A DNA stretch of 64,000 nucleotides, from positions 1-64,000 of the IMG/VR virus record IMGVR_UViG_3300033984_000473; one strand, 5' to 3'. The notes beneath the pieces were generated by a model. That model was not told the origin of the DNA. It was given only the letters and a program-made list of their open reading frames with translations, and made no database searches. Below are positions 1 to 64,000 of this stretch, piece after piece. Made by a program: the position numbers and the translations under genes. Positions within the stretch are counted from its first letter, which is position 1. Each line of letters starts with the position of its first letter.

Positions 1-103
1 TGATGATAAAATGGCTGAATACCATAACTCAACTTTAGGTGAACTCTTAAAAATGGGTAATACTTTCGCAATAAAAAATGAAAAAATCAAAACTACAAAG
101 TAA
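1..103 (+). CDS. 3' end of a CDS entering from the left edge (…[33 protein letters not shown])
   Basis: Open frame from position 2 to TAA 101-103, which overlaps the next ATG (TAATG). Confidence 0.6.
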
Positions 104-684
104 TGTTTGATTTAGAATATATGCGAGAAAAAATATTTGAAATCGCTGACCCAGAAAATCCTTATACTCAAGAAGATTTTGATAAGGAATTTAGCTCAAC
201 AAATAGTACTATATCTGTTGATGAAAACGCTTACAAATTATTATTTCAATTCTCAAATAAATCAACCAATGAAGACCCAGAGTACGCAACTGCTGGGTCA
301 TCTGGTTTTGATTTAAGAGCTAACCTAGAAAACCCAATTACTATTCCAGTCGGACAACGAGCAATAGTACCTACTGGGTTATTCTTTAAAATACCAGAAA
401 ATTTCGAAATACAAATTAGACCTCGTAGTGGCTTAGCAGCCAAAAACGGTGTTACTGTATTGAATACACCTGGAACTATTGATGCCGATTATAGAGGTGA
501 AATACGAATAATCCTAATCAATTTAGGATACGAACCTTTCAATATCAACCATGGCGATAGAATTGCTCAAGCGGTTGTAGCATCTGTATTTGCTAAAAAT
601 ACAATAAACCTTTCAAAGGTAGAAGAAATAAGCAACGATACCGAACGTGGTGCTGGTGGTTTTGGTAGTACTGGAAAGAACTAA
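103..684 (+). CDS. dut: Trimeric dUTPase with an N-terminal extension
   Basis: Motifs [41 protein letters not shown]. Confidence 0.97.
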
Positions 685-1073
685 TGAAATTTAACGAAAA
701 ATATGATTCAATAATGGAAGATAATGGTCTAATTGATAAATGGACCAAAATTGGTATGTTAGAAAATGGCAACAAAACACTAGCTATTGCGTTTGAAATT
801 GCGGCAGTTTATTTGGTAGATTTAGATGATATGAATAGTTCGTTAAACACACTAGTTTTTCCAGCCATTCACAGAATCTTTAGAGATAGAACAGGGGACT
901 TCAATTTTGAAGAATTAAAATTTGAGGTAATAACTGTTATTCACTTACTAAGTGAAAAATTACATTTAATCGATGGTTTATCATGTGTGAATTTTATCGA
1001 TTGTGAAGCACAATTTTTAACAGCATTTGCTGACAAATATAAAGAACAAAAAGAAAAACAAAATGATAAATAA
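684..1073 (+). CDS. Small protein resembling two segments of the major capsid protein (mini-gp23 paralog)
   Basis: KWTKIGML…LAIAFEIAAVYL…NSSLNTLVFPAIHRIF and FIDCEAQFLTAF align by eye to gp23 KWDSLGFL…IAQLYENQASTL…NSSGSFETVVFPIVRRVF and NIDAEAELTAML. Confidence 0.65.
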   Translation: MKFNEKYDSIMEDNGLIDKWTKIGMLENGNKTLAIAFEIAAVYLVDLDDMNSSLNTLVFPAIHRIFRDRTGDFNFEELKFEVITVIHLLSEKLHLIDGLSCVNFIDCEAQFLTAFADKYKEQKEKQNDK

Positions 1074-2061
1074 ATTCGATTTTAACGACATTTTAATTAA
1101 ACCAGCAGCTGTTTCATACATTGAAAGCAGACAAGACATTAACCCATTTTACGATGGGTTTTTACCTTTGATAACAGCACCAATGGATACAGTAATCGAT
1201 AATGAAAATGAAAACCTATTTACTAGGGCAAATATAGTAACGTGTTTACCTAGAGGTGAAAAAAATAACTCTAAAGGTTTTGAATCTTATTCTTTAGATG
1301 AAATCCATAATAAACTATTGCTCAATAGTTTGGACCCTAATGGTATGTATCTTATTGATATAGCCAATGGTCACATGGAAAAACTTTTAATCATGACCAG
1401 AGCAATCAAGGAAAGACACCCAAACTTAAAACTTATGGTTGGTAACGTTGCTAACCCAGAAACCTATGTTGATTTATCTAACGCTGGTGCTGATTATATT
1501 AGAATCGGTATCGGAAATGGTGGTGGTTGTAGTACAACAGTACATACAGGTGTTGGATATCCAATGGGTTCTCTAGTTAGAGAATGTTACTTAGCTTCAA
1601 AGTTGTTGGGAAAACCAGCTAAGATTGTTGCCGATGGTGGAATGCAAAACTATAGTGATATTATTAAAGCTTTGGCTTTGGGTGCTGATTTTGTAATGGT
1701 TGGAAGCCTTTTTAATAAAGCCATGGATTCATGTGGTGATAACTACCTATGGAAATTCATTAGAGTACCGCAAGGCCTAGCTGAGATAGCATATCAATGT
1801 AAAATACCAGTTTACAAAAAGTTTAGAGGTATGAGTACCAAAGAAGTACAAAAAAAGTGGGGCAAGATAACCTTGACAAGTTCGGAAGGTGTGATTAGAT
1901 TTAGAAGAGTTAAATATTCATTAAATCAATGGGTAAATAACTTTGAAGATTATCTTCGTTCATCAATGAGCTACTCTAACGCTAATAACTTAGAGGAATT
2001 TATAGGAAACGCAGAAACAATAAGAATAACAGATAACGCATTTAATAGATACAACAAATAA
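1063..2061 (+). CDS. GMP reductase / IMP dehydrogenase family protein without CBS domains
   Basis: FDFNDILIKP, TAPMDTV, IDIANGH, catalytic loop GIGNGGGCSTT, ADGG, KALALGADFVMVGS, flap RGMST…SEG (more GMPR-like). ATG 1063 preferred over TTG 1027. Confidence 0.88.
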   Translation: MINKFDFNDILIKPAAVSYIESRQDINPFYDGFLPLITAPMDTVIDNENENLFTRANIVTCLPRGEKNNSKGFESYSLDEIHNKLLLNSLDPNGMYLIDIANGHMEKLLIMTRAIKERHPNLKLMVGNVANPETYVDLSNAGADYIRIGIGNGGGCSTTVHTGVGYPMGSLVRECYLASKLLGKPAKIVADGGMQNYSDIIKALALGADFVMVGSLFNKAMDSCGDNYLWKFIRVPQGLAEIAYQCKIPVYKKFRGMSTKEVQKKWGKITLTSSEGVIRFRRVKYSLNQWVNNFEDYLRSSMSYSNANNLEEFIGNAETIRITDNAFNRYNK

Positions 2062-3710
2062 TGGTAACAGTAGTATATTGTACAAGAGAAACAAACCCAA
2101 CACACAAAGAACATTTGATTAAGAGCTCTGGGCTTCATAATAACATCGAGGTTATTGAAATAATCAATAATGGTGAATCACTAACCAAAGCATATAATCG
2201 TGGCTTAAAACAAGCTAAAAACGATATTGTCATATTTTGTCATGACGATTTAACCATTGAAACTAAACAATGGGGTTCTAAGCTGCTTAAACAGTTTCAA
2301 AAGAATCCAGAATATGGTATCATTGGCGTTGCTGGTAGTAAACACATGCCAGTATCTGGTCAATGGTGGGAAAAGAAAAACAAAATGTATGGTCGTGTAC
2401 AACATACTCACGAAGGTAAGTCTTGGTTATCAGCATATAGTGATGATTTAGGACAGGAATTAGAAGAAGTTGTAATCGTTGATGGTCTTTGGTTTGCGGT
2501 TGATAAGACTAAAATCAAAAAAGAATTTAATGAAAACGTTGAAGGCTTTCATTTCTATGATGTAACTTTTGCTTTTGAAAACTATTTGGAAGGTGTTAAG
2601 GTTGGTGTAACAACAGCAATCAGAATAAACCATCAATCTATCGGTATGACCAACGAAGCATGGGAGAAAAATAGAGCTGACTTTTCAGAAGCCTACCAAG
2701 CCCATTTACCAGCTGACATCAAAAGAGTTTTGCGTAAAAATGAAAAATTAAATGTTCTAATTGGTTGTCTTAGCTTTGCTAACTACACTGGTTCAGAGTT
2801 ATATGTTTTTGAGTTAGCTAAACAATTAATCAAACAAGGTTGTGATGTTAGCATTTGTTCAAACATAGGTCAACCATTAGCTTCAGCGGCAAACAAGTTA
2901 GGTATTAAGATGTACAACTTACAAGAACCGCCTGGTTTTAAATTAGGTGATGGTAAATGGTTATTAAAATCTCCAACTGGTGATGTTGTTTCACAAGAGA
3001 ACACACTTTATAATGTGATACCAACAAACTTTGATGTCATTCATATGAATCATAAGCCAGTTACAGAACATTTATTAAGGTTATACCCAAACACACCAAT
3101 CATCTGTTCAATCCATTCTGAAGTTATTCCTTTGGAAGAACCAGTAATATCACCTTTGATTAAAAAATACATAGCGATTAGACCAGAGATTAAAGATTAT
3201 ATTGTTGATACTTTTGGAATTACTGAAGAAAACGTTAGTGTTATCTACAATCCGATTGATTCTGAAAAATTCAAACCAGTTAATAACACTGAAAAACGAG
3301 ATAAAAAAAGAATTCTTTTTGTTGGAACTATCGATTACTTAAGACGTGAAACAATTCAAGACTTGGTGAATACGACCAGAGAAAATAATCAAGAATTATG
3401 GATTGTTGGTAAAAAGAATGACACTTATTTAGACGATATGATTAATGGACAAACCCATGTATCGTATTTTGAACCAACATCAAGTATTGAGAAATATATC
3501 CATCAATGTGATGAAACTGCTGGTATACTTTTAGGTAGAACAACAATTGAAGGTTGGTTATGTGGTAAAAAAGGTTGGATTTATAACGTAGATTCTACAG
3601 GTGTAATCAAATCAAAAGAACTACATGATATTCCAGTAGATGTTGATAAATTTAACGCTACAAATATTACCAAAACAATAATTGAAGAATACAAATTGAT
3701 ACTAGAATAA
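2061..3710 (+). CDS. Two-domain glycosyltransferase (GT-A/GT2-like N-terminus, GT-B/GT4-like C-terminus)
   Basis: SLTKAYNRG, IFCHDDL, VDGLWF, FHFYD; then TGSELYVFELAKQL, VIYNPID, ILFVG. Confidence 0.85.
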   Translation: MVTVVYCTRETNPTHKEHLIKSSGLHNNIEVIEIINNGESLTKAYNRGLKQAKNDIVIFCHDDLTIETKQWGSKLLKQFQKNPEYGIIGVAGSKHMPVSGQWWEKKNKMYGRVQHTHEGKSWLSAYSDDLGQELEEVVIVDGLWFAVDKTKIKKEFNENVEGFHFYDVTFAFENYLEGVKVGVTTAIRINHQSIGMTNEAWEKNRADFSEAYQAHLPADIKRVLRKNEKLNVLIGCLSFANYTGSELYVFELAKQLIKQGCDVSICSNIGQPLASAANKLGIKMYNLQEPPGFKLGDGKWLLKSPTGDVVSQENTLYNVIPTNFDVIHMNHKPVTEHLLRLYPNTPIICSIHSEVIPLEEPVISPLIKKYIAIRPEIKDYIVDTFGITEENVSVIYNPIDSEKFKPVNNTEKRDKKRILFVGTIDYLRRETIQDLVNTTRENNQELWIVGKKNDTYLDDMINGQTHVSYFEPTSSIEKYIHQCDETAGILLGRTTIEGWLCGKKGWIYNVDSTGVIKSKELHDIPVDVDKFNATNITKTIIEEYKLILE

Positions 3711-4663
3711 TGAGTAAGATACAAGAATGGTTTAATAGAAAACTTGCGATATTATCAATCGCTCTTAGCAATGTTGAAAAAGGTGCTTTGGCACAAACAG
3801 GTGAGTCTTTAGGTACTGGTATAAACCAAAACCAAAGGCTTTCACAAGGTAAATTATCGGATTCATTAGTGAATGGGGAAATTACCCAAGAAGTGCTTAA
3901 TTTAAAATGGCGAACATATAAAATATTAAGAGCTAGCGAAGGCTTAACAGCCGAGATAGTAGGGTATGATGCCGATGGTATGCCAATCACAAAGGTTAAA
4001 AAAAGAAATTCTAAAAAAGGGTTAAAAAAGGTTGTGTTAGATAATAACGATAATTTTCCTTTAGAAATGGTTGTTGATAATAGTGAAATATCTACTGGTA
4101 GCAATGATGCTATGGATAATGATTATATCAGTATCCTAGACGAAGTATCTTTTAACCTAGATGCCGATGGCGGTGTTCTTAGTGCAACACATGGTAGTAT
4201 TAAAAGTACTGAATATTTTGCAACAAATAAAAACGAAAAACCAATTGTTGTTGAAAGAGAGTACATACCAAATTTTAAGATAGAAGACTACACTACAAAA
4301 CTTAATGTTAGAAAAATTAATAAAAAACAAAGACTATTGGAATTTTGTGTAAGCATTTACGCAGACGAGTACAACAGAACTAGTAGGTTATTTTTAAGTG
4401 CTATTAAAAAAGCGATGGAGAATCCAAGTCAAGCCAATATGTTATCGATAGATAAAGTTAGCTTTGTAACTTATAAAACAATGGGTGCTTCAGATTATTT
4501 GGAATACGAATACGAAATAACTTCATTTGATAAAATAATCGAATTTAACGGAAACTATGTTATAAAGTTTATTGGAGATATAAGTATCGATGGTAAAGAT
4601 ATCTTAGAAGAACATAGAGTCGAATCGTTAGATAAGAAATATGAAAATAAAGAAAAAAAATAA
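3710..4663 (+). CDS. Hypothetical phage protein
   Basis: 317-aa ORF translationally coupled (TAATG) at both ends; no recognised motif. Confidence 0.75.
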   Translation: MSKIQEWFNRKLAILSIALSNVEKGALAQTGESLGTGINQNQRLSQGKLSDSLVNGEITQEVLNLKWRTYKILRASEGLTAEIVGYDADGMPITKVKKRNSKKGLKKVVLDNNDNFPLEMVVDNSEISTGSNDAMDNDYISILDEVSFNLDADGGVLSATHGSIKSTEYFATNKNEKPIVVEREYIPNFKIEDYTTKLNVRKINKKQRLLEFCVSIYADEYNRTSRLFLSAIKKAMENPSQANMLSIDKVSFVTYKTMGASDYLEYEYEITSFDKIIEFNGNYVIKFIGDISIDGKDILEEHRVESLDKKYENKEKK

Positions 4664-5298
4664 TGAGTGTTTTAAGTAATCATTTTGATAAGGTATATTG
4701 TGTAAACCTTAATAGACGAGCAGATAGATGGGAAAAAGTTTGTAAAGAATTTAACCGATTGGGTATTGATGAAGTTGAACGCTACGAAGCAATTGATGGG
4801 AAAGAATTTGACTGGTCAACAATCAAATTCAACCCTAGTTTGTTGGTTGGTGAATTAGGGTTGATTGAAACTCACATCAACTTAATCAAAGAAGCCAAAG
4901 AAAAAGGTTATAAAAGTGTTTTGATATTTGAAGATGATGTGTATTTTACATCTGAATTCGATAAATTAGATGAATACATGGCAGCGTTGCCGACAAATTG
5001 GGATATGATATACTTAGGTGGTAACCATAGCTATGGTCCAACACCTGTAAATGTTAATGATAAAATATTAAAATTAACCAAGACATATACAACACATTGT
5101 ATTGCTATAAAAGATACCTTATACGATACAATTATTGCAATGACCGAAGGTAGAAAAAAACAAATAGATGTTTACTACGCTGATTTACAAAACTTATATA
5201 ACGTCTATGGTTTTACACCGAATATGGCACTACAAACTATTGATTTTAGTGACATACAAAATCGACAAGTAAACTATAACAATTATTTTAAACAATGA
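4663..5298 (+). CDS. Glycosyltransferase family 25-like
   Basis: YCVNLNRRADRW, EAIDG, LIFEDDV, WDMIYLG. Confidence 0.88.
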   Translation: MSVLSNHFDKVYCVNLNRRADRWEKVCKEFNRLGIDEVERYEAIDGKEFDWSTIKFNPSLLVGELGLIETHINLIKEAKEKGYKSVLIFEDDVYFTSEFDKLDEYMAALPTNWDMIYLGGNHSYGPTPVNVNDKILKLTKTYTTHCIAIKDTLYDTIIAMTEGRKKQIDVYYADLQNLYNVYGFTPNMALQTIDFSDIQNRQVNYNNYFKQ

Positions 5299-6095
5299 TA
5301 TGTTGTAATTTAAAAGGTGGTCTAGGTAATATGTTATTTCAGATTGCTGCGGCCAAGTCAATGGCTGTTGATACAAACAACAAATGTTGTTTTCCAAATC
5401 TAAATAGTCATTTACATTATTTAGATTCTGATATGATGTACAATCCAGTTTTAAGACATAGTTCTGAATATATGAAACTTTTAAAAAACTTGGAAGTATG
5501 TGGAATTGTTGATTATGGGAATACCATTAAATTTCCTTTTGAATACGTTGAAGTTCAACTTTCAAAATATAACACCTACATTGATGGGTTCTTTCAAAGT
5601 GAAAAGTATTTTAAACACAATAGAAAAGAAGTTTTAGAGTTTTTAGATTTTAGTTTTATTTCTCAAGAATATATTGATGAAAAATATGGGTTCTTTAGGG
5701 GTAATCACACAACATCAATACACGTTAGGCGTGGTGACTATCTAAGACACCCAAACCACCACCCACCGCAAACATTAGAATACTATATGGAAGGTGTTGA
5801 AATGTTAAAAGATAAAACTGATTTATTTGTCATCTTTAGTGATGATATTGAATGGTGTAAAGTAAACCTAGATTTAGATAATGCGGTTTACATTGAAAAC
5901 GAAAAAGATTATATTGAACTATATTTGATGAAAATTTGTAACAACAACATCACCTGTAATTCATCGTTTGGCTGGTGGGGAGCTTGGTTAAATGAAAATT
6001 CAGATAAGATAGTTATCGGACCCAAGATATGGTTCGGTTCAGCAATACAACATAACACAGGGGATATAATACCCGAAGATTGGATTAAAATTTAA
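5295..6095 (+). CDS. Alpha-1,2-fucosyltransferase (GT11 family)
   Basis: GGLGNMLFQ, DGFFQSEKYF, SIHVRRGDY, FSDDIEWC, NSSFGWWGAWL. Confidence 0.93.
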   Translation: MICCNLKGGLGNMLFQIAAAKSMAVDTNNKCCFPNLNSHLHYLDSDMMYNPVLRHSSEYMKLLKNLEVCGIVDYGNTIKFPFEYVEVQLSKYNTYIDGFFQSEKYFKHNRKEVLEFLDFSFISQEYIDEKYGFFRGNHTTSIHVRRGDYLRHPNHHPPQTLEYYMEGVEMLKDKTDLFVIFSDDIEWCKVNLDLDNAVYIENEKDYIELYLMKICNNNITCNSSFGWWGAWLNENSDKIVIGPKIWFGSAIQHNTGDIIPEDWIKI

Positions 6096-6096
6096 T

Positions 6097-6519
6097 ATGG
6101 AAAAAATTTACTCAAAAGTAGAAGAAGGAAAACTATTACACATAATCAATAGACTTAGCGAAATAGAAGGTAGAACCGAAGCGGTTCCAGAAGATAATTT
6201 CATTCAATGTGCTACATTGAAAATGGAAAAAGGAAAAACATTCCCACCACACAAACACATAACAAAAGATAGACACTATCCAGAACAAATAGCTCAAGAA
6301 TCATGGGTTGTAATCAAAGGAAGTGTTAAGTGTATCTTTTACGATATTGATGACACAATCATCGCCACTCCAACCTTAGAAGCTGGCGATGCTAGCTTTA
6401 CACTTTATGGTGGTCATACCTATGAAATATTAGAAGACGATACTATTGTTTATGAATATAAAACTGGACCTTATGAAGGTCAAAAACTGGACAAAACATT
6501 TATTAGCAATGACAAATAG
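6097..6519 (+). CDS. Cupin-fold protein (WbuC/sugar isomerase-like)
   Basis: PPHKH…QESWVVIKG…GGHTYEILED…EYKTGPY cupin pattern inside a sugar cluster. Confidence 0.75.
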   Translation: MEKIYSKVEEGKLLHIINRLSEIEGRTEAVPEDNFIQCATLKMEKGKTFPPHKHITKDRHYPEQIAQESWVVIKGSVKCIFYDIDDTIIATPTLEAGDASFTLYGGHTYEILEDDTIVYEYKTGPYEGQKLDKTFISNDK

Positions 6520-7111
6520 TGATGGGATAACAAAATGGTTTAGAGATAACGGTGATTATACTCATAATATAACCTATAGTTTAACTGAGGATTCGGTTAT
6601 AATGGATTTAGGTGGGTATACAGGTGTTTGGGCTCAACAGATGATTGACAAATATAACCCAAATGTTTATATCTTAGAACCAGTGGTTAAATTTCATGAT
6701 GGTATGGTTTCAAAATTTAAAAATAACTCCAAAGTACGTTTATTAAACGTTGGTGTTGGAACCGAAGATAAAGATGGTTTTATCTTTATAAGTGGTGATG
6801 CTACGTCATCTAATCTAGCCAATGGTGAATCAATTAGTGTTAAGTTTAATACGATTGATACAATATTAGAAAAATGGGGTTTAAATGAAGTTGATTTGAT
6901 TCAAATTAACATTGAAGGTGATGAATATCCGTTATTAGAACACATGATATCAACTGGTTCTATAAACAAATTTAAAAACATACAAGTTCAATTTCATTTA
7001 GGTATTGAAAACGATGTCGATAGACGAAATAAAATTCAAGAAGGTTTTATGGCCAATGGATTCAAAAATAATTTTGATTACCCATTTGTTTGGGAATCAT
7101 GGGGTAAATAA
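6509..7111 (+). CDS. FkbM-family SAM-dependent methyltransferase
   Basis: MDLGGYTG, ILEPV, DLIQINIEGDEY, QVQFH; ATG 6509 overlaps the upstream stop region. Confidence 0.85.
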   Translation: MTNSDGITKWFRDNGDYTHNITYSLTEDSVIMDLGGYTGVWAQQMIDKYNPNVYILEPVVKFHDGMVSKFKNNSKVRLLNVGVGTEDKDGFIFISGDATSSNLANGESISVKFNTIDTILEKWGLNEVDLIQINIEGDEYPLLEHMISTGSINKFKNIQVQFHLGIENDVDRRNKIQEGFMANGFKNNFDYPFVWESWGK

Positions 7112-7119
7112 TATTAATT

Positions 7120-7980
7120 ATGAAAGTTTTATTTAATTACGCAGATTTAAAGTTTTATAACTCACAAAAATTAAATACGGAAACTGGTTTAAGTATTGGT
7201 GGTTTTGATAAAGTATTTGACTTTAAAAAAGAAGATATAACCCAAGAGTTTTATCTGAAATATAAGAACATCCTAGACCAACCTAGAGGTGCTGGTTATT
7301 GGTTATGGAAATTTCATTTTGCTACGAGATTGTTAAATGACGAATCAATACCAGAAGATAGTTATATTTTCTACGCAGACTCTGGTTCAAAGTTTATTGG
7401 TTCTATTGATGAATTAATAAGCGTTTTTGAAAGAGATAATCTTTCGGTTATGACATTCAGACAAAACCATTTAAGTTATGTTTGGACCAAAAGAGATGCT
7501 TTTATTTTAACCGATACTGACTCACCAGAATATACACATACTGGTGCTAGGGTTGGTGGTTGGTTTTTATTAAAGAAGAATGATTTTAGTCGAGAATTTA
7601 TGGGTAAATGCCTTGAATATGGCTGCGACCATAGAATTATAACGGATTCACCCAACGAATTAGGTGTTCCAAATTATAATGGTTTTATTGAGAACCGTCA
7701 TGACGAAACAGTAATTACACTAGTTAGTAAAAAATATGGGTTATTTCCGTATCGAAACCCATCACAATGGGGTTATACTGGTGACGTTAACTTTACAGAC
7801 AATATGTATGGTGAAGAAGCCACTAAAAAAATGGTTGAGAAATTCGGAGAACTGTCAACATGGGGAAATAAATATGGTAACTATTTCCATGGCGAATCGT
7901 TAAATCAATACCCTCATTTTGAAATTGACGACAAATCCACCTACCCAACAATAATGGATTTACATAAAAGCCCACAATAA
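7120..7980 (+). CDS. Putative glycosyltransferase-like protein
   Basis: RGAGYWLWK, FYADSG, WTKRD, ENRHDET pattern suggests a GT-A-like protein; cluster context. Confidence 0.55.
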   Translation: MKVLFNYADLKFYNSQKLNTETGLSIGGFDKVFDFKKEDITQEFYLKYKNILDQPRGAGYWLWKFHFATRLLNDESIPEDSYIFYADSGSKFIGSIDELISVFERDNLSVMTFRQNHLSYVWTKRDAFILTDTDSPEYTHTGARVGGWFLLKKNDFSREFMGKCLEYGCDHRIITDSPNELGVPNYNGFIENRHDETVITLVSKKYGLFPYRNPSQWGYTGDVNFTDNMYGEEATKKMVEKFGELSTWGNKYGNYFHGESLNQYPHFEIDDKSTYPTIMDLHKSPQ

Positions 7981-7983
7981 TAT

Positions 7984-8523
7984 ATGATAAAAGCACTAGG
8001 TAGCGATATAATCGTTGATGACGATGTCGTTGTAAAACAAGAATTAACAATAAATGGTTCACACGTAGCGATAGATAAAGGATTTTATTGTACAACAAAT
8101 TCTACAATTGGTGATTATGTACATATTGGACCTTATGTTACAATTATAGGCGGTAAAGAAGGCAGCTTCAAAGCTGCTGGTTTTAACAATATAATGGCTG
8201 GTGCCAGAATTGTGTGTGGGTCTGATAGATTTGACGACAGCGGCTTATTTGGGGCCATGATTCCAAAAGAATTAAAAGGCACTCAAATAATCGAACCAGT
8301 AGTTATGGAAGAATTTTCTAATATCGGAACAAACGCTATTGTGTTGCCTGGTTCAACACTTAGACGAGGTGTTTTATTAACAGCTGGTAGTTTGTTAATG
8401 GGTGATACCGAAGAATGGGGTGTTTATAAAGGGAATCCAGCGGTCTTGGTTAAAAAAATCAACCCAACAAAAATAATCGAAAATGCTAAAAAATTAGGAT
8501 ATGATTTACATAATAGGGGATAG
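7984..8523 (+). CDS. Hexapeptide-repeat (left-handed beta-helix) sugar acetyltransferase
   Basis: IGDYVHIGPYVTI, NIGTNAIVLPGSTL, VYKGNPA. Confidence 0.88.
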   Translation: MIKALGSDIIVDDDVVVKQELTINGSHVAIDKGFYCTTNSTIGDYVHIGPYVTIIGGKEGSFKAAGFNNIMAGARIVCGSDRFDDSGLFGAMIPKELKGTQIIEPVVMEEFSNIGTNAIVLPGSTLRRGVLLTAGSLLMGDTEEWGVYKGNPAVLVKKINPTKIIENAKKLGYDLHNRG

Positions 8524-9187
8524 CCATGTATCAATCTTTTCGGGTGTTGATACCAAATCAGACGGGCAAATGCATATGCAACCAGAATTCGGTTATTGTT
8601 ATACATTATCACAAGGACAACTCCAACCTTTGATTAACCCTTTCGAACAAAAACTGTCTGAATTTTTAGCAATAAAAGCTGGTTCATATACAGCATATAA
8701 TTCATTTAATAAATTACACAAAATAGAACAAATTATATCCGAATACAATATCGGTGATAATGATTATGTTTTTTTATGTTTTGGTCAAATTGATATTCAA
8801 AACCATATAATACCAAATTCGACAAATGTTGGTGTTGTTGAAACTGTTAAGATTTGTGTTGATAGATACATTAAAACACTTAACTATTTAAAAACAAAAT
8901 ACCCAAATATTAATATCGGTGCTTATGGTGCACCAGCAACATCAATAGGTTGTGGTAATATACCTAAAATCAATAAAGAAGAAGCTATAAACTATAATAA
9001 TATTACATTATGGTTTAATGAATATCTTAAAATTAAGTGTGAAGAATTTAATATCGCATTTAAAGATATTTCTAAAAACTTATTAACTGATGACGGTTCA
9101 ACAAATAATAAATTTGTAATTGACGATATTCATTTGTCAATAAACGCAATACCCTTTTTACTAAATGAGTTTTCAGATATAATATGA
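8501..9187 (+). CDS. SGNH/GDSL-like hydrolase or O-acyltransferase
   Basis: IIGDSH block I, CFGQID, C-terminal DDIH. Confidence 0.72.
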   Translation: MIYIIGDSHVSIFSGVDTKSDGQMHMQPEFGYCYTLSQGQLQPLINPFEQKLSEFLAIKAGSYTAYNSFNKLHKIEQIISEYNIGDNDYVFLCFGQIDIQNHIIPNSTNVGVVETVKICVDRYIKTLNYLKTKYPNINIGAYGAPATSIGCGNIPKINKEEAINYNNITLWFNEYLKIKCEEFNIAFKDISKNLLTDDGSTNNKFVIDDIHLSINAIPFLLNEFSDII

Positions 9188-9819
9188 TACAATTTCATAC
9201 ATATGGCGATAGCCACGCATCAGAACATGGTAGTTGGACCAACATAAATATAAATGGTGTAAACATTGTTGTTAATTGGCTTGGACCTAGGTTAATGTAC
9301 AGTTTTGGTAGAGATAAAAACAAAATAGTACAAGATAACATGATAAATGATGGTGATTATATTTGTTTTTGTTTCGGAGAAATAGATTGCAGAGCCCACA
9401 TCAATAAATATGAACCAAATTGGTGTAAATCCATTGATAATATGGTTTCAGAATATTTTATTGCAATATCAAATAATGTGTCAAACTTAAACGTAAAGAC
9501 GTGTGTTTATAATGTTGTACCACAATTAGAAAGAGGGTTACCCGAAAATATGTGGATAGCCAAATGGGATGAGGAAAACTCTCACAATCCAAATGTTTTA
9601 CCAGCATTAGGAACCAATGAAGACAGGGTTAAATATAGTCTTTATATGAATGAAAAACTGAAAGAATATTGTGATTTATATGGGTACATATTTTTTGATA
9701 TTTACAACAAATACACCAACGATAAAGGATATTTAAACCCAACTTATTCAGATACTAACTGTCACATAAAAGACCCAATTTTTATAAAAGAAAGATTAGA
9801 AAAAATAATTTATGGATAG
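9184..9819 (+). CDS. SGNH/GDSL-like hydrolase (paralog of the preceding gene)
   Basis: YGDSH, CFGEIDCR, DTNCH. Confidence 0.72.
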   Translation: MIQFHTYGDSHASEHGSWTNININGVNIVVNWLGPRLMYSFGRDKNKIVQDNMINDGDYICFCFGEIDCRAHINKYEPNWCKSIDNMVSEYFIAISNNVSNLNVKTCVYNVVPQLERGLPENMWIAKWDEENSHNPNVLPALGTNEDRVKYSLYMNEKLKEYCDLYGYIFFDIYNKYTNDKGYLNPTYSDTNCHIKDPIFIKERLEKIIYG

Positions 9820-10627
9820 AGCAAAAATTAATATGATAGGCGGTGGCTTCCAGCACAGCGTGTCAACCAATGATATGAACCCAAGGTTAATCGAATGGGT
9901 AAAAGATGGTTCGGCACCAATATCGATTCACATTGATAACGGACTTCACATACCAATAAATCCAAACACTAAAAATTATGGTTGGTTGTGTGAATCAAAA
10001 ACTATTATTTCATCACATTATGTGTGGTGTCAAAGAAACATTGAAACTTTAAAAAACAATTTTATTAAAGTTTTCACACATGATGTTGAGTTAGCCAGCT
10101 TATCAGATATATTCCAACTAACACAATGTAGTGCCAAATCATATTTTGCTCATGGTGAAATGTATCCAAAAACAAAACTGGTATCAATGATTGCATCAAA
10201 TAAAACTATGTGTTCTGAACACGTTTACAGACAAGAAATGATTCAAAAGTACTCAAGTAAATGTGACCACTTTGGTCGAGGATACAGACAAATAGCGAAC
10301 AAAGAAGACGGGTTGAAAGATTATTGTTTCTCTATTGTAATGGAAAACGCTACATACGCAAATATGTTTACTGAAAAGATAACCGATTGTTTGATGACTG
10401 GAACAATACCAATTTATTACGGTATTTCAAATATTGGTGATTATTTTGATATTGATGGTATAATAACGTTAGATGATAACTTTAAGATTGAAGACTTATC
10501 TTTTGAATTATATGAATCAAAAATTGAATCAGTTAAAAAAAATCTACAATTAGCTATTGATTTATTGGTTGCAGAAGATTATATTTATGAGAACTTTATT
10601 GAAATCGATAACAAAATAAATAAATAA
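9812..10627 (+). CDS. Glycosyltransferase family 10 (alpha-1,3-fucosyltransferase)-like
   Basis: VSMIASN, YCFSIVMEN, TEKITDCLMTGTIPIYYG resembles the GT10 fucosyltransferase motif. Confidence 0.78.
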   Translation: MDRAKINMIGGGFQHSVSTNDMNPRLIEWVKDGSAPISIHIDNGLHIPINPNTKNYGWLCESKTIISSHYVWCQRNIETLKNNFIKVFTHDVELASLSDIFQLTQCSAKSYFAHGEMYPKTKLVSMIASNKTMCSEHVYRQEMIQKYSSKCDHFGRGYRQIANKEDGLKDYCFSIVMENATYANMFTEKITDCLMTGTIPIYYGISNIGDYFDIDGIITLDDNFKIEDLSFELYESKIESVKKNLQLAIDLLVAEDYIYENFIEIDNKINK

Positions 10628-10633
10628 AAAAAT

Positions 10634-11236
10634 ATGTCATTTGAAATTATTACTGAATTTGAAAAATCAATAGCTGAATTTTTTGGCTCACCCTATGCTG
10701 TGGCAGTAGATAGCTGCACACATGGTATTGAATTATGTTTAAGATATACCAAAGAAACAAAAATAAGTGTACCCAAAAGAACCTATTTGTCAGTACCATT
10801 TTTAGCTGAAAAAATGAATTTAGAAAGAGAATGGCGAGATGAAGAATGGGAAGACTATTATACGCTTAACTATGGCGATAAAAGAATAATAGACGCTGCT
10901 GTTCTTTGGAAAAAAGATAGCTACATACCAAACACTTTTATGTGTCTTAGTTTTCAATATCAAAAACACCTTTCGTTAGGTAGAGGTGGTATTATTTTAT
11001 TAGATAATGAAGAAGACTTTATCACACTTAAAAAAATGTCTTATGATGGAAGATTACCAAATATACCATGGAGAGAACAAAATATCAACACTGTTGGTTT
11101 TCATTATTATATGACACCAGAAACCGCAAAGTTAGGTTTAGAAAAATTAAAATTAGCTATTGAAACTGCACCTAAAAAATGGTTGGTTACCGATTGGCCA
11201 GATTTAACAAAAATGGAAATTTTTAATAAAAAATAA
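10634..11236 (+). CDS. Compact DegT/DnrJ/EryC1/StrS PLP-dependent sugar aminotransferase
   Basis: FEKSIAEFFG…AVAVDSCTHG, IDAA, SFQYQKHL..GRGG, GFHYYM; only 200 aa. Confidence 0.82.
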   Translation: MSFEIITEFEKSIAEFFGSPYAVAVDSCTHGIELCLRYTKETKISVPKRTYLSVPFLAEKMNLEREWRDEEWEDYYTLNYGDKRIIDAAVLWKKDSYIPNTFMCLSFQYQKHLSLGRGGIILLDNEEDFITLKKMSYDGRLPNIPWREQNINTVGFHYYMTPETAKLGLEKLKLAIETAPKKWLVTDWPDLTKMEIFNKK

Positions 11237-11253
11237 AAAATAAAAAAAGAAAC

Positions 11254-12225
11254 ATGAAAAAAGCATTTATCACAGGAATCAACGGACAAGATGGTTCATA
11301 TTTAGCCGAATACTTATTAGAATTAGGTTATGAAGTACATGGAATTATAAGAAGAAATTCTAGCGTTGAATCTCAGCAAAGTAGATTTTCTGATGAAGTT
11401 AGAAATAAAGTTAACATTCATTATGGTGACTTATTAGACCAAGGTGGTTTAGAAAAATTACTAGACCAAATCCAACCAGATGAAATTTATAACCTAGCTG
11501 CTCAAAGCCATGTAAGGATTAGCTTTGATATTCCACAATTTACGGTACAAACAAACGCAATAGGTATTCTAAATATTCTCGAAGCGTACAGACGTGCATG
11601 CCCAACAGCTAGATTCTACCAAGCTAGTTCTTCAGAAATGTTTGGTAACTCGGTAGATGCCGATGGATTCCAAAGAGAAACAACGCAAATGACACCAGTT
11701 AGCCCTTACGGATGTTCTAAGGTATTTGGATATAACATTACTAGAAACTATCGTAATGCTTATAAATTACACACATGTAATGGAATCCTATTCAACCATG
11801 AATCACCAAGAAGAGCTTCAAATTTTGTAACCAACAAAGTTGTTAAGACCGCTGTTGAAATCAAATTAGGTTTAACAGATAAATTGGTTCTAGGCAATAT
11901 GGATTCATACAGAGATTGGGGCCATTCTAAGGACTATGTTAAAGCTATGCACCTAATTATTAACCATGATACCCCAGATGATTTTGTTGTGTCTACAATG
12001 ACCACACATTCAGTTAGAGAAATGGTTGAATATGTGTTTAAAAAATTAGACTTAGATTACACACAATATGTTTCACAAGATGCCAAATTTCTTAGAGCTG
12101 AAGAATTAAAATATTTGAAAGGTGACTCAACTAAAATTAGAGAAACATTAGGTTGGAAACCAGAATACACGTTTGAAACCTTGATGGATGATATGATTGA
12201 GGGTTGGTTAGAAAAATTAACATAA
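11254..12225 (+). CDS. gmd: GDP-mannose 4,6-dehydratase
   Basis: ITGINGQDGSYLAEYLL, YNLAAQSHV, QASSSEMFG, SPYGCSK, LFNHESPRR, RDWGH. Confidence 0.97.
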   Translation: MKKAFITGINGQDGSYLAEYLLELGYEVHGIIRRNSSVESQQSRFSDEVRNKVNIHYGDLLDQGGLEKLLDQIQPDEIYNLAAQSHVRISFDIPQFTVQTNAIGILNILEAYRRACPTARFYQASSSEMFGNSVDADGFQRETTQMTPVSPYGCSKVFGYNITRNYRNAYKLHTCNGILFNHESPRRASNFVTNKVVKTAVEIKLGLTDKLVLGNMDSYRDWGHSKDYVKAMHLIINHDTPDDFVVSTMTTHSVREMVEYVFKKLDLDYTQYVSQDAKFLRAEELKYLKGDSTKIRETLGWKPEYTFETLMDDMIEGWLEKLT

Positions 12226-12234
12226 AATAATTAA

Positions 12235-12262
12235 AATATCCTAGCGTTTGCGTTAGGATATT
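12235..12262 (+). terminator. Stem-loop after gmd; its 3' arm contains the ATATTTAT promoter motif of phoH
   Basis: AATATCCTAGCG-TTTG-CGTTAGGATATT inverted repeat. Confidence 0.5.
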
Positions 12263-12266
12263 TATA
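12257..12266 (+). promoter_or_regulatory. Putative phage late promoter (GATATTTATA)
   Basis: Motif recurs on the sense strand upstream of about 20 genes in the window. Confidence 0.6.
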
Positions 12267-12290
12267 TTTATAATAAAACCTATTAAGCCT

Positions 12291-13148
12291 ATGCCTAGAA
12301 AAGTTTCAACCACGACAAAAACTCCAGCTGTAAGAACACCTAGAGTTAAGAAAGAAACTACGGCTGCCACATCGCAGCAAAAACCAAGTGTTGATTTATT
12401 ATCCTTGATTAAAATCGACCTAAAGCATAAAAACGAAGTACAAAAAAAATTGACACAAGCCATTAAAACTGGTGATGTAACAATTTGTACGGGACCAGCT
12501 GGAACTGGTAAAACACTTCTTAGTGTTGCCGAAGCTTTGCTACTTTTGAAAGCTCATCCAGACAAATATCATGAAATAAAATTAGTAAAATCTATTGTTC
12601 AACTTAAAGACGAAGATTTAGGAACGTTGCCTGGTGATGAAAAAGATAAATTGAAATTTATCATGATGTCATTCTTTGATGCTTTCTATAAATTAATCGG
12701 TGAAGAAACAACAAACAGATTACTAGATGCTGGCTATATCAAAATGGAAGTATTTGGTTCTATTCGTGGTAGGTCTTTATCTAACTGTATTATTTTATTT
12801 GATGAGTTCCAAAACGTTACCGATAACAATGGTAAAACACTTTTAACTAGGTTTTCTGAAAATACTAAAGTTATCGCTTTGGGTGATAGCAACCAAGTAG
12901 ATTTAAAAACACCAGAAAGTAGTTGTTTATTTGAGTTGGTTCGTATGGCTAAGTTACACCCAGAAGAAGGTGTAAATGTTGTCGAATTTACTGAAGATGA
13001 AGTTGTTAGACATAGACTTACAAAATACTTTATTCAAATCTTTGAACATAAAGACTACAAGAAAAAACCAAATATCGATAGGGTTAAAAAAATAGAACCG
13101 ATTATCAAAAAATCTTTTTTTACTAGATTTTTAGAATTATTTAGCTAA
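12291..13148 (+). CDS. phoH: PhoH-like ATPase
   Basis: GPAGTGKT, LGTLPG, RGRSL, DEFQN, LGDSNQVDL, VVRH. Confidence 0.93.
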   Translation: MPRKVSTTTKTPAVRTPRVKKETTAATSQQKPSVDLLSLIKIDLKHKNEVQKKLTQAIKTGDVTICTGPAGTGKTLLSVAEALLLLKAHPDKYHEIKLVKSIVQLKDEDLGTLPGDEKDKLKFIMMSFFDAFYKLIGEETTNRLLDAGYIKMEVFGSIRGRSLSNCIILFDEFQNVTDNNGKTLLTRFSENTKVIALGDSNQVDLKTPESSCLFELVRMAKLHPEEGVNVVEFTEDEVVRHRLTKYFIQIFEHKDYKKKPNIDRVKKIEPIIKKSFFTRFLELFS

Positions 13149-13198
13149 AAATCTAATTTTTACTTTACTTATTCGAAATTAATCGTTAGATTGGTGTC

Positions 13199-13801
13199 AT
13201 GAAAATAGGAATAAGTATTAACGAGGTTTTACGAGATTTTATTGGTCAATTGGCTTACACTTACGATAAATATATCGGGGAAACTGATATCACTGAAGGA
13301 GATGTAACCAATTTTAATTTAATTGAGTTCTTTAAGTTTGATGACATCAACAAACTTAACACGTTTCTTTATTTAGAAGCCCCTCTAGAGATTTTCGGCC
13401 ATGCCGACCAGATGTCAGATGGTTTGATGAACCATTTCAATAACTTCATCATGGATATGAATGACGATGGCGACCACGAGATTGAACTTGTAAGTCGTGA
13501 AATCGATAAAAGCATCCCATCAACTTACTTCTTTTTATCTAAAACTAGTTGCAGAATCGATAAGGTTAGATTCGTCAAACAATACCCACAAGAATGGGAT
13601 GGTGTTGACGTACTTATTACTGCCAACCCTTTTGCTTTAGAAAACAAACCTTCTGGTAAAATTAGTGTTAAGGTAAAAGCATCTTACAATACTGATACAC
13701 CAGCTGATTATGAAATTGACTCTATACTAGATTTCATTAACGATGAAGAATTAAGAACTAGAATATTAACAACAACCATAACAACTTACGAAGAAATTTA
13801 A
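13199..13801 (+). CDS. HAD/5'(3')-deoxyribonucleotidase-like protein with a degenerate motif I
   Basis: MKIGISINEVLRDF (cf. GIDIDGVL.D), C-terminal YN; first Asp absent. Confidence 0.5.
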   Translation: MKIGISINEVLRDFIGQLAYTYDKYIGETDITEGDVTNFNLIEFFKFDDINKLNTFLYLEAPLEIFGHADQMSDGLMNHFNNFIMDMNDDGDHEIELVSREIDKSIPSTYFFLSKTSCRIDKVRFVKQYPQEWDGVDVLITANPFALENKPSGKISVKVKASYNTDTPADYEIDSILDFINDEELRTRILTTTITTYEEI

Positions 13802-13806
13802 AAATT

Positions 13807-14166
13807 ATGATAGCATTCGGTGGAACAGTCTATGTATTAGACATGGACAAATTAACAAAAGCTGTATCAAGTGATGATACAAATGCATCTTCAGAAACTG
13901 TTGATACTGTAACTAAGGTTTACTTAGATGCCAATGGTGCCGAAAGTGCAAGTGAAGTTTTAAGCACTGTACGTGAAAGAGGTAGAGAAATTGACAGTAT
14001 AAAATATGATTTAATGCGAACACTAATTGAAGTCTTATTAGATGGAAATGAAGAAGCGGATGAATCGTTAGGTGTTGACAGAGCTTTAGACTCTGCTCCG
14101 CTATCATTTAAAATAGCCTTTAATACTTTACTTCAGTATGGTATTTTAAAAGAAATAGAAGAATAA
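13807..14166 (+). CDS. Hypothetical protein
   Basis: 119-aa ORF in operon. Confidence 0.7.
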   Translation: MIAFGGTVYVLDMDKLTKAVSSDDTNASSETVDTVTKVYLDANGAESASEVLSTVRERGREIDSIKYDLMRTLIEVLLDGNEEADESLGVDRALDSAPLSFKIAFNTLLQYGILKEIEE

Positions 14167-14189
14167 TAACCCAAAAACAAAAAAACAAA

Positions 14190-15338
14190 ATGGAAGAACA
14201 AAAAAACCAACTTGACGAACAAATTAAACAAGTTACGTCTGTTATCGAAAATTTAGAGAAGAAAGATTTTACTCTATATTTTTTCACATTGGATACGAAA
14301 GGTAATCCAACAGCTGGAATTGCTAATATCTACGAACATGTTAAAGTACTTAACGAATTAGGGTATAGAGCAACAATCCTTCACGAAAAAAACGAATATA
14401 AAATCAAAGGTGATGAAAACGGAAACGGTGCTGCCGATTGGTTAGGTGATGAATACGCTTTATTACCACACATCTCAATCGAAGCTCAAACCCTTAATAT
14501 CGGACCAGCTGATTTTATTATCATCCCAGAGATTTTCTCTAATATTATGGACCAAGTAAAAGGATTCCCATGTAAAAAAATTGTATTATCACAAAGCTAT
14601 GATTATCTATTGGAATTATTACCAATTGGTAAAAGATGGAACACAGATTATGGTTTCCACGATGTAATCACAACTAGCGAAAAACAAGCAACATATTTGA
14701 GAAATTTATTCCCATCTATCAACACTCACATCGTACCAGTAGCTATTCCAAGTTATTTTAAAGATAGTGACAAACCTAAAACACCAATCGTTGCAGTGCA
14801 TACTAGAAATTCTGGTGATGCCGCTAAGATTGCTAAATCATTCTATTTACAGTATCCAGTTTATAAATGGATTACGTTCAAAGAATTAAGAGGATTGTCT
14901 AGACCAGACTTTGCAACTCAATTAGGTAAAGCATGTGTCGCTGTTTGGATTGATGATACCGCTGGATTCGGAACATTCCCATTAGAAGCTATTGAGTCAA
15001 ATACAGCAGTTATCGGTAAAATGCCAAATCTTATTCCAGAATGGATGGAAACATCAGATGAAGAAGGAAACATGGTCATAAAAAATAACGGTGTTTGGAC
15101 TAACACCACGATGAATATCCCAGAATTAATCGCTACTTACTTAAAAGTATGGTTAGAAGATGCGGTTCCTTCAGATTTAACAGAAGGTATCAAAGCAAGT
15201 CAAGGATTATATACTTCTGAAAAACAACGTGAAGCTATGACTAATGTTTACGGTGGTTTATTAACAAATAGAATTGCAGAACTTAATAACACTTTAGATA
15301 CTTTAGAAAAATCTAAACTAACAACTAACGCTCAATAA
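14190..15338 (+). CDS. GT-B fold glycosyltransferase-like protein
   Basis: AGIANIYEHVKVLNELGY, DFIIIPE, GFGTFPLEA (GT4-like signature). Confidence 0.7.
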   Translation: MEEQKNQLDEQIKQVTSVIENLEKKDFTLYFFTLDTKGNPTAGIANIYEHVKVLNELGYRATILHEKNEYKIKGDENGNGAADWLGDEYALLPHISIEAQTLNIGPADFIIIPEIFSNIMDQVKGFPCKKIVLSQSYDYLLELLPIGKRWNTDYGFHDVITTSEKQATYLRNLFPSINTHIVPVAIPSYFKDSDKPKTPIVAVHTRNSGDAAKIAKSFYLQYPVYKWITFKELRGLSRPDFATQLGKACVAVWIDDTAGFGTFPLEAIESNTAVIGKMPNLIPEWMETSDEEGNMVIKNNGVWTNTTMNIPELIATYLKVWLEDAVPSDLTEGIKASQGLYTSEKQREAMTNVYGGLLTNRIAELNNTLDTLEKSKLTTNAQ

Positions 15339-15349
15339 AAAAACACAAA

Positions 15350-16147
15350 ATGGAAAAAACAAATATTTCAGTAATACTTCCAGTTCATGAATTGAACGAA
15401 GTAACAAAACCAATGTTCGATAACGCTGTAACCAGTATCAAAGAACAATCAGTAAGACCAGATGCTTTAATCATCGTTGTACCTAAAGGTAGTGAAGTTG
15501 CAAATTACATCAAAGGTTTAGATTTTGGTGACTATAAAGATTCAATCACTATTGCTGAAAACGAAGGTGAGACAGATTTTGCTTCACAAATCAATTATGG
15601 TGTTTCTGTTACCAAAACAGAATGGTTCAGTATCTTAGAATTCGATGATGAATTTGCTAAGATTTGGATTAAAAATGCTGTTGAATACAAAAAAGCACAC
15701 GCTAACGTTGAATTGTTTATGCCAATCATTATCGATGTAGATGCAATTGGAAATTTTATAGGATTCACAAACGAAGCAGTTTGGGCCAATAGTTTCTCTG
15801 ACGAATTAGGTATCTTAGACAACACAGCATTATTAGCTTATCAAAACTTTAATATTGATGGTATGGTAATTAAAAAATCAGTTTATGATGAATTTGGTGG
15901 GTTTAAACCTAGTATCAAATTAACATTCATTTATGAATTTTTACTACGTATGACATTCAAAGATGTTAAGGTTATGGTTATTCCTAGATTTGGATATAAA
16001 CATGTCAATCAAAGACAAGATTCATTGTTCTCAAACTACAAAGAAACACTTAACCCTGTAGAGGCTAGATGGTGGTTAGCAACAGCAAAAAGAGAATACT
16101 ATTTTCCAAATGATAGAAAAATAACGTATGAATCACAGAATGCGTAA
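15350..16147 (+). CDS. Glycosyltransferase family 2-like
   Basis: ISVILPVH, QINYGV, ILEFDDE, GGF, YEFLLR. Confidence 0.8.
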   Translation: MEKTNISVILPVHELNEVTKPMFDNAVTSIKEQSVRPDALIIVVPKGSEVANYIKGLDFGDYKDSITIAENEGETDFASQINYGVSVTKTEWFSILEFDDEFAKIWIKNAVEYKKAHANVELFMPIIIDVDAIGNFIGFTNEAVWANSFSDELGILDNTALLAYQNFNIDGMVIKKSVYDEFGGFKPSIKLTFIYEFLLRMTFKDVKVMVIPRFGYKHVNQRQDSLFSNYKETLNPVEARWWLATAKREYYFPNDRKITYESQNA

Positions 16148-16876
16148 ATGATTGCTAAACGAGGACGAAAAAGAACAAATGATATGTATTTTGGTCCAGA
16201 AGAAGAAGAAGCAGTTGTAAAATTCTTAGAATCAGAAAATGAAACTGAAAGAAACTTAATCTTTAATGAGTGGCTCAAAGCCCCCTTAGATAAGATGATA
16301 GAATCGATAATCAGACGATATAAATTATATAGAAAGGGTGAAACTTTTGAAGAACTTCATGGTGACACCGTTTCTTTTCTGATGACAAAGGTACATAAAT
16401 TTGAAACTGGTCGAGGCAAAAAAGCCTATTCCTATTTCGGAACAATAGCAAAAAATTATATTCTAGGTCTTTTAATTAAAGATGAAAAATACATGAAGCA
16501 AACAGCCTGTTATGAGGATATGGCTCAAAGTATTGAAGAACGTGATGACCTAGTATATGTTATTGATGGTGATGGTTTTATGATGGAAGAATTCATTAAA
16601 AAATTATCAGATGGTATCAAAGAAGAATTAAACGATGAAAATCATATCCCTAAAAAACGATTAAATGATAATGAGAAAAAAGTAGGTTTTGCTTTGATTG
16701 AAATTTTAGAAAATTGGGAAACAGCATTCGAATCTATGGATGGTGGTTCAAAATATAATAAGAACTCTGTCTTAGAAACCATGCGTAATTACACTAACTT
16801 ATCAACTAAAGATATTAGATTAGCCATGAAACGTTATAAAGAGCTATATGAGCTTTTAAAACAACATGGATTATAG
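16148..16876 (+). CDS. T4 gp55-like late-transcription sigma factor
   Basis: Sigma region-2-like LDKMIESIIRRY…KVHKFETGRGKKAYSYFGTIAKNY; next to structural genes. Confidence 0.72.
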   Translation: MIAKRGRKRTNDMYFGPEEEEAVVKFLESENETERNLIFNEWLKAPLDKMIESIIRRYKLYRKGETFEELHGDTVSFLMTKVHKFETGRGKKAYSYFGTIAKNYILGLLIKDEKYMKQTACYEDMAQSIEERDDLVYVIDGDGFMMEEFIKKLSDGIKEELNDENHIPKKRLNDNEKKVGFALIEILENWETAFESMDGGSKYNKNSVLETMRNYTNLSTKDIRLAMKRYKELYELLKQHGL

Positions 16877-16903
16877 AAAAATTGTAATAAAACCTTATCA
16901 ATA

Positions 16904-16913
16904 GGTATTTATA
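16904..16913 (+). promoter_or_regulatory. Putative late promoter (GGTATTTATA) for the 16.9-20.5 kb operon
   Basis: Matches the recurring TATTTAT motif, ~30 nt before ATG 16943. Confidence 0.55.
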
Positions 16914-16942
16914 GTAAATAACATTTAATAAAAACTATTAAA

Positions 16943-17332
16943 ATGCCAAGAAAAAGAAAACAAGACGTAAAAGTAAACAATACAGAATCCTTAGAAGGAC
17001 TTATGCAAGAAACTTATAATGATGCATGTTTACAAATAAATGATGCTCAAAAAGTTATTAATGAATTATCTACTGGTGTTACACCAGTGGACGTGGACGA
17101 ACATACTAAGATTGCCAAAGAAAAAGGTGGTCTTTTAAAAATTAAAGATTCTGCTATTAGACTTAAATTAGAGTTAGCTAAACTTCAAAGCGATATTATT
17201 AAAAGCCGTGGAGATGTTGAAACTGCTATTACTCAAAGAAGTAACGGTTCAGCTTCTCTTAGTGATTTTAAATCAATTAGAGAAATGTTAAAAAACGATA
17301 AGCAAAACGGGATAGAAAGCGAAGAAGAATAA
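16943..17332 (+). CDS. Hypothetical coiled-coil protein
   Basis: 129-aa helical ORF. Confidence 0.7.
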   Translation: MPRKRKQDVKVNNTESLEGLMQETYNDACLQINDAQKVINELSTGVTPVDVDEHTKIAKEKGGLLKIKDSAIRLKLELAKLQSDIIKSRGDVETAITQRSNGSASLSDFKSIREMLKNDKQNGIESEEE

Positions 17333-17334
17333 GT

Positions 17335-18774
17335 ATGTCAATAGTATCAAAAAAGAAACAAATTTTTGGGAAGATAGCTGCTGCTAGAACTTTAACCGAA
17401 GGCATGCCTAAGTTAAAACTAGGCTCTTCATTCCCATCAATTAACAATGCTGGAGACAGTATTACTTTTTTAACCGACCTAATCAAATCTTTGATTGGGT
17501 ATGACGCTTTAATTAAGAGCGTTGTAGACATCTTAACACATTCGATAGATGATATTGAGGTAGCGGTAAAACAAGCCCTTAAAATCGATTTAAAAAGCAT
17601 AGTTAGTTGCGGTATTGACCCTAGCTTACCTTCTTTTTTGAAACAACCAAGTGGTGCTGGTATTGTTATTGAACTTAAAAAGATAGATTTTGTTGATTTG
17701 ATGAAAACAGACCCAAATAGTGATTCTGGTAAATTGTTATTCAACAACATCACATCACCATTAACCAACTCTACTGATTTTAATACTTTTCTAGCTGGTG
17801 TAATCCAAGATGATGGAAATTTTAATACATGGAAAGACCACAATGGTGTTGGTATGTTAGATATAAAATTTGTTTCTAAGGATTTAAGTGGTATTAACCC
17901 AAATAATTCTTTGACGATATTGGCTAACCCAAACTATAACTCAAAAACGCTAAACGACTTAAACAATAATTACATTGACAGTCTTAAATTATTTGACACT
18001 AAACACTTGGTTAACAATATAATAGATTCAATATTTGGTTCAATTTCTACAAATTTGAAAAAAACTGTAAAACAACTAGATTTTGAAGGTCAAATAAATT
18101 CCGTTGTTGGTAAGATGATTAGCTCTGACGCTGGTAACACAGTAAACAATGACCCATTCAAAATGGCCAAAGGAGAGTTGTCTAAGATTCAAAGTGCTGC
18201 TAACGATAAACAAAAAGGTTTAACTAAACTAAGCACATCAACCAAATTTGACGCAAAAGTCCCTCAAGGCATGTTAACAACATTTAACAGTGCAATGGAT
18301 GGTGCCAGTTCACTTCAAGGTAAAAAAGATGCGTTGACTCAACATTTGAATTTTATGTCAACTAAATCTGCGTTAAATGCTAAGAACCCTATTGATGTAC
18401 CAGCGATAAAGTTAAATTTTATACAAGAAATAATAAACAACTTAATAAAATCAATTGTTGGTGTAATATTGTCACCAAAGGTTATTATGATTTTTGTGAT
18501 TAATTTTAAAATTGTTTATGGCCCTACTGCTGATTTCGGAAGCGGTGTTGATTTCATTAAGAAAAATAAACAACTAATCAATAGAATCATAAAAAAAATA
18601 ACGACTATGATAATTCAATACTTATTAAAAATAGCGTTGAAACGAATAGCTGAATTGGTAGGTCAAGCTCAAATCAAAAAAGAAATTGATAAGCAAAAAA
18701 ATAAAATAATACAATTGTTAAGTCTTACTGGTGTACCGCCAGAAGCACTTAGGATAATAAAAGGTTTAGGATAA
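17335..18774 (+). CDS. Hypothetical protein, probably virion/baseplate-associated
   Basis: 479-aa ORF in the operon leading to the spike gene. Confidence 0.6.
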   Translation: MSIVSKKKQIFGKIAAARTLTEGMPKLKLGSSFPSINNAGDSITFLTDLIKSLIGYDALIKSVVDILTHSIDDIEVAVKQALKIDLKSIVSCGIDPSLPSFLKQPSGAGIVIELKKIDFVDLMKTDPNSDSGKLLFNNITSPLTNSTDFNTFLAGVIQDDGNFNTWKDHNGVGMLDIKFVSKDLSGINPNNSLTILANPNYNSKTLNDLNNNYIDSLKLFDTKHLVNNIIDSIFGSISTNLKKTVKQLDFEGQINSVVGKMISSDAGNTVNNDPFKMAKGELSKIQSAANDKQKGLTKLSTSTKFDAKVPQGMLTTFNSAMDGASSLQGKKDALTQHLNFMSTKSALNAKNPIDVPAIKLNFIQEIINNLIKSIVGVILSPKVIMIFVINFKIVYGPTADFGSGVDFIKKNKQLINRIIKKITTMIIQYLLKIALKRIAELVGQAQIKKEIDKQKNKIIQLLSLTGVPPEALRIIKGLG

Positions 18775-19256
18775 TGGATAGTTGTAACGTAGATAAAAAT
18801 GATGATAATGCAACCAGCGGCTCTGGTAGTGTTGGTAGCAACGGTACTAATGGGTTTAACCTAGGTAGTATTAGTGGTGTTTTGAATTTAATATTATCAG
18901 CTTTTGCAATCCCAGAAGTTCCAGTGTTGCCTTTACCACCACCATTGATTATGATTGGTAGTAATTTAAGACCTGGTATTTCAGCACAAGCTATTGCTTC
19001 TAGAATTATTTCTAGACAATCAGAAGCTGGTCGACAAGTTGGTGATGTTTTTGCCGATGGACCAAATAATGAAGAAGCCATGGAAGCGATTAGAGTTGAA
19101 GAAATAGTAAACTCTTTATTAACTGAAATGGTTGTAAATGTGGTTATTCCGCCTGGTATTGCTGTGGCAACTGTAGGTGCTGGTAATCTTGGTGCTCCCG
19201 TTGTATCAATGGGTGCGACAACTACAATGGGTATTGGTAACGGTATCCCAAGATAA
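18774..19256 (+). CDS. Hypothetical protein, probably structural
   Basis: Gly/Pro/Val-rich 160-aa ORF coupled by TAATG. Confidence 0.6.
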   Translation: MDSCNVDKNDDNATSGSGSVGSNGTNGFNLGSISGVLNLILSAFAIPEVPVLPLPPPLIMIGSNLRPGISAQAIASRIISRQSEAGRQVGDVFADGPNNEEAMEAIRVEEIVNSLLTEMVVNVVIPPGIAVATVGAGNLGAPVVSMGATTTMGIGNGIPR

Positions 19257-19267
19257 AAATAGAAAAT

Positions 19268-19447
19268 ATGAATGAAGACTTAGAAGATAAATCAAACAAT
19301 GAGATTCTATTTGAAATAAAACAAATGGAAGCTGACCATGAAGCAATCAAAATGAAAATGCTTAAAGACTACGATAAAATGGTTGAATTAGAAAAAAGAT
19401 TTGACGTAGCTAATAAAATAATATTAAAAAGATTAAAAGGGGAATAA
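19268..19447 (+). CDS. Small coiled-coil protein (59 aa, not in the ORF track): MNEDLEDKSNNEILFEIKQMEADHEAIKMKMLKDYDKMVELEKRFDVANKIILKRLKGE
   Basis: ATG 19268 to TAA 19447 fills the gap between neighbouring genes. Confidence 0.7.
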   Translation: MNEDLEDKSNNEILFEIKQMEADHEAIKMKMLKDYDKMVELEKRFDVANKIILKRLKGE

Positions 19448-19448
19448 T

Positions 19449-20468
19449 ATGTATTTCACAGACGGTAATAATAAATTAACTAGAGGTGCTGGTAGTGGTG
19501 CTTATCAAAAACAAAATAGCTTTCAGTATCTAAAATATGGTCAAGTTGTTTCGGTTTATGATGACTATAGCTTAGGTAGAATACAAGTTAGAATCAAAGG
19601 TTCTCAATCAGCTGGTGGTGATGATGGGGTTCCTAACAATAAATTACCATTTTGTGTACCTATGATTCCAAAACATATCTCAATAACTCCAAAGGTTGGG
19701 GAATCTGTTTGGGTATTTGTTTTTGATAAAAATAGACAGCATGCTGATAGATTATATATTGGGCCAATAATTTCTCAATTAGACAAACTTAACCATGATG
19801 ATGGTAGAACATCAGCATTGGCTGGTTTCACATTTGGACCTGTGACACCAAAAGTTAATATGACCAACATACCACAACTTATAGGTGTTTTCCCAAACTC
19901 AGCTGACGTATCAATTCAAGGTAGGTATAACACAGACATTACTCAAAAAGTTAATGAAATTGTTATTAGAGCTGGTAAATTTGAGTCTTCTCCACAGACA
20001 TCCCAAAATCCATATCCATTCCAATTCAACACCAAAACACAGGCGTATATTCAAATTCAAAATGATGTTAAAATATACAGTGATGATATGTTAATGAAAA
20101 ATTTCTCTGACGGTGCAAATTTAGACGGTGCTTTTGGAACTATTACAAACATTGTTGCTAGTAAAATCAATTTAATAACACATAGAGATGGTACCCCTAG
20201 ATTTAACGTTACGGGTCAAGAAACACTTATCTCTGACGATGAAATGAATAGAATATTAAATGAAGCCCATCAATTACCATTTGGTGATGTATTGATAGAA
20301 TATTTAAAACTATTAAAAGAAGCTTTATTCGCACACGTTCACAACGGTAGTGGTAATCCAGCAACCGATTTAACCGCTTCTGGCAACAAACAACCATTGG
20401 CTGCTTTTAAAGCAAAAGCTGATGATTTAGAAAAATCAATGTTATCTAAAAACATTCGAATTAATTAA
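19449..20468 (+). CDS. Baseplate central spike / gp5-gpV-like protein
   Basis: N-terminal OB-fold pattern GQVVSVYD…GRIQVRI…PKVGESVWV; C-terminal HVH apex motif; no lysozyme domain seen. Confidence 0.72.
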   Translation: MYFTDGNNKLTRGAGSGAYQKQNSFQYLKYGQVVSVYDDYSLGRIQVRIKGSQSAGGDDGVPNNKLPFCVPMIPKHISITPKVGESVWVFVFDKNRQHADRLYIGPIISQLDKLNHDDGRTSALAGFTFGPVTPKVNMTNIPQLIGVFPNSADVSIQGRYNTDITQKVNEIVIRAGKFESSPQTSQNPYPFQFNTKTQAYIQIQNDVKIYSDDMLMKNFSDGANLDGAFGTITNIVASKINLITHRDGTPRFNVTGQETLISDDEMNRILNEAHQLPFGDVLIEYLKLLKEALFAHVHNGSGNPATDLTASGNKQPLAAFKAKADDLEKSMLSKNIRIN

Positions 20469-20476
20469 TCTTTTTA

Positions 20477-20486
20477 GATATTTATA
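20477..20486 (+). promoter_or_regulatory. Putative late promoter (GATATTTATA)
   Basis: Recurring motif, 12 nt before ATG 20499. Confidence 0.6.
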
Positions 20487-20498
20487 TAAAAAGATAAG

Positions 20499-21893
20499 AT
20501 GGTAGTACGCACATATTTCGACAAGAACAACACAATCGTTAGTAACCTAAACGTCAATACTGGTTTAAACCCAGTAACTGAATTGTTTTATGGTGGAGCT
20601 ATCGGTCAACAACAATATAGCAGATTTCTATTTCATTTCGATGAAACTAGATTAAAAGCAATGTATAATGATGGTACCTTTACTGATTTAAGTAAACTTA
20701 AACACACACTTAGACTTACAAATACTGGTTCTTTTGACAAAGAACTTTTAAACACAAATATGGGTTCAAAAGAAAGAACTACTTCATTTGATTTGATAGC
20801 TTTTAAAATACAACAACCATGGGACAATGGTGTTGGTTATGATTACGAAATACCAATATTAGCCTACGGTGATGCTGCATTTAGTAATGGAGTCTCTAAC
20901 TGGGTAAACGCTCAAACAGGTATTGAATGGGCTAACGGTACTGGAACATATTCTGGTTCACCATCTGGTATTACAGTGTCAACACAACATTTTGACAAAG
21001 GAAATGAAAACATTGAAATGGATATCACAGATTATGTAAATGGTGTTATTACTGGAAACACAAATAATGGTTTAGGTATTGCATATGCTAGACCATTTGA
21101 ACAAATGAATACTACAAGTCTTCAATATGTTGGGTTCTTTACAAACAATACACAAACCTTCTACGAACCATTTGTTGAAACAATTTATTCTAACCACATT
21201 ACAGACGATAGAAACAACTTTTTCCTAGATAAAGCTAACAAGTTATACCTATACGTTAATCTTGCTGGAAACCCTACTAATTTGGATTTTATACCTAGTG
21301 TAGATGTTTATGACGCTAGTGGTAATATGTTTATGACTTATTCGCCATCACAAGTTAACCATGTAACAAAAGGTGTTTACTCAATCGATATCCTTGTACC
21401 AACTTCTGGAAATGAAGGTGTTATGTACAATGACGTATGGACAAACATTAGTATCAACGGTGTAATTAGACCAGATATTTCCATGGATTTTGTAACGAAA
21501 GACTCCATGGGTTATTATGATTTAAGTAACGGTGATTCATTACCTAAAAAAGTTGCTGTATCAATATCTGGATTACAAAATAAAGAAAGAATTAAACGTG
21601 GTGATATTCGTAAGGTTTTGGTTTCGGCTAGAATACCTTATACTATTGAGCAATCGCAAGCAATTAGTGGTATAAAATATAGAATTTATGTTTCGGAAGG
21701 TTCTAGTGAATTAACTGTAGTTGATTTCCAACCAGTTGAAATGGCAATTAATAACTACTATTTCTTATTGGATACTGCTAGTCTTGTACCAAATACTTAT
21801 TATTTAGACGTATTGGTTACCTCTAACCTAGAAGTGACAACAATAAAAAGAGCGATTCAATTTGATATCGTAAACCAAGTAGAACTAAGATAA
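20499..21893 (+). CDS. Putative virion structural protein (beta-rich)
   Basis: Asn/Thr/Gly-rich, YSRFLFHFD…WDNGVG…IEMDITDYV pattern; late motif upstream. Confidence 0.6.
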   Translation: MVVRTYFDKNNTIVSNLNVNTGLNPVTELFYGGAIGQQQYSRFLFHFDETRLKAMYNDGTFTDLSKLKHTLRLTNTGSFDKELLNTNMGSKERTTSFDLIAFKIQQPWDNGVGYDYEIPILAYGDAAFSNGVSNWVNAQTGIEWANGTGTYSGSPSGITVSTQHFDKGNENIEMDITDYVNGVITGNTNNGLGIAYARPFEQMNTTSLQYVGFFTNNTQTFYEPFVETIYSNHITDDRNNFFLDKANKLYLYVNLAGNPTNLDFIPSVDVYDASGNMFMTYSPSQVNHVTKGVYSIDILVPTSGNEGVMYNDVWTNISINGVIRPDISMDFVTKDSMGYYDLSNGDSLPKKVAVSISGLQNKERIKRGDIRKVLVSARIPYTIEQSQAISGIKYRIYVSEGSSELTVVDFQPVEMAINNYYFLLDTASLVPNTYYLDVLVTSNLEVTTIKRAIQFDIVNQVELR

Positions 21894-21896
21894 ATT

Positions 21897-22235
21897 ATGA
21901 AAAACTTTATAAAAAGATTGCTTAGAGAACAAATGATTGATGGTCAAAACATGAACAAAGGAACACAATATGCGTGTAACAAAATGACTATCAATAGTTA
22001 TTCTGAAGCGTTGGAAAATGTTGAAAGAGCTTTGAAAGGTGCTAACCCAGAAACTAGAACACGTGTTATGCAAAAAATTCACGCACCTTTAGAAAATTTA
22101 AAGAACGAAGAAAGTAAAATTACTGACGAAGTTAAAACAGCACATATGTCTGGGGATTCAATACCAGATGAGGCTGACACGTACTGGCATCAAATCCAGA
22201 CAACACTTTGCGAGATGGGTCCAGAATTCCAATAA
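21897..22235 (+). CDS. Hypothetical protein with N-terminal IKRLLRE peptide
   Basis: MKNFIKRLLREQ. Confidence 0.65.
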   Translation: MKNFIKRLLREQMIDGQNMNKGTQYACNKMTINSYSEALENVERALKGANPETRTRVMQKIHAPLENLKNEESKITDEVKTAHMSGDSIPDEADTYWHQIQTTLCEMGPEFQ

Positions 22236-22253
22236 ATTATTTTTAAAAAAGAC

Positions 22254-22285
22254 TTGACAAATAAAGTATTTGTCGTATATTTATA
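22254..22285 (+). promoter_or_regulatory. Promoter for the 22391 gene (TTG-N19-TATATTTA; also contains TATATTTATA)
   Basis: TTG 22254-56 and TATATTTA 22276-83, Bacteroidota-type spacing. Confidence 0.55.
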
Positions 22286-22286
22286 T

Positions 22287-23325
22287 TTACGTTAACTCAA
22301 CGTATTAGTCCCGACCATTAAAACGGTTTAGAGTTTAGAGATAAACAAAGGTATTAGTACACTAATAACAAACATTAAAAGTTAAACAACATGAAAAAAC
22401 AAATGATTATTGAACCGTCAAAAGCGGTTCCGACAGCTAACATTGCTGTAAACAAAAGTAGAATTAAAATCTACGAAAATGATGGCAACATGCCAACTTA
22501 CTATCTTCAAAAAGGACAAGAGTTCCAAATTGAATTATACAATCCGACTCAAGGAACTGTATTAGCAAAAATTTCACTTAACAACACATCAATTTCTCAA
22601 GGTGGTTTGGTTTTAAAACCTGGCCAAAGAGTATTTTTAGACCGTTATCTAGACGTAGCTAAGAAATTCTTATTTGATACTTATGAAGTATCAAATTCTG
22701 AAGAAACTAAAAAAGCCATAGAAAAAAATGGTGATTTTAAAGTTGAATTCTTTAAAGAACTATTACCAGTACGTTTTATACCATCTAATTTAATTGTAGG
22801 TGGTTCTTATGGTGGTTCTTTCGGTGGACCAAGTTATGGTGGTGGATATGCTCATACAACACTATCAACCAACATACCTAATGGTGTGTGTTCAACCAAC
22901 GGGTTAATTGAAACATCATCATCAGCGTATTACAACGCTACTTCTACTAACATAACTAATTGTAGTAGCAGCTTTTCAACAAGCGTAACGACAGATGCAC
23001 TTGGTTCTTTTTCTGATGATGTATTATCAGCACCTAAAGGTGGAATACTTCGTTCTGCAAAAAAATCAAAATCAATTGAAACTGGTAGAGTTGAACAAGG
23101 TTCAGATTCTGACCAAAAATTCAAAACATCAAACAAAGATTTTGAATACTTTGCTTTCCACACAATCGAGTGTAAGATGCTTCCAGTATCTCAAAAAATT
23201 AACACAGCTGAAGACATCAACGTGAAAAGATATTGTACAAACTGTGGTGCTAAGTTAGGAAAAACAGATAAATTCTGTTCTAGCTGTGGTACAAAAGCCT
23301 AAATAAATTACAAGAGTTAACGTAA
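22287..23325. repeat. 12-bp perfect inverted repeat bracketing a single gene (TTACGTTAACTC 22287-22298 / GAGTTAACGTAA 23314-23325)
   Basis: Direct reading; arms lie just after the promoter and just before the terminator. Confidence 0.75.
22391..23302 (+). CDS. Hypothetical protein with Gly/Ser-rich linker and C-terminal zinc ribbon
   Basis: CTNCG…FCSSCG at the C-terminus; stand-alone transcription unit. Confidence 0.75.
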   Translation: MKKQMIIEPSKAVPTANIAVNKSRIKIYENDGNMPTYYLQKGQEFQIELYNPTQGTVLAKISLNNTSISQGGLVLKPGQRVFLDRYLDVAKKFLFDTYEVSNSEETKKAIEKNGDFKVEFFKELLPVRFIPSNLIVGGSYGGSFGGPSYGGGYAHTTLSTNIPNGVCSTNGLIETSSSAYYNATSTNITNCSSSFSTSVTTDALGSFSDDVLSAPKGGILRSAKKSKSIETGRVEQGSDSDQKFKTSNKDFEYFAFHTIECKMLPVSQKINTAEDINVKRYCTNCGAKLGKTDKFCSSCGTKA

Positions 23326-23326
23326 T

Positions 23327-23359
23327 AAAAAAAGCCGAGGATTATTCTTCGGCTTTTTT
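23327..23359. terminator. Bidirectional intrinsic terminator between convergent genes
   Basis: AAAAAAAGCCGAGGA-TTAT-TCTTCGGCTTTTTT. Confidence 0.85.
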
Positions 23360-23361
23360 AT

Positions 23362-23820
23362 TTAATATGATGTCAGAATACAGCAGTTATAATCTTCTAT
23401 TGTTGAAATTCCTATATGTGTAAAATTAGGGTTATCTAATATTGCTTTATGTGGTGGCGAACCCAAATAAGCCGTAAGCATTGATAATGGAGTTTGATAA
23501 TTATAAGCTACTATTTCACCGACCCTTTCAGCGTGGCTTAAGTTTGCCCTAATGCTAAAATAATCATGCGAAAGAACACCTTTATCTATCATGTATAATA
23601 CATGACCAGCAGCTAGTTCTGTTGTTAACGAATCTATTTTTAAGACACTTAAACCATGGTCTACTCTATAATTATTAATTATTAAAAATAAAGTGTCATC
23701 ACTTTCAGATAAAACAATATTTTCATTTGGAATATAAATATCATTAACATGTTCTTTAGAACATGTTAATGATATTAGAATCATTATAAATAATAATAAG
23801 TAAGTGAATATCTGTTTCAT
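23362..23820 (-). CDS. CAP/SCP-domain secreted or lipoprotein
   Basis: Hydrophobic N-terminus with Cys; INNYR…GL, H..YM, LSH, GEIVA, SPPHKAIL, THIGI. Confidence 0.82.
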   Translation of the reverse strand: MKQIFTYLLLFIMILISLTCSKEHVNDIYIPNENIVLSESDDTLFLIINNYRVDHGLSVLKIDSLTTELAAGHVLYMIDKGVLSHDYFSIRANLSHAERVGEIVAYNYQTPLSMLTAYLGSPPHKAILDNPNFTHIGISTIEDYNCCILTSY

Positions 23821-23822
23821 AG

Positions 23823-24467
23823 TTAGTTTATTTTTAAGTTCATTTTATTTATCTGAAACAATTCATTTAAGTCTTTTATTGTTATTGGAATTATCTCACC
23901 ATTAACGTTTGAGCCAATCCAACAATACCTACGTTTGTCAATATATAGGATTTTAAAATATGAAATCGGTATTGGAATCTTGCTTTTTGGTAAATATTGT
24001 TTTTTTTGACCTTCATAAATGACTCCTGTGATGATAACTGTATCACGTTTATACTTGTATATCGAATCTTCAACACTTCCCTCTAATTGAGCCCATTTGC
24101 CTCTATTAAAGGCTGCTAGTTGTGGAGCTTGATTAAATAAGCTGAAAGACTCATGATTTAATACATTATCATAAGAAGTTATATGTGATGGGGTTAAGTG
24201 ACCTAAGTCGTAACCAGTGTGTAAATATAAATCTTTTTTATATTTTCCTTTGTACGTATCTTGAAACCAACGATTATCCCTTTCTTTATCTAACTTCAAA
24301 AAATTACCATACGAAATAGTATGTTTAGAAACCATTGCACATGTATCTTTTGTTAGATATAATGTGATATCACCGTAAGAGATGATTAATTTGTTGTTGG
24401 TTGTAACTGTTTGTGTGTAGCTGTTCATACTAATGAACAATACTAATAATAAAAACATTTTTGCCAT
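23823..24467 (-). CDS. Secreted DNA/RNA non-specific endonuclease (NucA/Serratia-type)
   Basis: Signal peptide; GYDLGHL, NQAPQLAAFNRGKWAQLE, IPIPISYFKI. Confidence 0.88.
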   Translation of the reverse strand: MAKMFLLLVLFISMNSYTQTVTTNNKLIISYGDITLYLTKDTCAMVSKHTISYGNFLKLDKERDNRWFQDTYKGKYKKDLYLHTGYDLGHLTPSHITSYDNVLNHESFSLFNQAPQLAAFNRGKWAQLEGSVEDSIYKYKRDTVIITGVIYEGQKKQYLPKSKIPIPISYFKILYIDKRRYCWIGSNVNGEIIPITIKDLNELFQINKMNLKIN

Positions 24468-24469
24468 AT

Positions 24470-25009
24470 CTATAATTGTATTTGAGTGAAATCGGAATCA
24501 TAAAACGGTATATTCCCTAATTTTTCTTTAAATGTAGAAAAAAAATCTGGTTCACTTATTTTAAAATCTTCTATTGTTCCACTTGCTGGTGTAAATCTAA
24601 TCCCCAGTAAATATTTAGATATTGGTTCTAATGTACCAATAAAAAATTCTTCACTTTCATTGTAATCACTTCTACTAGTATCCGCTTTTGTTTTGCTTCC
24701 AAATTGAGCAAAATAATCATGTGGTACTAATCTTTTACCAAAATCACGTTTTATCGCATCGCCATCTAGTATTAATTGTATATCACTAAAAATTAAATTA
24801 ACGTTTCTAGTTAGAGAAACACCATTATAATCTTTACTCTCACCATTAAATTTTGTTAATATTTTTTGGGTTGTTTTAGGTTCTATTTTATTATCACTAA
24901 TAATCTTTAATACTCTATCGATAAAAGTACTATGGTATAATATATTTTTACCCTTAAATGGTGATTTTAAAATTGATTCTCTAAGTAACTTTTGTATAAA
25001 TTCTTTCAT
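24470..25009 (-). CDS. Putative ADP-ribosyltransferase-fold protein with N-terminal LLRE peptide
   Basis: LYHST…GVSLTR…ESEE (H-S-ExE arrangement of ART folds); starts MKEFIQKLLRES. Confidence 0.55.
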   Translation of the reverse strand: MKEFIQKLLRESILKSPFKGKNILYHSTFIDRVLKIISDNKIEPKTTQKILTKFNGESKDYNGVSLTRNVNLIFSDIQLILDGDAIKRDFGKRLVPHDYFAQFGSKTKADTSRSDYNESEEFFIGTLEPISKYLLGIRFTPASGTIEDFKISEPDFFSTFKEKLGNIPFYDSDFTQIQL

Positions 25010-25012
25010 AAC

Positions 25013-25022
25013 TATAAATATC
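25013..25022 (-). promoter_or_regulatory. Putative late promoter GATATTTATA, 3 nt before the ATG
   Basis: Minus strand reads GATATTTATA-GTT-ATG. Confidence 0.55.
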
Positions 25023-25031
25023 CATATAAAT

Positions 25032-25061
25032 AAAAAAGGCCACCGTATGGTAGCCTTTTTT
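25032..25061 (-). terminator. Intrinsic terminator after the major capsid gene
   Basis: Minus strand AAAAAAGGCTACC-ATAC-GGTGGCCTTTTTT. Confidence 0.8.
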
Positions 25062-25079
25062 AATTTATAAAGATTATGA

Positions 25080-26921
25080 TTATCTTAATTCGTTGATATC
25101 AAATGTTGGAATACCATCAACTCTTACGTGACCGTAGAATCTGTTATTAACAACTTTTTTAGCGTAACGTGTCATAATACCTTTAACTGGAGCAAAGTTG
25201 AATGGGTTGTACATTGTTGGAGTTAATTGTAATGGAACGTATGGTGCATAGATATAACCAGTATCAAGTAATGATTTACCTTTGTGTCCGATGATTACTG
25301 AGTAAGGTGGAGCATAAGGGTCACGGTACACTTGGTAACGTCCGCTTAATGAACCGATTCTTTCAATACCCATGTTGTATTGGTCTTGCTCTGGGTTAGC
25401 ATCACTTACGTGGAAGTATTCTAAATCATCAAAAATAGCTGAGATTTCAGAAGAAACTACGATAAAGTTAGCACCACCTCTAAGAGTAGATTTGTGTATT
25501 TGAGCAGAAACTTGGTTTAATCTAGTGATTAAAGTTTGGTTCCAGTCTTTTTGAGTATATGGACTTGCAGCAGAAGAAGCTTTTCTCCAACCATTGTAAT
25601 CCCATCTCAATTGCCATGCAGCAGCTTTACGGATATCTCTAAGGATTTCACGGTCAATCTCAGCAGCAACTTGTTCAGATAACATAGCTGTTAATTCAGC
25701 TTCTGCATCAATGTTGTGGAATGCACTAACGTCTTGAGCAAGCTCTGGAGACCAAGTAGCACGTAATTTTCTTTCTTCAACAGCAACAACAACTTCGTCT
25801 AATTTGAAAGATACTTCTCCCATTTCAGTTTCAAGCTCTAATGTTGCGTATTCAGCCCATGCAGATGCAAATGTGAACGCTGTTACAGTAGTTGCAGAAG
25901 CACCAACATAACCATCATAAGTTGCAGTACCAGCACCACCAGCACCATTAGCTGTTGTTCCTACTGGGTGACGTAAGTCTAATTCTAAGTAAAGTGTACC
26001 AGTACCATCAGTCAATGCTTTTGAACCAGAAACAATTCCTTTACCATATTGTTGAGTAACTAATCTGAAAGGGATTTCTTTACCAGCAGCGATAATTGTG
26101 TTACCGTCACGGTCTAAGATACCTGTTACAGCAGAGTTAATAACGTGTAATGAAGCTAAGAATGACTCAGTATCCATGTTGTTACCATCAGCACCTGTCA
26201 TAACTTCTCTACCACCAGTTGTTACACCAGCAGAGAAACCAGAAATTCCTAAGATAATACCTCTTAATGAACCGTCAGTTGCAGTAGGTCCAGCAGACAT
26301 ACTTCCTGTAGCGATAGTGTAGTTACCATCAACTCCTAAAGTGAAAACAGCGTTAACACCAGGTTGGATAGTAAGAGTACCTTTAGAGTTATCAAATAAA
26401 CCATCATTGTAGAATGCATCGTAAAGATTTTTTCCAGCGAATGAAGTTACTGCACAATTAGCTTGGTTGATACAAGATGGAACACCACCGTTCATAGCTG
26501 TGTGAGCAGAGTAAGTAGTACCGTAAGCACCGTTACCACCATTAGCAGCGTAGTCAGAACCTGGTAAACCAGCAGCGTCAACACGTTGAGATGTAACTGG
26601 AACGAAGAAGAACAATTTACCGATTGGCATGTTCATAGCTTGTACAGATACGATATCATTAGCTAATAATTTAGAGAATACTCTACGTACAATTGGGAAT
26701 ACAACTGTTTCGAAAGAACCAGAAGAGTTAGTAGTAGTGTTTTCAGTTAATAATGTAGACGCTTGGTTTTCATATAACTGAGCGATGTTTTCTTTAACGT
26801 GTCCTTTTAGACCGTCTAGGAATCCTAATGAATCCCATTTAGATTGTGTTTCTTTACGGATAGCCTTCATGTGGTTTAATCCGATATTTCCAACCTGTCC
26901 AGATGTTAATAAATGTGACAT
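25080..26921 (-). CDS. Major capsid protein (T4 gp23-like) with a large Gly/Thr/Ala-rich insertion
   Basis: LYENQ, LLTE cleavage site, FPIVRRVF, VSVQAM..PIG, RKLRATWSPELAQD, IDAEAEL, YAPYVPL, GIMTRY. Confidence 0.96.
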   Translation of the reverse strand: MSHLLTSGQVGNIGLNHMKAIRKETQSKWDSLGFLDGLKGHVKENIAQLYENQASTLLTENTTTNSSGSFETVVFPIVRRVFSKLLANDIVSVQAMNMPIGKLFFFVPVTSQRVDAAGLPGSDYAANGGNGAYGTTYSAHTAMNGGVPSCINQANCAVTSFAGKNLYDAFYNDGLFDNSKGTLTIQPGVNAVFTLGVDGNYTIATGSMSAGPTATDGSLRGIILGISGFSAGVTTGGREVMTGADGNNMDTESFLASLHVINSAVTGILDRDGNTIIAAGKEIPFRLVTQQYGKGIVSGSKALTDGTGTLYLELDLRHPVGTTANGAGGAGTATYDGYVGASATTVTAFTFASAWAEYATLELETEMGEVSFKLDEVVVAVEERKLRATWSPELAQDVSAFHNIDAEAELTAMLSEQVAAEIDREILRDIRKAAAWQLRWDYNGWRKASSAASPYTQKDWNQTLITRLNQVSAQIHKSTLRGGANFIVVSSEISAIFDDLEYFHVSDANPEQDQYNMGIERIGSLSGRYQVYRDPYAPPYSVIIGHKGKSLLDTGYIYAPYVPLQLTPTMYNPFNFAPVKGIMTRYAKKVVNNRFYGHVRVDGIPTFDINELR

Positions 26922-26955
26922 AATTTGTTTGTTTTATTTTTTGGGTTATTTTATT

Positions 26956-28170
26956 TTATCTTTTTTCAACTCTGTTCATCAAATCAATGATTCTTTTTGT
27001 TGAAGGGTCAACATATGCTGTACTTTCGTTTAATTGTTTTGAAGTACTAGTAGATGCTTCTTTAATAATTTTACGTTCTACTGATTCGTTAATTGGTTTT
27101 CTTGAATCCAATTCGTTAGTAATAGTTTTGTAAAGTTTTTTTGATTCTACAAGGTTAGAAACTTCTCCATCAAATCTTTTGATGATATTTTGTTTCTCAG
27201 CTTTTGTAGTTGAATGCTCAGTTAATAATCTAGTTACATAAGTAAGATTACTATTGAACACTACAGTTTCAACTAATTTGCTTCTAAATTCTCTAAGAGC
27301 AGTTCTGAACTCGTCATTTTCAGCTTTTAGTTTAGTTGCTTCAGTTAGTAAACTGTTATATTTTTTAGTTGTTTCAGAAACTAATTTTTTTGCTGCGATA
27401 GATTCAGTTTTGATTTTACCAGCACCGCCAGTATTTGTCAAATCAGAATAAGATTTTCCATTTTGAGCTAAACCGATAACTAATTTTTCGTCTAGTTCTT
27501 CAACTTCTTCTTCTTCACCTTCTTCTTCACCTTCTTCTTCATCACCAACAGGTACTAAGTCATCTGGAATATCACTTCCTTCTTCTTCGTCATCCATTTC
27601 GATTTCATATTCCACATCGTCTTCTGCACCTTCTTCATCTTCCATACCCATATCGGCCATGTCTAAATCTAAATCCTCAGCTCCCGCTTCTGGTGTATTA
27701 CCATCTAATTTTACAACGTACTCACCTGGTTCTGAGATGTTCAAGTGAATTTCGTCACCCACGATTTCGATTTCGTCTTCGCCACTTAATTTTTTGTAGA
27801 TTGCGATTACGTCATCATCAGATGCTGCGGTCATATCCATTTCTTCTCCACCTAACGTATCAACGTCCATTCCCATTTCTGGTTCCATTTCTGGTCCCAC
27901 TTCTTCAGAGTCTTCCATGTCGCCTAAGCCACCTTCGATTGAATCATCTTCAGTACCTTCTTCATCAGACATTGTATCCAAGTCTAATTCTTCTGGTGCC
28001 TCTAAGTCTTCTTCTTCATAAATCTCTTTAACTAGAGATTCTTTCACTACACTATCAATTTCTTCTTTAGCTACGCTACGAAGTATTTCTTTTGTGTTAG
28101 CATTAAGAGCACTTTGAATATTTTTGATATCCAATAATGCTTCTTCAAGTATTGATTTGTTTTCTGCCAT
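26956..28170 (-). CDS. Prohead core/scaffolding protein (gp22-like role)
   Basis: Very acidic centre, coiled-coil C-terminus, many L/I-x-E sites; between protease and capsid genes. Confidence 0.8.
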   Translation of the reverse strand: MAENKSILEEALLDIKNIQSALNANTKEILRSVAKEEIDSVVKESLVKEIYEEEDLEAPEELDLDTMSDEEGTEDDSIEGGLGDMEDSEEVGPEMEPEMGMDVDTLGGEEMDMTAASDDDVIAIYKKLSGEDEIEIVGDEIHLNISEPGEYVVKLDGNTPEAGAEDLDLDMADMGMEDEEGAEDDVEYEIEMDDEEEGSDIPDDLVPVGDEEEGEEEGEEEEVEELDEKLVIGLAQNGKSYSDLTNTGGAGKIKTESIAAKKLVSETTKKYNSLLTEATKLKAENDEFRTALREFRSKLVETVVFNSNLTYVTRLLTEHSTTKAEKQNIIKRFDGEVSNLVESKKLYKTITNELDSRKPINESVERKIIKEASTSTSKQLNESTAYVDPSTKRIIDLMNRVEKR

Positions 28171-28240
28171 TTTAGTTTTTTGTTTTTTGTATTTATTTAT
28201 TTTATTTCAATTAAATAAACAATGAGATATACTCATTTGT

Positions 28241-28251
28241 TAATAAATATG
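28241..28251 (-). promoter_or_regulatory. Putative late promoter (CATATTTATTA) for scaffold-capsid
   Basis: Recurring motif in the intergenic region upstream of 28170. Confidence 0.55.
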
Positions 28252-28301
28252 TGTAATTTTATCAAAAATCGTTTTAACCTTAAAAAAATTAAAAAAAAAT
28301 A

Positions 28302-29027
28302 CTATTCAGATAAAAATTTATCTAAATTATTTAATAGGTTTTCTTTTAATATTGGTTTTTTAATTTCTACGTTTTCAACATATGGTGCCATTTCTTCTCT
28401 ACTTCTTCCAATCCACGCATCTGGTGTAGATGGTGCTGTAACAACATCCCAACAAATAATCTCGAAATCGTCTTGAACAATTTGCTCACCGTTTTTACCT
28501 TCTTTAAGTGAACCAACACCTCTAGAAGATACACCTATCTTAATTCTATTTCTTAGTAAGTTAGCAACTTCATCACCTTTGGTTGATACGATACCATAGT
28601 TAATAAAACCAGGTGTCATTAAGATTTCCATCTTACCCATAAGTGTATGACCTTCCCACCATGTTTCAACAATGTTGTGTGATATTCTATCACCAGCAAT
28701 AATTGAAGACTCTGGGTGGTCTAATTCACCAACAGCTCTACGTTCACGTATTGCTTCTTGATATAGTCTGTCTTGATGTTTAAGGATAGCTTCTGGATAG
28801 ATTCTACCATTACGATTAAGTATACCGTATTTCTGTAATACCACGTAAACTATAAGTGGTTCAACTATTGCTAGTTTCCCACCAGTATCTAGTTTTTTAA
28901 TTTCATTAATGAATGGTTGATTTCTAGGCTCTTCTGGAGATATATAACCAGCATCATGCTCGATTAATCCACCCCAACCGCTTTCACCACGTTTTAATAC
29001 TCTAAAGTCTTTATAATTTATGTCCAT
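28302..29027 (-). CDS. Prohead protease (T4 gp21-like)
   Basis: NRNGRIYP, GELDHP, SH, GVSSRGVGSL, DVVTAPSTPDA. Confidence 0.95.
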   Translation of the reverse strand: MDINYKDFRVLKRGESGWGGLIEHDAGYISPEEPRNQPFINEIKKLDTGGKLAIVEPLIVYVVLQKYGILNRNGRIYPEAILKHQDRLYQEAIRERRAVGELDHPESSIIAGDRISHNIVETWWEGHTLMGKMEILMTPGFINYGIVSTKGDEVANLLRNRIKIGVSSRGVGSLKEGKNGEQIVQDDFEIICWDVVTAPSTPDAWIGRSREEMAPYVENVEIKKPILKENLLNNLDKFLSE

Positions 29028-29045
29028 GTTTACTATCTATATAGA

Positions 29046-29055
29046 TATAAATATC
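29046..29055 (-). promoter_or_regulatory. Putative late promoter GATATTTATA
   Basis: 18 nt upstream of the protease ATG. Confidence 0.6.
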
Positions 29056-29065
29056 GACAATAAAT

Positions 29066-29097
29066 AAAAAAACCCCCAATATCACTATCGAGGGTTT
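29066..29097 (-). terminator. Intrinsic terminator
   Basis: Minus strand AAACCCTCGATA-GTGA-TATTGGGGG followed by a T run. Confidence 0.65.
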
Positions 29098-29110
29098 AAA
29101 TTTTATTATT

Positions 29111-29554
29111 TTATATTTTTTTCTTGTGGAATTTGAATGTTTTATTTTCATCAAATACCGATTTAATAACCATAGGTGTAATCCTATCTAAGTTATAACT
29201 CATCTTATCCGAGTTTACTGGTAATTCTGTGTGTAAGAATAATGTTATCTCACAATTCATAAAGCTACGCTTGCCGTATCTTATTCCAGACTCTCTTATG
29301 TCTAAGTCAACTATTGTATCGTTTCGAACAAAATCACTATCTGATTCTGAATAAAAATGATTAAACAATACATTTTTTATTTTCTTGTTAATGTCTTTTA
29401 TACTTCTTGTGTAATTGACACCTTCTTCCTCTAAGGGTTCGGCCCATGCCGAGATGTTAATATAAACCGCTTTTGGGTTTTTGTTGTTAACACTACCAAA
29501 AACTACATTATAGTTTTTGAAGTTGTTATTCTTGATTTCTTTTCCTGTTTTCAT
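29111..29554 (-). CDS. Hypothetical conserved phage protein
   Basis: ATG 29554 (MKTGKEIK) sits downstream of a Bacteroidota-type promoter. Confidence 0.7.
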   Translation of the reverse strand: MKTGKEIKNNNFKNYNVVFGSVNNKNPKAVYINISAWAEPLEEEGVNYTRSIKDINKKIKNVLFNHFYSESDSDFVRNDTIVDLDIRESGIRYGKRSFMNCEITLFLHTELPVNSDKMSYNLDRITPMVIKSVFDENKTFKFHKKKI

Positions 29555-29572
29555 ATACCTGGTATTTTTATA

Positions 29573-29603
29573 CAAATATACGCATTTTTCCAGGAAAGTC
29601 AAA
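29573..29603 (-). promoter_or_regulatory. Bacteroidota primary-sigma-type promoter TTTG-N19-TATATTTG
   Basis: Fits the -33/-7 consensus TTTG/TAnnTTTG. Confidence 0.7.
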
Positions 29604-29608
29604 TCTGG

Positions 29609-29950
29609 TTAGTGACCCATTTTACCCCAAATAGAAATCGCAATTCCGATTATGATTTGGATAAATGCAACTATTGCAATAGCAGCACCTAACAATGTTT
29701 TTTGTTTATAAAGTTCATCCTTAGCTTCTTTCATTTGACTAGGTGACCAAACTTCATTTACTTTTTCAATCCATGCTGAATTTGTACTAACACTTTTTTC
29801 GATGCTCTTAACATCGTTTAATTTAAGGTTCATTTCGTTTAGCTTTCCATCAAAGTCTGAACGCATTTTTTCGTGGTTATCATTTAAACGCTCCAATTCC
29901 TTTAGAACTAATTTACTGTAATCTCCCCAACTATCTTTTTCTTCTGCCAT
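29609..29950 (-). CDS. Coiled-coil protein with one C-terminal transmembrane helix (holin-like candidate)
   Basis: LLGAAIAIVAFIQIIIGIAISIW. Confidence 0.55.
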   Translation of the reverse strand: MAEEKDSWGDYSKLVLKELERLNDNHEKMRSDFDGKLNEMNLKLNDVKSIEKSVSTNSAWIEKVNEVWSPSQMKEAKDELYKQKTLLGAAIAIVAFIQIIIGIAISIWGKMGH

Positions 29951-29952
29951 GG

Positions 29953-30183
29953 TTATATAATATTAATTTTATTTAATATATTAGTTACTGCAATGCACAT
30001 TGACTCGTAACATTTAATTTTTATTTTCGCTGTTTTAGCATCGTCAATTTCTTCTTTTCCGATGTCGACAACTTCTTTTAATTGTTTGACAACTTCTTTA
30101 TATGAGTTGTCGGTATTTTGTGAACATATCTTATCAGTCAAGACTCTTAACTGTAGAATATTTTCACTTGGAACGCTTTTCAT
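29953..30183 (-). CDS. Hypothetical protein
   Basis: 76-aa ORF in operon. Confidence 0.6.
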   Translation of the reverse strand: MKSVPSENILQLRVLTDKICSQNTDNSYKEVVKQLKEVVDIGKEEIDDAKTAKIKIKCYESMCIAVTNILNKINII

Positions 30184-30205
30184 GGTATTAATGTTTAATT
30201 ATTTA

Positions 30206-30973
30206 TTATTTTAAACTAGTTCTCAATTCTACCAATTTTGATATGTTTTTGAAAAAATCTTCATTGATTTCTAATTTGTCATTTAATAATTTGTCTTTAA
30301 CACGCAATAGTTTATCTTTTGCGTTTAAATCCGCACCTTCAAGTTTCAAGTTTATCATATCGATACACTCTCTAACTGTTGCTGTATATACTTCAGATTT
30401 TTTAACATCATCTGAATCAATCAAAGCTTTAAGAATTTGTTTTTCAGATTCATCTAACATTGAATATTTTTCATTGTATTTTTCAACCATGATAGTTGAA
30501 ATCATACTGTTAGGTAAATCGATTGATTCTTTAACTTCTTTTGGTTTATTTGTTTTCATGAAATTGATAATACTAGCAGTAGCCTCAACGATTGCGTCAA
30601 TGTTGCCAGTTGTTTTATCCGTAAATATTAATTTTGAAATATTTTCGTGTAACTCTTCATTTGTATATTCACCTTTAGCTTGTTCAAACAAGATTGGGTT
30701 AGCTAAAGCGAAATTAGCCTCAACTATATCGTTTTTTGAAAACTTTTTAAGTAGAGCAATATTTTCTTGTAAAAACAAATTTGCTTTAAATTCATTTTCC
30801 TCTATCTTATTTTCAATATTATTATAAACTAAAAATTGAGTTCTTAAAATATCACTCTCTTTAATAGTTTTTATGTATTTTTTGAACAATTGTTTGCTAT
30901 CGTTGTTTTTATCAACAAGCCCTTCAGCCAAAATTCCATTAAACGCATTTTTTATTTTACCAAAATTTTGCAT
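30206..30973 (-). CDS. Hypothetical head-module protein
   Basis: 255 aa, between portal and protease; AATATTTATTA motif upstream (~30988). Confidence 0.7.
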   Translation of the reverse strand: MQNFGKIKNAFNGILAEGLVDKNNDSKQLFKKYIKTIKESDILRTQFLVYNNIENKIEENEFKANLFLQENIALLKKFSKNDIVEANFALANPILFEQAKGEYTNEELHENISKLIFTDKTTGNIDAIVEATASIINFMKTNKPKEVKESIDLPNSMISTIMVEKYNEKYSMLDESEKQILKALIDSDDVKKSEVYTATVRECIDMINLKLEGADLNAKDKLLRVKDKLLNDKLEINEDFFKNISKLVELRTSLK

Positions 30974-31019
30974 ATGTTTTTATTTATTAATAAATATTAT
31001 AATTTACTCGAAAAAATCA

Positions 31020-33050
31020 TTATTCTTCCAACATTTTGTCAATACCACTAATCATGTCATCGATGTTTTCATTTATCTTAACATTCTTATCGTAAATCTT
31101 AACTTTTTCCTCTTTGTTTGTTTCAGTCGGTTTCACTGATTCTATTAGCAAATCAACAAATCTACCCTCGTATTTTTTATTTCTAGCATTAAGTTTTTCA
31201 CTCAAAATACTTTTTTCTTCTTTAAGTAATTTTTTTAATTTATTTACGGATTCAGCTACAGTTTCTGGGGCTTCTTCAGTTGCCGCAGCACCTTCTTCAC
31301 CACCAGCTTCAGTTGCCGCTGCACCTTCTTCACCTTCAGCACCACCTTCAGTGTCACCAAAGTCTAAATCTTCACCAGCACCGCCACCGCCACCGAATGA
31401 ACCACCTAGACCACCGCCACCACCAGCGGCACCATCTTCACCTTCTTCACCACCAGCAGCACCACCACCAGTTAATGCAAGTTGATAATCACCATAGATT
31501 CTATCTACAACATCAAACATACCAGTATGTTTAATAACATTACCAGAATTAGCCAATTCAGCTGAAGCGGCTTTTTCCATTCTTTGCTCAAGTAAATCTT
31601 GTTTGATTTCATCATCAGACCATCCTAGGATATCTCTATGTGCTTTAGTCATCGACATAGCACCAAATCCATTACCAGCATCGGCCACAGCATCTTTATA
31701 AAGAGTAATCTTCAATTGTAAATGCTCAATTTTAAGCATTTCAGCCTGTGTAGATGGGTTGTTAAGTGTAAGTGTAAAATTATCTAAGTCTTCTTCAAAA
31801 CCTAGAATGTATAAATGTATAATCGCAATCTTATTAAGCTCTTGAAGCATAGATTGTTGGATACGGTTGATTGTTCTAGAGAAACGAATATCTTGTAGAG
31901 CTAAGTTTTTACCCTCACCTGTAGCTTCCTCAAAACCTAAGAAAGGCTTAGGAACACGCAATGCTGTGAATAAATTTCTTTGTAAGTATTCAATATCTGC
32001 AATCTGGTCCAAGTTTTCAGCACCAGGCAATGTATCAATAGGGTTAGGTGCACCTTCAGTTCTCATAGGGATAAAGAAATCTTGGTCATTGGCCAATTGG
32101 TTATAACGTAAATCGATTTGACCAGTTTGTGGGTCAGTAATTGGCATACGTTTAAATCTGTCAGCAATTTGGTTTACGTAAGCTTCAACATCGGCATCAT
32201 CAATATTACCAACATAGATTTTATATACTCTACGTTCTGGAGCTCTAGTAACACGGTAAACAAGCATTGAATCCTCAGAAAGGATAAGTTGTTTCCAAAT
32301 ACGTCTTGCTTTCTCTAAAACTGATGTTCCGTAAGGTAAACGTCTATCATCACCTAGAAGTCTAAAGTGAGCAATTTGCCATGAATTGAATTCAACATCA
32401 CGACCTCTCCAGAAGAATTTTACTTTATCTGTACTACTAACTTCTTCGTTAGGTAATTCTCTACCAGAAATCATATCAAACAATCCACTTTCTCTACGTT
32501 CCATTTCATAGTTAGGCATTTGTTTACCACCTAACACACCATGAGTATCATCTATATTCAAATAAACAAAGTTATCACCGTATTTACATGTATTTCTAGT
32601 CCACATCGGTAATGATGTGTGCAAATCAAGTCTATTGAAGAATAAATCTTCTAGGATACCTTTTACACGTTTACTATCAGAATAGATATTCATTACCCTA
32701 CCGTTATCATTTACTGTTGTAGATTCTTCCATCATTACGTCTAATGCAGCCGCAATTGTTGGGTAAAACTCCATAGCTTCGAAATCGGAATAAGAACCGA
32801 TACGAGTTGTTTCATAGTTGATTGATTGTTGGAACAATCCACTCTCAACTTTTTTCCAAGTATTTCCTAATAACTTGTTTTGTTGTGCTTGTAACTTTGC
32901 TGCGTCAAACTCAGCTTTGTCAGTAGTTCTAAGTAATTCACCTTTACCCAAGTTGTAACGTTGAGTTGGTTGTTTTTGAGTATGCTTAACAGCATCTGGA
33001 CTAATTACTTGACCTAATCTTTGAAATAATGTTAAATTTTTATTTGCCAT
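31020..33050 (-). CDS. Portal protein (T4 gp20-like) with a Gly/Glu/Ala-rich C-terminal extension
   Basis: YGTSVLEKARRIWKQL…YRVTRAPERRVYKIYVGN, DFFIP, IDTLPG, ALRVP, DIRFSRTINRIQ. Confidence 0.95.
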   Translation of the reverse strand: MANKNLTLFQRLGQVISPDAVKHTQKQPTQRYNLGKGELLRTTDKAEFDAAKLQAQQNKLLGNTWKKVESGLFQQSINYETTRIGSYSDFEAMEFYPTIAAALDVMMEESTTVNDNGRVMNIYSDSKRVKGILEDLFFNRLDLHTSLPMWTRNTCKYGDNFVYLNIDDTHGVLGGKQMPNYEMERRESGLFDMISGRELPNEEVSSTDKVKFFWRGRDVEFNSWQIAHFRLLGDDRRLPYGTSVLEKARRIWKQLILSEDSMLVYRVTRAPERRVYKIYVGNIDDADVEAYVNQIADRFKRMPITDPQTGQIDLRYNQLANDQDFFIPMRTEGAPNPIDTLPGAENLDQIADIEYLQRNLFTALRVPKPFLGFEEATGEGKNLALQDIRFSRTINRIQQSMLQELNKIAIIHLYILGFEEDLDNFTLTLNNPSTQAEMLKIEHLQLKITLYKDAVADAGNGFGAMSMTKAHRDILGWSDDEIKQDLLEQRMEKAASAELANSGNVIKHTGMFDVVDRIYGDYQLALTGGGAAGGEEGEDGAAGGGGGLGGSFGGGGGAGEDLDFGDTEGGAEGEEGAAATEAGGEEGAAATEEAPETVAESVNKLKKLLKEEKSILSEKLNARNKKYEGRFVDLLIESVKPTETNKEEKVKIYDKNVKINENIDDMISGIDKMLEE
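31275..31333 (-). repeat. Imperfect tandem repeat encoding GEEGAAATE twice in the portal tail
   Basis: TTCAGTTGCCGC(A/T)GCACCTTCTTCACC occurs twice. Confidence 0.75.
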
Positions 33051-33095
33051 AACTTTTTTATTAAATTATAATGTTTTTTTTAGAAAATTAAAGAG

Positions 33096-33350
33096 TTATT
33101 GAACATAATCACACTCTACGTATGCTAAATGGGCTTGTTTATTCTCAACAATCCCCAAACTATATACGTAAGTTGTTATCCAATCTTGCCCTTGTGAGTT
33201 AGGTAATGCAGAACAATAATAAGGCTTAGCGTTATTATTCAAAGAATTGCTTGCCGTTCTCTTTGTTAAATCATTAGGTAATGGTGACCATTTATATAAT
33301 TGAGCCCCACTAGATTTTAATGTAAATACTTTTTTTCCTACAAATGCCAT
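33096..33350 (-). CDS. Hypothetical protein
   Basis: 84-aa ORF between terminase and portal. Confidence 0.6.
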   Translation of the reverse strand: MAFVGKKVFTLKSSGAQLYKWSPLPNDLTKRTASNSLNNNAKPYYCSALPNSQGQDWITTYVYSLGIVENKQAHLAYVECDYVQ

Positions 33351-33354
33351 TGTT

Positions 33355-35133
33355 TTATCTTTGTTTATTCATCCCACCAAATAACCACATATATTCACCT
33401 CTAGGGTCTTGAACATTTTTGTATGCGACATGTTGTGGGTTTATTTTAGTTACTTCTTTACCAGTAACTGTATCTACTGATGTTGTAGTCGCTGGCCCTT
33501 GTGCTGAATTAGCACTAGATAACCAACTATTCAACATAGCTTTGTTTTGTTTTTCAAGTCTTTCTAATTTTTTGAAAGCGTGCTCGATTACCCATAAAGC
33601 CATACCCATAGCCATAAGTAAATCATCATGGTAACCTTCCATGTGGTCTGGTCTACCATTTTTGTAAATAAATGTTTTCATTTCAGATACCATTCTAGAA
33701 GAACGAATCTTAACCCCGTTGGTTCTAATTTGATATTCTAAATTTGAAATCATAGGTAAACGTACCGAAGTAGCGTGGAACCCTGGAATTTTATTGTCTT
33801 TATCGTAAGATGTTAATTCTCTTTGTCTAGCCGAAAGTATCTTACCATTAGCATTATCATAGTGAAGTAATTTGTAATCAAATTCTAGTAATTTTAAAAC
33901 TGTAGAAACACCCATACCACCAGTCACATCGACTACTGTATAAGCTTTATATAATTCACCGTATTCTTCTACGATTTGAGCTAGTAAATCTGGTTGTATC
34001 TTACCTTGATACTCCATAACCTGTTCCATCGTTGTAAAGTCTAATATAATGATTGTAGAAGCATCTTCACCATCACCCCTAGATACATCGACACCCATGA
34101 TATATTGGTGGTCTTCTCTAGGTTGGTCCCAAATCCAAATCTCACCTTCAGCACCATAGGTTAATAATGGTTTCATTACGTTTGTCTTTTCTTGGAAAGC
34201 TATGTGTTCTTCATTGATTACGTTACCACCAGACCCAATAAAGGATACATCAAGCTCTTGTGCAATCATCTTGGCATCGTTGTTCATACCTAAACACATT
34301 TCTTCATACCATGATGAAGTCGGTTTCCAACCATCATCAAGTCTTCTATTGTATGAATCAAATGTAAATTCAGTTTCTACTTCTAATTCATCACCCTTGA
34401 ACCATCGTAAGTCTTTGTTGTAACGTAAATCTTCATACCATTTCATTTCAACGATATTGAAGTTGTTTTTACCATTCTTAGCTTGGTCATATGTTTTGTA
34501 GTACAAAGCATCCATACCTTTAGGAGTTGAAATAAGCGTTGCTTTTCCCCCAGTACCTAAAGCAGTAAGAGCAGCACCAAATACTTCGGCACCGTTATCG
34601 ATATAGGCAGCCTCATCCATGATAAGGTAAGTCGGTGTAAATCCACGCAAGGCATCTTTAGATGTTGCAACCGCTTTAACACGGCTACCATTAGGAAGTC
34701 TAATCTCTTTCTTAGAATCGGTAATAAAAATTGATTTAGCTTCGTTCTTAGCGTTACCGTAATATTCGTCACCCCAAATCCATCTAGGTAGTTGAGATAA
34801 GAAATCTTTAATCTTAGCTAAGAACTCAAAAGCAAGTTCTTGTTTATTCGCAATAATTAGAATGTTTTCTGGATTGTCAGCATCGGCCCAGCCGACCTTG
34901 ATTGACATATAAGCAGCAGTTGTAGTTGATACACCAGCCTGTCTAGGTTTAGTTACTAGATTAAATCTGTGTTTTTCGTAAGCGAGAATAATTTCCTTTT
35001 GTCTAGGAAATAACTTAAAGGGTACAAAACCCTCTTGCGTTTTATCAAATGTTTCCAAATACGTTTCAATAGCGTAAGATGGGTTCATCAGACATTTCGT
35101 ATATTCTTTAAATATTTCGTGTGTCGTTAGCAT
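33355..35133 (-). CDS. Terminase large subunit (T4 gp17-like)
   Basis: KPRQAGVSTT Walker A, LIMDEAA Walker B, ISTP, GVDVSRG nuclease motif, HDDL; ATG 35133 follows CATATTTATA. Confidence 0.95.
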   Translation of the reverse strand: MLTTHEIFKEYTKCLMNPSYAIETYLETFDKTQEGFVPFKLFPRQKEIILAYEKHRFNLVTKPRQAGVSTTTAAYMSIKVGWADADNPENILIIANKQELAFEFLAKIKDFLSQLPRWIWGDEYYGNAKNEAKSIFITDSKKEIRLPNGSRVKAVATSKDALRGFTPTYLIMDEAAYIDNGAEVFGAALTALGTGGKATLISTPKGMDALYYKTYDQAKNGKNNFNIVEMKWYEDLRYNKDLRWFKGDELEVETEFTFDSYNRRLDDGWKPTSSWYEEMCLGMNNDAKMIAQELDVSFIGSGGNVINEEHIAFQEKTNVMKPLLTYGAEGEIWIWDQPREDHQYIMGVDVSRGDGEDASTIIILDFTTMEQVMEYQGKIQPDLLAQIVEEYGELYKAYTVVDVTGGMGVSTVLKLLEFDYKLLHYDNANGKILSARQRELTSYDKDNKIPGFHATSVRLPMISNLEYQIRTNGVKIRSSRMVSEMKTFIYKNGRPDHMEGYHDDLLMAMGMALWVIEHAFKKLERLEKQNKAMLNSWLSSANSAQGPATTTSVDTVTGKEVTKINPQHVAYKNVQDPRGEYMWLFGGMNKQR

Positions 35134-35145
35134 ATTCTTTTTAGT

Positions 35146-35155
35146 TATAAATATG
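35146..35155 (-). promoter_or_regulatory. Putative late promoter CATATTTATA
   Basis: 12 nt upstream of the terminase ATG. Confidence 0.6.
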
Positions 35156-35186
35156 CTAAAATATAGTAAAATCAATAATACCAAAT

Positions 35187-35213
35187 GATAAAGGCCCCAA
35201 ACGGAGCCTTTAT
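35187..35213 (-). terminator. Intrinsic terminator
   Basis: Minus strand AATAAAGGCTCCG-TT-TGGGGCCTTTAT. Confidence 0.7.
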
Positions 35214-35236
35214 TTATAATAATCTAGTATTTTTTG

Positions 35237-36535
35237 TTAGAATAATTCACCAATATCGAACCCATCATCTTCAGTGGAATCATCTTCGGATTCACCCATG
35301 TGTTTACCACCCATAAGTTCTTCTAAATCAAATCCTTCGTCCTCAACTTCTTGTGGGTTAACACCAGAGATTTCAGTCATAGCCTCGTTGAATTCGTCTT
35401 CATGTAATCCATTTCTAACTTCTTCTACGATAGTCTTTATGATTTTCTTACCTTCTTTGGTTCCAGCAACGATTTCTCTCATCTTTTGATTAAACTCTCT
35501 AACTGGTAAAGCGGCTATTTCACTATATATGTGATGTTTCAAGTCAAAATCATCTGGGTCAATAGCTTCAGTAAATCTATTCCATAACGCTGGACCTATT
35601 CTCATATCCCATGGTTCGGCAGCCAAGTAATCAGCTTTGTTTATTACATATTCACCGACTTTTTTGTTCTGTGGTAATCCATGTGCTGATAATAATTCCA
35701 TAACGCCTTTTACTAACTCATGTATAAGAACTGGGAAGACCATAGCTTGTACATGTATCACAGGTTTTGGATTATCTTTGGTTGGAAACATAACTCTAAC
35801 AACACCGCCATTTACACCGTTTTCCATCTTAGGGATAACATAATACATATAGTCAGCCGCAGCCATCATCTTAGCATATTTGTTTGGTAATCTAGGGTCC
35901 ATTTCACTTAATTCATCATCAACCATATGGAACATATGACTACATTTTTTAGCAGCACCCTGTGTCATTGCATTAAGGAATCTTCTTTTATGAACTTCTT
36001 CATTAGCATTAACCATTGATTCATGGTCTTTGAATTCTATTTCTTTTGTAATTGGTTTAGGGTTTTTCTTAGTACCAACCATATTGATATTTGGAGTTAG
36101 TTCTGCGTGTATTTCAACAATATCTTCACCCATATCATATTCTTCACGAATCATTTTGATAGCTAATTTCTCTAATTTTCTTTTGTGTTTAGACTCTAAA
36201 GCCATACTATCGTGAACCAAAGGCATCATCTCACTAATAAGCTTAGAATTATCAATTGAATCACAATCAAAAGCTCTTTTGTAGCGTTTAGCAACCTCGT
36301 TGAATCTTTCACCCATAATCTTTTGTTCAAAAGAACTTTCATCACCAGATGGTAATATTGGGTTCTTTTCCAAAGAGTGTTTCCCTTCTGCTAATTCCAA
36401 CTCTAATATAGGGTCCATTCTTTCAGAAAGTCCTTCTGGATAAACAACACCTTCATTAAGCATTTTTCCTTTGTTCTCTTTAGCTAATTTAGCCTTTCTT
36501 AAAGCTTCTTCAGCTATTTTTTTGTAGTCTGCCAT
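35237..36535 (-). CDS. Conserved phage head-region protein with a zincin-like HELxK segment
   Basis: FPVLIHELVKGVMEL; N-terminal MLNE site; acidic tail. Confidence 0.65.
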   Translation of the reverse strand: MADYKKIAEEALRKAKLAKENKGKMLNEGVVYPEGLSERMDPILELELAEGKHSLEKNPILPSGDESSFEQKIMGERFNEVAKRYKRAFDCDSIDNSKLISEMMPLVHDSMALESKHKRKLEKLAIKMIREEYDMGEDIVEIHAELTPNINMVGTKKNPKPITKEIEFKDHESMVNANEEVHKRRFLNAMTQGAAKKCSHMFHMVDDELSEMDPRLPNKYAKMMAAADYMYYVIPKMENGVNGGVVRVMFPTKDNPKPVIHVQAMVFPVLIHELVKGVMELLSAHGLPQNKKVGEYVINKADYLAAEPWDMRIGPALWNRFTEAIDPDDFDLKHHIYSEIAALPVREFNQKMREIVAGTKEGKKIIKTIVEEVRNGLHEDEFNEAMTEISGVNPQEVEDEGFDLEELMGGKHMGESEDDSTEDDGFDIGELF

Positions 36536-37575
36536 TATTTTATATCTTTAACTTTTATAGTTTTTATTACGGTTTTCGGTTTAATAGATTCTAATAATTG
36601 ATTTTTAGTTATAAGCTTAGATTCAGCTACCGCTGGAGCTGCTGGTGCAGCCGAATCAGTTTGAGCAATATCTTTAAATGAAGTCATTAAACTACTTAAT
36701 TTATTCAATGGAACACCAATTTCAGCAGCCATAGCTGTAAGGAATTGTACTTGTTCGATTGGTTTGTTCAACTTAGATAATGCAACGCTAAATTTATCTT
36801 TTATTAGTTTACCTAGTTTTTTAACATCAGTTTGAAGTGATTTGACATCAACACCACCAGTGTTACTATCTTCTTCATTGATGTCTGATTTAAAATAATC
36901 ACCAAATCTAAATTTCTTAAGAGTTTTAGCATCCATGTAATCTTCATCTGAACCTAACTTGATACCAGATTTAATCATTTCTTTTGTTGTTTTAAACTTA
37001 GCTGTAACCTTACCGTTTCTGATATTTACAAAAAAATGTTTGTAACCAGGTAAATCAGATAAATTCAAATAATCGATAAACCCTTCTTTGTCATTGTAAG
37101 ACCTTTCTTCAGTGGCATAATCATCTTCTTTTATCGGTAAACTTTTACCTTCTTTTTCCAACATAGGCAACGCTATTGTTTTTTCAAAGTGTTCAACAGC
37201 GTGAATAAGATTATTACCAATTTCGTCTTTCTCATCATGACAATATACCGCCATTACAATTTGTTTATCAGCTGTCATACCTCTAACCATTTGGTATTTT
37301 TGAGCACCTATGGTAAATGGTTTCGAAACTTCACCAGTTTTATCATCTTTAACATTAGAAAGATATTTGATAGTTGCATCATCTTGTGGTGCAATCACCG
37401 CTTCTGGCTCCAATACATCATCATCTTCTTCTAAGGTTAAACTAGCTTTAGCTGTTGCGTTCTTATCAACAACCACCGTATCAGTCTTTTGTAATTTATT
37501 GGTACTAGCAAGTGTTACAGCAGCATTTGGGTCACCAACTACAAATTTCGCTTCTTGTATTTTATTTTTGTTCAT
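36535..37575 (-). CDS. Putative prohead core/internal protein
   Basis: Multiple I/L-x-E sites (IQEA, IKED, INEE, VAES, LLES). Confidence 0.6.
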   Translation of the reverse strand: MNKNKIQEAKFVVGDPNAAVTLASTNKLQKTDTVVVDKNATAKASLTLEEDDDVLEPEAVIAPQDDATIKYLSNVKDDKTGEVSKPFTIGAQKYQMVRGMTADKQIVMAVYCHDEKDEIGNNLIHAVEHFEKTIALPMLEKEGKSLPIKEDDYATEERSYNDKEGFIDYLNLSDLPGYKHFFVNIRNGKVTAKFKTTKEMIKSGIKLGSDEDYMDAKTLKKFRFGDYFKSDINEEDSNTGGVDVKSLQTDVKKLGKLIKDKFSVALSKLNKPIEQVQFLTAMAAEIGVPLNKLSSLMTSFKDIAQTDSAAPAAPAVAESKLITKNQLLESIKPKTVIKTIKVKDIK

Positions 37576-37972
37576 GTTTTTTTATATTATAATTAAGTAT
37601 TAGGTCTTTTTCGTATAACTTTTCTTCTACTTCCTCTATCGGTAAACCAAAGTGGAAATGAAGTCTTTTTTCTGGGTAAGCATCATAAGCATTTATATTT
37701 TCCCATGCTAACGGAAGTACACCATCAACAGAATCCCATACAGCAAACTCTGAACTTTCTTGAATTAAATCTAATTTTAATTCTGATTCAAGTCTACCAA
37801 CATTTTTAATAAAATTGTCGTGGGGAGCCTCTGGTCGCCCAGCAGCTGGGTATGTATCCCATTCCTCACCATCAATATTTTCAGTTGTATCTGAAAAGAT
37901 AAATTCATACACATAGTTTCCTTTGTAATCTTTACCTATTTTATTGACATATATTAAAAATAAATCTTTCAT
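37562..37972 (-). CDS. Hypothetical acidic protein
   Basis: 136-aa ORF in operon. Confidence 0.7.
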   Translation of the reverse strand: MKDLFLIYVNKIGKDYKGNYVYEFIFSDTTENIDGEEWDTYPAAGRPEAPHDNFIKNVGRLESELKLDLIQESSEFAVWDSVDGVLPLAWENINAYDAYPEKRLHFHFGLPIEEVEEKLYEKDLILNYNIKKHEQK

Positions 37973-39723
37973 TAGTTAACATACATATTTAATTCATAAG
38001 TTCCACTATCCATACGGTATATCTGAATATGTAACTCTTTTCGTTGTAATTTACCGTCAACGGTTAATTCTTTATTATATCGTTGTGTTTGCCCATAAGC
38101 AACATGTTGTGGGTCAGATAATTCAAATTGAATTGGGTCATAACCTCTTTTTGTAGTATAAACTTCAGCTTCGTTAAAACAACTAGCAAGTGTTTTATGG
38201 TAAGTTTCAAAATCGAATTTACCTTCTTTTAATGCTTTAGGGGCTGGTTGAACAGCTGGTTGAACCGTAAAAGGTTTATTTCTTCTACTAGGTTGTACAG
38301 GTGTTTCAACTGGTTTGGTTGTTGGTTTAGTTACTGGCTGTGGAGCAATAGCTGGTTCTGAATTTGTCATATCATTTTGATTAAAACTTTCTTGTAATTT
38401 TAAAGTTAAATAACTTTTATCAAAGATACTAATTTTTTTTGGATTAATCAAGTTTTCAGCCACCATTTTTGATACAGGTGTGTTAGACCACATTTTACAT
38501 GACCAATATTTTGGCGTAGTTCTATCTTTAGCTTGGGCACAGTTATGTCTTGCTCTAAAAGATTTTTTTCTTTCTGGGTTATCTCTTTTGATTTCCATGT
38601 TTGCGTCACCAAAATTAACCTTTACAACTTTACCTTTTTTATTTTTAACATAAACCTTAAACTTTTTATTTTTAACATCACCAGAACTTGGTTTACCCAA
38701 TGTAACAGTTTTACCTTCATACTCTGCTTCGTTTAAATTAACATTTTCAACACTACCATATTCATCTTGGTAACCACCTTCAGTTTCACCATCATAGTCC
38801 ATGGAATCATCTTCAATGTTAGATTCAAAGAAGTGATATACTTCTTCTATATCATCAGCAGAACTAGCAACATGGTCAACAGCCCATGCATGCCCATTGG
38901 CACACATTTCATCGATTTGTTGTTGATTCATTTCTAATAACTCACCAGCAGCGTGATGTATAGTTTTAAGGTTTTGCCAGAACATATAGTTCAAAGACTC
39001 ACCACCTTGATGGTTTTCGTTAACTGGTACGCAGTTAGGAACTTCTTTCCCACCTTTTTCTTTCATACCAACTTGTTTATACCCTTTCCAACATGGTTTA
39101 ATCTCATCTAACCTGTTTTCTTCCATGAATTCTTCGCTACCTTCTGGTGCGAATATACTCATTCTTTTACCGTGACCAGGAAGTATGAAATTTTCGTTTT
39201 CATAGATAGTGTATTCTTCAAGGTCTTCAGAATCATCTTCAGTACCAAAACCACTGTCACCACTATCGCTGTCATTGGTTCCATCATTATTATCCTCTCC
39301 ACTATCGGTATCATCTTGAGTACCCATATCAGAATCTTTCGAATCATCGTTTCCAGCTGTATTAACTTTTTTAATTATATCTTTTTTGTCTTCTTCATCC
39401 ATCTCAGAAGTGTGAGTTGCAGACAATAAAGAATTGATAGCAAACTTCTCTAATTCGAAATCTGGCTGACCTTGTTCTTCGTTGTATTTTCTTAAGGATT
39501 GTCCTAACTTTCCAGTTAGTTGTTCAATGTATTTTTTTGGGTCTGTTTCTTCATCAGCCGCAACACCAGCATCAAACGGTTCGTCATCAAATGGCTTATC
39601 ATCAGCTGCGGGAGCAGCATCAGTTGTATCAGCACCAGTGTCGCCAAAACCAGAAGTTTCAGTATCGGCAGCAACAGGTTGAGCTGGAGCGGCTACTGCT
39701 GGGGTAGCAGTAGCCATCTTCAA
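37972..39723 (-). CDS. Modular acidic internal-head-type protein; probably the C-terminal part of a -1 frameshift fusion with 39744-40562
   Basis: Modules PCWKGY…VPNCVP, YMFWQNL…, KFKVYVKN…SFRARHNC…YWSC, Pro-rich, separated by x-x-E sites; frame stays open upstream to the A10 run at 39762-39771. Confidence 0.7.
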   Translation of the reverse strand: MKMATATPAVAAPAQPVAADTETSGFGDTGADTTDAAPAADDKPFDDEPFDAGVAADEETDPKKYIEQLTGKLGQSLRKYNEEQGQPDFELEKFAINSLLSATHTSEMDEEDKKDIIKKVNTAGNDDSKDSDMGTQDDTDSGEDNNDGTNDSDSGDSGFGTEDDSEDLEEYTIYENENFILPGHGKRMSIFAPEGSEEFMEENRLDEIKPCWKGYKQVGMKEKGGKEVPNCVPVNENHQGGESLNYMFWQNLKTIHHAAGELLEMNQQQIDEMCANGHAWAVDHVASSADDIEEVYHFFESNIEDDSMDYDGETEGGYQDEYGSVENVNLNEAEYEGKTVTLGKPSSGDVKNKKFKVYVKNKKGKVVKVNFGDANMEIKRDNPERKKSFRARHNCAQAKDRTTPKYWSCKMWSNTPVSKMVAENLINPKKISIFDKSYLTLKLQESFNQNDMTNSEPAIAPQPVTKPTTKPVETPVQPSRRNKPFTVQPAVQPAPKALKEGKFDFETYHKTLASCFNEAEVYTTKRGYDPIQFELSDPQHVAYGQTQRYNKELTVDGKLQRKELHIQIYRMDSGTYELNMYVN

Positions 39724-39743
39724 CTTATATTTTGTTTCTTCGT

Positions 39744-40562
39744 TTACTTTAGAGTGTATACTTTTTTTTTTAAAGTCCCTTCAGTTAAACTATCAATGAT
39801 TGAATCCATGTTTTCCATAGCTCTAATTATTGAAAGTTTATGAGATTCTTTGATAGCTCCGTCTTTTGGGTCTTTATCAGCACCATTTGGAACACCATCA
39901 CCATCATCATCAATACCTAATTTCTCTTTGTCGTTTCCAGTATATTTTCCTGGGTTTTTAATCATTTCATCTATAGCTTGTTCAGCTTCAGTTAAATCTT
40001 CTTCTTTATTTTTTTTTATTCTATAATCAGCATCGTTATCTTCATCTTCTTCCTCTTTATCATAATCTTTTTCATCTTCTGGATTTGGACCATCTTCCCA
40101 TTCAAATAATGGTGTATTGTGTTCCATGTTTCCTTCATTAGAAAATCCATTACCACCATATTGTGAGAACCCAGCAACATTTTCAGTTAATAGGTTATCA
40201 TTTTTGAATACGTTGATGTCACCACCTTGTCCGTAAGCTTCAGCCAAAGATTTAAAATTAAGATTTAAGTGCTTGATTGCTTTAGCATATGAGCCATAAG
40301 CTTCTGATTTTTTGTTTTGTAAACCACCGATGTATTTAAAGTCTTCAGCTAAAATGCTAGAAACTTTATTTGTTACTTTGATATAGTATTCGTGGTTTTC
40401 TCTTACGATAGCATAAGATTTACCGTCTGGACCAACTTTTGTTAATTCCACAACAGAATTTGAATGATTTTCATTGATAGAAGAAATACCCATCAATTCT
40501 TTCATACGCTCATTAATTTCGTTACCTTTTAGGCCAACAGGGTTTATTTTATTGTTTTTCAT
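39744..40562 (-). CDS. Putative prohead core/internal protein (N-terminal part of possible frameshift fusion)
   Basis: RMKELMG, INEN, LLTEN, IKES; ends …LKKKVYTLK* over TTT-A10. Confidence 0.72.
   Translation of the reverse strand: MKNNKINPVGLKGNEINERMKELMGISSINENHSNSVVELTKVGPDGKSYAIVRENHEYYIKVTNKVSSILAEDFKYIGGLQNKKSEAYGSYAKAIKHLNLNFKSLAEAYGQGGDINVFKNDNLLTENVAGFSQYGGNGFSNEGNMEHNTPLFEWEDGPNPEDEKDYDKEEEDEDNDADYRIKKNKEEDLTEAEQAIDEMIKNPGKYTGNDKEKLGIDDDGDGVPNGADKDPKDGAIKESHKLSIIRAMENMDSIIDSLTEGTLKKKVYTLK
39762..39774 (-). other. Slippery site T TTA AAA AAA AAA (candidate -1 frameshift or transcriptional slippage)
   Basis: The -1 frame opens two codons before this site and the 0 frame closes five codons after it. 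Confidence 0.6.
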
Positions 40563-40592
40563 ATCGTGTATTGTTTGTTTTTCTTATTTTTA

Positions 40593-40602
40593 TATAAATA
40601 TC
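40593..40602 (-). promoter_or_regulatory. Putative late promoter GATATTTATA
   Basis: 30 nt upstream of ATG 40562. Confidence 0.6.
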
Positions 40603-40621
40603 TAACTTTAATTCAAAGTTA

Positions 40622-40873
40622 TTAATTATAATTAGGACTACCTAATAGAACATCTTTATTTTCGCCAAGTAAATAACACCCAGTACCTGTACCGCTACCA
40701 ACACTTCTAACCCATACTGATATGTTAGAAGATGATGCTACAGCTACTGAAACACCATTTAAAGTTATTGTACAACCAGATGTACCACCATAAATTTCAG
40801 TATATGTATGTGCAGTAAAGTTTGGTGACTGTGCTGGAACTATAATGCTATGTATATCATTAATTTTTGCCAT
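40622..40873 (-). CDS. Small beta-rich protein, possibly virion decoration
   Basis: ATG 40873 (MAKINDIH) follows AATATTTATTA; Gly/Ser/Thr-rich. Confidence 0.6.
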   Translation of the reverse strand: MAKINDIHSIIVPAQSPNFTAHTYTEIYGGTSGCTITLNGVSVAVASSSNISVWVRSVGSGTGTGCYLLGENKDVLLGSPNYN

Positions 40874-40907
40874 AATATTTTCTTTTCTAATAAATATTAA
40901 GAAAAAC

Positions 40908-40932
40908 AAAAAAAAGTACCAATTGGTACTTT
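40908..40932 (-). terminator. Intrinsic terminator
   Basis: Minus strand AAAGTACC-AATT-GGTACTTTTTTTT. Confidence 0.75.
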
Positions 40933-40945
40933 ATTTGTTTAAATC

Positions 40946-41263
40946 TTATAATAATCCTAGAAGTAAATAGGATAATTTATAACCTATAAATGCACCTAGT
41001 GCCGAAGGTATCGGAAAGATTATAAGTTTTCCTAAGTCTGTGACATATTTTGGCCTATTGACAATCTTTCCCATAAAAATGTAATAAACTATATAACCCA
41101 ACAAAACAGCTATATCAGTCTTAGTTGCAATAAACACCACCAGCGTGGCACCAATAAACCCAAACAAAAAGTTATCTCTAACACCTTCCCAGATTTCTTG
41201 GTTGGTCGCATTGTTGTATTCTCTAACTAACTTTCTAACCTTAGCCTTATTCCTCATTTCCAT
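40946..41263 (-). CDS. Small membrane protein (about three hydrophobic helices)
   Basis: FLFGFIGATLVVFIA, IAVLLGYIVYYIF, LIIFPIPSALGAFIGY. Confidence 0.75.
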   Translation of the reverse strand: MEMRNKAKVRKLVREYNNATNQEIWEGVRDNFLFGFIGATLVVFIATKTDIAVLLGYIVYYIFMGKIVNRPKYVTDLGKLIIFPIPSALGAFIGYKLSYLLLGLL

Positions 41264-41384
41264 TTTTGTTCGTTTTTAAAGTTTTAATATATCTCTCTAG
41301 ATATATTATTTTTCTACGTATTCCAATATTAGCGTTAGCGATTAATATTAGTTGTTCGTTTAAAGAATCCATTTGTGTCTTCAT
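41247..41384 (-). CDS. Possible 45-aa ORF (MKTQMDSLNEQLILIANANIGIRRKIIYLERYIKTLKTNKNGNEE)
   Basis: Fills the gap between thyA and the membrane gene; below the track cut-off. Confidence 0.4.
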   Translation of the reverse strand: MKTQMDSLNEQLILIANANIGIRRKIIYLERYIKTLKTNKNGNEE

Positions 41385-41386
41385 AA

Positions 41387-43666
41387 CTAATTGCTTAAAG
41401 GTGCCTTGATTGTAGCGTGCGATTGATAATCCTCTAATTGAAAATCTTCTACCTGTACATCTCTGTATGACTTATCACTTTCATGACCACAATTTTTAGC
41501 CCAAAATTCGGTGTTAATTCTTACGCTTGGCAAAGGAAAAGGCTCTCTTGTTCTTGTCGGTATTTCCCTAGTTTTTAATTTAGCATCCATCCAGTGGTCA
41601 TCGTTTGCTACCATTCCAGGTGCGTACTCATCATAATACATTTTAATCCTTTCTTCTCTGTTGTATTCTACCCCAATTTGTTCTTTAGCAGCATCCAAAT
41701 GGTTTGAATACAAATGAACATCACCCAAGTTCCCAATCAATTGGTCTGGAATCATATTGGCTTCTTCGGCTAATATCATCAACAACAATCCATAAGAGGC
41801 AATGTTGAATGGTAACCCTAAGAATGTATCTACACTTCGTTGATTCCACATTAAAGAGATTGCTCTTCGAGGTATGTTTTCAATATCCAGATATTCGTGT
41901 TTATGTGTAATTGCAAAAATAAGGTGAGATACTTTTAGTCCATCAGATTCACGTTTCTTAATTACTAGGTAGTTCTGTCTTTCTTCCAAACTCAACTCTC
42001 TTGTATAAACTTGAAATCCATAATGACAATTATGGTTAACCAAATTAAAAACATTATAAGTATGGTTATTTTCTGTTGAAATATTATATACATATCCATT
42101 ATAATTAGTTTTTTCAATATCTTTAACAAGTAACCATAAATAATCATTATCAAAAATATAATTTTTTGATTTATTTTTTTGTTGGTAAACATTTATTGAA
42201 TAAGTATTTTTTTGATTAACTTCACGACCTTCTATAATTTTTTTATTAGGTCTTTTTTGATAATATACTGACGCTTTTATATTTAATTTAGCGTATAATA
42301 ATTGTAATCCGTAGGCTATATTATCAGATACCGTAGTATAACTAATACCATCTTTAGTAATACAACCATCAGCCCTTTGATAACCTTTAATAAATTCTTC
42401 GATTAAATGCTTAGGTCCGTTATGTATAAATTGTGGTATCATTTTACCATCTGCGTATTTTCCAAACTCAGTTAATATTTTAAATAATTGCTGCTTTCTT
42501 CCAACATATTTTTTACAATTTACTCCAGAATTATTTAATCTAGCAAGACCAATAATATTTGTTAATCTAGGTAATACTTCTTCTATTTGGTTGTCATTAA
42601 TAGTAAAATAAATTTCTTTTTTAGAATTAATTAACCAACCATCACCTAAAAAATAACCCATTAAATACCAATAATCTTTATCATCTAATTTTGTAGATAT
42701 TAATTTTTCAGAATATTGGTTATCTTCGATAATAGTCTCAAATGTTGGTATAATCTCTTCTTTATTTATAGGCATACCTATATAGTCATTCTTAGTTATT
42801 TCATCGGCATTTATATAACCTTTATCTTTCACTAAAAATGGGTGATTTGGTGTTACACCAATAAATTTAGAGTTTCCATAAACCCTTATATGTAATAAAT
42901 CATTATTATATTTTGTTTCATGTAATTCATAAACCTTTTGGTAAGACCCATCTTCTGTTAATACTAAATCATTAATGGTTATTTCAGATATTTTTCGATA
43001 CCCATCAATACACGCAACTAACATATCTGAACTAAAACAAGGTGGAAGAACCATTTGGTCCAGCTCTCCAACATTCCAAGCATTAACCATTAATCGTCTT
43101 GAGTCTGGATTTGTTTTAAGGTCGTTGATTAGATTTTGGATTTGGTCTATTTGACCTTCCAATACATATTGACTAACAGGTATCTTTCCCTCTTCTTTTA
43201 TTCTTTTCAAAACTCGTTTACCACCACAGCTTCTCCATTGTTTACCATAAATAGGGCCTAATTCACCCCACTTCTTAGCAAACTCATCATCTGTTTTGAT
43301 TCTTCTAATAAATTCATCATTATCTGCAACTCTTTCTGTTCCATCATCTAACCGAATACCAGCAACATTGCCTTTATTAAATTCGTTACAATACTTCTTA
43401 TAAGCATCACCATCCCAAATATGACAATTAGCATCAACCAACGGTTTAATATTTGTTTCCCCTCGTAAGAACCATAATAGTTCTGTTACGATTGTTTTCC
43501 ATGGCATCTTCTTCGTAGTAAGTAAAGGAAAACCATCTTTCATATCGTGACGTATTTGTCTTCCAAATACGCTAATGGTCCCAGTCCCAGTACGGTCTTT
43601 CTTTTCTACTCCATTATCTAAGATATCATGAAGTAAGTCTGTATATTGTTTGTCTAATTTATTCAT
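41387..43666 (-). CDS. thyA: Thymidylate synthase interrupted by an intein
   Basis: [44 protein letters not shown]|C…N|[28 protein letters not shown]. Confidence 0.96.
42029..43039 (-). mobile_element. Intein (337 aa) with LAGLIDADG homing endonuclease, inserted just before the catalytic Cys of ThyA
   Basis: Block A CFSSDMLV, block [17 protein letters not shown] and [10 protein letters not shown], block [12 protein letters not shown], block G NHN followed by +1 Cys. Confidence 0.95.
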
Positions 43667-44060
43667 AAGTCTCTATTGTTTTTCCTTTATATTTTATTGT
43701 AATAATGTGTTTAGGTACGCAAATATCTATATCAGTATTATATACTTTTTTGTATGAGTCAAACCATTCATGAGCTGGTAAAGACATTCTATCCCATGGC
43801 ATAACCCAACCGTTAACATTTGAAATTTTAGCTAACCATTTATAACGTTCTGCATTTGTCAACCCTATTCGTTCAACAGTAATCCCCCATTGCATGGTAA
43901 AACCATTAGCTCTAGGGTGATTTTCTAGTATTGATTTTTCAAACCATTTTCTATTCATAGGTAAATAAAAATCTGGTTGAACATCATATGTTTCTGGACA
44001 TATGGGTTCTATGAAATTATCCAAATAATTTTGATATGCTTCATCGATAAGTTCATTCAT
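43659..44060 (-). CDS. Hypothetical protein
   Basis: 133-aa ORF overlapping the thyA start. Confidence 0.65.
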
Positions 44061-44061
44061 A

Positions 44062-44484
44062 TTACTTTTTCTTTTTAGGGTAATACATATCTACAAAATC
44101 TTTACCTGTAGTATCTTCATCACCATTATCTGAAATAAAGAAGAAAGCATCGTCAACAGCTTTTATTAGTTGTTTTCTAGTAAATTCTTTCTTTTCTTTT
44201 TTAGGTTTATCTAATATCAAAGCCATGAACTCATCAATCTGTTCTTGCCTTGGCTTTGCATTTTCATGCTCATTGGCATAGTTGAATGTCTTGTTATAAC
44301 TGGTCGTCAACTCAAGTTTTCCATCAAAGAATTTTTGTAATTTCTTTTTTGATAAGGATTCAATAAAATTCCCATGGTCATCAAAGATAAAAAATTTATC
44401 TGAAGTTGGTTTATAATATGCTTTTAAAACATCACCCTCGAAGTTTAAAAGTCCTAATTTTTTGTCATTTTTGTTTTTTATCAT
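44062..44484 (-). CDS. Hypothetical protein
   Basis: 140-aa ORF in operon. Confidence 0.65.
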   Translation of the reverse strand: MIKNKNDKKLGLLNFEGDVLKAYYKPTSDKFFIFDDHGNFIESLSKKKLQKFFDGKLELTTSYNKTFNYANEHENAKPRQEQIDEFMALILDKPKKEKKEFTRKQLIKAVDDAFFFISDNGDEDTTGKDFVDMYYPKKKK

Positions 44485-44897
44485 CTTCTAATAAGTAAGT
44501 ATTGGTAATTGTTATCGTTTATTGTTTCTTCTGGTGTTTTAATGTCGTTTAACATATGTTCTCTTTCTTCTGGTGTAATCGCAATCGCTGCCATTCTAAC
44601 ACTTCTAATCGGTGCGAAGTTATCTGAATCATAAGTTATTGAACTAAAAACGCTATTCTCATCACTTGCAAGTATGAAAAATTTAACCAATTTCATATGT
44701 GATGGATGGTTAATATATTCTACAATGTTATCTATTCGATGTGTTTTAACCTCTATAGTTCTTTCTCTAACTGCATGACCATTGCTAATATATGTTCTAA
44801 ACAATGGATAATCAATAAACTCTACAAGAGGGTTTTCATCTAAAACCTTTCTCTCATAGAGTCTATTATCATTTCCTTTTATTATTTTAAAATACAT
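44481..44897 (-). CDS. Hypothetical protein
   Basis: 138-aa ORF, coupled at both ends. Confidence 0.65.
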   Translation of the reverse strand: MYFKIIKGNDNRLYERKVLDENPLVEFIDYPLFRTYISNGHAVRERTIEVKTHRIDNIVEYINHPSHMKLVKFFILASDENSVFSSITYDSDNFAPIRSVRMAAIAITPEEREHMLNDIKTPEETINDNNYQYLLIRR

Positions 44898-45361
44898 TAT
44901 CCGTTTACGGTGTCTAACTTAGAAGCGATTGCTGTTTCATACTCAGCGATAGCAGCTTTAGCTTTTGCGAATTGACCACTTTCTAAAGTTTGTGTGTTGT
45001 CGTAGTAAACGATGATATCTCTCATTTTTTCAACCATTGATTTAACTGCGTGATTGATAACTGCGTTATCTTCATCTTGTTTAATTGTTGCCACTTCTGA
45101 AAGAATGTCTCTAACATCTACCTTACCCAAGTTTTGGAAAGAGTGTTTTTTGATGTGAGAATTAAAGATAGAACCTTGACTATCTGCGATTTCGAATCTA
45201 GTATAATCGGTTGCTGATACACCTTCGTAAAGATATTGTCCACCGTTATTGAAGATAATGGTCAAAGCTTGAGTGTCTTTGTCGTAAGTAGAAGCACAAA
45301 TATTCGAAGATGAATACATTGCTTTGACTTTGTTGTCTTTTTCTTGTTTTTTTAAAATCAT
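44897..45361 (-). CDS. KTSC-domain protein with a helical C-terminal extension
   Basis: SSNICASTYD…LTIIFNNGGQYLYEGV…F..ADSQGSIFNSHIK. Confidence 0.82.
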   Translation of the reverse strand: MILKKQEKDNKVKAMYSSSNICASTYDKDTQALTIIFNNGGQYLYEGVSATDYTRFEIADSQGSIFNSHIKKHSFQNLGKVDVRDILSEVATIKQDEDNAVINHAVKSMVEKMRDIIVYYDNTQTLESGQFAKAKAAIAEYETAIASKLDTVNG

Positions 45362-45382
45362 TTTGTTTTTTTTATGTAATTG

Positions 45383-45622
45383 TTATTGTGCATGCGTTTT
45401 ATAAGCAGATACTTCATTCAAATGAAATATTTTACCAGTACTAGTTAGCGTATCGTTGATTTCATCTTTTTCATCGATGGTTATAATAATATAATCCCCA
45501 GTTATCATTAAACCACAATCGAAAAATTCAATTTTTGTAATTGAAGTTAAGTCGTTGGTCTTTAATGTGTTCTTTAATAATAGCTCAACTTTACCGAATT
45601 TTGGTGCTCTGTTTGTATTCAT
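45383..45622 (-). CDS. Hypothetical protein
   Basis: 79-aa first gene behind a Bacteroidota-type promoter. Confidence 0.65.
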   Translation of the reverse strand: MNTNRAPKFGKVELLLKNTLKTNDLTSITKIEFFDCGLMITGDYIIITIDEKDEINDTLTSTGKIFHLNEVSAYKTHAQ

Positions 45623-45637
45623 TATTTACTTTTTATA

Positions 45638-45668
45638 CAAAGATACGAATATTTATCTTTAGATGCAA
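45638..45668 (-). promoter_or_regulatory. Bacteroidota-type promoter TTG-N20-TATCTTTG (leftward, toward thyA)
   Basis: Plus strand CAAAGATA 45638-45, CAA 45666-68. Confidence 0.7.
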
Positions 45669-45669
45669 G

Positions 45670-45700
45670 TTGCATTTATAATAATTTTTTAGTACCTTTG
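45670..45700 (+). promoter_or_regulatory. Bacteroidota-type promoter TTG-N20-TACCTTTG (rightward, clpC)
   Basis: TTG 45670-72, TACCTTTG 45693-700; back-to-back with the leftward promoter. Confidence 0.7.
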
Positions 45701-45727
45701 CTAAAGAAATATAAACCTACAAAAAAT

Positions 45728-48229
45728 ATGAATAGAGAGATTTATCCGAAAGTTAAAATTATCATGAACCATGCGATAAAAGAGGCAAAATCTTTCGATG
45801 ATGTTAAGGTCAGACCAGAGCATGTAATTCTATCAATGTTGATTGATAATGACAATGAATGTACGAAAGTACTTAATGTTTTAAACATTGACACAATAGA
45901 ATTATATGACAAGATTTCTGATTTCTTAAGAAAAAGTGATTTAACACCTAGAGTTGGTAGTTCTAGAAAAACCCTACCATTTTCAGATGAAACCAAAGCC
46001 ATTATCAAAACTTTGGACGATGAATGTGAAAAATTAAATGATAATATGATTGATACGACTCACGTTATGTTAGGAATATTATTTGCTAAGCTTCCAGTAA
46101 GCGAAGTTTTAACCAAGTTAGGAATAACTTATAACCGTTTTAAAAAAACAATGAAAGACATGGATAATCCAAAGAATAGTGCACCAAGTAGTGGTGATGA
46201 ACAGGACGAAAACGAAGCGTTCAAAAGAAGACAAAAACCAGTAGATGCTAAATCAAAAACTCCAGTATTGGATAATTTTTGTAGAGATGTATCTAAAGCA
46301 GCTGAAAAGGGTGAAATTGACCCAGTTGTTGGTCGTGAAAAAGAAATCAAACGTGTTTCTCAAATTCTTTCTCGTAGAAAGAAAAACAATCCAATCCTTA
46401 TTGGTGAGCCTGGTGTTGGTAAAACTTCTATCGTAGAAGGGCTTGCTCAGCTTATCAAAGATGGTGAAGCTCCAAGAACCCTTAATGGTAAAAGACTTTT
46501 CACGTTAGACCTAGCTTCAATTGTTGCTGGTACAAAATATCGTGGACAATTTGAGGAAAGAATGAAAGCAATCCTTGAAGAATGTAAAGCCAACCCAGAT
46601 GTTGTGTTATTTATTGATGAGTTACACACTATCATCGGTGCTGGTAATGCCTCTGGTTCACTAGATGCTAGTAATATCTTCAAGCCAGCTTTGGCTCGTG
46701 GTGAACTACAAGTAATCGGAGCGACAACTCTTGACGAATACCGTGAGAATATTGAGAAAGATGGTGCGTTGACCAGACGTTTCCAACAAGTATTGGTTGA
46801 AGAACCAACGCTAGAAGAAACAAAAACAATCCTTATGAATATCAAGGATAAATACGAAAAACACCACAAGGTAAAATACACTGATGAAGCTATCGATGAG
46901 TGCGTTAAATTATCTGCTCGTTACATTATGGAAAGAAGTATGCCAGACAAAGCTATCGATGTGATGGATGAAGCTGGTGCTAGTACCAATGTTAGTGTTG
47001 AAAAACCAGAAAACATCAAAGAACTTGAAAATAAAAAACGAGAAATAAACATCGTTAAAAAAGAAGTTGTTCAAAAACAAAAATACGAAGAAGCGGCTAA
47101 GCTTAGAGATGAAGAAAAAAATATCATCGAAGAATTAGAAAAAGCTACAGCTATTTGGCAAGAATCTTTAGATAGCAAACAAACCATCGTTGGTGTTGAT
47201 ATGATTTCAGAAGTTGTATCTATGATGACTGGAATTCCACTGAACAAAATCTCAACCCAAGAAGGGAAAAGACTTATCAATATGGATAAAGACCTTATGG
47301 GTAAAGTTATTGGTCAAGATTCAGCAGTAACCAAAGTTGTTAAAGCCATAAAGCGTAACCGTATTGGAATAAAAGATAAAAACAAACCAGTTGGTTCATT
47401 TATATTTTTAGGTCCAACAGGTGTAGGTAAAACACTCTTGGCTAAATTGTTGGCTGAACAAGTATTTGGTGATGCAGAAGCTCTTGTAAGAATGGATATG
47501 TCAGAATACATGGAAAAACATTCAGTATCTAGACTTATCGGCCCACCACCAGGATATGTCGGTTACGACCAAGGTGGTCAGTTAACTGAAAAAGTAAGAA
47601 GAAAACCACACTGTGTTATCTTATTTGATGAAATCGAAAAGGCCCACGAAGATGTATTCAACGTTCTATTGCAATTATTAGATGAAGGTCAATTAACAGA
47701 TGGGTTAGGTCGAAAGGTTAACTTTAAAAATGCTTTGATTATCTTGACTTCAAACATTGGTGTAAGAGAAGTTAATTCATTTGGTAAAACAATGGGGTTT
47801 GAAACTGAATCTAATGTAATCAATGAAGAAAATAAAGCTCGTGCTATCATTGAGAAAGCTTTAAAGAAAAAATTTAAACCAGAATTCCTTAATCGTATCG
47901 ATGAAGCTATCGTGTTTAATGCTCTTAAAGAAGAAGATATCCATAAGATTATCTACATTGAAATTGAGAAACTATCTGAAAGAATCAATGAAATGAATTA
48001 TAAGTTAGAAATAACCAAAGATGCTATTGAATTTTTAGCTAGACAAGGTTATGATGAAGCTTATGGTGCTAGACCATTAACCAGAGCAATTCAACACTAT
48101 GTTGAGGACCCAGTTGCCGATGAAATACTTAACGGTAACATTTTAGAAGGTGAAACGATTGAAATTACTTTTGATAAAACAAAAGAAGAAATCGTAGTCC
48201 AAGCAAAAAAAACTAAAAAAACTAAATAA
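45728..48229 (+). CDS. clpC: ClpC-type AAA+ unfoldase (Clp N domain, two AAA modules, UVR-like middle domain)
   Basis: GEPGVGKT, FIDELH, GPTGVGKT, RMDMSEYMEKHSVSRLIG, LFDEIEKAH, QKYEEAAKLRD, MGF ClpP-docking-like loop. Confidence 0.93.
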   Translation: MNREIYPKVKIIMNHAIKEAKSFDDVKVRPEHVILSMLIDNDNECTKVLNVLNIDTIELYDKISDFLRKSDLTPRVGSSRKTLPFSDETKAIIKTLDDECEKLNDNMIDTTHVMLGILFAKLPVSEVLTKLGITYNRFKKTMKDMDNPKNSAPSSGDEQDENEAFKRRQKPVDAKSKTPVLDNFCRDVSKAAEKGEIDPVVGREKEIKRVSQILSRRKKNNPILIGEPGVGKTSIVEGLAQLIKDGEAPRTLNGKRLFTLDLASIVAGTKYRGQFEERMKAILEECKANPDVVLFIDELHTIIGAGNASGSLDASNIFKPALARGELQVIGATTLDEYRENIEKDGALTRRFQQVLVEEPTLEETKTILMNIKDKYEKHHKVKYTDEAIDECVKLSARYIMERSMPDKAIDVMDEAGASTNVSVEKPENIKELENKKREINIVKKEVVQKQKYEEAAKLRDEEKNIIEELEKATAIWQESLDSKQTIVGVDMISEVVSMMTGIPLNKISTQEGKRLINMDKDLMGKVIGQDSAVTKVVKAIKRNRIGIKDKNKPVGSFIFLGPTGVGKTLLAKLLAEQVFGDAEALVRMDMSEYMEKHSVSRLIGPPPGYVGYDQGGQLTEKVRRKPHCVILFDEIEKAHEDVFNVLLQLLDEGQLTDGLGRKVNFKNALIILTSNIGVREVNSFGKTMGFETESNVINEENKARAIIEKALKKKFKPEFLNRIDEAIVFNALKEEDIHKIIYIEIEKLSERINEMNYKLEITKDAIEFLARQGYDEAYGARPLTRAIQHYVEDPVADEILNGNILEGETIEITFDKTKEEIVVQAKKTKKTK

Positions 48230-48235
48230 TTAATC

Positions 48236-48263
48236 AAACCCACATTTTTTTGTGGGTTTTTTT
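48236..48263 (+). terminator. Intrinsic terminator after clpC, followed at once by a TATATTTATC motif
   Basis: AAACCCACA-TTTTTT-TGTGGGTTTTTTT. Confidence 0.8.
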
Positions 48264-48275
48264 ATATTTATCAAT

Positions 48276-49145
48276 ATGATAGAAGACATATTACAAAATA
48301 AATACGGAGAAAGCCTTAAAGCTTTAGACATATACGAAACAAACACTAGCCTCAAGCTTACTAGGATTATCGTTAATCCAGAAACTAGAGATACAGGCGT
48401 GGGTAGCAACGTTATGCAAGATTTAGTTAAGTATGCTGATGACAAAGGTAAAATAGTTACTTTAACACCATCTAAAGATTTTGGTGGAAATGTTAACAGA
48501 CTGGTTCAATTCTACAAAAGATTCGGTTTTAAAATGAATAAAGGACACAATAAAAACTTCCAGTTTATGGATACTATGATTCGATACCCAAAATTAGCTG
48601 GAATGAAAGAAAACTTTAAACCATTGATTAAAAATCTTCTTAGAGAAGCCATCGATAAAACAATCAAATGTAAAAAATGTGGATGGAAATGGAAATTAAA
48701 AGATGGCGGGGACGACCCATACGTTTGTCATAAATGCCATCCAGAGAATATACCAAAAAAGAAACCAATTAAAGAAGCTTTATTAAATAAAACAGATGCT
48801 GATATTTTAAAAGTAACTGACTTTGTTAATTTTGCTAAAGATTACCTAGAAATCAACGATGATATTAAAATAAGTTTAGCTTTTGAAAAAACACCAGACA
48901 TAAGAACTACAGCCTATTACAATAATGAAGGTTTCATAAAGGTTTATGTTAAAGATAGAGCAATAATTGATGTTTGTAGAAGTATCGCTCACGAGCTGGT
49001 ACACCATAAACAAAATCTAGATGGAAGATTTGAAGATGCTGTTGACCCAGGTGAAGATGGTAGTGAATTTGAAAATGAAGCTAACTCAGTAGCTGGAGTA
49101 CTAATAAGAAAATGGGGTAGAATACACCCAGAAATATACACTTAA
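48276..49145 (+). CDS. Modular protein: GNAT-like domain + Cys4 zinc ribbon + HExxH metallopeptidase-like domain
   Basis: VNPETRDTGVGS…RLVQFYKRFGF; CKKC…CHKC; RSIAHELVHH…ENEAN; linkers IKNLLREA and PIKEA. Confidence 0.7.
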   Translation: MIEDILQNKYGESLKALDIYETNTSLKLTRIIVNPETRDTGVGSNVMQDLVKYADDKGKIVTLTPSKDFGGNVNRLVQFYKRFGFKMNKGHNKNFQFMDTMIRYPKLAGMKENFKPLIKNLLREAIDKTIKCKKCGWKWKLKDGGDDPYVCHKCHPENIPKKKPIKEALLNKTDADILKVTDFVNFAKDYLEINDDIKISLAFEKTPDIRTTAYYNNEGFIKVYVKDRAIIDVCRSIAHELVHHKQNLDGRFEDAVDPGEDGSEFENEANSVAGVLIRKWGRIHPEIYT

Positions 49146-49148
49146 GAT

Positions 49149-49454
49149 ATGGAAAATAAATTAAAAGGCGGTAAATCAGATACTTTATCTTTAAAAGATA
49201 TAGCTGATAAGTTTGATGTGCCAGTTACCACCATCAAAAAACAAATTGAAAAAGGAATCAAAGTCGAAATGGAACATACTAGCGATAAAGAAAAAGCTAG
49301 AGAAATCGCAACTGACCACGTTTCCGAATTTGCTGACTACTACGATAGATTAGGGAAGATGGAAAATAAAGCTTCTAAGGACTTGAAAGTTAAAGGTGTG
49401 ACCGAGAATACCAAAACACTAATTAAACGTCTTATACGTGAGAATATTAAATAA
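49149..49454 (+). CDS. Small phage protein (GIKVEMEHT…IATDH..E..DYY family, DUF5661-like) with C-terminal IKRLIRE
   Basis: Motif recognised by eye. Confidence 0.65.
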   Translation: MENKLKGGKSDTLSLKDIADKFDVPVTTIKKQIEKGIKVEMEHTSDKEKAREIATDHVSEFADYYDRLGKMENKASKDLKVKGVTENTKTLIKRLIRENIK

Positions 49455-49482
49455 AAAAAGCCTGTTATTAACAGGCTTCTTT
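49453..49482. terminator. Bidirectional terminator
   Basis: AAAAAAAGCCTGTT-ATT-AACAGGCTTCTTT between convergent genes. Confidence 0.8.
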
Positions 49483-49489
49483 GTTTTAA

Positions 49490-50026
49490 TTAATTAATAT
49501 CTCTATTCCAAGTATATTCATCACTAACTTTAGCAAATCTACTATCTTTTTCATAATCAATCCTACCAAGTTTAGGGTCAAAATACCCAACCAAATCAGC
49601 GTATAGATATATTTTATATTTATTTGTATCTTCGTTATATATAGTACCTAATGCTGGGTTTGAATCGATAAATGTTTTAAAATCATTTTTGTTTACCAAC
49701 CTAACACTGCTAAAACCATTTGATTCTTCTCTTATTGTTCCTTGATTAGCTAATTGAAATTCAAAATCATTCGCATGGAATCTTCTAGTTCCAAACTCAA
49801 CGACCCATTCACCACTACTTTCTCTACCGATATATTCACCTTTCATATTTGGCGTAACCATCTCACCTGTATTATCATCAATTTTTCTAGCATCTCCGAC
49901 CCAAACAATTTCATCACCTCTTTTTGCTTCCAAGTTTTCGGTAATAATCCCTTTAGATTCTAAGTATCTTTGTTCAGCCAATATGTTAGTCTTAGCTATA
50001 TTTAATTTTTTATCTGATTTTCTCAT
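49490..50026 (-). CDS. Hypothetical protein with N-terminal ILAE/YLES/ITEN sites
   Basis: GATATTTATA at 50040-50049 upstream. Confidence 0.65.
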   Translation of the reverse strand: MRKSDKKLNIAKTNILAEQRYLESKGIITENLEAKRGDEIVWVGDARKIDDNTGEMVTPNMKGEYIGRESSGEWVVEFGTRRFHANDFEFQLANQGTIREESNGFSSVRLVNKNDFKTFIDSNPALGTIYNEDTNKYKIYLYADLVGYFDPKLGRIDYEKDSRFAKVSDEYTWNRDIN

Positions 50027-50065
50027 AGTGTATTTTTAATATAAATATCTTAGGTTTTTTAAAAG

Positions 50066-50593
50066 TTAGCCAATATACTCATGGCTAAAACAAATTCTTT
50101 TGTTGTCAAAGTAATGTTCTTTGTACATATTTTCAATTGAAACGTCTTTTCTCAATTTCTTATTCTTGCTAGTTGGTTTCCAAAGACTTGAATTTTCTCT
50201 GTAATAACCCATTCTAGGGTGTGCAGTTCTAGAGAAATACCTATGACCTTCATCTATGTGTATTTGAGCAATAGCATCTGAAAATCTAACACCTAATCCC
50301 ATTCCTTGATAATCTGGAAGAATAACTGTGCGGTGACCACGCCACGCATTTTTAAGGGTTCCACTTGGCATTGTTATGGCTGCACCGAACGCAACTACAT
50401 TTCCTTCCCATACTCCAATGTAACATCTGGAAGCTTTGTTTACATTTCCATCTAAATAGTGATGGTCCTTAAACATTCCCCAACTATCATAGTTTGTGCG
50501 ATATACGTCAATTTTGATTTCTGGTCGGGCAAAAAAAAACCGTCTAGCAATTCGCCTGTGTCGGTATCTAATACCCAATCTGGTTCTAACCAT
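50066..50593 (-). CDS. GNAT/Mom-like acetyltransferase domain; probably the C-terminal half of an ABC-ATPase fusion reached by -1 frameshift
   Basis: RPEIKI…WGMFKDHHYL…RTVILPDYQGMGLG; no plausible own start, the N-terminus before the T9 run looks non-coding. Confidence 0.75.
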   Translation of the reverse strand: MVRTRLGIRYRHRRIARRFFFARPEIKIDVYRTNYDSWGMFKDHHYLDGNVNKASRCYIGVWEGNVVAFGAAITMPSGTLKNAWRGHRTVILPDYQGMGLGVRFSDAIAQIHIDEGHRYFSRTAHPRMGYYRENSSLWKPTSKNKKLRKDVSIENMYKEHYFDNKRICFSHEYIG

Positions 50594-51141
50594 TCTAATA
50601 TGTCCCTATGACACGTTGATAATACTATGTTTTCCAAGTCGTTGTTTCTTATATACCTAGACAAAGATACACTAGCAGCCTTGGCCACCGCCCTATCAAC
50701 AACACTAGTAAACTCATCTATAACAACGTTAGATTTAATCTTACGAGCCAAGTCAGCTCTGAATTTTTCACCGTTGGATAGCACATGATATGGTTTATAC
50801 CACGATGGTACGGAATTCAACCCAACACTACCCAATTTATTTATAGCCTCGTCTGGACTAGCAAAATGTGATACAATAGATTTGTTTGATTCCCATACAG
50901 GATTTTCTTCAGTTCCGAATTGTTTTAAAAGAGTAGATTTACCAGAACCACTTGAACCAACGATTACTCCTAGTTTAAATTTTTTTGGTAGATTTGTGGG
51001 TAATTTCCACTGGTAGAATTTTGACGTACCATCGAAAGCACAATCAAAAGCTTTTTCACTGGCCGTGATAAAATCATCTCGGTCAACACTAGACACCAAG
51101 GGTTCGGTATCTTTAATTAATTTTTGGATAACTTTTTCCAT
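50452..51141 (-). CDS. Soluble ABC-type ATPase domain
   Basis: GSSGSGKSTLL, LSNGEKFRADLAR, VIDEFTSVVDR, STCH; no transmembrane partner nearby. Confidence 0.85.
   Translation of the reverse strand: MEKVIQKLIKDTEPLVSSVDRDDFITASEKAFDCAFDGTSKFYQWKLPTNLPKKFKLGVIVGSSGSGKSTLLKQFGTEENPVWESNKSIVSHFASPDEAINKLGSVGLNSVPSWYKPYHVLSNGEKFRADLARKIKSNVVIDEFTSVVDRAVAKAASVSLSRYIRNNDLENIVLSTCHRDILEWLEPDWVLDTDTGELLDGFFLPDQKSKLTYIAQTMIVGECLRTITI
50531..50541 (-). other. Slippery site GG-T9 joining the ATPase (0 frame) and acetyltransferase (-1 frame)
   Basis: 0 frame GGT TTT TTT TTG CCC; -1 frame CGG TTT TTT TTT GCC CGA CCA GAA. Confidence 0.6.
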
Positions 51142-51158
51142 GAAACTTTTTTTAAATA

Positions 51159-51197
51159 AAATAGCTAGGGATGCATAAAATAATGTCCCTAGCTATT
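51159..51197 (-). terminator. Stem-loop, probable terminator
   Basis: AATAGCTAGGGA…TCCCTAGCTATT inverted repeat. Confidence 0.6.
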
Positions 51198-51215
51198 AAT
51201 ATTTTTTGATAAAAA

Positions 51216-51422
51216 TTACTTTTTACCTTCAGTTAATTGTTGGAATTTAGCCTCTAACGCAGCAATTTTACCTTCTAAAACAGCAGTTTTATTGTTGGTT
51301 TTTTTAGCTTGTTCGTTAATCCATTCTTGTTTTTTCACAGCAACTGCTTCATTTACAATATTGTCGATTAAATCAACTAAATGGTTTTCTTTAATTTTAA
51401 CTGTTTTTTTTACGTTTGACAT
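51216..51422 (-). CDS. Small protein made mostly of head-targeting-like peptide plus coiled coil
   Basis: VKIKENHLVDLIDNIVNEA…INEQ…VLEG…LTEG; late motif at ~51457. Confidence 0.65.
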   Translation of the reverse strand: MSNVKKTVKIKENHLVDLIDNIVNEAVAVKKQEWINEQAKKTNNKTAVLEGKIAALEAKFQQLTEGKK

Positions 51423-51490
51423 ATGTTCTAAGTGTTAAATAAAATCTTATTTTCTATAATAAATATATTGAAATAATAGAAAAGTTTAAT

Positions 51491-51646
51491 TTATCTAACA
51501 AAAATATCTACATTGAATATTTTTAATAGGTCAATTAACGTTAAATTTTTTAAAGTTGCAAAATTTTTAGCAGCTCCATGTAAATCATTAGCTGAAGTGG
51601 TGTTTATAACTTCACCTTTTTTTGTTTTTAATGCGAATTTTATCAT
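51491..51646 (-). CDS. 51-aa ORF not in the track (MIKFALKTKKGEVINTTSANDLHGAAKNFATLKNLTLIDLLKIFNVDIFVR)
   Basis: ATG 51646 to TAA 51491; ATATTTATT motif just upstream. Confidence 0.55.
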   Translation of the reverse strand: MIKFALKTKKGEVINTTSANDLHGAAKNFATLKNLTLIDLLKIFNVDIFVR

Positions 51647-51696
51647 AGGGTTTTCTTTTTAAATAAATATAAAAGAAAACCCTACAAAGTAAAATT

Positions 51697-52227
51697 TTAA
51701 CACTTTCTGTCAGCCGCAGTTGAAGCCGCCCATGCATCTGGTTTTATCTTGAAATCGTAACCCATACCTAAGATGTAACCAACGGCAGATTGTAACGCTT
51801 TGTTAGAATCGTGTTTAGGGTCTGGGTTAATATCTGCGTGAATTTCCATCTTGATTTCGTATAAGTCTAATAACTCAGCAATTTCAGTGGCAACTTCAAT
51901 AGATTTCCCTACCTCAAATACCATTCTTTCATTTACTAGTTCTTTGTCTCTTTTTTTTCCATCTAAGTCTTTTTTCTTAAAGTCATGATTATAAGTAGCC
52001 GAAATAATCATACCACCACGGCCCCAAATAACACCACCACCCAAATCCTCGGTAGCGGTAATAAGGATAACTGTCGCAAATCTATAAAGCGTTTTGCTTA
52101 TTTTTTGCGAGTCAGTACCAATAGATACTTTAAGTATTTTATTTTTTGCTAATTCTTCGTCAAAAAGGTTAGCTAAGTAATCTACTATAGATTCTTCAAT
52201 TACTTTGTCATTTCTTTTCCATTTCAT
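51697..52227 (-). CDS. RNase H-like YkuK-family protein
   Basis: IGTDSQ, ERMVFEVGKS, EIHADIN, KPDAWAASTAADR. Confidence 0.82.
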   Translation of the reverse strand: MKWKRNDKVIEESIVDYLANLFDEELAKNKILKVSIGTDSQKISKTLYRFATVILITATEDLGGGVIWGRGGMIISATYNHDFKKKDLDGKKRDKELVNERMVFEVGKSIEVATEIAELLDLYEIKMEIHADINPDPKHDSNKALQSAVGYILGMGYDFKIKPDAWAASTAADRKC

Positions 52228-52264
52228 GTTTTCTACTTTTTTGTTTATTTTATTGTTTAAAACA

Positions 52265-52291
52265 AAAAAAGGCTCCAAATTGGAGCCTTTT
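52265..52291 (-). terminator. Intrinsic terminator
   Basis: AAAAGGCTCCAA-TTTGGAGCCTTTTTTT on the minus strand. Confidence 0.8.
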
Positions 52292-52296
52292 ATCGT

Positions 52297-53712
52297 TTAA
52301 CTTATATAAGTTGTTGGTAACAACTTCTTTAATTTTTGATAATTCTCTGCTCCTATGTCTTCTTCACGTACCCCTACTCTATGTAGCGACCCACCATTAC
52401 TTTTATCCAAATAGGCAATCTCAGACGGTATGTCTATTATCGGATTACCAATGATATTTAAAAACTGAAGATTTTTTAACGCACCTATTTCTTTTGGTAA
52501 TTCTTTGATACGGTTTTCCGTTAGAACCAACATTTCTAAATTCGTTAATTTACCGATAGATGGATGTAACTCAACCATCTTAGCATTTGTAATGATAAGT
52601 TGGTCAAGTGATTTAAACTTGCTAATATCTGGCAATCTCGGTATTTCTCTAGTCATAAATCTTATTGTTGGTGTGTCTTCTTCTAATAATTCAAATAAGC
52701 TCTCTGCGAACCCAAATTGAATTAAGTAATCTAAATATCTGTTATTCTCTAATCCTTTGCTATGGTTTTTAGCCATACCCATTAACTCTTCATAAAAAAA
52801 GTTACTAATACCCTCACTTTGGTTAATTACATCTTCAAAAATGCTAACATTCTGACCATTTCTACTATCTTTAAGCTGATTGGTTTCAAAGTGTATTTGA
52901 TATAACTCTTTTGAAGTCCCTTCAAAGAACTTATTGTTAATTATTATATAAATATCAGACTTTTTACCATTAGGCTTTTTATGACCTTCAGTATAGCTCT
53001 TGAACATACCATTTCCAGCTCTAGCTGTACACCAGTTAGCAAAGTTATCAAAAACCGTACTAGCTTCAGTGGTTTTAGGTATAAACAACGTAAACTTTCT
53101 ATCTTTTACTGGCATCTCTGCTTGTCCAGAATCTACAAATTTTTGTAGAGTTCTCTCAATAGCACTTGCATCTTTTTCGATAAACGGGTCTACCGAATCA
53201 AATAATTGCGATAAAGATTTGTATTGGTTAATATCCGTTGGGTCTGTTAAACCTTTAAGACTGTAGCTTCCTTTACATAAATCTTTAAATTTTTTCTTAC
53301 GTTTATTATCTTCAAATAAAACCAAATACTTATTTGCCTGTGGTAAATCTTCATCAACGAAACGAATTGCAGCGTCAACGCTAGATTGTTTACCATCTTT
53401 AATTAAACGTGTAAACATGTTCAACATCCATTGTATAAAAACCTTATTTTCTGTTGGGTCAGCAACAATCATTGAAGCAAACACGTCCGAACAGATACTA
53501 ACTTTTTTAAGTATTCTATCCTTTCCATTTGGTTTAACCGAAAGAATAGCCAACATGTTACCACTATGAGTCGTTATCAATGAAGACATGTATTGATTAT
53601 TTGTTAGTTCTTCCATTTTGCTCTCTAATTGAGAGTTCTCGGAACCACATTCAAACACATCAAATGTCTCAGCCAAAAATGTTAATCTATCGGTAATATT
53701 CTTTTCTTTCAT
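52297..53712 (-). CDS. Protein with a central WCTA-motif phage domain and C-terminal leucine-rich repeats
   Basis: TEAS…NWCTA…YIII…YQIHF; LRRs LTNLEMLVLTENRIKELPKEIGALKNLQFLNIIGNPI. Confidence 0.8.
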   Translation of the reverse strand: MKEKNITDRLTFLAETFDVFECGSENSQLESKMEELTNNQYMSSLITTHSGNMLAILSVKPNGKDRILKKVSICSDVFASMIVADPTENKVFIQWMLNMFTRLIKDGKQSSVDAAIRFVDEDLPQANKYLVLFEDNKRKKKFKDLCKGSYSLKGLTDPTDINQYKSLSQLFDSVDPFIEKDASAIERTLQKFVDSGQAEMPVKDRKFTLFIPKTTEASTVFDNFANWCTARAGNGMFKSYTEGHKKPNGKKSDIYIIINNKFFEGTSKELYQIHFETNQLKDSRNGQNVSIFEDVINQSEGISNFFYEELMGMAKNHSKGLENNRYLDYLIQFGFAESLFELLEEDTPTIRFMTREIPRLPDISKFKSLDQLIITNAKMVELHPSIGKLTNLEMLVLTENRIKELPKEIGALKNLQFLNIIGNPIIDIPSEIAYLDKSNGGSLHRVGVREEDIGAENYQKLKKLLPTTYIS

Positions 53713-53730
53713 GTTTATTCGTTTTATGAA

Positions 53731-53761
53731 CAAAGATACACAAAAAAAACGGATAAGGCAA
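53731..53761 (-). promoter_or_regulatory. Bacteroidota-type promoter TTG-N20-TATCTTTG
   Basis: Plus strand CAAAGATA 53731-38, CAA 53759-61. Confidence 0.7.
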
Positions 53762-53764
53762 GTA

Positions 53765-54106
53765 TTAGATTAAAAATTTGCTAAAATAATCGTCTTCTAT
53801 ATATTCTTCGATTCTTCTCTTTAAAAACCATATCAACCCATCTACTTCATCTATCTCTCTTTCGATGATATCTAGTATCACTTTGCTTGGGTCTTCACCA
53901 TCGGTTAATCGATATTTAATCTCCTTGAAATACTCCCCCTTATTTTGACTCATCAATTGTTGAATCACTAAATTATACGTTTCCCATCTGTTTTCTTTTT
54001 CTTCATCTAGTGTTTCTAAGATACAAATAACGTGTTTGTTATATGCTTTGTCCAAGGTAGTTCTTTTACTTCTTCCAGCTTTTAATAAAAAATTTTTAGC
54101 TTCCAT
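53765..54106 (-). CDS. Hypothetical protein (paralog of 54220-54540)
   Basis: WETYNLVIQQL…EIKYRLTDGEDPSKVILDII. Confidence 0.7.
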   Translation of the reverse strand: MEAKNFLLKAGRSKRTTLDKAYNKHVICILETLDEEKENRWETYNLVIQQLMSQNKGEYFKEIKYRLTDGEDPSKVILDIIEREIDEVDGLIWFLKRRIEEYIEDDYFSKFLI

Positions 54107-54219
54107 AAGTGTCGATTAAATTAAATGTTATTTAATAATAAATATCACAATATCTCTAATCAGAACATAAATTTTTTGTTAATAATCCCTATACCCGCTG
54201 AGCCTCAGCGTTATAAATT

Positions 54220-54540
54220 TTAGAAATTTTTGATTTTATTATACAACCTATCTAGCTCTGGACTCTGGTGTCTAATTTGCCCGATTACTTCAATACACAC
54301 TTCATTAGGGTCAGAATTTTCTGTCAATTTATATTGAAGTTCTTTCACTTTCAAGGTGTCTTTTAAGGTATTCTTAAGTTCTAAAATGACTTGGTTATAA
54401 GTAACCCATGCTTGTTTGTTTTCGATGTCACCTAAAATAAGATTTTCAGTTAGCATGTCTTCATACTCGTGCTCTAAATATGTGTCAAAAGCACCGTAAT
54501 GCTCCCTTAATACTAGTCTTATTTTATCTTTAAGGTCCAT
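54220..54540 (-). CDS. Hypothetical protein with N-terminal IRLVLRE peptide (paralog of 53765-54106)
   Basis: WVTYNQVILEL…ELQYKLTENSDPNEVCIEVI. Confidence 0.7.
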   Translation of the reverse strand: MDLKDKIRLVLREHYGAFDTYLEHEYEDMLTENLILGDIENKQAWVTYNQVILELKNTLKDTLKVKELQYKLTENSDPNEVCIEVIGQIRHQSPELDRLYNKIKNF

Positions 54541-54551
54541 CTAATTCGCAG

Positions 54552-54893
54552 TTATCTATGTGAAACATTTTTAGATAACTGGAAGTCGTCAGTTATCTTT
54601 CCAAACATCCAATCTTTAATTACCTGTTTGGTGAAATCTTCCTTGGTCTTATATTTGAATTGCATGTAATCAAATAAATCTTTCGGTGAAATAACTTCAT
54701 CATCAAGGTTGACCTTAACCATTTTCATTGGTTTATAATCACCACCTTCACGTGCAAAATTTTCTGTGGGTGTATAGTTTGCATCCAACTCATCTTTCAT
54801 TTGTTTAACAATAGATGAATGTGCAGTTGACTCACTGATAAAATGTTTTAAGCGTGTTAATTGGCTTTCCGTTATGATTAATTTATTTTTCAT
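54552..54893 (-). CDS. Hypothetical protein with N-terminal LIITESQL peptide
   Basis: MKNKLIITESQLTRLKHFISES; GATATTTATA 3 nt upstream (54897-54906). Confidence 0.7.
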   Translation of the reverse strand: MKNKLIITESQLTRLKHFISESTAHSSIVKQMKDELDANYTPTENFAREGGDYKPMKMVKVNLDDEVISPKDLFDYMQFKYKTKEDFTKQVIKDWMFGKITDDFQLSKNVSHR

Positions 54894-54915
54894 ATCTATA
54901 AATATCTTTAGAAAT

Positions 54916-54941
54916 AAAAAAGGCCCCAAATGGGACCTTTT
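54916..54941 (-). terminator. Intrinsic terminator after thioredoxin
   Basis: Minus strand AAAAGGTCCCA-TT-TGGGGCCTTTTTT. Confidence 0.7.
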
Positions 54942-54964
54942 ATTTTTAAGAATGTAGAATTATA

Positions 54965-55291
54965 TTATAAACTATCGATAATAGCTTGTAATTCAGTTTG
55001 GCTCTTAGCACCAGCACTTCTTTTACCTACAATTTCTTCACCATCTTTAAAGAAGATAACTGTTGGAATCCCTCTAACATTATACTTTTGTGCTAGCTCT
55101 TGGTTTCCTTCACCATCAACATTCACTTTTCCAATTGTGATACCCTTATTTTTTTCGTCCACTGATAGAGCCTCAATTACTGGGCCTAACATTTTGCATG
55201 GGCCACACCACGGTGCCCAAAAATCTAAAACAGTTATGTTTTTTTGTTTGAAAACATCTTGTACGTTTTCTTTTGTTACTTCTAATGCCAT
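54965..55291 (-). CDS. trxA: Thioredoxin
   Basis: DFWAPWCGPCK, KVNVD, RGIPT. Confidence 0.95.
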   Translation of the reverse strand: MALEVTKENVQDVFKQKNITVLDFWAPWCGPCKMLGPVIEALSVDEKNKGITIGKVNVDGEGNQELAQKYNVRGIPTVIFFKDGEEIVGKRSAGAKSQTELQAIIDSL

Positions 55292-55350
55292 TTACTTAAA
55301 TTTTATTTTTTGTTATAGTTATAAATATATTAAATCAAATACAAAAATCA

Positions 55351-55602
55351 ATGACAGATTCAGCAATGATATGGAAATTTTTAGCTCGTGAGTTCCCAGA
55401 TGACCATCCAGTTATCTATATGTACGTCTGTGGCAACGTTAGAAGCCCTAAAACCGCAATAGATAAAGCTATGATAATCACTAAAAAAATATTCTGCCCA
55501 CCATTCGAAATTAGCTTTGTTCAAGCTATACTAAAAGGATTCCTAGATATGAAAAAAGACCAATACACCAAAGCCTTGATAAAGGTTAAACCCCTATATT
55601 AA
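55351..55602 (+). CDS. Hypothetical protein
   Basis: 83-aa ORF. Confidence 0.55.
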   Translation: MTDSAMIWKFLAREFPDDHPVIYMYVCGNVRSPKTAIDKAMIITKKIFCPPFEISFVQAILKGFLDMKKDQYTKALIKVKPLY

Positions 55603-55913
55603 TTCAAAGACATAGGGTAAAATTCTAGTGTTCCTCTAACGATACTTTCGAAATCTGTAAATCTAGTAACATCTAAATTAAAAAATATTGCAATATAATG
55701 ACCGCTTTCGTCAAATGTAAAACCATATATCTTTTCTAGCATAATCGCCACCTCGCTTAAATCAACACGCTCTCTAGAAGATGGGTTACCACCTCTAATA
55801 GCATAACCCAACCCATGACAATAGTTAGGGAATGAGGAATAGTTAGATTTCTTAAATTGTCTAAAAGAAACTTCACATATCGTGAGCATTACAAAGTTAT
55901 CAAATTTATTCAT
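55599..55913 (-). CDS. Hypothetical protein
   Basis: 104-aa ORF; TATATTTG -7-like element at 55922-29. Confidence 0.55.
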   Translation of the reverse strand: MNKFDNFVMLTICEVSFRQFKKSNYSSFPNYCHGLGYAIRGGNPSSRERVDLSEVAIMLEKIYGFTFDESGHYIAIFFNLDVTRFTDFESIVRGTLEFYPMSLN

Positions 55914-55973
55914 TTATTATACAAATATACGATTTATTATTCAATTATAAAATATTTATAGTAAATATCTTTT

Positions 55974-56219
55974 ATGTTAGACGAAAAAGACGAAGAAATG
56001 ATTCTAAAGTTCATTCAACGAAATTATCCAGTTGCCAGAATAAAACACAATATGCGTTTTAGACGTGCTATTGTTATCGATGGTAAAACACCACACATAC
56101 TTAGTGATGCAAAATCTACTCTACCAATCAAAATAGAGCTAAGTAACATCATCAAAAAGATATTTGATTGCAACTATATTACAGCTGAAAAACTTATCAC
56201 CAAAGCCCTTAATATCTAA
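55974..56219 (+). CDS. Hypothetical protein
   Basis: 81-aa ORF; AATATTTATA at 55951-60. Confidence 0.6.
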   Translation: MLDEKDEEMILKFIQRNYPVARIKHNMRFRRAIVIDGKTPHILSDAKSTLPIKIELSNIIKKIFDCNYITAEKLITKALNI

Positions 56220-56813
56220 TTACCACGAAGCAACCTTTTGAAAGGTTAACTCAGACCAATAATGACAATTATACCCATTGATACTTCCTTCCATTTCTTG
56301 GATTTGTATTCTAATTATCCCATTGGCATAATCAACAGTTTGACCACTAAATGGTCTGGAAGAACCACCCATCAACACATTACCAGTGTAAATCGGGTCC
56401 TCAACAATTGTTTTATTGGAACCAACAAAATAAACAGCGTAGCGTTTTGTCGGGTCATCATTTAATACAAATTTTCCATATCCTGGATAAGACATTGGTT
56501 GGTAAAAAGAATAAGTAGTAACATTTTCCTCTATGTTTTCAATATCAAATAAACTTCCACCCCATCTAAGACTAGATACATGTTTTGTAGAATTGAAATG
56601 ATTGAAAACTAAACGCTCATTCGTTTCACGATTATCAACATACATAACACCACTAATCAATTTAAAACGACCCCACATGCTAACAGTCGGCCCAGAATCA
56701 ACAGCAGTCATCGAACCTAACCCAGTTGGATAAGTATCAGTCGGTAATACAGCATCTGGTTGACACGATGTCAGCAACAATAAAAATGTTCCTATAAATA
56801 AAAAATTTCTCAT
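56220..56813 (-). CDS. Lipoprotein, beta-rich
   Basis: Lipobox LLLLTSC; TACCTTTG -7 element at 56833-40. Confidence 0.72.
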   Translation of the reverse strand: MRNFLFIGTFLLLLTSCQPDAVLPTDTYPTGLGSMTAVDSGPTVSMWGRFKLISGVMYVDNRETNERLVFNHFNSTKHVSSLRWGGSLFDIENIEENVTTYSFYQPMSYPGYGKFVLNDDPTKRYAVYFVGSNKTIVEDPIYTGNVLMGGSSRPFSGQTVDYANGIIRIQIQEMEGSINGYNCHYWSELTFQKVASW

Positions 56814-56880
56814 ACTTTATATCTTTAAGGTACAAAGGTATGAAAAATTTTTAAATTATCCTAATGTTTTTAACTATTTT

Positions 56881-57348
56881 TTACAATCCAAAAACAATCA
56901 ACATCATATCATCTACGATTAAATTGCCTTGGTCATCGCTAAGTAGTTGAACCTCAAGTGTATCGTCAATAGTTATGATACCTTCACCAGTACGAGTCTC
57001 AACCTTAAGTCTATCCCAATCCAATTTTAAGTCTAGAGTAGCGGTATCTGTGTTGTCCTCGTTAACAAAATAATCAACTTCAATTTCGATATCAGTCGGC
57101 CCAGCAATGTTATAAAGAGAAATCCCTCTAACACCCCATTGTTTAGCGTCTAGTTCAATTTCAAATGCTACTGTAATCTTATGTGTTATTACGTCATTTA
57201 TCTCATGACCTTTTAATTTTGCATTTCTATAAGTAAAATCAACTCCAATTTCTCTCTGATAGGAATTGCTTCCAGATTTATCTTTAGAACCTTCGGTTAA
57301 CTTACCTTTAAGTCGTTCAAGTTGTGCTTCAGTTATTTTTAATTTCAT
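56881..57348 (-). CDS. Hypothetical protein with N-terminal LKITEAQL peptide
   Basis: MKLKITEAQLERLKGKLTEG; GATATTTATA at 57361-70. Confidence 0.7.
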   Translation of the reverse strand: MKLKITEAQLERLKGKLTEGSKDKSGSNSYQREIGVDFTYRNAKLKGHEINDVITHKITVAFEIELDAKQWGVRGISLYNIAGPTDIEIEVDYFVNEDNTDTATLDLKLDWDRLKVETRTGEGIITIDDTLEVQLLSDDQGNLIVDDMMLIVFGL

Positions 57349-57405
57349 AATCTTTTTTATTATAAATATCATTGATTATTAATAAAATTTGTAGTATATT
57401 TAAAC

Positions 57406-57858
57406 ATGGCAAATTTAGAATTTAATAGCGATTTGAAATTAGGTAATGATGGTGAAAAAACTATCATAGATTTCTTGGAATCCAAAGGTAGCAAATACAT
57501 TAGTTCAAACAATGATAATCAATATGATATCAAAATGTTAAAGAACGGGAAAGTAATAACTTATGAAATTAAAACCGATGTAACATGTGCACCACTATTT
57601 GATACTGGGAACATTTTTATCGAATTCAAATCCAGAGGAAAACAATCTGGGATTACAGTAACCAAAGCTGATTGGTTCGTAACATATTTCAAATACCTAA
57701 ACGAAGTTTGGTTTATCAAAAGTGAAAACTTAAAACAACTTATACTCGATAATGAATTCAGAGTCTTTATGGATGCTGGAGATATCGGAAGTGAAACTCA
57801 TGGCTACTTGATAAAACGAAAAGATTTTAAAGAACATTTCCATACCTATAAACTATAA
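57406..57858 (+). CDS. PD-(D/E)xK nuclease-like protein
   Basis: GE…YDIKM…YEIKTD…TGNIFIEF.SRGK.SGI..TKADW. Confidence 0.72.
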   Translation: MANLEFNSDLKLGNDGEKTIIDFLESKGSKYISSNNDNQYDIKMLKNGKVITYEIKTDVTCAPLFDTGNIFIEFKSRGKQSGITVTKADWFVTYFKYLNEVWFIKSENLKQLILDNEFRVFMDAGDIGSETHGYLIKRKDFKEHFHTYKL

Positions 57859-57879
57859 TATTTATCAATAAAACAAATT

Positions 57880-58512
57880 ATGTCAGTAAAACCAAAACAA
57901 CCAAAATTATCTGTGGAATTAATACCATCAACCTGTCACTTCTCAAATGTTAGAACAACTGTTAAGTCATCAGAATGGGACAAGATTCGTTTCATCTCAT
58001 ACGAAGCTGCCGATAATAAATGTGAAATATGTAAAGACACAGGTAAAGCCCAAGGATATAAACATAACGTAGAGTGCCACGAAATCTGGGATTATGATGA
58101 TGAAAAACACGAACAAAAACTTGTTGGTCTGATTTCTTTGTGTCCAACATGTCACCAAGTTAAACATATCGGTAGAGCAATCGCCATCGGAAAACAATCA
58201 GCATGCTTCCTTCAATTAGCAAAGGTAAATAAATGGACACCTAAACAAGTACAAGAACACGTTATAGCTTCTTTTGAGCTCCATAAAGAACGTTCTAGAT
58301 ACAAGTGGACACTTGACCTATCTCTACTTACAAAAGAACCTTACAACATAAAATTAAAGGATACGAAAGAACGAATTTTCGAGGTAAAAAAATACAAAAA
58401 GAAACCCAAGAAGAAAGCTACAACTGGTGTGAAAAAAGTTCACCCTAAAGCCAAGCTGGCAGCGGTTCTTAAACCAAAAGAACCAAAAAATAAAAGACCA
58501 CCAAAAAAATAA
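57880..58512 (+). CDS. HNH-type (Cys-rich) nuclease-like protein with basic tail
   Basis: CEIC…VECHEIW…LISLCPTCHQVKH. Confidence 0.75.
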   Translation: MSVKPKQPKLSVELIPSTCHFSNVRTTVKSSEWDKIRFISYEAADNKCEICKDTGKAQGYKHNVECHEIWDYDDEKHEQKLVGLISLCPTCHQVKHIGRAIAIGKQSACFLQLAKVNKWTPKQVQEHVIASFELHKERSRYKWTLDLSLLTKEPYNIKLKDTKERIFEVKKYKKKPKKKATTGVKKVHPKAKLAAVLKPKEPKNKRPPKK

Positions 58513-58566
58513 TCTTAACTTAACACTATTGTTGAATTTTCCTATATTTATATGGAAAAAAGATAA

Positions 58567-58890
58567 GTGAATATAGTACATGTAAAACCTAATGGCCAAG
58601 ACATCGAAACTTGGATTGCCTTGCTAGAAGGTGAAGTTGTTGGTCACATTTTTATGAAAATTGAAAGTAACGATAAAATTAAATTTTTAGACGCATGGGT
58701 GCATGATGAACATAGACGAAAAGGTATCTATCGAAATCTATGGGAAACCAGATGGGAATATGTAAACCAAAACTATAAAGGACATACAATATATGCGTGG
58801 TGTAAAAACTCTAGCCTACCTTTGCTACTGGAAAAAGGGTTTATTGAAGGTGAAATATGTACCTATGTAGAAATTAAGATACATGAATAA
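58567..58890 (+). CDS. GNAT acetyltransferase
   Basis: AWVHDEHRRKGIY, SLPLLLEKGF; GTG start. Confidence 0.8.
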   Translation: MNIVHVKPNGQDIETWIALLEGEVVGHIFMKIESNDKIKFLDAWVHDEHRRKGIYRNLWETRWEYVNQNYKGHTIYAWCKNSSLPLLLEKGFIEGEICTYVEIKIHE

Positions 58891-58912
58891 AAAAAGACCC
58901 ATACGGGTCTTT
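58889..58912. terminator. Terminator between convergent genes
   Basis: AAAAAAAGACCC-ATAC-GGGTCTTT. Confidence 0.75.
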
Positions 58913-59303
58913 ATTTGTCATATGGACATCTGGTTAAACATAACCTAAAATACTTCATGTCTTTTTCATCAGAATAATAATAAAAATCTAAATAATTTGA
59001 ATATTCATCACCTTTGTCTATCTTTATTCTAATTATCTCATCTCTCCAATCATAAGCACTATATAAATAACTACCCACTTTAATAAATTGTTGTTTAGAA
59101 AGAATATTGTAAACAAATACAAAATTAGGTGTGATAAATGTTATTTCCTTACACTTATCGTCTATGTGTATTTCTCCAGATATTTTTCGGATTTCCCAAC
59201 CATCTGGTGTTCTCATATCCAGTGTGTCAAATTCATATATCTTTACTTGTGACCACATTGTAGTTACAAATAAAAAACATACTAGTGTTGCTGCTCTTAC
59301 CAT
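58911..59303 (-). CDS. Hypothetical secreted protein
   Basis: Signal-like MVRAATLVCFLFVTTMWSQ. Confidence 0.6.
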   Translation of the reverse strand: MVRAATLVCFLFVTTMWSQVKIYEFDTLDMRTPDGWEIRKISGEIHIDDKCKEITFITPNFVFVYNILSKQQFIKVGSYLYSAYDWRDEIIRIKIDKGDEYSNYLDFYYYSDEKDMKYFRLCLTRCPYDK

Positions 59304-60109
59304 AGTAATATCGGTACCAACCAAATTGGTGAAATATAGTACGGGTCGTAGTATGGGTCAAAATAATCGTAGCCATATGTCGGCATCTCCACAACGTCAA
59401 CATATTCTTCAGTTACCGTTGTAGTTTCTTCAACTACTTCGTTTTCTGGCAACGCTGTCCACGTTCCTTCAGCTTCAATATTTTCTTCAGCTTCTTTGAT
59501 TAATTGCATAGCAATATCAGTTCCTTTTATGATTACATCTTCCAATACATTATCTTGTTTAAGATAATCCACATCCACAGCAGTGTTACAAATATCTAAC
59601 ATTTCATCCCAGATAAACATATCAGTAAGATTATACTGCCATCTTGGTGCCGATAAATCAAATCGACCTTCAGTTAAGAATGACATGAAAACAATTTCCA
59701 TTGGATTTAAGCCCTTGAAATCCGCAACAGCAACTCTTACATCACTGAACCTCTCATTGCTCATATAATCAATCCAATCAGCTTCATAAAGTGATGGGTC
59801 AAACATCCTAGAGAATGCAAAGTCGCCTAGCTCTAAATCCACAGCACAGAAAATATCAAATATTTTTAAATACTCATAATACTTGTCATAGAAGTCTATG
59901 ATAACCTTACGACCAATCGGTGTTGGGTGATACTCACCATCTTTTACTTCCAAAGCACCAGTTTCAACTAACTTGTCTAAGTATTGGCTTAAGAAAATAT
60001 CTTCACCAGTTAAATTTACTGGAAAATATACTTGGAAATTTATAATCTCGTTAAGAAGAACAATACAAATGTAATTGATTCTATCCTTTTCTAATAATTG
60101 ATATCTCAT
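59297..60109 (-). CDS. Hypothetical acidic protein with Tyr/Pro-rich hydrophobic C-terminus
   Basis: 270 aa; winged-helix-like LDKLVETGAL…TPIGR near the N-terminus; ends YDPYYISPIWLVPILLW. Confidence 0.65.
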   Translation of the reverse strand: MRYQLLEKDRINYICIVLLNEIINFQVYFPVNLTGEDIFLSQYLDKLVETGALEVKDGEYHPTPIGRKVIIDFYDKYYEYLKIFDIFCAVDLELGDFAFSRMFDPSLYEADWIDYMSNERFSDVRVAVADFKGLNPMEIVFMSFLTEGRFDLSAPRWQYNLTDMFIWDEMLDICNTAVDVDYLKQDNVLEDVIIKGTDIAMQLIKEAEENIEAEGTWTALPENEVVEETTTVTEEYVDVVEMPTYGYDYFDPYYDPYYISPIWLVPILLW

Positions 60110-60114
60110 AATGA

Positions 60115-61053
60115 TTAACGTCTACGTGATGAACTTCTTGAGCTAGACCCAAATGAACGACTCCCAGAACTTCTAGAACTTGACCCAAATGAACTACGAC
60201 TTCTACTTGAACTGCTAGCAGAACTAGATGAATTTCTAGAGCGTGAACCAAACCCACTTGTAGTTGGTCTAGAACGGTTGGCCGATGTACTGGTAAATGC
60301 TTTTTGTGAACGAGTAGGTGCAGCCATGCTTTTTGACCTTGCCGATACCGCACTCGATACTTTGTTGGCGTTAGGACTACTAATCCTAGAAGATGTTTGT
60401 GATGGTCTAGTTGTTCTTGTTATTGTACTGGTTCTTGTAGTGGTAGATACTCTAGAACGGTAAGAGTTCATCGGTACACTTCTATAAGAATGGTAAGACC
60501 TAGGGTAATATCCGTAATGATAAGGACTGTAGTATGGTCTGTGATATGTGAATAAATAATTCATAATCATCAAATCCCCTAAGCTGTAATGTGATTGGTA
60601 ATTGTTGTTGCTACCATAAAGTTGTTGATTACCTTGAATGTTCATTTGAGCACCACCTTCACCTCTTGCGATTTGAATAGTTGCAACCTCTTGAGTTTCA
60701 TTGTTAGGTAAATCTACAGTAAAAGAAAATCCTTTGTCATTTCCTTCACCATATTCAGTCACTTTGATATAGTCTACACTACCATCTCCGTTTAAATCTA
60801 AATTGTTGATTGAACCATCGGAATTCAATTTGCTCTCAATCTCTTGAGCTGTTCGTGATGTTTTAACCAACTCACCCAATCCTTGTAAATCTAAATTGTC
60901 ACCGATAGACGTACTAGTCGGAGTTACACTAATTGTAGAGGGTGCTGGGTCATTCACATAAACCTGTGAATCATTGTAACGATTATCATTTTGAGATTGG
61001 CGACAGCTAACCAAGGTAAAGATTAAACCTAATGTTAATAGAAAATTTTTCAT
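60115..61053 (-). CDS. Lipoprotein with EF-hand-like DLNGDGSVD loop and Ser/Arg-rich tail
   Basis: Lipobox FTLVSC; NNLDLNGDGSVDYIKV; C-terminal SRSSFGSSSRSS…RRR. Confidence 0.78.
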   Translation of the reverse strand: MKNFLLTLGLIFTLVSCRQSQNDNRYNDSQVYVNDPAPSTISVTPTSTSIGDNLDLQGLGELVKTSRTAQEIESKLNSDGSINNLDLNGDGSVDYIKVTEYGEGNDKGFSFTVDLPNNETQEVATIQIARGEGGAQMNIQGNQQLYGSNNNYQSHYSLGDLMIMNYLFTYHRPYYSPYHYGYYPRSYHSYRSVPMNSYRSRVSTTTRTSTITRTTRPSQTSSRISSPNANKVSSAVSARSKSMAAPTRSQKAFTSTSANRSRPTTSGFGSRSRNSSSSASSSSRSRSSFGSSSRSSGSRSFGSSSRSSSRRR

Positions 61054-61085
61054 GTTGTTAATTTAAAGTTAATACTATTGAAGTA

Positions 61086-61117
61086 CAAAGGTATGTATAA
61101 TAAATGACATTTCCAAA
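61086..61117 (-). promoter_or_regulatory. Bacteroidota-type promoter TTTG-N20-TACCTTTG
   Basis: Plus strand CAAAGGTA 61086-93, CAAA 61114-17. Confidence 0.75.
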
Positions 61118-61134
61118 TTTATTTATCTTTTTAT

Positions 61135-61590
61135 TTAAAGTCGATTAATATTATCAATATCAAGCCATTCTCTTTGATGCAGATTTTGTCTATCCAATAG
61201 TTTTTTGGCATCGTTGATTTCTTTTTGCTCTTTAATCCTTTTCATCAACGCATCCATATCAGCCGTGGGTGCAACCGTTACCTTGTACCTATCCGTTCTC
61301 TCACCAGTTTCCGAGTGCCATCCAATTTGACATGACTCACACTGATAATAACCATCAACACCATTGGCCTCAACATCACCATCAGATAACTCAATAAAGT
61401 TTAAGTTGCTTATCTTTACAGGATTATCTTCAGTCCAATCATGATGCTCTTTCGCATATTTTATAGCTTGCTCCCTAGTTCTATAGTCACCAGTCAACGT
61501 ATCAATCAAATCAGCTTTGAACCAATCGTGACCACATTCTGGACATTTATCGCAATGGTTTTTGTCGGTAATCTTATAAATTTCTGTCAT
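61135..61590 (-). CDS. Hypothetical Zn-binding protein
   Basis: CPECGHDW…YQCESC; ATG 61590. Confidence 0.65.
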   Translation of the reverse strand: MTEIYKITDKNHCDKCPECGHDWFKADLIDTLTGDYRTREQAIKYAKEHHDWTEDNPVKISNLNFIELSDGDVEANGVDGYYQCESCQIGWHSETGERTDRYKVTVAPTADMDALMKRIKEQKEINDAKKLLDRQNLHQREWLDIDNINRL

Positions 61591-61606
61591 ATTTAATGTT
61601 TTTATA

Positions 61607-61637
61607 CAAAGATACGAAGCTTTAATCAAAAGTCAAA
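61607..61637 (-). promoter_or_regulatory. Bacteroidota-type promoter TTTG-N19-TATCTTTG
   Basis: Plus strand CAAAGATA 61607-14, CAAA 61634-37; abuts a divergent AATATTTATA motif (61637-46). Confidence 0.72.
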
Positions 61638-61663
61638 ATATTTATATAAAAATCTTATAACAA

Positions 61664-63307
61664 ATGAAATTATTTTTACATAGAAATATAATACTAGAAA
61701 ACTATTCAGTTCCAACCGATAAACAACCTATCGATGAAATTGATGATATAGCCAATAGTATTTCTGATAACATATCCAAAGAAGTTAGAATACCTAAAGA
61801 TGTTCTAGATAGCTTCCAAATCAAAGATACCCTTAACCCAGATATCTGGGACAACGATACTCTTAACCCACAAGTAAGTACCAAGCTTAACAAAATAGCC
61901 ATGGACTTCTTTAAAAAGCTTAACCTTCCAGCTGAAGTTAAAATGAAAGACATAATCTTTACAGGTAGCCTCGCTAACTATAACTGGTCAAAGTTTTCCG
62001 ATATCGATGTACATATCGTACTAGACTTCTCACAATTAGAAGGTGGTGAACAATTTAAAGAAGATTTCTTCTATGCTCAAAAAGCCCTATGGAATCAAGA
62101 ACATGATATTACAATACATAGCTACCCAATCGAACTATACGTTCAAGACGTTAAAGCTAAGCTAACAGCAACAGCAGTTTATTCTGTAAAGAATAACAAA
62201 TGGATTCTTAAGCCAAAGCGTGAAGAATTCAAGGTAAATAAAAGCGTAATCAAAAACAAAGCCGATAAATTTATCGCAACCCTTAAAGATATAAAAAAAT
62301 CATACGAAGAAAATGACTTTCAAGCAGTTGTAGATAAGGTAGAAGTTATCAAAGATAAAATCAAAAAATATAGAACAGCTGGTCTTGAAAAAGGTGGTGA
62401 GTTCTCAATAGAAAACATGGTATTTAAGGTGCTTAGAAGAACATCGTTTATGGATATCCTAGATAGCTACAAAGCCAAAGCCTACGATACTCTTATGAGC
62501 GTGAAAGAAGCAATAACCGAAACCAGAAAATTAATCAAACAAAGACTTGATGAGATTTCTTATGGAAGTATGTACGCAACTAAAAGCGACCTAGCAAGAA
62601 CCATGGCCAGAGTTACAAACGCATACCAATTCGTTCAATCAAGACCCAAACCAGAACTAGTTAACTATTGGAACATAATCACACACAACCCAACAGAACA
62701 AGGATTTATAGCTTCAGCTGTTATTGATATTCGTGGTGATGTGCAAATTAGAACATACAACGCTGCCGCTGGTGATGTTAGACAAAATAGATTCGACCTA
62801 AGAGGTGAAGATTCAGAACATCTAGTTCTTCCAATCTCAGCCCACCCAGGTATCGACCACCCTAACGCAAAACAAAGAACAGGTTACGCTGTTACAAAAG
62901 GTGGTATAAACAACCCAACAGCTGTGGGGCAAGGTGACTTCGGTTCCCCAGCATCAGACGCTCAAATAAAAGCATACTTCAAATATGGTGAAGTCATTAT
63001 AGATTTCGTTAAGTCTAAGATGGAAGAAAAAACAAAATCATATACAGACGGTAGTGGTGCCGAAGTTTCAGCACAAGCAATGGCCAACAACCCAGCACTG
63101 CAAAAAAAGAAAACCAAAAAGGATTTGGAAATGGAACTAGGTAGAAGAATTACTGACGCACAATTTCAAACATACTTAGATACAAACGAAAAACCAGAAG
63201 GTAGAAAAGCTACAAGCATCGAACCAGACAAAGCTGCCGAATTCGAAAAAAGACAAGCCGATGCCATCGCAAGAAGAAATCAAGCCATGGCAAGAAGAAA
63301 TAAATAA
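61664..63307 (+). CDS. Pol-beta-superfamily nucleotidyltransferase fused to an unknown C-terminal domain
   Basis: GSLANYNWSKFSDIDVHI, IELYVQ, R..GL…GEFSIENMVFKVLRR; linker VKEAITETRKLIKQRLDE. Confidence 0.8.
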   Translation: MKLFLHRNIILENYSVPTDKQPIDEIDDIANSISDNISKEVRIPKDVLDSFQIKDTLNPDIWDNDTLNPQVSTKLNKIAMDFFKKLNLPAEVKMKDIIFTGSLANYNWSKFSDIDVHIVLDFSQLEGGEQFKEDFFYAQKALWNQEHDITIHSYPIELYVQDVKAKLTATAVYSVKNNKWILKPKREEFKVNKSVIKNKADKFIATLKDIKKSYEENDFQAVVDKVEVIKDKIKKYRTAGLEKGGEFSIENMVFKVLRRTSFMDILDSYKAKAYDTLMSVKEAITETRKLIKQRLDEISYGSMYATKSDLARTMARVTNAYQFVQSRPKPELVNYWNIITHNPTEQGFIASAVIDIRGDVQIRTYNAAAGDVRQNRFDLRGEDSEHLVLPISAHPGIDHPNAKQRTGYAVTKGGINNPTAVGQGDFGSPASDAQIKAYFKYGEVIIDFVKSKMEEKTKSYTDGSGAEVSAQAMANNPALQKKKTKKDLEMELGRRITDAQFQTYLDTNEKPEGRKATSIEPDKAAEFEKRQADAIARRNQAMARRNK

Positions 63308-63310
63308 TCA

Positions 63311-63333
63311 AGGGACCACACGGTCCCTTTTTT
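63311..63333. terminator. Intrinsic terminator
   Basis: AGGGACC-ACAC-GGTCCCTTTTTT. Confidence 0.8.
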
Positions 63334-63848
63334 TAATACTCATAAACCCCAGCTTGCCGCTGCAAGATTCCATAGCTATCCATGATAACCTTGCCGTTGT
63401 ATAACACAGGAACTTGTATGAACCCAGACTTGCAACTGCAATCTTTTCCAATATGCGATGGACACACTTCTTCCACAACCAAATATATCTCGTTCGTATC
63501 AGCAAACGTTACCCTATCCAAAAATCCTTGCATGTGCAAGTCTTCCACATATGCACCATTCCATATTGAATTATGGTCGTGTGGTGGCCCTTCATTATAA
63601 ACATACCCCATGTCGTTTGGCTTTGCAATAACCTTCATGGAATCAAGACCAAATTCAAAAGATAAGGTACTATCCAATTTATACTTAAAGGTTCCAGCTT
63701 TTCTATCTATCGAATCCACTCTCATGATACCATCTGGAGTATAAGCATAATCGTTAACAAATAACTTTTCATCTGAAAGGATAATGGGAGCAATACCACC
63801 ATCGCCATTAACTATAAACTTTAACTCGTATTTTTTTATTTCTATCAT
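63333..63848 (-). CDS. Hypothetical protein
   Basis: ATG 63848 (MIEIKKY); C-terminal CPSH…CSC. Confidence 0.65.
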   Translation of the reverse strand: MIEIKKYELKFIVNGDGGIAPIILSDEKLFVNDYAYTPDGIMRVDSIDRKAGTFKYKLDSTLSFEFGLDSMKVIAKPNDMGYVYNEGPPHDHNSIWNGAYVEDLHMQGFLDRVTFADTNEIYLVVEEVCPSHIGKDCSCKSGFIQVPVLYNGKVIMDSYGILQRQAGVYEY

Positions 63849-63850
63849 AT

Positions 63851-64000
63851 CTAAAACTTTATTATTAAACCACACCTATACGTATAATCACTAACTTGAA
63901 TCCCAGCAGCAACCATCTGACAAACAAATCTAATATCCCTACTCAAATAAACCCTTACACGAACATCATACTTGCCAATACTTAAATAATCTTCAGCTTC
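63851..64000 (-). CDS. 3' end of a CDS entering from the right edge
   Basis: Open frame EAEDYLSIGKYDVRV…IIKF* ending TAG at 63851. Confidence 0.55.
   Translation of the reverse strand, partial: EAEDYLSIGKYDVRVRVYLSRDIRFVCQMVAAGIQVSDYTYRCGLIIKF

What the first reader, a model, noticed from the sequence alone, without database searches (positions are those of the whole stretch)
50066..51141. ABC-ATPase and Mom-like acetyltransferase split by a T9 run: frameshift-controlled modification enzyme
Seen: the ATPase frame runs through GGT TTT TTT TTG and stops 27 codons later. The -1 frame gives FARPEIKID…HHYL…RTVILPDYQGMGLG, has no credible start, and a shift would give ~358 aa. Known: GNAT proteins with an HY motif include the Mu Mom family of DNA-modifying enzymes, and ATPase-GNAT fusions of this type occur in phages. 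Inference: ribosomal or transcriptional slippage, or phase variation of the T tract, limits or switches a possibly toxic anti-restriction modification. With the A10 site this makes two -1 junctions in the window, while other long runs (e.g. A8 near 51951) stay in frame.
Basis: partly seen in the sequence, partly recalled or inferred. Interest (0 to 1): 0.7.

Follow-up and report, generated by a model that had tools for sequence, protein, structure and literature searches.

The report
Programmed frameshift in phage ABC–GNAT gene
A run of nine T's between the ATPase half and the acetyltransferase half of one phage gene is a conserved slippery site, so a single gene most likely yields both a short ATPase-only protein and a long ATPase–acetyltransferase fusion, a recoding case I found no report of for this widespread family of predicted DNA-modifying enzymes.

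Summary
On the minus strand, an ABC-ATPase ORF (51141→50452) runs through GGT TTT TTT TTG (T9 = 50539→50531). The GNAT domain continues in the −1 frame to 50066.

It is not an assembly error, a pseudogene or two separate genes:
- About 55 diverged relatives from roughly 50 metagenomes keep the same −1 split at the same place.
- Fifty keep T9. One has T8. Three have A AAT TTT, a classical X XXY YYZ heptamer, in the same phase.
- In 54 of 56 loci the GNAT frame has no start codon.
- GNAT dN/dS is 0.15, against 0.13 for the ATPase.
- Synonymous variation collapses exactly between the slip site and the 0-frame stop, a dual-coding signature.
- Other lineages (Lactococcus phage P335, Streptococcus prophages, Bacteroidota and CPR phages) carry A9, A10 or T7 tracts at the same linker, nearly always in the −1 arrangement.

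Best reading: programmed −1 slippage, ribosomal and possibly also transcriptional, yields a 229-aa ATPase and a 358-aa ATPase–GNAT fusion.

"Mom-like" is not supported, and DNA modification is only a published prediction.

Unexpectedly, in-frame relatives carry an RF2-like +1 cassette and keep the alternative frame open. The whole family may therefore be recoded.

The parts
50452..51141 (-). 0-frame ORF: ABC-type ATPase domain (residues 1-203) plus a 26-aa tail read from the overlap. This is the short isoform, 229 aa.
   Evidence: Invariant Walker A, signature, Walker B and H-loop columns in 47 homologues. ABC nucleotide-binding-domain fold, pLDDT 91.
50531..50539 (-). T9 slippery tract. The in-phase heptamer T TTT TTT is 50539→50533, and the first T is the third base of the GGT codon.
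   Evidence: Conserved as T9 in 50 of 54 −1 loci that carry a recognised slip motif. Replaced in phase by T8 (L016) or A AAT TTT (L030, L035, L036).
50066..50533 (-). −1-frame coding part: linker and GNAT acetyltransferase domain, ending at stop TAA 50068-50066. HHYL lies at 50464-50453 and the acetyl-CoA motif QGMGLG at 50308-50291. Together with residues 1-203 it gives the long isoform, 358 aa.
   Evidence: dN/dS 0.146 with dS about 1.6, and no stop in 43 distinct relatives. GNAT fold in the model of a natural fused relative.
50452..50539 (-). Overlap window read in both frames: the 0-frame tail LPDQKSKLTYIAQTMIVGECLRTITI* and the GNAT N-terminus.
   Evidence: Synonymous variability falls from about 0.45-0.55 to 0.05-0.2 exactly here. 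dS is 0.43 here against 1.6 elsewhere. The 0-frame stop sits 26 codons after the heptamer in 53 of the 54 −1 clade loci with a recognised slip motif (L018: 30).
50452..50454 (-). 0-frame stop codon TAG, embedded in the Y-L-D codons of the GNAT HHYL motif.
   Evidence: A stop at the same place in the same relative frame occurs in 109 of 122 in-frame homologues.
50591..50593 (-). ATG in the −1 frame, 54 nt upstream of the tract. Judged incidental: it arises from the Glu-Trp codons of the ATPase frame.
   Evidence: In relatives this frame is closed by stops between here and the tract.
51150..51185 (-). Inverted repeat (TAGCTAGGGA...TCCCTAGCTA) followed by an A/T-rich stretch just upstream of the start codon. 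Probably the terminator of the upstream gene, which would give this gene its own promoter region.
   Evidence: Read directly. Not tested further.

Best explanation
The T9 tract is a programmed −1 recoding site at the linker between the ABC-ATPase domain and the GNAT domain of one gene.

- Ribosomes that stay in frame make a 229-aa ATPase with a 26-aa tail.
- Ribosomes that slip back one base on U UUU UUU continue into the GNAT frame and make a 358-aa ATPase–GNAT fusion with the junction ...LLDGFFFARPEIK.... Ribosomes translating mRNAs that gained one U by RNA-polymerase slippage on the nine T's would make the same protein.

Shown: the site, its phase and the −1 arrangement are conserved; the GNAT frame is under purifying selection and has no start codon of its own; the overlap behaves as dual-coding.

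Inferred:
- Ribosomal slippage is the main route, because relatives keep the arrangement with only a heptamer.
- The two isoforms pair through the ATP-dependent ABC head-to-tail dimer, so the frameshift sets the stoichiometry of ATPase to acetyltransferase.
- The enzyme acts on DNA. This is a literature prediction, backed by frequent ParB-domain neighbours in relatives.
For: 1. Both halves match one profile colinearly. Thousands of fused homologues exist: 7,971 with E ≤ 1e-10.
2. Of 80 related IMG/VR loci, 55 (63-92% aa identity, roughly 50 datasets) have the −1 split at the identical position. None has +1.
3. T9 is kept in 50 loci although flanking synonymous sites vary. L016 has T8. L030, L035 and L036 have GG A AAT TTT ACC in the same phase.
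4. The GNAT frame is open only 1-9 codons upstream and has no start codon in 54 of 56 loci.
5. dN/dS is 0.130 for the ATPase and 0.146 for the GNAT part.
6. Synonymous variability drops to 0.05-0.2 only between the slip site and the 0-frame stop.
7. Contigs of independent DNA runs and of six RNA-library contigs cross the tract without an indel.
8. Other lineages have the same −1 arrangement with in-phase A AAA AAA/G, T TTT TTT or A AAT TTT (L092, L095, L180, L188, L190, L194, L195, L199, L200, L235, L237, L178). It also occurs in Streptococcus phages, Lactococcus phage P335 and Thomasclavelia phages.
9. The slip site falls in the interdomain linker of a high-confidence model, pLDDT 91.
10. Complex prediction of long plus short isoform plus ATP scores ipSAE 0.79 against 0.06 for the best control. 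This mark was reached by 51 of 78 solved complexes and 2 of 108 mismatched pairs. The runs agree in at least 92% of contacts and the partner pLDDT is at least 83. The interface is a canonical Walker A/signature contact, and the short isoform's tail (218-229) pairs with GNAT strand 208-217.
Against: - No product has been observed and there is no read-level RNA or DNA data. The runs are held only as consensus contigs.
- No conserved downstream stem-loop or pseudoknot was found, and there is no Rfam match.
- This window, unlike its relatives, has an in-frame ATG upstream in the GNAT frame.
- T9 is longer than the seven bases a ribosomal slip needs. Natural in-frame T10 variants sit nested inside the clade (L043, L044, L046, L246, L247). 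Both facts fit RNA-polymerase slippage or evolutionary toggling as well.
- The complex model can score high from memory of solved ABC dimers.
- The alternative frame is stop-free in in-frame relatives too. The dual-coding signal is therefore not specific to the −1 arrangement.
Confidence: 0.85

Rival explanations
1. Transcriptional slippage is the main route. RNA polymerase stutters on the nine T's, a fraction of mRNAs carry U10, and standard translation of those gives the fusion. The product and its junction peptide are the same as with ribosomal slippage.
For: - The tract is kept at 9, two more than a ribosomal heptamer needs. The third Phe codon is TTT in 42 of 43 distinct sequences although the linker residues are not conserved family-wide.
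- Other lineages favour A9 or A10.
- In-frame members keep pure T10 or A10 tracts.
- From my own knowledge, runs of 9 or more A/T are the known threshold for bacterial RNA-polymerase slippage. The review PMC5009743 describes Thermus dnaX using it.
Against: - Relatives keep the same −1 arrangement with tracts too short for polymerase slippage: A AAT TTT (L030, L035, L036, L178), T7 (L194, L195, L200), T5/C5 (Streptococcus phages, P335), G5 (Thomasclavelia phages).
- Six RNA-library contigs have 9 as consensus. This is weak evidence, because contigs drop minority variants and the libraries may contain DNA.
Confidence: 0.25
2. DNA-level phase variation. The T tract changes length during replication, T9 is 'off' for the GNAT domain and T10 is 'on', and the population hedges its bets.
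For: - In-frame T10 variants are nested within the T9 clade. Nine fused GFFF/DFFF proteins are in the protein database; the two whose DNA was looked up both carry T10.
- The ATPase tree needs at least 13 changes between the −1 and in-frame states.
Against: - The clade shows 50 T9 against 3 T10. It has no T11 and no T8 with a changed frame.
- Non-homopolymer slip sites keep the −1 state.
- The 0-frame tail is itself constrained.
- No indel was found in any contig crossing the tract, from 8 runs.
Confidence: 0.07
3. Artefact or decay. The tract is a homopolymer sequencing or assembly error in a gene that is really fused, or a recent frameshift mutation has left a pseudogene.
For: It is a single metagenomic contig with a long homopolymer. 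Many homologues are fused in frame.
Against: - The same state is seen in about 50 independent assemblies and in cultured phages.
- Purifying selection acts on both parts.
- There are never stops in the GNAT frame, and there is a strong −1 over +1 asymmetry: 79 −1 linker cases (55 in the clade set, 2 in genomes, 22 in the Firmicutes-type set) against 1 (L104).
Confidence: 0.02
4. Two separate proteins. The GNAT half starts on its own at ATG 50593-50591, or by coupling to the ATPase ORF.
For: An ATG lies in the GNAT frame 54 nt upstream of the tract in this window. L047 has TTG codons there.
Against: - In 54 of 56 relatives this frame is closed by stops 1-9 codons before the tract and has no start codon.
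- The same holds in the Streptococcus and P335 lineage.
- The ATG arises from the conserved Glu-Trp codons of the ATPase frame.
Confidence: 0.03

Closest known systems
dnaX (tau/gamma subunits of DNA polymerase III)
   Same: One gene gives a short and a long product that share the N-terminal ATPase part. Different lineages reach this by different means: −1 ribosomal frameshift on A AAA AAG in E. coli, transcriptional slippage in Thermus, and a reversed arrangement in some bacteria where the long form needs the shift (review PMC5009743). The two products work in one complex.
   Different: The protein family is different (ABC ATPase plus GNAT). Here the long form needs the shift in the window's clade. 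No downstream hairpin was found. The short form carries a conserved 26-aa alternative-frame tail rather than one extra residue.
Phage tail assembly chaperones G/GT (lambda-like −1 frameshift)
   Same: A conserved −1 programmed frameshift in phage genes that sets a fixed ratio of a short and a C-terminally extended protein (my own knowledge).
   Different: Those are structural chaperones with no enzymatic domains. Their slip sites are G GGA AAG-type heptamers, not long homopolymers.
Shigella mxiE and IS-element T9/A9 transcriptional slippage
   Same: A run of nine T or A inside coding sequence joins two overlapping frames into one protein (my own knowledge; mxiE is mentioned in PMC5009743).
   Different: There the mechanism is shown to be RNA-polymerase slippage. 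Here relatives with short heptamers point to the ribosome, and the mechanism is untested.
prfB (release factor 2) +1 frameshift cassette
   Same: In-frame relatives of this gene, though not the window itself, carry GGAGG or GGGGG, then 3 nt, then CUU at the same linker. RF2 uses the shift site CUU_U with a GG_GGG or GG_AGG stimulator (PMC5009743).
   Different: The codon after CUU is a sense codon (CGG, CAA), not a stop. The predicted outcome is a truncated isoform, not the full-length protein. Nothing here is experimentally shown.
ABC ATPase–GNAT fusion family predicted to acylate a DNA base (Iyer et al. 2013, as cited in PMC7824862; PHROG 11143)
   Same: Same domain architecture and the same family: both halves match phrog_11143. 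Tenacibaculum phage pT24, named in that paper, is a homologue.
   Different: That work treats the family as a plain fusion and does not mention recoding. No ParB-domain gene was found in this phage record.
Mu Mom (PF25680)
   Same: Both are GNAT-fold acyl-CoA-type transferases encoded by phages, and expression of both is under translational-level control (Com for Mom; my own knowledge).
   Different: There is no sequence or profile similarity, no ATPase domain in Mom, and the regulation is of a different kind.

Membership tests
ABC-ATPase–GNAT fusion family (PHROG 11143; Iyer et al.) | N-terminal ABC-type nucleotide-binding domain with Walker A, signature (LSGGQ-like), Walker B and H-loop. | tested here: met
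   PF00005 E 3e-06; phrog_11143 E 3.5e-62. Invariant G62 S64 G65 G67 K68, L121 S122 G124, D142 E143 and H178. ABC nucleotide-binding-domain fold matches.
ABC-ATPase–GNAT fusion family (PHROG 11143; Iyer et al.) | C-terminal GNAT domain with the acetyl-CoA motif Q/R-x-x-G-x-G, colinear with the ATPase on one profile. | tested here: met
   PF00583 E 6.8e-05; phrog_11143 positions 198-350, E 1.5e-40. Invariant Q279 G280 G284. GNAT fold matches 2ae6 and 1y9k.
ABC-ATPase–GNAT fusion family (PHROG 11143; Iyer et al.) | Neighbouring ParB N-terminal-domain gene (typical, not universal). | tested here: not met
   ParB_N is the upstream neighbour in at least 30 of 124 diverse relatives. None was found in the 233-kb record of this phage, which is 64% complete.
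Mom family (Pfam PF25680) | Match to the Mom profile or to Mu Mom. | tested here: not met
   No PF25680 hit at E ≤ 1 for the GNAT half or at E ≤ 0.1 for a fused relative, whereas Mu Mom scores 2.4e-75. BLASTP E = 2.1.
Programmed −1 ribosomal frameshift site | Slippery heptamer X XXY YYZ in the phase of the upstream frame. | tested here: met
   T TTT TTT at 50539-50533, phased GG[T TTT TTT]. In-phase heptamers also occur in other lineages.
Programmed −1 ribosomal frameshift site | Site, phase and frame arrangement conserved among diverged relatives; downstream frame under purifying selection and without its own start. | tested here: met
   (55 loci; dN/dS 0.146; no start codon in 54 of 56).
Programmed −1 ribosomal frameshift site | Stimulatory element (downstream hairpin or pseudoknot, or upstream SD-like sequence). 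| tested here: inconclusive
   RNAalifold on 43 sequences found no consensus structure within 80 nt. Single-sequence z-scores are mostly near 0; only L016 reaches −3.6. No Rfam match.
Programmed −1 ribosomal frameshift site | Both protein products observed, with the junction peptide. | not testable with these tools
   Needs expression and mass spectrometry.
Transcriptional slippage site | Homopolymer of 9 or more A/T in the coding strand. | tested here: met
   T9.
Transcriptional slippage site | Tract length heterogeneous in RNA but not in DNA. | not testable with these tools
   All runs are held as consensus contigs. The consensus is 9 in three DNA contigs and six RNA-library contigs.
Phase-variable (contingency) homopolymer | Tract length varies freely among close relatives and within populations, shifting the gene among frames. 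| tested here: not met
   In the clade there are 50 T9, 3 T10, 1 T8 (a substitution with the frame kept) and no other length. No indel in any contig.

The most novel reading that the evidence does not exclude
The whole ABC-ATPase–GNAT family, thousands of phage and prophage genes, may be recoded at its interdomain linker so that every member makes two isoforms.

- '−1-type' genes, like this one, encode the short form in frame and reach the GNAT domain by −1 slippage on T9, A9, A10, T7 or A AAT TTT.
- 'In-frame' genes encode the fusion in frame and would reach the short form by an RF2-like +1 shift (GGAGG or GGGGG, 3 nt, CUU or GUU, then a rare CGG or CAA codon), or by slippage on A10 or T10.

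Support:
- The cassette is present in 87 of 128 distinct in-frame genes, against 2 hits in 40,643 other in-frame positions. It uses codons that make up about 5% of their synonymous sets in high-GC genes.
- The +1 frame is stop-free from the linker to HHYL in 119 of 119 genes, against 68 expected. It ends at the same place in 109 of 122.
- GC3 dips from 0.86 to 0.68 in that window.
- The short isoform's alternative-frame tail is predicted to add a strand to the GNAT sheet of the long isoform in an ABC heterodimer.
Probability: 0.5. Interest if true: 0.85.

Novelty: new member of a known kind. Interest (0 to 1): 0.72.

Why it matters
- It adds a well-supported programmed frameshift to a large, uncharacterised family of phage enzymes. 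The family is routinely mis-annotated as two genes, for example 'ABC transporter' plus 'hypothetical protein' in Lactococcus phage P335, Streptococcus prophages, Thomasclavelia phages and pT24.
- It says the functional unit is probably a defined mixture of an ATPase-only and an ATPase–GNAT protein. That changes how the predicted DNA-modifying activity should be reconstituted.
- If the family-wide reading holds, one protein family would use −1 slippage, an RF2-like +1 cassette without a stop codon, and homopolymer slippage interchangeably for the same output. That would be a natural test bed for how recoding mechanisms replace one another. It would also be a rare non-RF2 use of the SD-CUU cassette in bacteria and phages.

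Tried and rejected
- Near-identical DNA in the phage collection: no match.
- Mom membership: rejected.
- NCBIfam gave only sub-threshold generic ABC hits and nothing for the GNAT half.
- A conserved downstream RNA stimulator was not found and there is no Rfam hit. A recurrent long-range pairing (CCCGAC with GUUGGG) is perfect only in L016 and starts about 3 nt after the heptamer. I did not count it.
- A possible second heptamer, T TTA AAG, near the 0-frame stop is frequent in the clade. It is not conserved (L012, L014, L017, L026, L030), and this window has T TTA AGG, so I dropped it.
- The in-frame group L064-L085 was meant as a negative control for the synonymous-site dip. It showed a dip too (0.25 against 0.48). 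That led to the +1-cassette observation instead of serving as a control.
- Neighbouring genes in the window gave no functional clue. There is no ParB in the record.
- Frameshifted genome loci that are not at the linker were set aside as errors or unrelated: L090 (long-read MAG), L115 (insertion), L123 (masked N) and L179 (second indel).
- The 2013 paper that first described the family (PMC3763556) is not held. I rely on its citation in PMC7824862.
- Literature searches for a frameshift in this family found nothing relevant.
- Read-level tract heterogeneity could not be assessed, because every run is stored as contigs.
Full report
**1. What is there**

The window is part of a 232,931-bp IMG/VR virus record from fresh water. 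The finding lies on the minus strand.

- An ORF of 229 aa (51141→50452) encodes a complete ABC-type nucleotide-binding domain: Walker A, signature LSNGE, Walker B and an H-loop.
- It reads GAC GGT TTT TTT TTG CCC. The T9 run is 50539→50531.
- The 0 frame runs 26 more codons to a TAG at 50454-50452.
- The −1 frame from the tract to 50066 encodes a GNAT acetyltransferase with the HHYL and QGMGLG motifs.
- Both halves match one 357-position PHROG profile colinearly (phrog_11143). The ATPase matches positions 19-194 and the GNAT half positions 198-350.
- A −1 shift on the tract gives 358 aa.
- Runs of nine or more T/A are depleted in the window: 5 against 16.7 expected.

The one correction is that this window does have an ATG in the GNAT frame (50593-50591).

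**2. Not an error, not a pseudogene, not two genes**

A scan of IMG/VR with the GNAT half returned 80 loci.

- Fifty-five of them, with 63-92% amino-acid identity and from roughly 50 different datasets, have the ATPase and GNAT parts in the same 0/−1 relation, with the junction at the identical position. None is +1.
- Fifty carry GGTTTTTTTTT although neighbouring third-codon positions differ freely.
- L016 has T8 followed by C, with the frame unchanged.
- L030, L035 and L036 have GG A AAT TTT ACC, a textbook X XXY YYZ heptamer at the same nucleotide positions and in the same phase.
- In 54 of 56 −1 loci the GNAT frame is closed by a stop 1-9 codons before the heptamer and holds no ATG, GTG or TTG. 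Only this window and L047 are open further, by chance.
- Across 43 distinct sequences dN/dS is 0.130 for the ATPase and 0.146 for the GNAT part beyond the overlap, with dS near 1.6. No GNAT frame carries a stop.
- Contigs from two DNA runs and six RNA-library contigs from six runs cross the tract with no indel. These are consensus contigs, so they say nothing about minority tract lengths.

**3. A dual-coding signature**

I computed a synonymous-site profile: the fraction of sequence pairs with the same residue but different codons, in 9-codon windows.

- It is 0.35-0.6 along the whole gene.
- It falls to 0.05-0.2 precisely from the slip site to the 0-frame stop, then returns to 0.4-0.5.
- dS in this overlap is 0.43 against 1.6 elsewhere.
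- The 0-frame stop is 26 codons after the heptamer in 53 of the 54 −1 clade loci with a recognised slip motif (L018: 30), and the tail is conserved (consensus L-S-D-Q-K-S-x-S-K-Y-I-A-Q-T-M-I-V-G-E-C-L-K-T-I-T-I).

Both reading frames therefore appear to be under selection across the overlap. That argues that both products are made and matter.

I found no conserved downstream hairpin and no Rfam family.

**4. The same trick in other lineages**

- In cultured phages the gene is annotated as two ORFs with the same −1 relation. Examples are Thomasclavelia phages TR-TP1 and TR-TP2 (G5 at the junction), Streptococcus prophages and Lactococcus phage P335 (conserved CAG GTT TTT CRA TWC CCC CAC; no start codon in the GNAT frame), and an Oenococcus phage.
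- A second viral scan seeded with the Streptococcus GNAT half gave 55 in-frame, 23 −1 and one +1. The +1 case is caused by a second indel elsewhere.
- The −1 cases carry in-phase A AAA AAA/G (A9 or A10), T TTT TTT (T7) or A AAT TTT at the linker.
- Among 80 loci from bacterial and archaeal genomes, 73 are in frame. L092 (A9) and L095 (A10) are −1 at the linker. L104 (A9) is the only +1 case at the linker.
- A tree of the ATPase part alone (193 distinct sequences, FastTree) needs at least 13 changes between the −1 and in-frame states. It places the in-frame T10 variants (L043, L044) and the A AAT TTT variants inside the T9 clade.
- Natural in-frame members of the clade keep a pure T10.

**5. 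Mechanism**

The common denominator of all −1-type genes is an in-phase slippery heptamer. Several lineages have nothing longer (A AAT TTT, T7). Ribosomal −1 frameshifting is therefore the best-supported mechanism.

In this clade the tract is held at nine, two bases more than needed, and other lineages favour A9 or A10. These lengths are typical of RNA-polymerase slippage (my own knowledge; Thermus dnaX in PMC5009743). Transcriptional slippage may therefore contribute, and it would give the identical protein.

Phase variation is disfavoured by the fixed tract length. Assembly error and independent initiation are effectively excluded.

**6. Structure and a possible role for two isoforms**

- A natural fused relative (L044, T10) folds with pLDDT 91 into an ABC nucleotide-binding domain (1-205) and a GNAT domain (about 206-358). 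The slip site is in the linker.
- Fold matches are ABC transporter ATPases and generic GNATs.
- The short isoform's tail is low-confidence on its own, pLDDT 34-60.
- A complex prediction of the long isoform, the short isoform and two ATP scored 0.79, against 0.06 for the best of three controls. This mark was reached by 51 of 78 solved complexes and 2 of 108 mismatches. The runs agree in at least 92% of contacts, and the partner pLDDT is at least 83.
- The interface is the canonical head-to-tail ABC contact (Walker A 62-69 against signature 122-125). In addition, with the lowest expected errors, the tail residues 223-228 pair antiparallel with GNAT strand 209-214.
- The ABC part may be recalled from solved dimers, and the tail contact is only a prediction. 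It does offer a reason why the alternative-frame tail is conserved.
- I infer that the frameshift sets the ratio of partners in an ATP-dependent dimer that carries one or two GNAT domains.

**7. Function**

- The family has been described computationally as a GNAT coupled to an ABC ATPase and predicted to put an unknown acyl group on a DNA base. Tenacibaculum phage pT24 was given as a jumbo-phage example (PMC7824862, citing Iyer et al. 2013, which is not held).
- Consistent with a DNA-linked role, the upstream neighbour is a ParB N-terminal-domain protein in at least 30 of 124 diverse loci. In temperate phages the gene often sits beside a DNA methylase and just before the terminase.
- This phage record has no ParB domain and its local neighbours are uninformative.
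- The GNAT half is not a member of the Mom family.
- Toxicity and anti-restriction were not testable.

**8. An unexpected extension**

The in-frame relatives were meant as a control, but they also look recoded.

- In 119 of 119 distinct in-frame genes (GC 0.28-0.69), the +1 frame has no stop in the 27 codons up to HHYL. This is the frame that the ATPase uses in −1-type genes. Synonymous resampling predicts 68 open. The same frame has 0.039 stops per codon elsewhere in these genes. The +2 frame shows no avoidance: 31 open against 42 expected.
- In 109 of 122 genes that frame ends at the same position inside HHYL.
- At the linker, 87 of 128 in-frame genes carry GGAGG (64) or GGGGG (19), exactly 3 nt, then CTT (57) or GTT (30) in frame, followed mostly by CGG (37) or CAA (29). 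The same pattern occurs twice in 40,643 other in-frame positions. In high-GC genes the codons used make up only about 5% of their synonymous sets elsewhere.
- GC3 in 47 high-GC genes drops from 0.86 to 0.68 in the window, with minima at the cassette and at HHYL.
- The cassette resembles the release factor 2 +1 site: shift site CUU_U with a GG_GGG or GG_AGG stimulator (PMC5009743).
- Fourteen further in-frame genes have A10 or T10.
- Examples in cultured phages are Burkholderia phage phiE255 gp29 and Gordonia phage Jace gp86.
- This suggests, but does not show, that in-frame genes make the short isoform by a +1 shift. The family would then always make two isoforms.

**9. Comparison and novelty**

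- Functionally the closest analogue is dnaX. It makes two ATPase-sharing products by −1 frameshifting, by transcriptional slippage, or in a reversed arrangement, depending on lineage.
- The window's feature is a new member of a known kind, a programmed −1 recoding site, in a family where I found no report of recoding. The library searched is incomplete.
- The family-wide, two-direction recoding would be a new variant if confirmed.

**10. Verdict**

- Confidence that this is a selected recoding site giving two products: 0.85.
- Interest: 0.72.

Noticed in passing
window 39762-39771 (T10 on the plus strand, which is A10 on the minus strand): The A10 run sits at the end of a minus-strand ORF (40562→39744, 272 aa). 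Just after it comes a 583-aa ORF (39723→37972) that lies in the −1 frame relative to the first. Both proteins have unknown function: the first has no PHROG hit and the second has only unknown-function hits.
   Followed up: partly
L064-L245 (in-frame homologues), linker 23-24 codons before HHYL: An RF2-like cassette (GGAGG or GGGGG, 3 nt, CTT or GTT, then CGG or CAA) is present in 87 of 128 in-frame genes. The +1 frame is stop-free up to HHYL in 119 of 119.
   Followed up: yes
L003:1639-1641 (Tenacibaculum phage pT24, LC168164.1): The pT24 homologue is in frame at the linker but has an in-frame TGA inside the GNAT domain, and it is annotated as two 'ABC transporter ATP-binding' genes. This could be a nonsense mutation, read-through or a sequencing error; which one is undecided.
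   Followed up: no
L252 (Lactococcus phage P335, orf24/orf25) and L253 (Oenococcus phage unk162): These cultured dairy and wine phages have the same −1 split. The second ORF is annotated as starting after the HHYL motif. P335 shares the conserved CAG GTT TTT CAA TAC CCC CAC junction of the Streptococcus prophages.
   Followed up: partly
window 40009-40017 and 28291-28299: These are the other two T9/A9 runs of the window. One lies inside the 272-aa minus-strand ORF, where it reads in frame as Lys codons. The other lies just downstream of the ORF 29027→28302, probably as a terminator tail.
   Followed up: no
window 48252-49145 (+): This 297-aa ORF has a GNAT-like N-terminal part (phrog_3810 acetyltransferase; it also matches part of a 3,925-position profile, phrog_10691) and an HELVHH motif near the C-terminus. 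It is a second acetyltransferase-like gene 1 kb from the one studied.
   Followed up: no
window 45698-48229 (+) and L246: A ClpB-like 843-aa AAA+ chaperone gene lies near the ABC–GNAT gene. The same neighbourhood is seen in a relative from an NCBI assembly.
   Followed up: no
runs X21, X23, X25 (mosquito metatranscriptomes) and X28 (wastewater): Close relatives of this freshwater phage gene (95-99% identical over 200-320 nt) appear in RNA libraries from mosquito and wastewater samples. Whether this is RNA or carried-over DNA is not known.
   Followed up: no
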